A DNA stretch of 61,211 nt, the filler included, from Sphacelaria rigidula (taxonomy: Eukaryota), in the NCBI GenBank assembly GCA_964200075.2. It is 5 parts of 5 records of this genome, joined end to end, with 100 filler letters (N's around TTAATTAATTAA, not from the genome) between each part and the next. Parts side by side here need not be neighbours in the genome. Positions count along the whole stretch, not along the records: positions 36,791 to 48,951 come from CAXNAA020004063.1; 4 more parts are not named here. One strand, 5' to 3'. Every line of letters starts with the position of its first letter. The stretch's first letter is position 1. Below, piece by piece: positions 1 to 61,211 of this stretch. The notes under the pieces are model-generated. The model was given only the letters and a program-made list of their open reading frames with translations, had not been told where the DNA came from and did no database searches. The position numbers were made by a program, and so were the translations under genes.

Positions 1-87
1 CCTTGCCCCTGGTGTCTAGGCGCGGGTCTCTGAGAATCACGTCCAACCTGCCTATCTGTGCCTTACCCTTTTTCTGTGTTTCTGGTG

Positions 88-157
88 ATGGGGGGGGGGG
101 CTACTTATTTGTTGCTTACCTTAGTCGTTTGACCATTCAACACGCATCCCTTTCGAG
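88..157 (+). repeat. high-copy repeat fragment (GGGGGG..TACT.AT.TGTTGCTT.CCTTAGTCGTTTGACCATT...CACGCATCCCTTTCG)
   Basis: Near-identical copies at 24365-24428 (+) and 12267-12349 (-), and a partial copy at 16088-16145. Confidence 0.85.
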
Positions 158-516
158 ACGGAGGGAGGGGCAGGACAAGGGGGGCGCACTGAATCATTAA
201 CTGTCCTTCATTCGAGCCACCAACTGTTGAGCCAAACAAGGTGAATATATCGTGAAACAGACGCCAATAGTAGTGCGGGATGGTGACCGTACGCAACACC
301 AACAGGGTGGAACGAAGCGGCCCCGTGTGGCACCTACGAAACAGATTCTGCTTACACAGGGCGCTGTGAAGGTCTTGGCAATCGCTAGGTGCGTCCGCAC
401 TTCACCAAGTGAGCGCATGCAAACGTTGAAGGTGAAAGAACGACACAAAACTAAGCATCATTGGCGGGTTTTTTAGGCGCCAATTCCTGCGCGCTTCCCC
501 AAGACCTCGGGACATT

Positions 517-1291
517 TCACACACAGCCCACCATTGAAAAAAACTCTCTGAATGAGCAAGAACGGATAGGCTTTGTCGAACAACATGCTCCGTCTTTTGA
601 GTCACCTGTGTCGCTTCGGTTCAAAGTCGCAACATCACCACCGCCACCATCGGCGGTCGACATCCCACACGCGCCCGACTCTACCGGAAGCCCAGCTCCG
701 CTTTCGGGTCCATGGAGGGGGGAAATTTCGTGTTCCGCATCGCTGTATGCCCCGCCATCGTTGTTACCGCTGCCGCCGGCGCTGCCGCCGTCGCCGCTGT
801 CGTCGCTACGAAGCTCATCATATCTGGGTGTGTCAGAGTGTTGACTGGTGTCCCGTTTGCTGACAATATTTTTGTCTCCGAGAACGTCGTTGTCGGTTCG
901 GCGATGCGAGTGTATGTCCGATATTTCTTCTCCCTCCCCACCCTCCTCGGGCGCATCCACAAAATCATCACCATCGGCACCCCAACTACCAACGCTACCG
1001 CCATCATCATCATCATCATCATCGTAGTCATCATCTTCTGCCAGGGACGACGGCGATCGCTGGGACACGACGGCAGGCCTCGCCGGAGTAAACGAGGAAG
1101 ATGGTGAGTTAGACTGCAGCGGGGTCGTTGGAGAATTGATATCCTCTCCCGAGCGATCGATGGGCGTTGCAGAGGCGGCGGCAGCGGTGCCCGTCACTCC
1201 CTTTGACGGAATATCCTCTTCATCGAACGCAAACCTCAAGGTTATTGCTGCATCGTCGTCCGCAGCGGTGCCTTGGAGGTCGAAGGTTTGG
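517..1291 (-). CDS. C2-domain protein, exon C (SQTFDLQG...AITLRFAF followed by an acidic/Ser-rich disordered region)
   Basis: Acceptor tcttcctacag|. The phase-2 junction restores NG-S-QTFDL and completes the last C2 strands. The frame is open to a stop at 517, though an earlier donor is possible. Confidence 0.65.
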
Positions 1292-1791
1292 CTGTAGGAA
1301 GACGCGCGAGAGAAGGACGGGGCAAGGCAAGTATGTAGGTAAGTGTGGGGGGAGTATGGGGGAATTTTCGCGATAGACTGCATGACAACAACGTCGAGAC
1401 AGATTGCCCAAGCCTCAAAATCCGAATAGAAAATGATTTTTCGTAACGTTTGCGGTATGTTGCAGAGGTCAAGCACAGGTCGACTTTGGGGTGACTGATA
1501 ACAACAACATCTGCTTGAGAATGAAGTACACAACGACCAACACGGCGGCGGCAAGCAGCATGATGGGACAGAGACAAAACAGCCTCAAAACGATGCATAT
1601 ACTGTTCCTAGCGTGTCCGTGGTGACGAGTTTGGCGCAAGAAAATCATAGTGCAACTACGACGTAACTTTTCAAAAAGGTCTGCACGCTGACACTTCCTT
1701 CTGGCAGGGAAAGCAGGTGATCTACTGTGTTTTGCCAGTAACAACGATAAGTACACCAAGGCATGAACGGCCGACGCAAGAGCGATGATAC

Positions 1792-1934
1792 CTGCCGTTC
1801 CGCACCCGCGCGTCCGACAACGATATCCTAGCCCATCCCAGCGGCGGCGCCTCCCGATTCCCCGCGAAGGCCAACTCTGTCAGAGCTTCCTCGGTTAACG
1901 GATCGCCCTCCCGCAACGATACGCGGATGAAGGT
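1792..1934 (-). CDS. C2-domain protein, internal exon B (TFIRVSLREGD...PPLGWARISLSDARVRNG)
   Basis: Acceptor tttcctcag| and donor ag|gtatca. The pattern fits C2 (beta-strand, acidic loop, LG-x-A-x-I-x-L). Phase 0 in, phase 2 out. Confidence 0.7.
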
Positions 1935-3249
1935 CTGAGGAAAGCATATGGGACATAGGATACACAATGCGTAAAGGCCGACTAACTCAATGTAGAAAAT
2001 TCTGCTCCTATTCGATGTTGACCCTCTGCTTACGAGGCTTCCTCTCAGGACAGTATTTCCCGCTGGCAATACGGTGAGCGAGTAGGGCGAGAGAGAGTGC
2101 AGGGATTGTTTAAGAGGTAATGTGTGTACGTGCCGTACGTGTGTGTGTATAAATGTTCCCGAGTTAGTGCCAGAAATATCTACAAAGATGTATCAGGATA
2201 GCTCTAACACGAGCAAAGGGCGTGAATTGCAGCGTAGCAGCAGCAAGCGTGCACCACGTGCTATGCACGAACCCGATGGCATTGGGAACGGCGAAAGTTG
2301 CGTACCCGACTCGACTACAACAATGACCCAAAAGCCGGCAACGGAGGTTCTGCATAACCTTATGTGCATATGCTCCAAGGTTCTCCCCAGTACGCCCCCC
2401 CCCCCCCTTCAAGCTCATGCAAAAAGGTGAATTTCGTCATTTCCTCCATAAAAGTAGGCGCGTCAAGAACCAAGAGGGAAGCACTTTACATTAATCCATG
2501 AAACCAACTTGGCGCTCTCGCGGTTCGCTGTTGGCTACTGCACAACGGGGATTAAAAAAACCACGCGGTTGCACTGGATCTCAGAATCTTCCTCATCTAG
2601 CCTCGAGTGTCTATTAACCCTTTTGAAACTCACCATGGAGAAATGATCATTTGCAATTGACGGTTTTTGAGCAAGATATGGTTGATGGTTTACAGCTCAG
2701 ACGCAACAACATTCACCAAATGCACATTTTTCAGACCCGTGCGAGCGACAAGTGGAACAAAAGAAGGTTTCCTATTATTAACCGATGTGCCGTGTCAGAC
2801 CCTGGAACCCATTGCTGTTTCTTGAATGAAGTGTGTCATAGTGTTTTTGCTGATTAGTGTCGATGGATACAATTGAACACACTCCATCCGTTGCGTGGTA
2901 TGATTGGACAAACCTCACCCGACCTCTCCAGGGAGGACATTTTTCCTGCACCCGCCGCGCGTGCTACTGAATTCTTCTTTGGTCTTCCATTATAAAATGG
3001 TTGCCGTCGGCTTTTTCTGCTTCCATCTTTTCATCTTTGTCAAGGCTCCTCATAATGAGGCGTTTGGCCCGGGGACAGGAGGGGAGGTTTCAAAAAGGGT
3101 TGAGACACAGAAATGATGTGTTAGCGCTACGGTCGGCTGGGCCGGGCGAGGGTGGGTGTGCCCGGCGCGGGGACCACGGCCATCAGGCTTCGGCTACCTC
3201 CTTATCCCAGTTGTGATACAGTCAATCGCATGATATAGACAACTTTTAC

Positions 3250-3341
3250 CTGGCGATGGCTGTCCACCGGCAGGTGAAAGGTCTCGTTCCAGCATGGAGA
3301 TGGTAACTGTTGCGTCGTGGTCGTGTACCTTTCTCCTCGAC
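3250..3341 (-). CDS. C2-domain protein, internal exon A (xRGERYTTTTQQLPSPCWNETFHLPVDSHRQ)
   Basis: Pyrimidine-rich acceptor ...tttccacaag| and donor cag|gtaaaa. The P-x-WNETF-x-L motif is typical of C2 domains. Ends in phase 0, matching exon B. Confidence 0.7.
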
Positions 3342-4834
3342 CTTGTGGAAACCAAAAAACACAACAGTAAAAACATTTCCGGAAAAAAAGAAATGCATTG
3401 AGTTGGCGTAAAAAAATGACTCGTGTCCCCCGTGGTGATGCTCGCTCTCCAGCGATCTCTTTACTGGTGACACTGAAAGATAACCACATCTGTAAGCTAT
3501 GGCGTAGCATTCTAAAGTGAGGCATTTTACCGAGTTTCGCCGCTCAGCGTCTGTACGTTGGCCATCTGATGTACCTTGTGCATGTGCAGCGGGCGTGTTT
3601 GGGGACACAGTGAATAACACAACGCAACACAAGAGATATGTACGATACCGGGTACTGTCCGGCAGGGAGTAGGGTAGACAAACTCCGGGTGAGATCGTGA
3701 AGGTCTCCAAAGTTACGTTCTGTAAGATATATCAGAAGTGGGGCATTTTTGGTTGGCATATCAGGTCACACTGAAATATGTACCGAATACTCCTTCTTTT
3801 CAGTGTTATTCCTTTTCAATATTATGGAGGCGGTATTATTGGAGATTAGGCGCCCCAACACAGTACGCCAGGCGTCTGATGAGACTGAAACTTGAGGTAT
3901 GTGTGGACTGAAGCCGTAGGTAGGTGTTGACGCAGCAGTTTCGGTGAACCAGGGCGTTTTGTGCGCTGCGTGGCTTGAAAGGATGATAATGCACGATGCT
4001 GCAGTGATTCCGAAAACAAGAACACTTTCTGATGACAGTTCTAGAGGGTAACGGTATGAAATCCGCGCGAAGACAGGAGTAGATCTTGCCATCCTTGTTG
4101 TTTACATTGCCGCCCTGTTGGTCGAGGCTGGCACCAAGGCCGGAAAAAAACGCTAGTTTAGGTTCTCCATATGTTACAGATACCCCTGAGTTTTATACGC
4201 CGTACCGAGCAAGACGTGGCCCCACAACGCAGCCAAGGAGATGAGTGTCTTCTGTCAAGGGCCACTGCGGACCTGCTCGGGCAGGGGGCAACATCTCCCT
4301 CACAGTGCCAGACCTAGCTTGGGCGTTACCACGACGGTCTGAAAATGACAGGGGCAGTTGCTGTAGTTTTCTTCTGTCAGAATCAATCAGATATTCTTCC
4401 GTAGTGTGCTCCCACGTGAAGATATTTACCCTTCTCTGCCAGGCGCGCGATCACCCTCGTGCAGAGTTTTTCACTTGGTTCCAAAGTAGAACAGAGCGCG
4501 AGTTGCAATTTGTTTTTTTTGCACGAGTGGATCGCGGGTACTCTAGCCCTGTCGAGCCGTGGCTCGTATCGTACAGTCAGTTCTACAGTACTCGCTGTAC
4601 TGGCACTGGGAACACACAGTGTCAACTTACAATTGCGCGAATACATATCGTGCAATAAACGCTTTCTGCATTCGCAGTGTTCGGCATCCTTTCCCATCTG
4701 GCTGTCAAACGCGCGAAAGCTGGTCTGTAGCGCCAGGTATCCGTGCTGGTGTAGAGACCTCTCTTCCAAGGACGTCCGCCCTCTTTAGTCTCAGCATATT
4801 TTAGGCCTTAGAGTATGACCGTCTTCAATTGACG

Positions 4835-5132
4835 CCGCGGATGATGAATTAAAATTTCAGGACAATGCCTCCATAACGTTGAAAAGGAACAACATTGTTT
4901 TTCTTCGAAAAATCTGATTTCCACCATGGAAAGCGTGAGCACGTGAGTAAACAAAGGAGTAGTTGGCTGAGTTTGTTTGACGGGAGTTGACGCGGTGCAG
5001 GAGTGCTGATAGTCATGACCCAACCCGCGAGACCAAAATGCAAGACGTGTACCGGAGAGAGATGGGATGATCCCTTGAGACCACAGACTCGTCCCCAGGA
5101 AGGGGAGGGGTTCGAAGTGCGACAAAAAAAAA
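4835..5132 (+). mobile_element. tRNA-headed SINE, copy with poly(A) tail
   Basis: Shares body and tail (...GACTCGTCCCCAGGAAGGGGAGGGGTTCGAAGTGCGAC-A9) with copies at 5880-6118, 13745-13955, 38450-38745 and 49785-49847. Confidence 0.75.
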
Positions 5133-5879
5133 CGGTATGGTTCGGCAGGGTATCGAACCCTGTTCCGAACGTTGGAAGGATATTTGCCGGGGAAAAAAAC
5201 AATTTCATACTTTGCAAGTACACCGGACTTTTAGCCAACATATCCTTCAGAACACAACAAAAGAAGGTTTCCATCAATCTAGAGCTTCTCCATCACCAAG
5301 AGCCTGCATCGTAGTTTTTCGAATGAAGTACGTGGGCTTGACAGGTTCATCATCTCAACTCACGCAGCACTCTCGCCGCGTTCAGGTATAGAGCGCGCGA
5401 TACATGCAACGTGCAGCACCAGCAAACGCGCAAAAAGTCGCGGCGCCCCCGTGGTCCAACGGTACAACCGAAAATTCATCATAGTACCCAGCTACGAAAA
5501 CTGCCCAACCGATCTCTGCATAGCCCAGGGGAGACGAATCAATCCCGATCGCTCTGGTGAATGATTTTACAGACCCTTTTTTTTTCACCTATTCATCGCG
5601 CTAGAGCCGACAAGAAATGTGTTTCGGGCCTAAAACGGTCAACAGCACCCCCCTATCAATTCGGCCTCAAGTCGTTCAATATTGAGCGCAGAGATGATTT
5701 TTATTCGGAATGTGGAGCAGACGCCTAGTATTTCCCGACCCCCAAACTTCGGGATAAAGCCTTCCCTGGGATGCATGCGAAAAAATTATTGCCGACTACG
5801 CAACAAAATTACAAAAATTCCCTATTCCAGCTGAAAACTACCATAGAACCATGCAAGGTCGATTTTTATAATATGCAAC

Positions 5880-6118
5880 TGGGGTTGGTTTCCCCGAGAA
5901 ATATCTGATCTCCATCATTGGAAACGTGTGGACGTGCGAAGCGAAAAAATATTTTGTTTTTTACAAGAATCGACGCTGTGGGGGGAATGCTGATACAATC
6001 TGCGGTACCAAAATACAATATATGCACCGCGGGGGAGAGATGTTTGATCTCTCGAGACAACGGACTGGTGCCGAGTGAGGGGAGGGGTTTCAAATAAAAG
6101 TGTAAGGGAAAAAAAAAA
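5880..6118 (+). mobile_element. SINE, diverged copy
   Basis: Homologous to 4900-5132 and ends in an A-tract. Confidence 0.65.
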
Positions 6119-6949
6119 GAGTACATGGTATGTGATGCCAACAGCAATCGAGATCTCTTAATGCTGTAACGTGAGGCAGGCGTGTCATACTAGTCCACGT
6201 CATTGAATACACTACAGCGGGGCATAGGAACGAGAAAGTGTAACAGTACACAGCGCGGCCACGCTACAACACAAGGGGAACATCGCAGACAATAAGTAGT
6301 TTTTAGAGCGGTGTACTTCCGCCGTCAAGTGTTGTTATCTCGTACACTGTCGAGTGACCCCTTGGCGGACGAATTTTTCACACCCTGGACAAAATAGATT
6401 AGATGGTAAAAAATATATACTGCGTACAGTATGGGATCTATTGTATGTTGCAATAGACAATAGATCTTATACTGTACGCAGTATAATTTTTCGGAATGTA
6501 GTATTTTGTCCAGGGTATGGAAATTTTACTCGAGTCTCGCGTCGGATGGGATCACACAGTACCGCCACCGATGAACCCATAGTAAGTAAATAATGGTTCG
6601 GAAATTATTTAGATTGCTTGAACTGGTGCTTGCTGGGCAGGGGATAGACCCAAAACTGACCACGGTGGTGAGAGCGGTGGACGCGGAAAAGCAGCCCCAT
6701 CCTGATACTGCACAGTTTGGTTATCCTCCAAGGATCCCTCAGATATACAAGTCAACATACCTTCGGAAAAACCGAAACACCTTAGGAGCAACATCTCCGA
6801 TAGGGCACACCGGTCACCAAACCACCTAGCTCAACGAGTCGGAATACTTCATCATACCTATTTCACCGGTCACCACACCCGCCTCGACGGAGGTTAGTTC
6901 ACCACTTGGTAGGGTGAAGAACATCCCCAGAGATTCATTATTTCGAAAA

Positions 6950-7115
6950 ACCATAACCGTAACCGTAGCCGAAACCCTGAACCCTCACCGCGACGAAGGC
7001 ATACTGAGAACCCTCGGGCAAGGAAGGTGCAAAATGTCCCCTAGCGAAGTGTGCGTCGCCAGACCTCAGATCTACGCCACAGGCACAAAAACGCGCCCTG
7101 CGCACGCTAGGAGCA
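6950..7115 (+). repeat. dispersed repeat beginning with degenerate CCCTAA-like units
   Basis: Homologous to 21995-22150 (CGAAGGCATAC.GAGA.CCCTCG.GCAAGG...GCGAAGTGTGCGT.GCCAGA.CTCA). Confidence 0.75.
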
Positions 7116-7128
7116 CAGCCCCCCTTAA

Positions 7129-7226
7129 CCCTTGGACCGCGAGATTAGTCTTTCTGGATCATGCATACTTTTTTTCACTTGAAATTGATGCCGATTCAAC
7201 AGAAGACTAACCTCGCGGTCTAAGGG
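7129..7226. mobile_element. piggyBac-type MITE (98 bp)
   Basis: TTAA on both sides, CCC...GGG termini, 24-bp TIR with 22/24 match. Confidence 0.85.
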
Positions 7227-7742
7227 TTAAAGGCTCGGATTTTGGAGTCCCTGTTCACGCTAAAACCACATGCAACCCACAAGTGGTCGACTCTACTTCC
7301 TCAACGGGTCGGAATACTTCCGGAGAAATATCTTCACCGGTCACCACACCACCTCGAGGAGTTTGGAGACTTTCGGGGTAACAGATTTCTCCGAGCGCGC
7401 AGAATTACCAATCCTACCTGTACGGCTTTACTTTTCTCTCGCCACGATTTGAACTTTTGGAGTGAATCCGCGGTGGCTTGGGTCGTTAACCGCTTGACCA
7501 AGGGGTGCTTCAGCCGACTGTGCTGTACCATACGGTTGTGCCGAGAACAGAGAGTTGGATAAAGTCAAAGTGTGGTGACCGTATTGTGCATAAAATGATC
7601 GTCATGTGCGCGATGCTTCCGGATTACATCGCCCAGTTGGAATTTCGACTGCGGTCTTTTTGTGTAGTCGCGGGAAGCGTTCAGCCCAAAGTTAGACGAG
7701 ACACCAATCTAAATCTTACTGTGAAGCTACACAACTGTAGTG

Positions 7743-7775
7743 CAGTACAGTACAGTACAGTACAGTACAGTACAG
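7743..7775. repeat. (CAGTA)n microsatellite
   Basis: About 6 direct units. Confidence 0.95.
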
Positions 7776-8996
7776 AGTAGGCACAAGGAGCGCGGGGTTC
7801 TTCCCAGCATGGCTCCTCACATCCGTGGTTGAATACACAGTAGCTTTTTTCAATGTCAAACTCTAAGACCACCATTAACTCCCCCCTCCCCCCCGAAAAA
7901 AACGTAGGAGACCTGTTGAGCAAGGAGGACCCCTTCAGTTCCCTTCGTAACGTGTATGTCGGCACAGCTTGATGGGCCGATTTTAGCCGTACCACGCACT
8001 GCCCATATGCCCGGTGAGCGCTTGGCGCTGTAAGCCCAGTAAAGATTCACATATGATGCTTCACATAGAATTAGCAACTGCGAGAAATAGCATACTCCAC
8101 CGAGCGTACTCGTACCCTTCATAACACGACCTCGTAAAACTCCACACGACTCATCCCTGAAGTGGGCACCAGCACCACATGACCATGTTTGAACCGGAAG
8201 GGCGAAGTGAAAAATCTCACGTGCCCATTCATGAACCAGGCACAAGTCTCACGTGAGCATTATTTACCCGAAGATTCTGGACACGTGAAAAATTGTCGAC
8301 CACGCGTAATTACTGATCGAGCATTTGGCGGCGAGCTTCATAAGTGTGCAGAAAATGATTCGGCCCGCATGTAAAATGTGCAGGTTACGAGGGAGAAACC
8401 TTGTGCACGAGGAAACTCACGTTCCGCCGCGTACGTCCTTAGCCTGCTATATCGAGTACAGCATACAATCATGCTCCCGAATGTTTTGAAAATTCACGCA
8501 CCCAACCCTGCTCGGTCTCCGTCTATAGGTTTGTTCAATTACGGCCGGGTAGCGAAGTTGTTGTCTCTCAACATTTAGCAGACTCGGGTACCGGCGTTGG
8601 GAAGTCCAAGACCAACCGCAAGTTTTGTTGTCTACATCAACGATTACCGCATCTTTGAGCGGCTGTCTTCTTTCTCAAGTGGCCTCTCGTGATCAAACAC
8701 TTCAGCTATTGAGCGGAGGATGTCGCGTGTACGGTGAGAGGGAAACGCGGATGAATAACCATGCCCTCAAATCAACTCAAAAACGCATGGCACGACTTCT
8801 TCTCTCTTTATCGTCACACTCCCCCCTCCCCCCTCCCCCTTGAGACAAGTTCGTGGTTCCAAGGGATCAACGTATCTCTCCCCAGGTACCATCTATCTAC
8901 ATTCTTGAAGCGCAGATTGGATCAGCACTTCTCCACCATGCCGACTCTCATCAAATAAAATCGTTGACATACACCCTCACGCTTCCAATACAGGCT

Positions 8997-9261
8997 GGGC
9001 CAGCCTACAACCGGATTTGAACTTTGCAGGCGAATTCGCAATTTTTTTCTTGGAGTTGGAAAGTGAAATTTGGTATACGAAATGTCCTCAACTCATGAAA
9101 AAAAAAAACGTTGGGACCTCACAGACAGCCTTCCTTCATGCCCTCTTGATTGTCCATACCAAATTTCACTTTCCAACTCCAAGAGAAAAATTGCGAATTC
9201 AAGTTTGAAAAACCGGGCCGGCGGAAATTCGGAATAGTATTTTGCAGGCCGTTTATAGGCC
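8997..9261. mobile_element. MITE-like palindromic element
   Basis: About 45-bp inverted repeat at 9032-9076 / 9156-9200; GGGCC...GGCCC outer ends. Confidence 0.6.
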
Positions 9262-10723
9262 CACGTTTGGTGTGTGTTGGTTGAAAATTTGTGCGGAACC
9301 TCGCTAGGTCATGATGAACCAAGAAAAATGGGTGAGGTTGGTTTTTGTTTTTATTTTCCACTGATTGAGGACGTTTTAGTATGGTAACGACCATTTTTCT
9401 ACGAGAGCGCCCGAACCTCTCATAAAATAAAATAAATGAAGGCCTTTTTTTTTTCTTTTTAGATCATACCCAGGAGATCCTCCATGTTAAGTTTGAAATC
9501 ACAATTCCAGAGGTTGAGCTGGAAAATTGAGATAAGGCCCAAGAGCAATGTTCATTTCTCCTCAAAACTCCGCTAGAAACAAGAAAAAAAATGAAAACAA
9601 AAGAAAAAAAAACGAAAAAGCTGTGTTTTTTATTTCGTTGTGCACTAGCGGTTCTCCATACCAAATTTCATAGCACAACTCTCAAAAACTGCGACGCGAC
9701 ATCCAGATTTAGGTCATGTAGTACCTCTGCTCGTAGAATACTGATTTTAGTATGGGAAGTCATGTGCGCCATATCTCGAGATAGATAACGAATTAGGTGA
9801 AGGTGAGGATATATATCGTCTCCCCGTGCTCCAGGGAAGGTCCACACCAAAATCGTCATCATCCGCTTAATCGATCGTTCGGGGCTTCATAAAGATTTTA
9901 GTGGGGACGCTATTTCCGCTAGGTATAGGAATTACTAGACATGAGGTTTAATCAACGAGAAAAAATTGGCCCAGATTTTTGAGCAGATGGGCACCTTCCC
10001 CTTGATTAGACGATTAATACGATATGCGGATCACGGCTCAACTCGTCTGTGTCGTTGAGATATAGCTTTGAGAGCGTAAATCCGTTTTTAGGCTGGCCCA
10101 GCTCGTATCGGAAACAGATACTCGTACTTTCCAGATGAAAAAACAAACTAAGCCATCTCCCGGGTATTGTTCCCACTTTCTCTCGACCTAATGCCTCCAG
10201 CTGAACCACTGAATCACCGGGGCGCGGCGACATGCCGGCGCGGCGACATGCACAATAGTTATCCCGAAAGCAACCGTTGGGTAAAAAGCACAACACATGT
10301 GGTAGCGGTGTGCTCGTGCCATTTGAATCGGGTATGTAGCGTTAGCGTTACAAAACCCAACAATAAAACACACACCGTATCATTTTTTTCAGCACTTCAG
10401 CGGCCGGAGGTGTCCGTTTCGTGGCATCGATTTCAGTCCTCTTTCAAGTGAAAAAAGATACCGCTTCCGCAAAATGGACACCTCGGGGGCCAACAGGGGC
10501 TGAACGAATGTGGTGCGGCAAAACACTTTCAAGACTCCAAAGGTTACCGATAGTGTCTCGTCGGTCGGGCATACTCACGGTGGTCCAGCAGGCACTTTCC
10601 AAAAGTGTTGTGGCCTGACAAGGCTAGTCCAGAACAATACGTGTGACTGTTGCTAATGAGAGAATACTCCGAAAACGAATGTTACGCCGATACTTCGAAA
10701 TTTCGATAAACCGAAAACGGTCA

Positions 10724-10829
10724 GGCTTCTACTAACTATGCGAGTACGGGGTCTGAAAAATCGCTTATCTTGAAAATAATCATGGGTCACATGCACACAG
10801 ACCCCGTACTAGCATCATGAGTAGAAGCC
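10724..10829. mobile_element. Tourist/PIF-Harbinger-like MITE
   Basis: About 32-bp imperfect TIR (GGCTTCTACT...AGTACGGGGTCTG); flanks TCA/TAA resemble a TWA target duplication. Confidence 0.7.
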
Positions 10830-11032
10830 TAAAATTGGTCTACCCTGGACGGTTGCCGAACCATACGACGTACACATGATCGACCATGCAAAACAAAAGT
10901 ATCACATGGCCATCGTTAAAGCGAACAGCAAAAAGCGAAAAATTCCACGTCAACCATCATTGAAGTGGTTCGAGGACATGAACACAAGAGAACGACACGT
11001 GCAACCGTCATGAGAAAAGCCTTGAACCGTTA

Positions 11033-11653
11033 CAGGGCGTTTCACGGCACCGAAATCTCACGGGATGTTCGTCGGGACGGGACGGGGTAGGACAGGATGG
11101 CGGGACGGGACGGGACCGTCCCGTCGATTTTACACGGGGAACACTGGATTTGTTTTTGCAACCCGGACCTTGGCGAGATGAATTGAAGACATTCGCACGA
11201 GGTCCATATTCAGTCCGACAGGAGACAGATTCACACAATATTTACACTCAGTTTTCAGGGTAGAGTGCTGTACGTGAGGCGCATACGACCCCGAAGTGAT
11301 TAGTGTTTGGAACTCGGGCTCCCATCACCCGGGGGTGGTATCAATTTTTTTGAGGGGAGGAGGGGGGTGATATACTATGTAGTGCTAAGATGTTACCGTG
11401 TCGCTACTTGCTCTTCCTCTCGTTTGATGAAGCCGTCGATGCCCCCCGTTGAATATGATAACCGCTGATTGTCGCTTCGTTTGTGCGTTAAAATCCGCCC
11501 CGTCCCGTCACTTCCTTCAGTCAACACGCAAAGTGCTCGTCCCGACTCGACGATTTTTCGGGGCAGCACTTCAAGTTCCCTTCCATCGTCTTTGAGGCAA
11601 GAGGGAAAACACCCACTCAGCAACGCGCCGTCCCGTCCTGCGAAATGCTCCCG
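11033..11653. mobile_element. non-autonomous DNA element with subterminal GGGAC/GTCCC repeats (hAT-like)
   Basis: Degenerate TIR CAGGGCGTTTCACGG / CCTGCGAAATGCTCCCG and clustered GGGACG motifs in opposite orientations; no TSD seen. Confidence 0.4.
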
Positions 11654-12166
11654 AATTTGACGTTCCAGGATTGTTTATGATGGGGGGATATGCCATACCA
11701 CAACCTCGAAACCTAGCCTCCAGTCTGATCCCAAAACCCCAAGTTTTGTTCGAATGGGCCAACTGCAGGTCAACGCCAATTTCCTTCGACTTTTGGGATA
11801 GCGAAAGATTGACATTTAGGATAAATATGTGTTTTGTGGGAGCGAGAGGATATGTGATTGGTTGAAACTTGCCGCATCTTCAAGCGGGGGCAGAAGTGCG
11901 TCAAAATGATGAGTTGAACGAAGGAGAGTAAACGCACGAGAGTGGCACTACGTGGGATCCGGATGCTCTGGTCACTCCAGTGGCAGTCAGTACCAGGAGC
12001 TCGAGTTGCTTCGCTGAGCACGGAGATAAATAGTTGGTGAGGAAAGAACCCAAGCCTCCACTGATAAACAGGCAGTGAGGCACCTGCTAGCCCCTAGGGT
12101 TAAGCGTACCCAATCTGAAAAAATAAAAATAAGGATGCGATCTCTACAGGATTATCGAGAAGGGGG

Positions 12167-12266
12167 NNNNNNNNNNNNNNNNNNNNNNNNNNNNNNNNNN
12201 NNNNNNNNNNTTAATTAATTAANNNNNNNNNNNNNNNNNNNNNNNNNNNNNNNNNNNNNNNNNNNN
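12167..12266. other. artificial contig spacer (N44-TTAATTAATTAA-N44)
   Basis: 100-bp block with a six-frame-stop linker; the identical block occurs four times in the window. Confidence 0.98.
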
Positions 12267-12349
12267 ATCTCGAAAGGGATGCGTGGTCAATGGTTAAATG
12301 ACTAAGGCAAGCAACAAATGAGTACGCCCCCCCCTATCGTAGGATGACT

Positions 12350-12694
12350 CACCAAATCTTCGAAATATGGCTCCATTTCTTCACCTACTGATAGCTATTG
12401 GCAACTGCTACACGCCATAGAAATTTCAATTCCGATCACCGAAATGTTGGGGTCCTCGATGTAAACCAATTCTGGGGAATTTCGGGTGTCCGAACGGACG
12501 CCAAAATGGTTATGAAACTGCTTTTTCCCCTAGGACCCCAACATTTCGGTGATCGAAATCCAAATTTCTATGGCGTGTAGCAGTTGTCAATATCTATCAG
12601 TAGGTGAAGAAATGGAGCCATATTTCGATGATTTGGCGTGGGTACGAAGATTCTAATTTTGCGGATTTCTCCCAAGTTGTAAGATCCCGTGTTG
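12350..12694. mobile_element. foldback/MITE family F1, left-truncated copy
   Basis: About 110-bp arms at 12350-12465 / 12532-12640; homologous to 15457-15902 and 56411-56834. Confidence 0.9.
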
Positions 12695-13136
12695 GTAGCC
12701 GAATGGCCGCGTGTGTGCCTCAAACGGCCTTTCCGGTGCAGAACAGCGCCCCCTTGCACATCATTGCCAACTTAGAAACGCGTTAGCCCTTTCCTTGACC
12801 TTCCGCTGCTTTCCGTGCAAAAGTTAGATAAAACAAATGCCTGTCCGGTAGAGTAGAAACATCGAGTACTTTTGCACCAAATATATGACAGAACCCGCCT
12901 TCACGTCCGAAAATTGATGACACCGAGGGGAGACGGGGAAATGGGGGGGAGATGGACCTTTACGATCCGCTCCATCAGTTAAAACCTCCGCCGCATGGTA
13001 ATTTGACCCTCACTTGTCAACAACTTCATGAGCTTTAGTCTACAGCGGAGAGACACTGCTGACGTCGGAAGACATATCTATTTTTTATATAAAGTTTATT
13101 TGCGTACATCCCGTGGAAGAGGCATTTTTAGGTTCA

Positions 13137-14957
13137 CCTGATGTAGACAAAAGCCACACGGACAGCACTCGCAACTCCAGCGATATCGAGAAAATGTCGT
13201 CTACGTTCCTGTGAGACGGTACGAATGCACCAGCAAACAAGCAGCGCGCGAACGCCAGCAACAGCAATGACAACGACAACCACGGCATGCAAGGGTAAAA
13301 ATATAATGCATCGCATAGCGTTTCTTGATCACGTAGAAGCCACGTCTTCTTCCGGGTAGAGAACGGCCAGTCGATCCTCTGTTTCGAGTGGGACAAACGA
13401 AGTGCGTGGATACCTCCGTCAAAAACATTCGGAATGTCGCACGAATCCACAGTAGCATTGGTAATGTCGATATTGGGGTGATTCACCTCCTGCGGTAGCA
13501 GCGTTCATATTAACATCGCCGCTTGAATGTTGGTGATATGAGAAGCTTGAGCCTGTTGCAATCGGTGATTACAAGGTTTGATGGCATATACACCAGAGTG
13601 CTATGATCACAGTGAAGCGTGGATTCAATCGACGACTGTGCAATCTTGTGTCTCTTTGTTACACTCTCACCCCCCCCCCTGTCTCGGGAGGAGTCGGTGG
13701 TCTCAGGGGAGCAAGTAATCTCTCCTCGGTACAAGCCGGGCAACATAGTATCGCAGATTGGGTCAGCACTCCCGCACCGCGTCAACTCTCGTCAAATAAA
13801 ATCAGTCCATTACAATTTTTCCACTTGACGTATTCACACTTTCAGCGGTGGAAATGAGATATTTCGAACCAAAATCCGACGCATCTGGCGGGAATTGAAC
13901 CAACGCTCTCTTCAACCTAATGGTGTCAGTCGGACGATTGAATCACCGGATCAGCAATGCTGCGGTCGGGGTGCACACATATTTCCTGAGGTTACAATTG
14001 TGAGTAGTTTTTCATCTCACTCAAAACACGACTTATGAAATATGTGAGAATACACCAGGATAATTATTCCCAAATGAGGTTACAAACGGGGATGCCCTGA
14101 CTCATCTTCTCGTGCATCTCGAATCGTTAAGAGCCTCTGAAGCAGGCAAGATTTTGCGCAAAACGTGTATTCCTGCCAGAGCATTGCTCGGACCGCGGTT
14201 GCGGGATCTGTACCGTACAGTACACTGTAATACGTGAAAGGACCGCGTGCTTAGAGGACCACATCGTTGAACACCCCTATGGTTAGGGTTAGGGTTAGGG
14301 TTAGGGTTGGGGTTGGGGTTGGGGTTGGGGTTGAAATCAGGGGCGTGGTCCTTGCAGGGACCGATCCGATTGGTATTGAGAAAGTCGATCCCGAGGTATT
14401 TTGGACTACGATGGGGTCCTCTAAGCACGCGGTCCTCTCATGCATTACAGCAATAACCAATAACCAACACTGCTTCATCGTGCACGTAAAGACAATGCGA
14501 CCGGATAACCTCGACATTGCGTTGCCTCGAAGTTGTATTTCCAATGAGTATGAAAGATTGGGGTAAGGGGCGCACGACACTACACTTTTCATATGCTGCT
14601 GTGATAATATTCATATCTTGTGAGTGTGTGCTCTTGGTCTTCGCATCCGTTGCTCATTTCACCAAACCTTCGAAATGAAATTCGGCCTCATCGACAGATG
14701 AGGTTGGCGACACGACTCAGAGGAAACCACCCTAATGGTCGAAAGGCTTAGGGCAACTCAACGTTGGAGGAGACCTACCATTTTTCATCACCAGTAAACG
14801 CCCTTGGCCTCTGACATCCGTTTGAAATATTTGCCCCTCAAGCCGAATGACCGAATGTTATCGCCTTCGGCAGGCATATATATGGGCGTAAAAGTATGCA
14901 CATAGCTCTCTACAAAGGGGCCCATGCACGTCGGATGAATCAGGATTGCCAGATAAT
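13137..14957 (-). CDS. possible exons of a hypothetical protein (14792-14957, 14668-14731, from 13489 downward)
   Basis: AG/GT-bounded open segments with compatible phases (DYLAILIHPTCMGPFVESYVHTF...GVYW|VVSSESCRQPHLSMRPNFISK|EVNHPNI...). No family recognised, and one intron would be only 60 bp. Confidence 0.3.
13745..13955 (-). mobile_element. SINE 5' part with Pol III B-box
   Basis: Minus-strand GGTTCAATTCCC (plus 13890-13901) followed by the SINE body. Confidence 0.7.
13954..14188. mobile_element. MITE family F2 (TIR ~GCAATGCT.CGGT.GGGGTGCAC)
   Basis: Degenerate TIRs; internal sequence homologous to 27570-27805. Confidence 0.65.
14226..14449 (+). mobile_element. TGT...ACA TIR element with internal (TTAGGG)4(TTGGGG)4
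   Basis: Same TIR family as 60547-60763; telomeric array at 14281-14332. Confidence 0.85.
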
Positions 14958-15078
14958 CTGCAGCTATCATCAGAGCGGTTTTACCGAAACGTCGGCTAAC
15001 ACAGATCAAGATGATTGCTCAGACCGTCACGGTGTGTGTGAGCAATAGTTGGGTGCATTGCGCCTTGTAGTGTAGTGT

Positions 15079-15271
15079 TGTAATGCGTGAGAGGACCGCG
15101 TGCTTAGAGGACCGCGCCCTAGGTCAAAACACCTCAGGATCAATGCTTTTCAAAATCAATCGGGTCAGTCCTTGGAGGTACCACGCCCCTGACCCGAACC
15201 CTATCCCTAACCCTAGGGATGTTCAAACTCCGATGCGGTCTTCTGAGCACGCGGTCCTCTCACATGTTGCA
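15079..15271 (-). mobile_element. TGT...ACA TIR element, inverted copy with a short CCCTAA-like array
   Basis: Left TIR identical to 60547-60584; right TIR diverged. Confidence 0.85.
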
Positions 15272-15456
15272 ATAGCGCTCGGTTCAAGATCATCCCATAG
15301 TCCAACGGTAATAGCAACCTGTACTCGTGTTAATGCAGAGACAACAAGTGGACTAGATAAAATTGGCGGGGGTGGATGGGTCCGTTTTTCCGGCCCAGTA
15401 TGGTCAGCACTTAGTATTCATTTCATATTGTGCGTTCAGACAAATATCCTCGTTGA

Positions 15457-15902
15457 AAACACGGGATCTTACAAATTGGGGATGGATCTTTTTTTGGGGA
15501 TGAGAAACCCGGAAAACTATAATCCTCGTACTTACACCTAATGTTCCAAATATGGCTCCATTTCTTCACCTACTGATAGCTATTGATAACAACTACAGCC
15601 CATAGAAATTTGAATTCCGATCACCGAAATGTTGGGGTCTAACGTGAAAAACCAATTCTGGGGAATTCCGGGTGTCCGAACGGACGCCAAAATGGTTCCG
15701 AAATTGTTTTTTCACCTAGGATCCCAACATTTCGGTGATCGTAATCCAAATTTCTGTGGCGTGTAGCAGTTGTCAATAGCTATCAGTAGGTGAAGAAACG
15801 GAACCATATTTCGATTATTTGGTGTGGATATGGAGATTTTCATTCTCCGAGTTTCTCATCCCCAATAAAAGACCCATCTCCAATTTGTACGATCCCGTGT
15901 TG
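15457..15902. mobile_element. foldback/MITE family F1, full copy (446 bp)
   Basis: Arms of about 190 bp; TTGA directly repeated on both flanks (15453-15456, 15903-15906). Confidence 0.9.
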
Positions 15903-18900
15903 TTGAGAGAAGCAGCTCGCACTATTGACGTGTGATGTTTGTGACGTGCTTGTGTGAACAGCAGAAGTCCGATATTGTACAACTTGATCATTGTAAATAT
16001 GAGGAATGACTATTGCAACCCCAATCACGCATAGATTGAGTTCTCGGTTGATTGCACGAATGAAATCGCACGGTTTTGACAAGAGCGGGAGTCATGCTAC
16101 GATAGGGGGGCGTGCTCATTTATTGCTTGCCTCAGTCGTTCGACCTGCTACGATAGGGGGGAGGGGGGTATTTTGGACCGTCTTTTTTCACGAAATTCCA
16201 CTTCAATCGTCCTCAAAAGCAGCCAACAATTGTTCGAACGCGCTTGCTCCCGACATGTGGCGATCATTTGTACTGCTTTACATCGTTCCCACCCAAAAAC
16301 AAGCGCACCGCGAGTGTTTGAGGTCGTTTGACGCATCCGCGAGCACATTTTCATATGGAGTCGAACACCTTCCACCCCCTATCGGAGCGTCGCTCACGGG
16401 GATTACTTCCCGCTTTCCCCCCGTGCCTCGCATGGCATGAATCAACATGCATACCCCCCACCTGGGGTTCACATGGTGTAAATCATACGTACGTCTTTCC
16501 CACCTACCCGTGACTAGATTTGTACGACTAGATTTGTACAAAACAAACGTACCTCTTCATCACCTACCATTCGTACGGCGGCATGAATCAAGCGCAGGTT
16601 TTTTGCACTTGTCATTCATACGGCGTGCGTATTTATCCCTCCCTCCATTTCTACCGCATGCATCACACGTACAGTATCTTCATCATGGGTGGGTGCTCGC
16701 AAACGAACAGGAGCCTCCAAGCTCTAGCGTTGGGGTTGCCGGTGTTGAAGGTCAGCCGTTGGTACTGTTCCCAGAGTAGGGGCTACTGCCGCGATAGCCC
16801 CCCATCCGTACACACACAAACATAAACACAAGAGCGCCTGGTTTGAGGTCGTGCAATCTTCGTGCACAAGAACAATGACAAAGCCAAGTATACCGAGCAG
16901 CTGGCAACTCCCACGCTTGGAATCGTTCTCGTCAGTGTCGAGCATATGAGGCGCTTCATACGGTCTGAAACCAATTATTATGTGTTGTAGCGTCATTTCC
17001 TCCATGACAGTTTTCGGATTGCTTTTCTTTTTTTGGGGGGGGGAGGTATCGCGGCATCGTTCGAAGGTTGATGCCCAAGAGGTCAATAAGAAATGAATCA
17101 CTCGATCTCGAATCATTGACCATACTGTGTTATAACCCGGCTTACCGTATGGCGGGGTAGATCATTAAGAGAACGGACTCGAAGACAACTTGCACCATCC
17201 ACACCTGTCTAGACACCACATTCACGAACGACCTGTGGACAAGTGAAACAAATCACACGGACGCGCGTACCAGGGTAGACTCGGGGGGTGGGGGAGGGGG
17301 AGGGGGATCGAAAGTTTACCGCACGTCAAGTGCAAGAACAGGTTCAAAGGTGGGTCTGACGAGTATACCAGTTTCAATGTTTTTGACTTCTTGCATGTAC
17401 GCGTAGAGGTATTAAGCTTCTCGTCAATATATTTTCATTGACATTTTCATTCGGAGACTTGTCCTCATGTCTGTACAGGTAGGTTTTACATATTGATTCG
17501 GAGCCTTGTCGACGTCGATGAATGGTTTAATCTTCTCCAGCGACTGGGACAAATGAAAAATATTTTTGTATAACCTCCGTTCATGACCGAGGAGATACAT
17601 ATTCGCGATAAAATGCTGAAGTAGGCTCGACCCAAATTTTACTAGTCTGTTTCTTGGAATTGGATTCTACACCATTGCATATATGCACTATGGGACATTT
17701 CGGAACGATCAAGGGATGGAGTTTCCCAAATTGATTTGATTTTCGCCGGTCGTCCGGGGTCCCAGGATCCTGGGTAATACCTTACCATTCTTCGACTCCC
17801 TGAATTCAGCGAGAAATAAAAAAATTATTCGTTGAAAGTTCCGGAATTCGCCAAAATATCTGCTGACATTTTTAAGAGTTCAACTCAAATAATCGGTGTA
17901 AGCATTTAAGACTTTTGTGCGACAAAGTGGACCCGACAAATACAAACTCCCAACGACTTCGTTGTATTATTAAAACGACTTTTCGGCTAGGTTTAACGTT
18001 AACGCGACCCCACTTGATCAGCTACGAAACGACACTTCGAACAAATGCTCCTTAGACAACGCCCGGGAAGCACGATTTTTTCCTGTATTTAGGTATCTTG
18101 TACCGGCTTGCCCGGGCCTTCACGCCGGGACCCCCGGAAACCGGTGAAAGGAAGGAAAAGTTCGGAATACTTTCAACAAGTCGTTTCTTGCCTTTTGATT
18201 AATCGAAACCGTCCGGGGCCCTCCTGTGTCTGTGGTGCTTATCATGAGAGGAAACCGACGGCTCTACAACCCACACCACCAAAATACCCCGGTTTTGCGT
18301 ACACCTTCATCGCATGGAAACAGGTTTCGAAAGTGCTTTTATCCACGAGAAACGTTTCAGATACAGTGAAACACTCATAATCATTCATCAGTAAATATTC
18401 TAAATGCTCTCAAACACTCCGTGTTATCAGCAGTTGAAATTCCAGGTACCCCGGAAATAGTGATTGTGGTGCTGCAAACGCGCCCGCTGGAGCCCCGGGG
18501 TATCCTCTGGTGGTCGTGCATCCTATCCCAACCACGTTCAAGAAACTGGACGTGCAGCAGCGTAAACAAAATGGACAAATATCTGGAAAAAAGGGTAAAA
18601 GGAACGGCATGAGTCGTAGCTCGGGTGGCCTAGTACTGATTACGCACTCGACTTGGTCCATTTGCCGTAAATCATGTTGCATGAGACGTGAAGTCATGAG
18701 ATAACGTCTACACCAAAAGAAGGTAAGTACCAGAGGAAGGCATAGGGCATAAACGCACAGTCTGCGGAGCGGGCGTGGTATGGCCTTGCTTCCGTAGACC
18801 ACGATGGAGAGGTAGTCGACCAGCGGGACAACGGTTGCTATGATAGTCGGGATCAGCAGGCATGCTATCACATGACGACGCTCCTGGAAACACGACGGAG

Positions 18901-19189
18901 ACAGAGAGACGCAAAAAAAAAACCACGGAGAGATCGGGCAAAGCATTCCACAAATAAAACAAAAACAAAGGGGAATCGCAAGAATCCGTCAGTCAACATA
19001 TTTTCAGCACTCGGGCGTCACATACCAGAGATGGACTCCAACTCAACCACTATAGTATGTGAAAAACGACGACTTGATCGAACAAATATACACGAGTCAG
19101 AGCTAGGGAGCATGGAATACAAAATATCATGTCACTGGGGGATGGTACTCACGGATTACTGAGCGTGCTTGAATTTCAAATAGAGAGGA

Positions 19190-20300
19190 TCCGCTCGGCT
19201 ACGGCGCAGGAATGGTTTCTCAATCGCGTGGTCATTCTCTGCGTGTTTAGCGACACACGGGGCCCTCCACTCCTGGAAGATGTTCCCACGTATGTACAGA
19301 GATACGCATTCGGAGGCACACACCACGTCCTGGCTGTTCGCGCTCGTCGGGCAAATCTCTTGGTTCAATAACCCGGCGTCCTATCAATAGCGCAGCTCGG
19401 CTTAACCCACGGTTTGGAGGGCAAACAACGTTTTCGTGAAAATGAGAGTAGAGCGCTGATTGACAGCGGCTTTGATCATTCCCTTCAACATAGCCATTTT
19501 TTCATTCCTTTTGTGCTTCCCTTCGCCTCGATCACTGGCGTGTGCTTCCAGATACACGTCGATATCCTACTCAGGGATAACAAGGGTCTTAGTGGCAAGC
19601 TACAACATGAATCATATCAGGCCTCGTGGAGGGGCATTTCAAAATTGAAACGATTCATTCTCCAATTGACCGCTTTTCACTCTCAATCCGACGAAAACAG
19701 TGATGACAGTGATTCCTCGAGAGTTGGGATATAAAGTGCATATTTGAAGCTATGGTCTGCAACGTTCAGAATCACCGAGTAGAAGCAACACCAACGAACA
19801 ATGGCGTCCATCCAAATGGCCCAGACGAGCGTAGACACGCACGCATGCAACGAAAAACAACGGAACAAAAGCATGACTAGGTGGTTTGACCAAAGATGGA
19901 GCAGAGAGGGAATGTCGCACGTCGTCCGGCCGACCGCCCCTGAGAGTATACGCAACGTCGAAAACCGCCCCGCGTCTATCGTTACACGACTCCAACATCA
20001 TTTTCGCTGCATATATCATACCGCGGAGAGTGTACCCCCCACACACACACTCAAACTTCCCCGCTCCCTTCCGCATTCCTACACAACTCCCGTCTACCTA
20101 ATGGTTGGTCATGACTTGCAACTCTCACCGAAATAAGCCACGGAAACCTTCTGCGGACAGGCGTGTTGAATACGACCGCGAGTCTGATCATCCGGGAGAT
20201 ATAGCAACAAGCGATGCCCACCAAGGAGAAATAAAGAGCCTGGATGGAGAGGGGAATGCATTCGATACTCAGCGGATGACATGGCATGACAATAGTGGAA
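19190..20300 (-). pseudogene. probable decayed hAT transposase, C-terminal part
   Basis: Frame-broken fragments LSG...TT..IPSLLHL, ADHSFK (cf. LDPxFK) and ARTWCVP/ASECVS..GNIF...R / IEKPFL (cf. the SERxFS-x2-G dimerisation motif). Confidence 0.4.
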
Positions 20301-23300
20301 GAGATCAGTTAGCATGCGATTGTGAGTAGCCACACACACGTCAGAAGGCAAAACATTTTGCAAAATTCTAGACGATAAAGTCTGTATTTTTTGTGTTTGA
20401 ATGAAGTCGCTGCAACAAAAGATAGCGGTACAACCTGTTGCGGTTCAACGAAACTACGAACCATGTAAGCCCGTTTCATTCGTATCTTCCCCACGGAGAG
20501 TACGTCTTTTTTTGTTGATTTAGAGCCTTTTTGAATGACTCTTCAAGTAGGGTATTGCTGGAGTAAGCGTGTTGCCATGATTTGTCACTGAAAAATACTC
20601 TAGCAGAGTATTCACGCCACGTGACCTGAAAATATATATTATTTGCAAGTATGCAGGTGATCCAAGCTAAAGAACTGGCAAGGCTACCGCGTCAGCAGTA
20701 GCGAGTTTAAATTAGATGATACGATTTAATCCCACGTACGTGTAGAAGTCTCTGCGTTTTTTTCCAGATTTGAGTGTGAGTACCAGGGTAATCCACAAGT
20801 CTTCCACGTGTCTACAACCACCCCTTCGTTCCAGGAACGTTCATATCTCCGGCATAGTTCCGGCAACGTTCTCGAGAACACTAGTCTGTCCTGACCGGGT
20901 CAATGACTATTCCGTCCGGGTCATTGCCTATCCCGTTCGGGTCATTGTCTTCCCGTCTCCGGAGTAATAGTCACACTCCAACCTCGAGACGGCACCGCTC
21001 CCGGTGCCCTCTCGAGGCACTTCCTATCTCAACCCTGGAGTTTCCCTCCACACAAGAACGAACTGTCTAGGCACGTCCCACGGCCAAGCCCGTGGCTCCT
21101 GAGACCACCACTCTCACACCAAGGGGTAGTAGCCTTATGAGTATGCTTGGAATCGGTGCTCCCTACCGCCCTTGCGATCACTCTCCCAAGCTTACCCAAC
21201 TCTTATTCATTTCCTCAGTCCTCTGCTTGCAAAAGAGGCTGCTTGATTTTGTTCGGCCGAAGTGAAGAGCCCCAAACACCATGTCATTACTGTTGGCTTT
21301 CTGTCTGCTGCAGAAGCAGGTGGTTGAACTACCACTATTATCGTTGCGCTTGACCCCCCAAAATGGGCAAAACAAGTGTCACCGACCAAAAGCACGAACA
21401 GACCGGAGATCTCGTTCATCCCCTGATCGCGCACGCCGTATGTTCCTAAAGTACTTCTGATTTGAGTGGGGTTTCTACTTGACGATTTCCCATTTTCGTC
21501 GTCCCGGACTACGAACCACGGCGTGCCTCGGCTCCTCACTGGCGTGTATTAGTCCAACCTACAATCTGATGCGATCAAGGAACCGAATGAGTTATGGTGA
21601 TCGAGAAAATCGCAAAAAACAAAAATGCTTGTTTTACTTAATTTGTTATAAAACTCCGATCCCGATGGTTCTGTGTCTGCGAGACATTTACCCCCGTGTG
21701 TGCATCGCTCGCGATAGTGGCAAGAGTAGCGCTCGTTCTCCGGCACCCGGTGCTATCACCACGCCACCATCTAAAGCGTAGCTTAGTATGTAATCTCGCT
21801 TGGCCGCAAGTATGGGCAAACTCTGAACTGAAGGAGAAAAAAAGCCACAGAGCAAGCTGGTGTTTAAGAAGAGAGAGCAGTATCCGCAATGGCAACACAC
21901 TCCAACAGCTGCAATGAACATGATAATGAGTCGCACGAACGAAAGCAAGAATCATCTGTGCTACCTTGCAGCAGCGAAGCGAACAAATTATATCACTAAC
22001 CCGAACCCTAACCACAGCGAAGGCATACCGAGAGCCCTCGAGCAAGGCGGGTACGGCGTGTTCCTTAGGCGAAGTGTGCGTTGCCAGATCTCAAATCGGC
22101 GCCCCAGGCACCGTTTTAAACAGAAACGCGTTGTGGGCACGCTAGGAGGATGCTAGTAGCACATCCCCCATGCGATATCCGGATTCTGGTGTCTACACTA
22201 ACCGTTTTGGGACCGGGCTTCCAGAACGATCGATGAGGCTGGTCAGGAATGACGTGTCTGGCGTCTGGACGACACAGTGGCGTGTTGCTGAAAATCCGCT
22301 TATGTGACCGCAGGGTTTTGACGAAGTCCGAAAGTTCCATCCAATCTATTTTCAGGTGCGGGATGCGCATTAGGTGGTGTACATCTGATGTAGCAAGCAG
22401 TATGGGTCGTGGTAGACAGCTTCCAACAGGATGCGGCGACCGGCGGCCCGCCCGCCACGTGTGGCTTTGGATGATAATAATGTCCCCATCACCTTGCCAC
22501 ACCGCCCTTTGTGGTCAGGGTGGGACGCCATTTTCCCCCTTGCTGCATGCGGCAAATTATCTTCGAAGGATACATCAGCGGTGAGGCGCGCATGCATACA
22601 ACATTATAGTACAGTACTGTGTGGGTACGCCTCCCCAACTGAAGCAGCCGCTGCCGCTGCATACTCCCTTGCACGTTCTGAGCAATTCTCAGCTACCGAA
22701 ATTAGCTGCTTATATACAGCTTTGTCATCCAATTTCACTACATACATGTGGGCTGCACACTGCAAGTCATCGACAGAGGGATACGCATAATTCATTGGGG
22801 TAGCTCCTTTTGTCTTTCCATAGCCCACTGGATTTTGTGCCTCGTGAAAATCACCACATTGTGGCATGTTGACTCCTACCCATGTTTTTCCGGTCCACCC
22901 TGTGTTAGTGTAACTGAATACCTTTCAGTACAGAATTGGGACCCAAAAAAAACTCCGCAAAACCTCGGGAACAGTATACTGAGTGCAAGTAATACAATTA
23001 AACCAAGCTGCGACCACCCTGCACTTGGAACCCTGGGGAGGCTTATCTGGGCCAGGGGTAGGGCCCCCACACAATCTTTGCAGTGGCACCAAACTCGACA
23101 ACAATCCTCGCGCTGGTCATTCGGGTATGGTCAATAAATATCGCCTCGCCGTGATTGCGCAAATCGCTCGAAGACATATATTTTATTCTTCCACCAACAC
23201 AGGGTCAACCCTGTGTAAGTGGGGGTCAGGTTCCAGAGGGGCTAAATTCAATATGAACCAACTTACCCTCCCGAATGGTCAACTATACTGCGTCAAAACG

Positions 23301-24428
23301 ACACGAAGACAGCATAAAGTCGTCGGCCCACTTTTACTGAAGCCACATGGCACCCCAGCCCCATTCATGTCTTTCAGTGCACCCACTCGTCCTAATGACA
23401 CGCGTCTGTTGTATCGGCACTGGTGGGTGACGGGCGGCGGTTTGTGTTCATGCCCTCTTGGGACACAAAAACATCTTTATTGTAGAGTCCATGCCTTCTT
23501 GGAACACAAAATCTTTGGAGTCCATGCATATTTATGAAATGAAAAGCCATCCCCACGGAACGACAAATACACTTGCATAAGGCGCGTCATACATCCGCTA
23601 AAATTGTGGAACGATGGGATCCGAGAAATCAAGCTCCTCTATACCTGACGAGGAGGTCGAACAACATCCGTCCAGCCCACATCACACACCCGGCGACTGT
23701 ACTCCACTCGTCTGTGTCATGGCTTTGTCGCATGATAAGCACATGTTATTCGCCCAATTTCGATCCGCGTTCCCAAAAATCAATGGTGCAGCGTTCTGGT
23801 TTCAGTTACCGGCGTCTGGCTACAAATGCTCATGGTTGATATTACTTGATTTGAGTGTGTACAACGAGAATCGGAATTTAGTAGGACTGACAGTCCCGCC
23901 GTGTCCTCCTCGTGTGCGTAGAACGTGCTTTTGTCAAAATCGGCGATACAGGCGTCGATTTGGGGTCTACCAACGTCTCGCTTTGTTTGGGGAATGTGTG
24001 TACCGCCCTTGTCCGAGGGTTCTCGCTGTGCGTTGGATTGAGTCAAGCCAACAAGCCTGCAGACATTCCAGCGCATCGCAAGCGCGGACGAAAAGCGAGG
24101 GAGTGACATGCAAAATATGAGGAACAAAAGACACTTTCTACGAAAGCCCCCCCAAAAACCAGCCCAAAAGTGTCACGAAAAAAGTGGTCACAGAGCGCCT
24201 GATAAATAGATAGTTGGAGCGCCTGATAGTTGGGCTTAGGCTGCATGAAGCGCCTCGTATGGGCAACATTGGCGAGAACGAACCCAAGCGTGCGAATTCC
24301 CACATACTTGTTGTGCTCGGCGTTTTCCATTTCGATTACGTGAAGATTTTGCCTCCCCAAATTAGGGGGGGGCGTACTCATCTGTTGCTTGCCTTAGTCG
24401 TTTGACCATTGACCACGCATCCCTTTCG

Positions 24429-24528
24429 NNNNNNNNNNNNNNNNNNNNNNNNNNNNNNNNNNNNNNNNNNNNTTAATTAATTAANNNNNNNNNNNNNNNN
24501 NNNNNNNNNNNNNNNNNNNNNNNNNNNN
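24429..24528. other. artificial contig spacer
   Basis: Same N44-TTAATTAATTAA-N44 block. Confidence 0.98.
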
Positions 24529-26137
24529 TTTACGATCATCGCCTCCGTGCACTTTTTTGGCCGGTTCGGGGGGGGGCTATCTCGGCAGCAGTCAGCAGCT
24601 GAACAATAGTGCACCAAGAGAGTTTCCACCCACTGATCTGGAGCGAGTTATCTGGAGGAACAATGTCATCTCAACACCGAGCACTCACAGGCTTGAAAAA
24701 ATGTACCATGTTTATGTATTATATTTAATATCAGCCAGGTCGTTGTTTGTAGGTGACGCGTGTATTTTTGGCTCACCTCCCGCAGATAGGGGTCACTCAA
24801 AGTGAAATGAAATATCTTCGCGTTTTTGATTGACAGCTGCACAGTCATGTGCTCGTTTCAATTCTGTGTTCAGCACTTTGATCTCACCCTACTTCTGTGC
24901 AAGCTGGAACACAGCATGCAGCACTACAACTGTTCACGCACTCTCCAGCAAACATCACACTGTGATTGTCGTAGAGTGTGTAGATGCACAACAGCACAGC
25001 GACGACTACAGCGAAGAAATTATGCGTGTGGGAAGTGCCTTGTTCGTTTGACGGGAGTGTCTAGAGATCTCTGATGTGTCATACCGGGATGGACCACGTA
25101 ACATATCTTTTGTTCAGGAAGCGAACAGTTTACCCGTTGAACTAGTGAGCGCTCACTGGTAGCTCAATGGTCAAATCTTCGCTTCCTGCACAAAAGATAT
25201 GGGGCTCGAGACTCAACATGATCAATTATGCAATGACGGAATTTGAAATGTGGACAGTGAGCGCTCACTGGTGGCTCAACGGTCTGCTGTGCGGTATCTG
25301 TGTGTACAGTAGATTCTGAAAAGCACAACACTGTAGGCGTGTCCAGGTTCTAAAAAGTAAAAATGCAAACACTGGAGGACTGTCTTGTGTTCAGTGTATT
25401 ACCCTGTACTCCATATAATGGGGGTCACGTTTTGAGCAGTTTTTGGACCGTTCTGCTTGTTTTTTGAAAAGTTCTCGAAACGTTCTGCTAATTTTTTTTG
25501 TAACAGAAATCCAATGCCGAATCTGGAATGGTCTGAGATAAGAACCAATTTGGAAGTTGGAATGTTCCTGTTTCTCTATGCGTGACCGCCAGTACTGTAT
25601 CCGTTGCTTAAACCAGCCATCGATGATAGGACAACCACCCGTTGGTGACGGAAGAGCCTAGCTTGACCGTGACACCAGCGTCGAGATCGGAACAGTACGG
25701 TATTCCACAACCTCCCGTATCACAAAAGACCGACGCGTTGTGAGTTGTAAGTTCACGTATTGTGTTAATGAGGAGAGACTCGGGAACCATTTCTGGGGAG
25801 AAAGGGGCGTGGTCGTTGTGGTGACCGTGGACCGCAAATGAGCGGGGAAAGAGCCAAATGTGTGAGCCCCATGGTTGGAGTTGGCGCGTAGACTCCGTGA
25901 AACAGTGTAGAAAGCGATGGCCTAGCAGAGGTACGTTCTCGGACGATCGGTGGCCCAGATAAGGTACGATTGAAAAAGAATTCCTAAATCAGGTATACCT
26001 CGGCGAAATGTGGCCTACAAAAAGGTAAGCGGTTTGTGGAGGCGAAGTGTCCGTTTTCACGTGGCCATATCTCTCGAGAAACACGTTTTTATCCGAGATT
26101 TTTTAGCCCCGGGTGCCAATGCTCCCTCCGAATGGTG

Positions 26138-26689
26138 TGTCGTAATAAGGATAGTTGTGGACAGACTCCACACACCTTCCTTGATAGATTGATGTGCAAT
26201 AAGCTATGCACGAGGTGCAATGATGTGCCCGGAAGCTATATGATTCACAGGTAGGCTGCGTGACCGATGGTCAACAGTAGCAAGCAGGCAGGAGAAGCTC
26301 AAAGGCTTCATGTCTTGTAAGTCTCATTTATTATTCCCTTGCTCGCCTAGCACACTGTTCTCACCAAAGGTAAACAGTAGAAGCAGATGTCCGGCTCGAA
26401 GGGCAGCTCAAGAGTCGGCGAGGGTGCATGGAACGCAACCTATCCGACCTCGCCCCGAGAAGGCGTTTCGCCTCCTCAGGACTAGGGCATATCAGCCTGC
26501 ACGCTAACCTTCCCCAGCTAGGGTACACCAGTCTGTACACCAACCTTCCCCAGAACGTAGTCTGTACATCAACCTTCCCCAGAACTATGGGAGCATTCCC
26601 CTGGATGGATCGAGTGATCTATGAGCCAATCTGCCCCAAAGTTGTCTGTAAGAACAAATAACGCCTCTCTATCTTCCTTCCTCATGACA
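26138..26689 (-). repeat. putative 3' LTR of the Gypsy element
   Basis: On the minus strand: TGTCATG...TACGACA, preceded by purine-rich GGGTGGGTGAG (26690-26700), with an internal AATAAA and short tandem repeats. The 5' LTR is missing, so this cannot be confirmed. Confidence 0.5.
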
Positions 26690-27399
26690 CTCACCCACCC
26701 AGACGAACCTATATTTGAGTTGTGATGAAATCTCGAGAGCAACTAAAATTGAGGCTTGTCTCACCCATCAAGTCATGAGGAGATGACGCGAAAAAAAACA
26801 AGAGGGCAATGACCAGCCCGGTGCCCGATCCTCCCACACCTCAAACAAGAAAAACCAAAGGTGCCTCAAAAAGCGCAATTATGCAATTGCGGTTGACTGC
26901 GCAGTAGCACACAATGCTGCTGCGAGCTAGCGAACACACGGAAAAAGCACACAATGCTTTGACGCGCTAGCTGGATAAAAAGCAAAGGAAAACCTTGCAA
27001 AGGACACAGTGGCAATCTCAAGCAGGAAAACAAAAACTCAAGGGCCCCAATAGGGTCGAGTGCCAGCCAGACAAGGTGGCGGCAGCGTAGAGCCAATCGA
27101 AGGGGGCGAAGGGGGTCCAGAGGACGTCGTCGAAGGGGCTGATGAGGGTAGAGACGAGCCGCGATAGGAGAGCCATCGTAGGTGAAGCAGTGAAGAGGAG
27201 AGCATACCTGAGTGGGAACAAGGGAAGTACCAGCACCAAACTGGGAGGGGAGATGAAAATCGCGATAAAGGGAGTGCGGAGATATAGAACTCAAGATGGT
27301 GCATTGATGTCGTGTGTACGATCGGTATTGCGCTGAAGACCTCGGCGTAGGCCGTGTGACTTGAAGCGTTGTAGGAACCGGGGCCCGCGGGGTGCGGAG

Positions 27400-27566
27400 G
27401 GGCTGGTCATGTGAAAATCGGGGCGGAGCTTGAGCTGAACGGGCCCAGGATCGTCGAGGAAACGCACGATGTACGTGTCGGCCGCTGGGGCATTGACGGA
27501 GTGGATCTGACCTAGCCACCAGAGGTAATCGCTACCCTTATATCACAAGTAGGCATCTTTAGGGGA
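27400..27566 (-). pseudogene. second C-terminal domain, Tudor/Agenet-like
   Basis: Manual translation: PKDAYL*YKGSDYLWWLGQIHSVNAPAADTYIVRFLDDPGPVQLKL. Confidence 0.6.
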
Positions 27567-27569
27567 GTG

Positions 27570-27805
27570 ATGCTACGGTAGGGGTACGCAAATAATTTCT
27601 GATACTAGAATTGTTAGGAGCCCTTTATCTCATCCAAAACACGACTTCTGAAAATATGCGAAAGTACGCCAGGATTACTCTTTCAATGTGCTGGGGATAT
27701 CCCGAATAAATCTGCAAAAGGGGATGCCCTGNNNNNNNNNAGAATCGTTAGGAGCCCCTGAACCAGACATAATTTCGCGAAAAAAGTGCACCCCTACCGT
27801 AGCAT
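27570..27805. mobile_element. MITE family F2 inserted in the Gypsy integrase tail
   Basis: Perfect 16-bp IR ATGCTACGGTAGGGGT / ACCCCTACCGTAGCAT; homologous to 13954-14188; contains a 9-N gap. Confidence 0.75.
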
Positions 27806-27895
27806 TGCTCAGGGTGCGGTTGTTGTTTTGCGCGAATCTTTTCGTCCCATTGTTTGTCTCATGTTGCGATATCCCTTGTTGTCAGCGAGCTGTTG

Positions 27896-28100
27896 CTATG
27901 GGGATTGTATCCAATAGAGAAGGATAGCACGACGGTGCAGTTGAAGGTCGGACTCGCGTTCCCAAGACGCACGCCGAAGACCTTGCCAGTGTGTCTTGTA
28001 CATAACGGTAATTTTGTCGCCAGGGCCTCGAGTGATTTGGTGGCCGGAAATGTGGGACACGGCCAAGCGGAGAGGTTTTTCAGTCACGTCATCGGTGGTA
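27896..28100 (-). pseudogene. integrase C-terminal chromodomain
   Basis: VSHISGHQ...VMYKTHWQGLRRASWERESDL fits the chromodomain pattern Y-x-V/T-x-W-x-G...S/TWE. Confidence 0.85.
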
Positions 28101-28485
28101 ACGTGGTACGGTGGAGATTTTGTTGAGTAGTAGCTGTTGAGCACGTATTGAGTGAGACCTGCAGGCAGGTATTGAGGCATGTCCGTAGTGCCATGCGGGT
28201 TCGTGCAAGGCTTGCAACGATGCACAGAGACGCGAGATTTAGGGTCGTGCCCCTGGAGGTCACGAGGTGAATCGAGGTGGAGGAGTTTGTCGCCAACAGG
28301 CTTGCCGTCACGAGACGTCGGCGAGGGTCCGACTATGAGAATCTTGAACGGCACCGTGCAATTGAGGGACAGCTTGGTCTTCAAGACTGTTGCCTGGGCA
28401 GTGCGGTCAGCACCTTGACAGATGGTGGACAAACTGTTGTAGAGCCAGACCCAATCGCCGATTTTCCAAGTAGGACGTTTGTGCA

Positions 28486-30830
28486 TCAAGTTGTAGAGGG
28501 TGGTGTTGGATCTTTCAAGGCGTGAGGCGTTGATAGCGAATTGTTCGCGCACCAAAGTGAAAGCCTTGCGCGACGAGCCCGGGCGAGGTCGTGGTAGGAT
28601 AGCTGGTCCTTGTCCAGACCTTGGTGACCATCGAAGGTATGTCTTTCGAAAACGGTGATGAGCAGACGAGGGTAGCGTCCAAGGTGTAGCTCGTTGGGCG
28701 AGAGGCCCGTAGCCGCGTTAACCGAATTGTTGTAAGACAGCATGACATGCGAAAGATGAAGGTCCCAGTCATTCTGGCGGTCGTTCATGACCATGGATAG
28801 CATTTAAGTCATTGTGTGGTTTACACGTTCAGTCCCACCATTACCGTTAGGGTGATAGACGCTCGTGGCAATTTTGCGAATGCCGACGAGCTTGTACGAA
28901 GCATCCGAGAGTTCGGAGCAAATACTTTTACCATTGTCGGTGAGGAGCCGTTTCGGGCAGCCATAGTGCTTAATGTAGTCATGGACGAGAATGTCCGCTG
29001 TGCCGGCAGCAGTGAAATCGCTAGCAGTAACAGCATACATAGCCGCGTGACGGCTGAAGCGGTCTGCGAAAAGTAGAATGTAGGTATTACCACGGTCAGT
29101 TGAGGGTAAAGGGCCGAAGTAGTCAAACGATACGAAGTGACCAGGAGCGTTTGGAAGCTCCATGGAAATCACCGGCCATCGCGCAGTCTGTCGAGAGGTT
29201 TTGCGAGCCTGATATTTGAAACATCGTCGGACCCAAAAACGCGTGGATGCTTCCATGCCAATCCACCAATGAAAGCATTCAAGGAGCGTTAACGTGCGCG
29301 TGACGCCTAAGTGGCAGGACAAATCAGAGTGACAGCCCTTCATGACCCACGGACGCATCATAATAGCGACATAGATGCGGATAGGGGCGTCATGACGCAT
29401 ATGTCCCGAAGTGGCAGTTGTTACTGCGGCAGCCGTGGTCAAAGGTGAGTGGAATCGGCGAACAAGCAAATGAACGTCGTCGTCAGTCATGAAGATAATA
29501 CCTTTGCGTGCCAGCTCGAGCAAGTCAGAGGCGGTGGGGGCGGGTAGAGTGCCCACAGAAGTCAGGATCTCAGCCGGGAAAGGGGTGGGGCAGTTAAGCC
29601 GTAAGTACCGCATTGTCGCACAACAGAGCAATTCCTGTTGTTGGTTGCGAGCCCAATCGCGGTGAGAGTAGCTAGGGAGAAATTCTCGAAGTTGTCCTTC
29701 AGTCGGAGAGCCAACCAAACATGGTGGCTCAGGAGGGAGTGGCACAGGTGAAGAAGCAGGGGTGCCGACGTCAACATCTCGATCCGGGGGCCCATCTGAC
29801 GCATGTGTATCGCGAGTCAGTGGCGCAGGTGCTTGGAGACTCCCAGAAGGCGGCGTGGGGGTAGCGCGAACTGGTGAACGCGATTGGCGCGTGGGGCGCA
29901 CAAGGGGTGCGGGTGGTGTTGGTACAACACTGGGCACGCGGCCGGTTCTTGGAGGCGTGGTACGGCCCGTGGGGGCACGAGGCGGTAGCGGTGACGCATT
30001 GCTAGAAGCGGCCGGCGGCGGTGGTGGCATCACAGCACGCGAAGAATTTTCACGAGCTGCCGACCGAGAGCGCGTGTTGTCGGAGATGAGGTGAACAGTT
30101 GATGGTGGTGGCGCCGAGATGCTCGCGAGAGGGCCGAAAGTGCGGAAGTCGGCAAAATCTGCAGCTGTGGGCGCTAAGCCATCCAAAACTGTATCAAGGG
30201 GCAGAGGGCGGGGGGCCCCCATGTGCAGACCTGTTTCAGGGCATTGCAGGTCAAGCGCGTAGATGGGCGTTGAAAAACGCCGAATGGGGTAGACGCCTGG
30301 TTCGTCAGGTTCAGTCAAGCGGCAAGCGGGACTAAAATCTACCGCTGTAGGGGGCAGAGGCAATCGCAGAAGCAGGTCAGCATTGCCGTTAGATTTGCCC
30401 AGACGGTGTTTAACAGTGTACTGGTAAGCAGTCAAGAACTCCAGCCACCGTTGTAAGCGGGGGTTATGTTCTCCAACCTTAGCGAGTTGTTCAAAAGCTC
30501 CGTGATCTGTATAGGTGTGGAAAGGCACGTGGAACAAGTACTGTCGAAGCCGTTTAATAGCCCAACTTATGACTCCGCCTTCTAGTTCGAGTGGACTCCG
30601 GTTTGCCTCATTTGGGAGGGTTGCGCGGCTGACGTACAAAATAGGTCGGACAGAGTCATCCAGTTGAGGCTGATTCAAAACGGCGCCGAACCCATCTGTG
30701 CTAGCATCGGTGTGTAGTTGGAAAAGACGTGAACCGTCTTGTACCGCATCCCAATCCGGGAAACAAAGAACCGGTTTTTCGGTCAGTGTTTAGAGCAGTT
30801 CGCGGACGATGGCTTCCATGTCTTTGGTTA
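28486..30830 (-). pseudogene. pol: pol: RNase H + Pro-rich linker + integrase
   Basis: HTDASTDGFGAVL, LELE, YTDH and NADLL (RH); H-H-C-(Y) zinc finger and the SFDYFGP, LTDNG, GTERVN DDE triad. Frameshift near 30830 and stops near 30789 and at 28804. Confidence 0.95.
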
Positions 30831-33812
30831 ATCAAACAGGACGTTTTTCTTCAATAAATCTGTGATGGGCCGGATCCGCTTGGACAAAGTGGGCAAACCA
30901 TTGCGATAATATGAAAGTCCGCCCAACAGCGAGCGAACCTGCGAAATATTGGTGGGCATAGGCATATCAGTCATACCCTTGACTTTGTTCGTGTCTGGGT
31001 GCAATCCAGCAGGAGAGATAGAGTGTCCCAGAAAATCCGATTCAGTGGCTCCGAGTCGAGCTTTGGATGGAGACAATTTTAAGTCGTGTGTACGCAAGCG
31101 GGAGAGGAATTCCTGTAGAGTGCGAACATGCGCCTTAAGGGAGGCATCAAAAGCGATAGCATCGTCTAGATACATGATGACATGCTCGAGACCGTCAGTA
31201 ACGCGTTGCATGAGGAGTTGAAAGCAGCCAGGTGCGGTGGCAGCGCATTGTGGCATACGAAGCCATACAAAAAACCCTGAAGATGTACAGAGCGCTGTCA
31301 AGGGAACTGTATCGGGGTGAATTGCATTTTGGAAAAATCCAGATGCCAGATCGAAAGTGCTGAATATTTTTCCTCCGCCGAGAGAGTCGAAGATTTCGTC
31401 GATGCGAGGGATGGGGAGTTTTCCCACGACAGTGACGCGATTCAGCCGTTTGTAAGTCACGGTGATGCGCATGTTGCCATCTTTTTTGGGGACAACCACG
31501 AGGGGTGAGGCCCATGGCGAAGACGAGTGTTGAATCAGACCAGCTCCTAAGTATGCCTCCAATATAGCATTGGATTTTTTGGTGAGTACGGGATTTGTTC
31601 GATACGATCGAGATGAGATTGGCAAAACGGCAGGTTGTAGTGTTATCTCGAATGGCAATGTTTTACAATGCCCGAGATCTGTCTTGGATCGGGAAAATCT
31701 GTCCTGATATTCCAGGAGAACATATTGTAGCCCTCGGATGACGGCGGGCTCCCAGCCTGGACCATGTAGGTCAAAATGGATATCACGCAAATGGGGTGGA
31801 AGTTGGTGCCGCATTTGCAGGAAATGTTCCCGAGACTCGACCGATAAGCGTTGAAGCACTTCATCAGGAGGTTCAGCAGGGGATCGGTCGGATTCCACCG
31901 CAGAAATCCGAGTCGGGGGTGAGGCAAATAGGTTGAAGTATGGCTCATCGACGCAGTGGACAAAACCATCAGTCGGCGGCGTGAGATCAGGCGCCGGAGG
32001 GTCGGCTACACAGGGTTCCAGAGGAATGTGCATAAGAGGAGCCGCGGCGATGCCCAAAACATCGCCAGGTTCCAAATTAGCACGGCCTGTGAGAGGCAGG
32101 AGTTGTTCGCCGTACGAGACACAATGGTCAGCGCCAGCGGGCGCGCCAACTTTAGGCAGCAATTCCGCAAGGTAGTGGCCGGTGAGGGCAGGCATACCGT
32201 TGCGGCGAACAAGCAAAACTTCCAAGAGTTGAGGCTCGTCGGAAAGGGTGACGCCAGAACTGCCATTGTACCGAAGATGGTAAGCCGCTCCAGTAGCCTG
32301 CTCATTCCTTTTGTAGGCTAAGGCACAATTGAGGGTACCAAAGTGTTCTAGTTGGAGTTCTTCACGAGGCTCCGACTGAGGCGATAATGGTGGGAGGGTG
32401 CGGTACGTACGTTGGTCAAACTGCATGTAGCTATCTCTGCCAAGAAGGAGAGCATGATGCATGGTGCTATCAGAGACGATGTAAGCCCAGACTGCGAGAC
32501 TAGCCGAATGTGTATCATTGTGGAAAAATTGCACACTAAGACGAACAGATTTTCGTGTCGTCAAGGGTGTTCTGGAGTCGCCGAAACCGCCCCAAACGCG
32601 AGGTTGGGTGGTGATTTCGCAAACATCGTAAGCAGCGCTAGTCTGCTTCATGTGATTCCACATGGATTCTTTGATGAATGTCTGTGGACTACCGCTGTCT
32701 AGCAACGAGACGCACTTGGCGCGCGCGGTGGCGTCAGGGCCGCAGTGTAATGCTACGCGGGTAGTGAAGGTAGCAGGATCAACGGACACCTTACCACCAA
32801 CAAGGTCAGGGCCATGTTCAGATAACGTGAATTGGTCAGGATTAGTCGGACTGACCGTGAAAACGGATGGCGGGTGATCCGCGGGGGGTTCGACGGTATC
32901 GGTAGACAGCGCGGGGGTCTGATCCGATCGTGAAGGGCAGTGTGAATCAGAATTTTGATCAATCTCGTAGATGACTGGCTCGGAGGTACAAGAGTCATCA
33001 TTGAATAGAGATTGTTGCGAAGTGCTACGGGGGTCATCGGTGGAGGATCTCGTACCGTCTGAAAGGTCCGATTTGGACTCCTCTTGGATGCCTGGCAATG
33101 TCATCGAGCTCAAAGTCGCCGCTTTTGGGGGAGAATGAGGTCGGAATTTTCCGCTGACGGGAGGGGGGCGTGTCAATGCTCGCGCTTCCTTGGGGGCATG
33201 ACGACGAGGCTTCCTCTCGTGCCGTGACAAATGGCTGGGAACTTCCAAGACTTCTTGGGGAACTGCAATTGCATCCAGTTGAGGTGATGTTGTCAGTATC
33301 GGAGCATGGTAGGCCGAAACTTGTGGACTGCCCGCTGGCAAGCTCGGTACGAAGGGCACTGCTAAATGTGAAGGGGGACGAGTGTTGTCCACTGTATGTT
33401 GGGGTGGTTTCGCAGAAGAGTGGCGCGAAAAAAGACTACGATCAGGCTGGGTAGGAGTCGAAGGGTTTGAAGTGGTCAGTTTCGAACCATCAACATCAGA
33501 ACCAGTTGAAGAAAGTCTGCTACAACCGGTGCGTGCGGTCGTTGAGGAAAGCCTGTGCCTCAAGGGTCCGCGGTCAGTCTTCCCACACCTCAGATTTATA
33601 CTTAGTTCCGGAGGACCAATTCTGGAGTCAAGCATAGAGCTGGGTTGTGAGTCAACACAACGATTACGCTGTGAATATGACGATAAAGACGGGAGTCGAG
33701 AAGAACGGCCGTTATCAGATCTCCTACATAGTGTTGGCTGAGAACGTTTTGTCACCCGAGTGTGTGTTGGATGAGTCTTCGATGTTGCTATCGGCGGCGC
33801 CGAAGACTTCAC
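30828..33812 (-). pseudogene. pol: pol: aspartic protease + reverse transcriptase
   Basis: LLDSGS and LLGRD (protease); SSSPWASPLVVVPKKDG, FSTFDLASGFFQ, RMPQ, YLDD and FLGH (RT). Confidence 0.97.
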
Positions 33813-34022
33813 GCCGTCGTCGGCGTGTCATGGATCGTTGCGATCCGTCATGAAAGAACCAAGGTTTCTGGCATTGGGGTTGGAGTTGTCGTGAGTCGGC
33901 CCCGTTCGCTGGTGATGACCATGCGAAGACTGAGAAGGGAGGAAAGAACTACTGTATCTCTATGACGACTACCTGAGACGGTGTTGGTGGTGTGGCGGCG
34001 GTCGCGATTTGAGCGAGAGTCG

Positions 34023-36690
34023 CTATGATTGTGAATGGCGAGAAAGTGGACGATACTCGCGCCTGCGTTTTTGCCATCGGCGCCACGCCCGCCTGTTGCT
34101 CTGAAGTTTAGGGTTCATGAGCGGAAGAGTATTGATGCAAGGTTCAGGGTAGTCACGCATACTGTGGCCAGTACCATTGCACTTGGTGCATGTGTTGGCA
34201 TGGCGACGAAAAGCATCCTTGCGAGCCGAAGGCGAAAGCAAGGGTGTCCACAAATGTGGATCATCGGTGGTGAAAGCAGTTGTGGAAACGACATAAACGT
34301 CATCAAAAGTGTCTGCCGAAAAAGGCCAAGCGTCGAAGCTTGCACGGAACGGGTCTTTGTTGCTACAAACAGACATGACCGATCCACCGACAGAGTTGGG
34401 TGTCCAAGTATTGCTGGACAAAGTCTGAGTGCGTCCACGAGACCCGGAGGTACTCGTGGATGCGGCACAAAAGGTCTGCGAAGACCCAGAAGAACATTGT
34501 GTGCCACGAATGGCAGGCGTCAAATTATGCTCTTGATCTACAAACGCATTCCACATCGCGTCTACGGAGGCGTAAGTCACCTCTTTGTGCGCCAAAGCGC
34601 CCGGAAATAGAGACGACATCAGCGTCGGAAATTGCTGAGCGATGCTATTGCGAACATACGTCTGACACATAGCATCACTAGGGTCATTCTGTCGGCCAGT
34701 ACCAGTTACACTAGACACCAAAAGCTTGAATTCGCGTAGGTGGTCAGCAAAGGGCACGTCTGTTGCCACGGCGGAGGAACTGAGGCGCTTGATGGCGCCT
34801 GCCTGATCAGACTTTTTCAAATTGCCGAATAATAGCGGCGCTGTTTGCCCGGCGGCACAATCTTGATCCATGGCGACGAAGAAGTCGAGAATCTGCGTCA
34901 AAGAGGCAACAACGTCAGGGGAGCGACGGCTGATTGAGGGGTGCAAAGCCTTATGCAGCGGTGTTTGCCATCCATCAATCCAGTCAGAGTCTTCGAAACG
35001 TTGTTGACCAGTTGCATCGGCCAACTCAAGGATGTTGCGCATCGTTCGACGCATTGACGAAATGAAAGCGGACGTAAACTGACCAGAGACCTCATTGTCT
35101 GTAGCAGGCATGGTTTTGGTATGCCAGAGTTCTTTACATCCATCTGTAAGTACTCACGCTTGATTGCAGCAACACGAGACGCTTCTCTACGAGTATCGTA
35201 AGCGACTTTATCAGCGGCAGCTTGTTTTTTGGCTGCGGCGGCGGCAGCTAGTGACCGGGCCGAGTTTGAAGACAATGGGCGAGCCGAATTGTCATTATCA
35301 CTATCCGTGAGACTTGAAAGGTAAACAGACGCAGTTGCTAAAGGAGGCGTTACTTGCCTGACGGCCGGTGAGGGCCGCACGGATCGTGCTGAGGCGTGGT
35401 GGCGGTGCCTGGCAATCGATGAACTAGAAGATTGATTACCAGACAGTTTGTGGCTGCCCCAGGTTGTTCGTCGACCGTTGTTGTTGCGGAGGGCCCCGTG
35501 ACCACGGCGTGGTGTGGCCCCGGAAGGGTCGTCGTCAGAGTCGTCATCATCACGACGGTGGCGAGGGGGGTGGGGTGTGATCCAGGCCCCATCATCGTCG
35601 GGCGGCAGCATGTTGTGGGCTGCCCGCATAGCAGCGAAGAGGGCGGCGACGGCGGTCTCATAAGCGGGGCGACTGTCCCCGGTACCAATTGTAAGGTAGA
35701 GGGCAATTCGTTCCATGGTGAGAGCTCCCGGGTCGTTGTGCGGCAGCTGTCCCCCTTGCTGAAGGAAGGGGACGATCACATTATTTATGGACAAAGTTAG
35801 TGAGCGCAAAGCCTGCTCAAAGGCGCGGAGAACATTGTTGCGGTTATACTTCCCTGAAAGTTGGCGTAGCGTCCAAGAAACCAACAACGTTCGCCGCCCT
35901 GAAGGCGGAGCCAAGGTGTGGGCGCAGGGGGCGCCGAGGCGTGAGGGACCTGCCGTGGTGCAGGTGGGGTGCGCGTAGGCGAGGCCGTAGAAGCGGCAGC
36001 AGCAGCGTATGGGCGCGAGGGCCGACGGTTCTCCGCAGAGCCTGGATGTGCAGAGGTAGGCGCAGGCGCTGACGCGGTCAGCGTTGTCCTCAGAAGAGGA
36101 AGGTGTCGCTCCTGTTCCAAAGATCGGAGAGCCGAGGTGGCGATGGCCGTGGCCGCGGTGTATTGGCGCAGGCGATGTTCATCGCGCCGGATGGTGTCGT
36201 GCATCTTGTCAAAGGCCGCGAGACGCTCATTCAGAGTCTCCTGGGCCGCCTGCTGGCGGCTGGTCGCCGAGTCGACGGTTCGACGTTGGCGCGTGAGACG
36301 TGCCGTGAGGTCGTCATGAAGAAGACGGTGGGCAGCGTCGTCCGCCGTTTGGCGAGGCAAAGGTGGTGTAGGGTGCGTGGCCGGTTGCATGGCGCGGTAA
36401 CCCTCGAGGATCTGCTCCTGATCGGAGCGGGGACCTCCCAACCAGAGCCGGGGCGGAAGGCCCGGCGGGGAATGCTCGACGCCCAACAGGGGGCGGTCGT
36501 CCGTGATAGATCCGGGGGCAGGCGCCGGAGCCGAGCCCGTGACAGTAGAAGCCTGCGGCGAAGTGGCCGATTCCTCATCAGTGGCCGTGATGGGGGTGTC
36601 ATCCGCGGCCGCCGCGGCGGGAGCGGCAGTCGCCGCCGCGCTGGGGGCGATTGTCGTGACACGGGTGCTTTCCGCATCTGTGTCGATGTC
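34023..36690 (-). pseudogene. gag: gag-like ORF split over three frames
   Basis: Overlapping ORFs 35797-36486+, 34898-35914 and 34023-35111; zinc knuckle CTKCNGTGHSMRDY (CX2CX4HX4C with the last C changed to Y). Confidence 0.8.
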
Positions 36691-36790
36691 NNNNNNNNNN
36701 NNNNNNNNNNNNNNNNNNNNNNNNNNNNNNNNNNTTAATTAATTAANNNNNNNNNNNNNNNNNNNNNNNNNNNNNNNNNNNNNNNNNNNN
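36691..36790. other. artificial contig spacer
   Basis: Same block; it truncates the 5' end of the Gypsy element. Confidence 0.98.
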
Positions 36791-38449
36791 TATTTCCGCA
36801 CATTAGTCCGATCTCGCGAACCGGTGGTCACAGACATAGGGTCGCCTTTCCAATACCGTTTCCTGCTATTCCTTACCAGGCACATTACCAAAACTAAAAA
36901 TAAGAAGAAGACGCCACGAAAACCGGTGAGAAGTAGATCCCCCGAGTTCAACGGGGAGAGAAAAGAAAGAAAGAAACTAAAACAAACACACATGCGACTA
37001 TGAGTAGCATTCTCTGATGCAAATATCCCCGTGGTCACAGACGGTGAACAAGTGCGGGCGATTGTTTGATGATTCCACCACGCGGCCCTCGAGAAGACAC
37101 CAGCTATCCTGTTGCAGCACATACACTTGATCAGCGTTGATTGCCAATGGGATAAAAAAGAACGACTGCTAATCGAAGATCCCGGCCGATTGAAAACCTG
37201 GAAAAACTACGAAATTGCCGGCAGCGACCAAAACCTCGAGACGAGAAGTCTGAAGTCCCTCGATTTGTTTCCCATTGGTCGGTTGGGTCTGTAGCTTTCA
37301 GAGCTTGCGATTGACTGGTTTCTTTGTTTGTGGCACATGAAGTGATATCCACGACCCCAACTGTCACCATCAAAATGTCCCCAAGGTGAACAAAACGGGA
37401 ACATTCGCTGAAGAGAATTGGAGATGGGAGCACAAAGTGTCAAGTAAACGAAGAAGGAAACAGGAAAAACAGGTGTCAACTAATGAGGATGAAACTAGAA
37501 ATAACCGGCACCTGTAGCATCGCTTCACGTGAAGAGGGTCGTGCGCGAAAAACACACCGATACAAGCTGGGCCGGCCAAAACAAACCATGTTGTGCCAGA
37601 TAGTCTTGATCTTTTGAGCAACACCAAGCCAAGGCATGCTGCGCACATCGTTGTAATCGACAAGCTGAGGCGGTCACGCGAAGTGATCCAGTCTTGTAAT
37701 CTGAAGTGTTGCTGCCGTGAAAACCACGTCTCTGTTTCACACTTTTACTCCATTAGGTTTTGTGTTGGCTTTCCTGAAAGTATTCATCAAACGAAATGGC
37801 TGCAATTTCGACGAACAGTCTAAAGGCGAAACTCCTGATGCGACAAAACAACGGTGGAGGTATCATTTGGTCATATATCGTCATTCCAAAGTTCATCCAT
37901 ACTATATTCTCGGAAGTTTGCGTGCGAATTGATATCAGAACGACATGGAGTATAACCACGCAGAAATAACCTGTTCGAATTAAGGACCTGAGCGTTTGAA
38001 ACGCAATCGGCAAGGTAATTCCTGAAACCTGTCTCGAATCCCTGAGTTTTGTTTTGTCGGGTTACGACCGACTAAGATAACGGCTGATTCGAGTGATCGG
38101 TCGTATCGCGACGAAACAAAAGACTCAGGGTTTCAATACATGTGTCGGCAAGTACCTTGCAAATCACGTGCCTAAATTTCAGGTCCCAACTCGAAACGTT
38201 TGGTTCCGCGTGACGATGTTGACGAAGTCCTGTGCTCTTGCTCGGCTCAGCTTTGTGCACAAAACGGAACAAAACGGCCGTGATAGCAGACTACGGCTCC
38301 CCTCTTTCGAAGCCATACTATTCGGGCATGAGCTGTCACCCACGTGCCCTCACGGAAGCAAGGCAGAAACACTGCTACTGTGTAACATGACGAACTGGGG
38401 AAAAATAAATATTTTTTCCCGTTCAAAAGTCAAATGCTTGATTGTTCCC

Positions 38450-38745
38450 TATTTTTTCATGTCGCACTTTGAACCCCTCCTCTTTCTTGGGACGAGTCCG
38501 TGGTCTCAAGGGATTAACCCACCTCTCCCCGGTACACGCCTTGCGTTTTGATCTCGCGGATAGGGTCAGCACTCCCGCACGGCGTCAACTCTCGTCAAAC
38601 GAACTCAGTTGGCTACGTTTTGTTTACTCACGTACTCACGCTTTCAGCGGTGGAAATCGGATCAAAGAAATAACCCAACGCATCGTGAATCGACCCCTCA
38701 TCCTCTCAACCCTAATGGTGGCAGTCGAATCATTACACCACCGGA
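38450..38745 (-). mobile_element. tRNA-headed SINE, most complete copy
   Basis: Minus-strand A-box-like TGGTGTAATGA (38730-38740) and B-box-like GGGTCGATTCAC, followed by the body and an A-rich tail. Confidence 0.75.
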
Positions 38746-38949
38746 ACGCGGCGGCCGAACTAAACGTACGAAAATTCGGAGGAGTGCGCTTGACCCCTGT
38801 CGGAGAGCGCAGCAAGTCTTGCCGAGGTACACAATTCCCGAAGCCCCGTATACCGGCGAAAATCGGCGCCGAATAGTCAAAATCAGTTTTTTTCGGAGAC
38901 ATGGTTGTTGTAGCACAACACGCGGACTGGAATCCGTACCGTAGACATA

Positions 38950-39330
38950 CCATTTCCGTCGTGCTTCTTTGCTTAGAGTAGACCTTGGTGCACGCTGAAT
39001 ATTCTCAAGGCAATTCCCCAGTATTTGAAAGGGCGGTAAGCGCTTTAGAAGACGTGGTTCATCCTACCGGAAGGATCGTCCCGAACCAAAGTTGACGCTT
39101 GCAGATGAGGATCTCGGCACGCTCACAGTTGGCCATCTCGAGCTTTCCCGTAGGATTCTTGTAACCAACTAGGAAGCTAATCACTGGTAGTCGAATGAGC
39201 GAGGTGGGTAGTGCGCAGACTCTCGAAGTTCTCGGGGCGCAGCATTCATGCCGCACATCCGTACTGCATATTGAGCAGTCGATATCACGGGTAAAACTGG
39301 TTGTGCGGGACCTGTTGCTTGAGCACACAA
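38950..39330 (-). mobile_element. RTE LINE 3' fragment
   Basis: LEMANCERAEILICKRQLWFG aligns with LEMTNCERIETTIRKRQLWFVG at about 44500 (+). Confidence 0.8.
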
Positions 39331-39351
39331 CATCCGTGAGTGTTACATTAA

Positions 39352-39973
39352 CCCTTTGGGAACCCTCCCCTCCCGTCCCCGGTCTAGACGCCTCATTATT
39401 TCAAGCGCTGACAAACAAGAAAATATCAAAAAATAAAATACCGACAACCACCATTTTTACGGCGGAAGGCCACAGAAGAATCCGACATACATACGTCATG
39501 CTCGCAACAAAAATATCGCCCCGGTGCGGGCGGGTTAGTTTCATCCAGCGAGGGGATGCAACGGGTCAAGTGTGTTCATCTTCGTGCACACAGCAAAAAT
39601 CAGGAGCGCGGCCTTCGAATTTCATGCAACGAAAATCAGCACAACCTACATATTTTCTTTATGTGCAGTCCCGTGTGGCACTGGGGCACACTTTTATAAC
39701 GGTCACGCATCGCACGAGAGTTTTGCGCTGCAGTCCGGAGGTCGTACCCGCCCAACACTTGACTAGCGTGCTAAGCCACTTCACAGAAATCCCCTCATCA
39801 CACGTGGAAGGATTGAGGGGCGATATTTTCGCGATTCACCGCAAGTTGGATCAGGTCTGAAAAACACGCCTTGGGCAAAATAGTGCTGCGTGGAAGCTGC
39901 ACACAACCAATCATATGTCGTTCAAAAACAGCACCTCGAAATCAGCGCCTTTCCATTGTCGGTACCAAAAGGG
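39352..39973. mobile_element. piggyBac-type non-autonomous element (622 bp)
   Basis: TTAA|CCCTTTGGGAACC ... GGTACCAAAAGGG|TTAA, TIR 11/13. Confidence 0.65.
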
Positions 39974-40119
39974 TTAAATGGTGTGCATAAATATCCTCAT
40001 CGCGGAGAGGGGCTACCTCTACAAAGTCCTTCTCTTTACAACTACAAGCATGTACGAAGAGACGCATAGCTGGATAGGGCGAGGGAAGGGAGGTTGGAGG
40101 GGGGTGGAGGAGGGTGGAG

Positions 40120-40400
40120 GTGGTACTCATGATCCTGCATGCCGTAGTCGCGAGGCCATCGTCGCATTCCCACAAAGAGGGGACCGAACACGCCGGGGTT
40201 TTTGCTGGACCAGGCTCGCAATCAATCACCAAGCGCGAAGCACCGTGATGTGTTCGGCAAATCACATGTGGGGTGAGCTGCACGCTGCTATGTTTGTTCG
40301 GTCCGGAGCGTATTGATTATCTTGTTGTGGATGATAGCCTTGAATTAGTCTTCTTTTTTCGGTTTCTGCCACTTCCAGAGCCAGTCATGGGTTACACACT
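40120..40400 (+). repeat. dispersed repeat, second copy at 47890-48170
   Basis: Shared CACGCCGGG...GGACCAGGCT.GCAATCACCAAGCGCGAAGC.CCGT.ATGTGTTCGGC. Confidence 0.85.
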
Positions 40401-40487
40401 ATCTCATCATGGGTTGGAAAGGGGGGGGCATGTGGATACTACCTTATGAAATTATTCCTGTTACATTTTGATCTCGCTTAATTGGTA

Positions 40488-40920
40488 TAACTCGCCAAAA
40501 ACACGACTTTGCTCGGAAACCTTCAGAACGGTTGGCTGGAAGCACGTGTTGCACCCTTGCACCGACTAACACCGAGCAGATGTTGTTCTCTCCATCAGCC
40601 ACGCCCAAGAAAGAGGGACCGTACCGCACCTATCTCCAAGAGATTACGTATTAGAGGTTGGTAACGACCAGGGTGCAAAGAACAAAATCGGTATAGAGAA
40701 GGTATACTTACGCGCAGTGTGCCTCAAATTATTCCTGATTATTTTCAATCACACGCAATCAATGAAATACGCTGAAAACTCAGTGTTTGCTCGGAAGTCG
40801 TCAGGAACATCACCTGGGAATATGTGCTGCACCCTTGCCCGAAGCAACATCGGGGAAGAAATATTGTTGTCTCCATCGAAGGTACGCGAGGGAGGTTTGG
40901 TCCTCGAGCCGTACCGTACC
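40488..40920 (+). repeat. two diverged direct copies of a ~140-bp unit
   Basis: 40488-40630 versus 40765-40920 (TTTGCTCGGAA...TGCACCCTTGC...TCTCCATC...CCGTACCG). Confidence 0.6.
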
Positions 40921-41619
40921 CGAGTTGGTCCAGATTCGCATCCGGTGCATCTGAACGGGTCATTATTAATCAGTAGTACCCTTTCTGGACCGCAGCCCTT
41001 TTTTTTCAAGAGGTGTGCAGATGATTGGCATTTCTGTTGTAATTAGTCAGCACGCGCTCCGGTAAACACGCAGAATGCGCAAGCACATTATCCTGGGAGT
41101 CGACTTTGTCTCTGCTTCATTATATCCCTTCTCACCGACTACCATTGGTTGTGTCGGGGTAGGCTAACCCATCGACAGCACAACCAAGAAGTAAGGGAGG
41201 GTAAGTTGACCTACGGGCTTGCCTGCGTTTCGTGTCAGTGGTGATGCAACACACAGCCGCGGTAGTGGGTCATGCCCGACAGTGCTAACGCCCAGAGTCA
41301 ATCCTGCAGCTTCGAAGTTCTACCCTAGAATGGGAACCAAATTGAACCCCGCAGCTGCACCTTTTTACCCGGCGATAAAACACCGTTATGGAAAGCACGT
41401 TGATTGAGATGAGGCACGTGTGAGTGAGTATCAGATTCGGCGGACCGGAGATAGCGCCTGACGAGGGGTGGGAAGGCGGCACCCTCCCCGCGAGACCAAC
41501 AAGCAAGGCAAGTACTGTGATAGACTTGCCAAAGAAAAATCGAAACAGAAAAAAATCTCGCCTGTACAATTAGGAGGCGGGATAGACCAGGAAGGAGAGC
41601 AGAGCAAAGAGGAAGGCGC

Positions 41620-42600
41620 GTGAATATTGAGAAGGCTAATGCTAGTTTGGGTGATGGAGAGCTCAAAGTGGCTACCCATGATGTCCGTACACCGTCCCTC
41701 ACGGGAAAGAACGGAGCTGGCCATGCTGAGGTGGTCCTGCAAAAATTTCAGGCAGTCGGATGTGACATCATCGGGCTACAAGAAACGAGGAGACCAGGTC
41801 GAACCGAATTTTGTGCGTCGGGATATCGTGCGTTTTGCTACGGGGTAGAGGGGGGCAAGGGAAGGGCTGGTCAACACGGGGTTTTGTTGGCGGTCAAGGA
41901 GTCGATCATCAGCAAGGCGACGTGGACTCTTGCACTCATCAGCCAACGCCTCATGTCGATGACTTCCAACCAAGCAGGTGAAGCAAATGATTCTATATTT
42001 GTAGCTGCATATGCCCCTACAGACACTCCACAGTACAGAGAAGGGAGATATGTGTTCTGGACTGATTCAGACGGCATTGTGAACCGTATCCCCCAGAAAC
42101 ATCACCTGCTTATTTTCATGGACGCTAACGCCAGGACTGGAGTACGAACAGGCGAGGAGGAACGTCAAGTTGTAGGAGCGCACGGCCGAGACTCCCGATC
42201 CAACGACAGTAACGGCACATCTCTGATGCAGTTTCCAGGCGACAACAGGCTTTCCTTGGCCAACAGTTACTTTTCCACCCCCAAGGGAACACCTCGCGTA
42301 CGTTCAACGGTGTTGCAAATCGCTCCGCGGAAAAGAAACGCACTCACTACATCATCACACGGCAAGATCACCGTAGGCTTGTTTGGAATGTCACCGTCCA
42401 CCTTCAACCCTCCCAACCTCCCCAACTCGTCGGACTCTGACCACAGCATCGTGTGCGCCTCAGTGCAGCTCCTTGGTCGCTTCGCACACAACGGACCTAG
42501 ACGGATCCCAATTGGGCGGACAACGATCGACAGACGGGCAATAGTGTCCGATCCCAAAAGATGTCAGCAGCTCACCCAGCTCATCAGCAGCGAGCTATAA
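41620..42600 (+). pseudogene. LINE apurinic/apyrimidinic endonuclease domain
   Basis: VATHDVRT, DIIGLQETRR, HGV, AYAPT, MDANA and SDSDH motifs. Confidence 0.95.
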
Positions 42601-42965
42601 CAGAGTATACCTGGTGATGAATTTAGTTCACTGGCTACGAACTTTGCCGACGTACTCTTGAGTGCCGCTGAGAAGGTGGTACCCCGTGTGGCCCGAAAGC
42701 CACGTATTCCGGGGTGGTTCGAGAATGCTGAAATCAAAACGGAATTCGAACAGGCCTGGATAGAGGGGGAAAGAGCGAGATCAACGGTGAGACTGGGATC
42801 ATCTCGAGATAAACCCGCGTGGCGCACAGTTCGAGCAGCATGCAATAAGGTCAAATAGGCGATCCAACTTGGGGTGGATAAATGTATGGATGTGTATGCT
42901 AGAGAACTAGAGGAGGATACTCGAGCGGGGGACATGAGAGGGTGGTATAGACATCTCAACGGAGG

Positions 42966-44724
42966 GTGGAGACTGTCTGGACGATCGAGAGTGAGCAGTA
43001 CATGCGAGGTGAGGACGGCAATCTTATGCGGGACAAAGGTTTGATCAGTGGGAGATGGCAACGGCACTTCCCTATATTGCTGAACGCCATATCGGCAACT
43101 ATTAACCGAACCGTCATCGAGGAGTTTGTTGAACGACCAATAGCGCTGTCACTAGGAGACCCGCCAAGCCGAAGTGAAACTGAGGAGACTCTGAGAGCTA
43201 TGTCGAACGGTAAAGCAACCGGTCCGGATGGTATTCCTGCTGAAATTCTGAAGCGTGGACTGAACGGGGAGGCGTCGGAGATTCTGTACGACTTCCACAG
43301 CATCGTTTCTGCGGTTTGAACATCTGGCGAGGTGCCGCAAGAATGGAAAGATGTCACCATCAAAGTGCGATACAAAAAACAAAACTGGAACCAGTGTGGT
43401 AACTGCAGAGGCATTTCACTTGTGGCACATACTGCTAAAGTTCTCCTCAAAATCGTAGCCAACAGGCTCGGTAATTTCTATGAGGAAACTGATGTCTTCC
43501 CGGAACAGCAGTGTGGATTTAGGCGCCAAAGATCGACCACAGACATGATGCTCGTAGTACGCCGACTCCAGGAGTTGGGACGGCCGAGCAACGTCCCAAT
43601 AGGCGTGTGCTTTATCGATCTGCAGAAAGTCTACGATTCCGTAGACCGCACGCTCCAGTGGGAAGTGCTTGCTCGGTTTGGAGTCCCGTCGCGAATGATC
43701 GCGATCATCCGTATGTTTCATGACAGCATGCGAGCTCGGGTACAGCTAGAAAGTGGCGAAATATCAGCGTGGTTCCACGTCTGCCAGGGACTCAGGCAAG
43801 GTTGCGTTTCATTTCCGCTGTTGTTCAACATCTTCGGAGCAGACTTGGAGGAAGTGAGCGTTCAGCGGTTTGCGGCGGACCCAGTCATTGTCTCAGGCTT
43901 GGTCTTTCTAGATGATGCGCCAAAAGATGACGGCGGTGAACCCGTGGAAGAGACACCTCTGGAAAAGGTGCGACGAGGGGTGTGGGCAATGCTTTATGCG
44001 GACGACGCCGGCAAAGCCTCGAGGACCTCAGAAGGCCTTGCGCGAATGGTGGCCGTGATGGTGATGGCCTGCCAGGAATTCGGATGGTTTCCGAGAGCAA
44101 GACAGAGTCCATGTGCCTTTGGCCAGTAGGCCGCCCTGGGTATAGAAGCTGCCGGTCAACGGTATAAGCAGACGGGGAAGTTCATCTACCTTGGTGAAGC
44201 TATCATCGCAGATGCGAAAATGTCCATCGAAAGCAACCGTCGTATCAGCGCGGCGCAGGCGCGTATCCGGAAATATAGTTCCCAACTCTACGACCGACCC
44301 AACGCCGAACTATCCTTGAAAGTTCGACGGCTTAAAGAGGAGGTGGTAGAAGCTCTGTTGTATGGATGTGCCACATGGACGTTACGTTCTGAGGACTTTG
44401 ACAGTCTAGGGATTGCTCATCACAACCTCTTGCTGCGAGTGGTTGTATTCCGCAGGGAAGATCAAAATGGCTACAAAACGTTTTGTACAGAACGGTGCTC
44501 GAGATGACCAACTGCGAACGTATCGAGACGACTATCCGCAAACGTCAACTCTGGTTCGTGGGAATCCTTGTCCGGCAGAACGAAACACGCCTTCCTCAGC
44601 GCGTTATGAACGGTCGGTTGACCACACGAGTGCCCAAGGAGGCCGCCCGCCCCCCAAGCGATGGGAGGATACCCTGCAGGAGAACCTACGTACGCTAGGG
44701 GCTGTCCCGCACAAAGGAATCTGA
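42966..44724 (+). pseudogene. LINE reverse transcriptase and C-terminal region
   Basis: KATGPDGIPAE, RGISL, QCGFR..RSTTD, FIDLQKVYDSV, GLRQGC..PLLFNI, LYADD, FIYLG and LLYGCATW motifs. Confidence 0.95.
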
Positions 44725-45899
44725 CGGAAACGGTTCGTCTACGATGTAGAGGTGAACGATGCATACGATTGGATCACTGCGGCGAAACACATAGGCAAAT
44801 GGCATATTGGAGTCGGACAAGGAGCGGAAGAGTTTGAGGGCACGTGGCGACGCGCGGGCAAACGAGAGTCAGACCACCGTCACAAACGAGAGGCTGCTGC
44901 GTCGAGGGTCGCCAATCCTCGAATGCTGTCTGCCCGTATCAGTTGTTGATTATTTCCTTGGTCGGTAGCTCTGCGGTGCACATTGGTGTGTGTCTGTACA
45001 TACCCTGCTGCTGTCCTGAATCCCTCGGACGTTTTCCTGCCTTCTCTTTTTTCCTTTTATTTTCCTTTTTTGTTTTTAGATCGATCATTTCTTTCTGTGC
45101 TTTGCTTTTGTTGGCTTTTTATTCTTCCCTTCTTTGTTTTTAACGTCTTACCATACTATGTCGTTATGTTCGGCTTTTTATATTCCTTCTTTTTCTTCCG
45201 CGAGTGTTTTCAGTTTTTTTTTCTCGGGTACGTCGATCATGTAACCACGGCTGGATCCCTGGGGGATCGGCTAAAGTACGACAATCAATCAATCAATCAA
45301 TCAAATCAATAACTGCCGTTTACAAATCTAGTGACGACCAAAAACTAGAACGACGGGCCACGCATTCTTTTTGAGAGCAAGTATTTTGAATCTACCCACG
45401 ATACTCATCAAACATATGTTGACACCGAAGTTATCAGTGATTTCGGCAAATGCAATCGACGATTGGAAATAAACAGCAGCTTTTGCACCTCAGATATCGG
45501 GTGATGAGATTTGTGCTGGACAACCGGGCGTAGCATACAAGTGCACACTTCACGCCGCATTTTACGTTGACAAACATTACATCCAGTTTTGTTTTCATCT
45601 GTTTTCGAATATTGCACACTGGAGATTTCCCGGAAAACGTTTTCGTTCTAGCTTGACATTTGTGAGGATAAGTCTCATGAATTTGATACTTAGGAGCACT
45701 TCCCACATTTCTCTCGACATTTTGAGTTTCGCATGAGTTTCGTAGCGGAGAAGGAGTCTTCAAAAGCATGAATATCATAGAGTACTGGGGCTGACAGGTT
45801 GAGTTGACAAACGAGACTTGTTTGCAGAACTCCATATTTAGTGTATTTCTTGTGCGTGACCTTGCATGTGCTCTAGGTCGAGGCAGGTCGAGGCATAAC

Positions 45900-46800
45900 C
45901 ATTGTTCGAGATTTCCAAAAGTGCACATACTTTCGATCATCGAAGTGTGATGATTAAAAGTACAGTCCTCCCGAACATTTTGATCGCGCCGAGCATTATA
46001 ATTTCCGATTGTCGTTGCCACTGTCAAAAACGTCATTGTGCCACACAACCACCCTGCGCCGATCATCATGAACATGCGGGAGCGATCAAGATCGTTGCGA
46101 ACGCTATGCATTTCATAGGGGTTTTGTCGATGATTCCTTGAGCGTGTGGAAGGAGTCGTCAGACATCGCCCCACGTTTTGTGCACGAGATAGACTTGAAG
46201 CGAGTTATACACATCTGCCAGAGGGGGAAAGCATCGCTTCGATCATCGAAGGGTGGTGGTAAAGAAGAATGCATTTCCCCCCACATTTTGACAGTGCCGC
46301 TCAGAATCATTTCCCATCATCAACCCTTCCATCATGAAAAATAATTGTTAGCATTAGTCTGCACCAGTTATCATTCACCTTCACGAGCAATCTAGGGGGT
46401 GGCGAATGTTGCGTACTAATTGAGTTTCTGTCGGAGATCTCTTGTTTCGAGCTGTGGAAGCAGCCGTGAAACATGGACTCACTTTTTGGGAACGGGATGG
46501 ACTCGAAGGCAGTACTGCTGTAAGCACGACATTTTTTGCGATATGTTTGAAGAGCTACAACCCGTTTATCTGAGCCCAAAGACAGCTGTATCCGTCCGTG
46601 GCAATGTTGGCGCCGATGCAGATTACATAATCTCCCTGAGCCGTAAATCGGATTTCGACGAAACGAACCTTATGTGCGCGTTGTTTGGCTGCGTACGTGC
46701 GGCGTCGGGGTAGAACTGCGCTGCAAATGTTTTTTCCGCACCCCAAATTAAGATACAGTTTGTGACATTCCAACCGTTTCGCCCTAAGCGAAGACAAGCT
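45900..46800 (-). pseudogene. probable decayed Mutator (MULE) transposase
   Basis: AFESIPFPKSESMFHGCFHSSKQ resembles the MULE A-x3-FP...GCxFH..Q motif; a weak TTIGNYNAR downstream may correspond to TNNxxE; frames are broken. Confidence 0.45.
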
Positions 46801-48582
46801 TCTGCATTTCGCTGGCCGTCCATTCAACACACAGCCAAAATACGGCGAACTTCCACTCGCGTTCAGTGAATATTATCAGTGATACCTGGTCGCTGAGGCT
46901 GATCGTGGCTGGGTGATGGTCGAGGTTTTTAAGCATGCAACTCGTCCATACGTAGAAATTGACGTTGTGAGCTGTCAAACTTTGACAAAAATCGTCAAGA
47001 ACTCCTCGTTTTTGCTCGAAAACTCATTTTTTTCATCTACAGCGAGCAATTGTTAGTTTGTTGATTCGAATTTGGTTTTACATATTTTCTTCTCATGGCT
47101 AGTGCTTCCTGGCACCCTTCATTTCTATGGGTGTCTATAACGGAGGGAAAATGGACCAGCTGTACACGTCGCCTCTCAAGAATATATATACATTTCGTAA
47201 ACACCGATCAACGTCGATCACCTCTTCAACCGTCAGGGTAGATCACCTGTTGAATCGGCGTTCTCACTCGACGAATGGATACGGGACCTGGAAAGCCACG
47301 TATACAGTCCTAGCTAGTGTGACGTAATTTTGGTGTGAGTTTGTGAGGATATCAACTTTGAGGAAGCATTACGTGCTCTCGGCATCCTGCACACCTAGCG
47401 TACTTTCTATCATTGAACTAGTTCTTTTGACACACTCTGCATTGGTTTTGACGAGAAACGGTTCTAGATGCACCAGGTCGTATGTGTGGGTTATGCATCG
47501 AAATGCACTGCTGCCGTGCCCTACTTGTTGTGGGTCCGGATGTGGGGCAAAGTGTATACATCGCGTGCTCACCTCCGTATTCGTTGAGTCTGATGCTGCC
47601 TTCATACGCGAAAGCGTCATTGTTCGCGGGCTGATATTTGTTGTTAAATGGTTGGTCACGCATATGTTTTGTGGGTTATGTGCCTGGGATGCCGCTCTCA
47701 TTCAAAGGGATGTTTTGAAGGTGGCTTGTGAAGATCCAACGTTGTGATTCCAAACGCAACATTGACAGGTTCAGCCTGTCACTGCGTAGGTGCCTTTTTA
47801 TCGTCCGCAGTTGTGTATTTTCGCGTGCAGCGTGGGTGGTGCCATGTTCACTGTGTGCCTCACTCGTATGCGACACTCCACTATGGGGGTGTATTCATGA
47901 TCTTGCATACCGTTTTCATAAGGCCATTGGCCCCGAATCCCTACAAAACCGGGACGGAGCACGCCGGGTTCTCGCCGGACCAGGCTGGCAATCACCAAGC
48001 GCGAAGCGCCGTAATGTGTTCGGCGAGTCGTATGGAGGGTACGGTACATGCGGCTAAGACCGTTGGGCCCGAAGCGTGCGAACTATCTTTGCTTTCAGAT
48101 ACCGGCCTCAAACGAGTTGCTTCATTTCTTCTATCGCCACTCCAGAGACAGCGACGGGTTTCACACGGCCTCACAGGTGCCTCACCCGTTGAACCTCTGT
48201 GTAGTACGATCATTCCCTTTGCGCGGAGTGCAGGTTCTCCACCCCGCACAACATCATCTCCAATCATGGTTACCTGAAAAAAAGCAAAAGTGAGGAAGAA
48301 AACGGTAACCTGGTTACCTAGTTTACGCAGTGGGTGGCGTGTTTTACAGCGTCGTTGCCAACCGACGTCAACCCTCAGAAGGGGGGAGGGCACACTCTAA
48401 TGTGGGGAGGTGAAGCCCAGCGAATAGCTTAGGAACAGGTATACCCACAACGTAGACAATGGCCACCGACTTGAGGTGAATCAACCGACGGCAGTTCGGA
48501 AGGCCTACAAGTATTTCTTGCCAGTTCGATAAATATAATGAAATCACACGTTTGGCCGTGTTGTCGCCTTTGCACGGCACAG

Positions 48583-48654
48583 GTGACATTCCCGAAGAGC
48601 TGGGACAACTTACCGCTTTGAGAAGTCTGAGGCTGAACGACAACCAGCTGACAG
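48583..48654 (+). CDS. 72-bp exon encoding exactly one 24-aa leucine-rich repeat (G|DIPEELGQLTALRSLRLNDNQLT|G)
   Basis: Acceptor ...gcacag| and donor ag|gtgagc; symmetric phase 1; fits the IPxxLGxLxxLxxLxLxxNxLxG consensus. Confidence 0.92.
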
Positions 48655-48951
48655 GTGAGCGGTTTGTACAATGTCTTGCGAAACTGTTGGATGATTGCTG
48701 GAGGTTAGGATTGGAAGGCTGTTGTATCGTGGAAGTCGCTGCCTTGGCCAATGCAACGAGATTTCATAAATGCGAGGTCTGAACAAATGTTGTAATTTTG
48801 CATTAGTGTGGTGCTCGTGCTTGCTATAGAGATTTGACGTGGTGCGGTGGGCTGGACCCATCGGGTTTTGTGTGCTCTTTCGGTGTAGGAGCTGGGCCAG
48901 CCCAGAAACGGATTTAACCTGGCAGAGCAATATCTCATCACCGGAAACGAG

Positions 48952-49051
48952 NNNNNNNNNNNNNNNNNNNNNNNNNNNNNNNNNNNNNNNNNNNNTTAAT
49001 TAATTAANNNNNNNNNNNNNNNNNNNNNNNNNNNNNNNNNNNNNNNNNNNN
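48952..49051. other. artificial contig spacer
   Basis: Same block; it truncates the LRR gene. Confidence 0.98.
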
Positions 49052-49784
49052 CCGGCCTGGACCGCCCCCACCAGAGCCGGGGGCCGGCGCTGGGGGGGTG
49101 CGGGGGGCCGGGGGGTGGGGGGGGGGGGGGGGGGGGGGGGGGGACATCTAGGAAAATATTTGTTCACCCGACCAGTTTGTCGTCTGTTCACATTGGATCG
49201 CACTCTTGCACCTCATGCAGCGGCTAGCAGTGGCCTCCATGATGCTTCTTTTTGGTGTTCGACAAAAGTAATTTCTTCCTTCAGGACCAGAAAGGACCGG
49301 GGGGGGGCGGAGTGGCTGAATTGCGAGACATGTCGCCCCTCACATACTTGCAAAAAGTAAGCAGGGAGGGGAAATAAGAGACAAAAAAAGAAAGGCGCTA
49401 GGATAAGAATGATATGATGTTGTGTTACAGCTAGAAGTCAGCCATGGCTACCCTGGTTGGGTGTCATGACACCGTCTGTTACACCAGACCATTCCGAGTA
49501 CCTGTGCAGGGTTTCCCCATCTTCCTGTCGATATGGTTTGGCCACTGTAAAAGGGATTCAAGACTCAGGCATCACCTATGGCGGGCGCTGAAAGGGTCAA
49601 TGACCACTGTAAACATCATTATTGCGTCCCTCCAATTCAACAAATGTCTGTATCTAAATGCAAACCTCGGACGCGTTCGCACGCAACACACGGCACTGTG
49701 CGGCCATGCCGATTAGATCCGTCGACAGCAAAACGTCAGATAGGTGGGAGTAGATACTGGTGAGGAGACGGGATAATTCCTCAT

Positions 49785-49847
49785 AACTGTGGACTCGTCC
49801 CCAGGAAGGGAAGGGGTTGCAACATATCACGGGGAGCAAAAAAAAAA
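49785..49847 (+). mobile_element. SINE 3' fragment
   Basis: GGACTCGTCCCCAGGAAGGGAAGGGGTT followed by an A-tract. Confidence 0.6.
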
Positions 49848-52502
49848 GACAACGTGAATATAAAGCACGATGCCCTCTCCGCTAGATATAGAATCAGCTT
49901 TGAAATATTCCTGCCGACGGGACGTTGTTGGTCAGTTACATCTAACCCGCACGTTGAAAGACCGGTTGATCGCGGTGCCCGCATCCACCCCGAACCCGCT
50001 TAACGCTCCTCCGCAGCAGAAGCCTCTTAATGCAAGCAAGCAACTGCTTCCCAAGTGTTGCGAACATTTTTCTTTCTTCTACACGAGCTAGGAATTGATC
50101 CTTTTGGTGAGGCAATCAATCCCAGCAATCTGCTGTAAAATCTGTATACGGAATACTGAAAGATGGAGAGTCCGAGTTTAACCCTTCAAATCTTTATTTT
50201 TTTACGTTTTTCCGCGGGAATATTGCATGAATTTTCGTTAGTACCGATAAGAGCAAACGCACAATATCCGAAAGACGTACACATGTGCGGGTATCGACAA
50301 AATTCCAGTTGAGTTCGAGTACTTCCACCCGCCGTGACCTCTCGTGCCAACGTTTACTGTGCACGACGAATCGCCTATACACAAACAATGCACCAGTTCC
50401 TCTCCTTGCACGTATCTTATCTCTCGATCCATCTCTCATGCCCCCAGTTTTTCTTCCGTGTTACGAAAGCTCCCGGGAAATTTCCCGGTCTTACGAGCCA
50501 ATGCCCGCTGCACTAATTGCCCCCTCCCCCATCCCCTCGCCCTCGTTTAAAGTAAAACTTGTCACTGTCCATAGTCCTTCGCGTATGGATAATTTGCTGA
50601 TCCCTGAGCGCACACGTCGAAGCTCGGACGCGAAGTTTATTCAAAGCTCCATTTCTGGACAATGGCTTGTATAATCGATATCTCATCACGGTCATACCCC
50701 ATGAAGCATAAAGCATGAAGCATTAAGCATATCAAACGATGCCACACGTGTCTGTGGTTAACCCCCCCCCCCCCCCCCCCCCGCCCCCTTTCTCTTTCCC
50801 GGATGCACTATACACATGCTGTATTCTGTAAGTAGGAATAAAACTAAACCTACAAAAACCGGGTTCATATCCCGGATCATGGCAGAGACTGGCAGAGACT
50901 GCCATGTAGCGACAATATACAGCGGCCATCAACCGACGTAGCCTAGATGGTGTACCACTACAACTCGGATTCCCACATGTCACAAAAACGGCTCATACAG
51001 TATGTAGCACACACATACGACGTACACACAGCACGCACGGCACGCTCCTTCCGTCCATCTATATCCCCACATGCTGCCATCACATTCGAACCTCAAGCGT
51101 AGGATGCACTTTCAGCCGCACACGAGATCAGAGCATCCTGACTGGAATGCTACTCCCATCATCGGGGATCCATTGTTTCAAACACTACTTTCACCGTCGG
51201 AGGCCCTTTTTTTTACCGATCAGAAACAGACCAGGCACCACCCCTCTTGCTCACAATTCCACTCGGAATTTGAATATTTACCCGTTTTTACACAACACAA
51301 CCACCTGGCGGCCCATTTTCCTTGCCCCCCCCCTCCCCCGGCGCCGTATTTGATATATCGTTGCCGTAACAAATAACCTGTACCAGCATACCCCGGCGTG
51401 CGGACGTTGGTTTTCAAACGCGGTCCTACCTTGAAAGCTACTGAGCAGTTCTACCTGCCGCGAAGGGCGCAGCAACCCACAGATCTCCCCCGCCAGGGAC
51501 GTTTACAACGCTGCATCCTCTCACCGTCTGTCAGTATGATATCACCTCCTTTACGAATTACCGAGTTTCGCAGAGGAACGCCCGCGGTCGGGGTGCGAGG
51601 GGGGCTACTATACGGCCAATCGGCGGCGTATGTTTACCGTCGATATCTTCGTCTTGTTCGCTCCGCGTCCAGCAGTGCCGGCATCTAGCTTTCGCCACAT
51701 CGGAGCAGTCTATGTCCCGTTTGTCTCCCCGTCCTGCGAAACAGAAAAAGACGATTGGTCCCTGTGTGTTTGACAATACGTGCTGGTTTATCCAGAATGT
51801 TTCACTCACCCCATACTCCCGGCGTCAAAACGACTCCTTGGGGATCGGAGCTCAGCGCTGCCACGTATTATATCTTTGCGAGGCTGTGACGGTTGAGACG
51901 TGTGGCTCGAGTTCTGCTCATGACGTGACATGCAAAACAAGAGTGCGCCTATGGTGGAAGATTGCTTCACGTCCTGCATACACCGCGGGCGATTCACTGT
52001 ATTTAGCGAATGTTGATGTACTACTGTCAAGGCATCGCGACTGGGAGCCACGTATAACCCGTAGGGTACGAAGACTTGGTCGAAAGAGCTGTAAAGGTTG
52101 GCCCCACAACTTGACTCGAAAGTGTTTCTCCCGCGATCCCGCACGCGACGTCGAGGGGTGAGGGACCCAAACTTCTGAGGATAGGCGCGCATCGACAATT
52201 TGAAGGCCATCATGAACGCATTCTTGCAACACGGGTTTATTTGATCGACAACCTATCCACCCTCATCTTCGGAGTGAGTACATGAAAACAAGTGCGCCAA
52301 GAACGGCGTCCGGGTTTTTCATGCGCACCTCTCCTCCAATTCTTCAGGTCCCAACTCTCAAACCTTGCGTGAGAAGTTCGAAGTATGTGCATCCCCGAGA
52401 GTATATTTGTTAGAGATCGGAAATGGTTTGTCCAACCATTAAAGCCAGTTGAATGGTACAAAATGGTTTGGTCATCGGGCGGCGCAGCCGTGAGCCAAAA
52501 AG

Positions 52503-52537
<35 letters not shown>

Positions 52538-61211: not shown

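Follow-up and report, generated by a model that had tools for sequence, protein, structure and literature searches.

It has long been asked by what means the proteins of LINEs recognise the RNA that encodes them (cis preference), and for human L1 a direct contact between ORF2p and PABPC1 was proposed as the answer in 2025. A preliminary description of the DNA analysed here had pointed to two PAM2-like motifs at the N-terminus of an RTE-type LINE, and the question raised by this locus is whether these motifs are part of the protein of the family and whether they could recruit the poly(A)-binding protein (PABP). The window, meaning the whole stretch of 61,211 nucleotides that was analysed, comes from Sphacelaria rigidula (assembly GCA_964200075.2), and the element lies in the part taken from CAXNAA020004063.1 (positions 36,791 to 48,951). 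All features given below are on the plus strand, and protein relatives are referred to by P-numbers.

Structure of the element in the window

The window contains an RTE-type LINE of approximately 4.2 kb, a dead copy belonging to a single-ORF family that is highly repeated in this brown alga. Contig depth rises from single-copy values of 10.5, 70 and 36 to 885, 5770 and 2539 in the bin 41159-41209, which places the 5' end of the element near 41145-41160 (approximate) and leaves a 5' UTR of about 120 nt (41145..41271); contigs of the single-copy flank stop at 41174 or 41224, and eight contigs of run X3 have loose ends before 41145. The ATG at 41272..41274, which matches the start codon of the family as judged from the starts of the relatives, has an in-frame TAG a short way upstream (41263-41265), and in this copy an extra base in the C-run 41275-41277 throws it out of the frame of the motifs. 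The two motifs are followed by a conserved N-terminal linker (HxxGKHxDGDETxVSKxQIR..GRRGxGRLxPxRET) and then by an Arg/Lys-rich segment, which together were delimited by alignment at 41372..41655 and are broken here by TGA codons at 41405-41407 and 41459-41461 and by a frameshift in the A-run 41550-41556. The apurinic-type endonuclease domain occupies approximately 41671..42430, as delimited by Pfam Exo_endo_phos (E = 5.2e-6 on the ORF 41524..42600) and by tblastn of P0076 and P0100, and the reverse transcriptase (RT) domain occupies approximately 43374..44211, as delimited by Pfam RVT_1 (E = 1.5e-20 on the ORF 43320..44129) and by the tblastn frames, with RT and endonuclease standing in different frames in this copy. 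The tblastn matches of P0076 and P0100 stop at 44889 and 44907, and the approximate 3' UTR was therefore annotated from the end of ORF homology near 44907 (44908..45281). The element ends in a CAAT-type short tandem repeat at 45282..45311 (Tandem Repeats Finder, 45282-45310) and not in poly(A), just as had been described from the sequence.

Searching with full-length relatives (tblastn) gave ORF homology across five successive frames from 41279 to 44907, and the combined tblastn matches and ORF list count about five frameshifts and seven in-frame stops, showing that the window copy is dead. The window element shares with P0100, P0076 and P0102 a layout in which one ORF combines an apurinic-type endonuclease at the N-terminus with an RT, a separate ORF1 being absent; the room upstream of the ATG is only about 120 nt from the element 5' end, and the CAAT-type repeats agree with the short-tandem-repeat 3' end of RTE elements. 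The clade name was given from architecture only, and by sequence the element may belong to RTE-X. No target-site duplication of at least 7 bp was found around the element ends, self-blastn gave no second copy of the element in the window, and no PABP gene was found in the window by Pfam among 52 of its 57 stop-to-stop ORFs of at least 130 aa, the five inside the element being excluded.

Reading frame of the motifs

Translation of the window gave a frame at 41210..41407 that ends with PRVNPAASKFYPRMGTKLNPAAAPFYPAIKHRYGKHVD and then a stop. This frame encodes VNPAASKFYP (motif 1, 41297..41326) and LNPAAAPFYP (motif 2, 41342..41371), whose starts are separated by 15 residues with a linker of five residues between them, so that the pair in one frame was reproduced as first noticed. 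The Pfam PAM2 model (PF07145) matched motif 2 with E = 0.053 and 13.7 bits, against a cut-off of 20 bits. Beyond motif 2 the frame carries the two TGA codons mentioned above, after which one shift at the A-run joins it to the endonuclease ORF 41524..42600; the path through two stops and one frameshift that had been proposed for this copy was thus found at 41405-41407, 41459-41461 and 41550-41556. In the six-frame translation of the whole window (122,418 residues), the pattern LN..A..F.P was observed once against an expectation of 0.053, and the probability of a second relaxed match within 30 residues was estimated at about 6e-4.

Copies of the element elsewhere in the host were examined with contigs from four runs, three of them DNA-like and the fourth (X10) RNA by guess, aligned to 40700-42200 at a likeness of at least 80%, which amounted to 838, 852 and 933 contigs for the DNA-like runs and 65 for X10. 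Most other copies differ from the window within the motifs themselves: 41297 G>C changes V to L in motif 1 (25-28 contigs per DNA-like run), 41315 A>G changes K to E in motif 1 (42-50 contigs per DNA-like run), and 41360 C>G changes P to A in motif 2 (aligned contigs). Motif 1 in most other copies is therefore LNPAASEFYP, which equals the canonical consensus LNxxAxEFxP in the form in which a passage of PMC7356810 quotes it. The first TGA (41405-41407) is private to the window copy, being replaced by GGA (41405 T>G) in 50, 54, 48 and 7 contigs. Runs X1, X2 and X3 contain 16, 19 and 14 contigs, respectively, that lack one base of the C-run 41275-41277, and loss of this extra C brings the ATG at 41272-41274 into the frame of the motifs. 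One base is missing at 41556 in two to three contigs per run among the matches listed; the contig variants listed settle neither the second TGA nor the A-run shift, both of which are resolved by the protein relatives. The contigs of run X10, which is RNA by guess, cover 41151-41496 at a likeness of at least 80% and were set aside as evidence.

Protein relatives and the family ORF

The 65-aa motif frame used as a query gave one protein match, P0001 (141 aa), which is itself from Sphacelaria rigidula. P0001 starts MGTKLNPAAAAHYP (MGTKLNPAAA..) and is open from motif 2 into the endonuclease, with R at both TGA positions of the window and zero frameshifts needed; it carries H in place of the key F of the motif. 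A search for longer homologues of P0001 returned 475 candidates with none at E <= 0.01, a weak negative since the profile search for long proteins gave 45 matches. The full HMMER search with P0001 yielded 75 representatives at E <= 1e-3. The two relatives that carry a species name, P0001 and P0114 (Ascophyllum nodosum), are both from brown algae.

Both repeats, variously decayed, are present in 14 sequences including the window, and most of them begin M..VLT..L-N-P, with the Met about eight residues ahead of motif 1; relatives with this beginning are P0002-P0005, P0012, P0020, P0022 and P0024. The remaining groups have a single motif right at the N-terminus, which aligns with motif 2 of the window. 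The word tandem, used in the preliminary description, accordingly suits the group to which the window element belongs but not the five other groups, each with a single motif; the Met before GTK (41330), which that description shows ahead of motif 2, is not the family start, as relatives mostly have L there and their own Met lies upstream of motif 1.

In P0002, P0006, P0057 and P0075 the ORF runs from the motif into the endonuclease, as it does in P0001, which bears out the idea that the motif frame is the N-terminus of the family. The N-terminal motif was also observed on long ORFs, namely P0077-P0079, P0082 and P0085 (684-810 aa), P0080 and P0081 (662-663 aa) and P0108 (755 aa), of which P0077, P0085 and P0108 extend to the RT. 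The clearest case is P0100 (1223 aa), whose one ORF carries, by Pfam, PAM2 in residues 5-14, Exo_endo_phos in 121-375 and RVT_1 in 682-957, so that a single open ORF from the motif to the RT, which had been named as a check, does exist. The full-length relative P0102 (1226 aa) contains no recognisable motif, and several gene calls, such as P0076, begin downstream of it. The opposite outcome, in which the motifs would fall in an untranslated frame, was not seen, given the open ORFs of the relatives, in which the motifs form part of the family ORF and are continuous with endonuclease and RT.

Conservation of the motifs

Seven representatives of six groups were aligned, with 25-45% identity before the endonuclease, and the pattern [L/F]NPx[A/V]xx[F/W]xP is kept in all six groups, with positions 6, 8 and 11 varying. 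At position 10 five groups have F whereas P0108 has W, position 3 is F in P0100, and Val stands at position 7 in one group (P0075, P0077-P0079, P0082 and P0085). Free variation of the key residues, which would have spoken against the motif, was therefore not observed, the MLLE-contacting positions being kept across the six groups.

Column counts were taken from an alignment of 28 sequences, mostly decayed copies, and gave L 15/20, N 13/20, P 16/20, A 15/20, F 13/20 and P 10/20 for motif 1, and L 23/27, N 19/25, P 23/25, A 20/25, F 14/26 and P 20/26 for motif 2. Few columns of this alignment vary as little as the L, N, P and A of motif 2, with F reaching only 14 of 26. The downstream linker (VSKxQIR, GRRGxGRL, RET) is conserved about equally with the motif, and the whole region of 110 residues before the endonuclease is conserved, so that the motif is not uniquely conserved above its flanks and is better regarded as part of a conserved N-terminal region. 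On the proposed check of L, A, F and P against their flanks, the core is kept across diverged groups and the linker is kept about as well.

The codons of the two motifs were compared in the window sequence with the letters of most other copies. The core codon pairs are CTC/TTG, AAT/AAC, CCT/CCC, GCT/GCT, TTC/TTT and CCT/CCG, so that the core differs at six bases, all of them synonymous, and keeps every amino acid, with differing residues at positions 8 and 9. The synonymous core differences, together with the varying exposed positions, argue for selection on the peptide and not on the DNA or RNA.

The pattern is also specific in its position within the proteins. Of 120 retrieved proteins, 29 have the loose pattern and 14 the strict one within their first 70 residues, whereas the 40,382 residues elsewhere contain 13 loose matches and no strict match; most proteins without the pattern in their first 70 residues start downstream of the N-terminus. 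No PAM2-like pattern was found upstream of the endonuclease in 15 distant RTE-like loci of JGI metagenomes (24-30% identity), several of whose ORFs are short or cut, nor in any of the three distant proteins P0117-P0119.

Match to the PAM2 definition and structural context

According to the passages of PMC2854688 (Kozlov and Gehring) and PMC7356810 that define PAM2 by position, position 3 is hydrophobic (Leu, sometimes Pro or Phe), position 4 is Asn or Ser, position 5 is Pro or Val, positions 6 and 8 are exposed, position 7 is Ala, with a bulkier residue being unfavourable there, position 9 is preferably Glu, position 10 is Phe (Trp in PAM2w) and position 12 is usually Pro. Positions 3 and 4 are L-N in motif 2, V-N in motif 1 of the window and L-N in motif 1 of most copies, and L-N or F-N throughout the six groups. 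At positions 5 and 7, both window motifs have P and A, while P is found in all groups and A in all except the one with V, and positions 10 and 12 are F and P in both window motifs. Residue for residue, the motif thus agrees with the structural definition published for PAM2; it is N-terminal and is kept across diverged groups.

The Pfam PAM2 scan of the 75 relatives, which had been proposed as a check, gave nine matches at E <= 0.1, and three of the nine are at or above the 20-bit cut-off (P0004 with 20.0 bits, P0020 with 20.6 and P0057 with 21.2). The other six fall below it, as do the window motif and P0100 (14.4 bits).

An AlphaFold2 model of P0006 (254 aa, alignment of 32 rows) has a mean pLDDT of 66.6, with residues 1-60 at pLDDT 40-47 and free of secondary structure, a long helix of the basic segment at 66-112, and the endonuclease fold from 116. 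In this relative the motif is therefore predicted to lie in an accessible, disordered tail, which would suit a short linear motif. A 43-aa peptide gave no match to PDB chains by phmmer, and residues 1-40 of P0100 gave no usable match in the ESM Atlas; P0100 as a whole matched in the PDB only L1 ORF2p, R2 and other RTs, through the RT domain, with L1 ORF2p and R2 as the nearest solved structures.

Proposed function and alternative explanations

The interpretation in the preliminary description is supported in part, those of its proposed computational checks that were run having come out in its favour. From its sequence, the N-terminal PAM2-type peptide probably serves to bind cytoplasmic PABP through the MLLE domain of the latter. 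The protein of the family is arranged as a tail, predicted to be disordered, with one or two PAM2-type motifs, the conserved linker, the basic helix, the endonuclease and the RT, and the second motif in the group of the window goes back to a duplication of 15 residues. The motif-bearing tail would be the first part to leave the ribosome and could thus bind PABP on the poly(A) of the mRNA under translation, so that the nascent enzyme would be held at the 3' end of the RNA that encodes it, to the benefit of cis preference and RNP assembly; in this way it might also stand in for the ORF1 that RTE elements lack, as the preliminary description suggested. The peptide could also occupy the MLLE site by which PAN3, Tob and GW182-type factors recruit deadenylases. 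Several points stand against this proposal, namely the CAAT repeats at the end of the element in place of poly(A), the modest frequency of the key Phe (14 of 26 in motif 2 and 13 of 20 in motif 1) and its replacement by H in P0001, the motif-free P0102, the Val at position 7, the Pfam scores below the cut-off for the window motif, P0100 and six of the nine relatives, the linker conserved about as well as the motif, and the peptide's lack of a match among PDB chains.

In one alternative, the N-terminal peptide is real and selected but works independently of PABP, its likeness to PAM2 being convergent or coincidental; contact with another host factor, nuclear import, RNP assembly or protein stability would then be its role. 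Conservation of the entire 110-residue region before the endonuclease, well beyond the motif, would agree with this, as would the borderline Pfam scores and the tail that is not poly(A), and the Val at position 7 of one group together with P0102 suggests that the exact geometry of PAM2 is not strictly required. Against it, seven defined positions (3, 4, 5, 7, 9, 10 and 12) fit the structural definition together, the substitutes that do occur, F at 3 in P0100 and W at 10 in P0108, are those that the definition permits, and the strict pattern never recurs in the 40,382 residues elsewhere in these proteins. On balance a PABP-independent peptide, with all the roles listed taken jointly, is considered unlikely. 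A partner other than PABP is also conceivable within the MLLE class, for MLLE domains also exist outside PABP and UBR5-type ligases have one; binding to a HECT-type ubiquitin ligase or to another RNA-binding protein with an MLLE domain would link the element to turnover or RNA transport rather than to the poly(A) tail. For the fungal RNA transporter Rrm4, the abstract of PMC9249222 reports MLLE domains that bind PAM2-like sequences. Against such a non-PABP partner, which is considered improbable, stands the agreement of the motif with the consensus LNxxAxEFxP, canonical for partners of the PABPC type.

The stretch could, in the last place, have been kept as nucleic acid, for instance because it acts as an internal promoter, as an RNA structure or within the 5' UTR, or could be a chance match in a frame that is not translated, with translation starting downstream. 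Internal promoters are frequent in the 5' regions of LINEs, the window frame is broken four times in 290 nt, and some gene calls (P0076) start past the motif. This reading is largely refuted, and is given very little weight here, by the frames of many relatives, which begin at a Met ahead of the motif and stay open across it as far as the enzyme, by the in-frame stop a short way before that Met, by core residues that are kept through synonymous codon changes as positions 6, 8 and 11 vary, and by the low expectations of 0.053 matches per window and about 6e-4 for a nearby second motif.

Docking on the MLLE domain of PABP can be extended to a broader evolutionary proposal, whose chances we regard as evenly balanced: a lineage of ORF1-less, RTE-type LINEs of brown algae may have captured the canonical host PAM2 peptide at the very N-terminus of its endonuclease-RT protein, by which the nascent protein would seize PABP through MLLE on the tail of its own mRNA, in independent convergence with the PIE-RRM1 contact of L1. 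It would be the first PAM2 mimic of a transposable element, and the duplication would raise avidity for neighbouring PABPs. If this is true, direct PABP capture in a second, unrelated LINE clade would begin to look like a general strategy of LINEs, transposons would be added to the known mimics of short linear motifs of the host, and a functional handle would be gained on one of the most abundant repeat families of brown algae.

Comparison with known systems

In architecture, the window element (about 4.2 kb, CAAT-type tail) resembles RTE-1_Ec32 and RTE-2_Ec32 of Ectocarpus, to which it is likened by description only and which are given in the part of PMC12477816 that describes them as having a single endonuclease-RT ORF, a length of 4.0-4.6 kb and a (CAA)n tail.

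The host proteins with PAM2 (Paip1/2, eRF3, ataxin-2, PAN3, Tob and LARP4; PF07145) show the same 12-residue pattern at all MLLE-contacting positions, sharing with the algal family L/F at 3, N at 4, P at 5, A at 7, E at 9, F/W at 10 and P at 12. Further points of likeness are the location close to a terminus, within sequence predicted to be disordered, and the presence of two copies in one group, although the PAM2 copies of eRF3 overlap whereas the two copies of the element are adjacent, 15 residues apart. Unlike in the host, the carrier is the endonuclease-RT of a retrotransposon and not a factor of translation or decay, and the motif is a candidate recognised by its sequence.

Literature describing PAM2 in a transposon protein was not found in the titles, abstracts and passages returned for PAM2 or MLLE together with retrotransposon, LINE or transposable element. 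The remark in the preliminary description that such a feature is undescribed for RTE elements can be upheld to that extent, but direct binding of PABPC1 by a LINE protein is reported for L1 ORF2p (PMC7617806).

For L1, knock-down of PABPC1 reduces retrotransposition, and the association had been taken to depend on RNA, according to the passages of PMC4782638 that address it. In the portion of Ghanim et al. 2025 (PMC7617806) concerned with this contact, human L1 ORF2p is reported to bind RRM1 of PABPC1 through PIE, located in the linker after the endonuclease (residues 272-297), and co-translational cis preference together with protection of the tail is proposed as its role. The algal family is like L1 ORF2p in that a LINE enzyme carries, near the N-terminal part of the protein, a peptide of its own directed toward PABPC, putative in the algal case. 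L1 belongs to a different clade that has ORF1, its PIE follows the endonuclease whereas the algal motif is at the N-terminus, and it uses RRM1 where the algal PAM2-type motif would use MLLE; L1 also primes on poly(A), in contrast to the CAAT repeats at the tail of the algal element. PIE would thus be an analogue in function, and the algal motif, being N-terminal and of the PAM2 type, is not classed with it. The contact between L1 ORF2p and PABPC1 through PIE, as given in that account, therefore provides a direct precedent, in another clade and by way of a different peptide and a different PABP domain, for the tethering mechanism that the algal motif may serve.

Pre-endonuclease linker of the RTE-type element

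The region between the PAM2-like motifs and the endonuclease of the RTE-type copy (41372-41655 in the window; residues 15-112 of P0006, a database relative of the LINE ORF) contains a conserved block, HxxGKHxDGDETxVSKxQIR..GRRGxGRLxPxRET, together with an Arg/Lys-rich stretch. The Arg/Lys-rich stretch forms a single long helix in the predicted structure of P0006 (residues 66-112, pLDDT about 80), received no match in the Pfam scan, and may supply the element with its own means of nucleic-acid binding or nuclear import. The greatest length variability among copies is located in the 41550-41660 portion of this basic linker, where many of the contigs of sequencing runs aligned to 40700-42200 at a likeness of at least 80% show a gap of about 104-108 bases, running from 41550/41554 to 41659, and the depth of these contigs over 41567-41668 is approximately tenfold lower. 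Two further database relatives, P0010 and P0030, both start with MGSEMCIRD, which resembles a sequencing adapter translated at the end of a contig; the initial residues of some database matches are therefore probably not biological.

Surrounding sequence

Immediately 5' of the RTE-type element, the contig depth over 40751-40852 reaches 2 to 4.5 times that of the single-copy flank, and similar peptide stretches are common to the translated frames 40472-40654 and 40570-41046, which together suggest that a small repeat, dispersed or local, adjoins the insertion. Paired 44-base N runs separated by 12 bases were observed at 12167-12266, 24429-24528, 36691-36790 and 48952-49051, with a period of 12,261-12,262 bases, and owing to this regular spacing they look like a masking or assembly artefact rather than biology; further short N runs occur at 27732, 52599 and 58748. 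On the minus strand, 27899-36178 is occupied by a Gypsy-like LTR retrotransposon whose open frames are long: RVT_1 lies within a 999-aa ORF, while a 661-aa ORF encodes RNase H and the rve core along with an integrase zinc-binding domain. This element appears to have decayed much less than the RTE copy.
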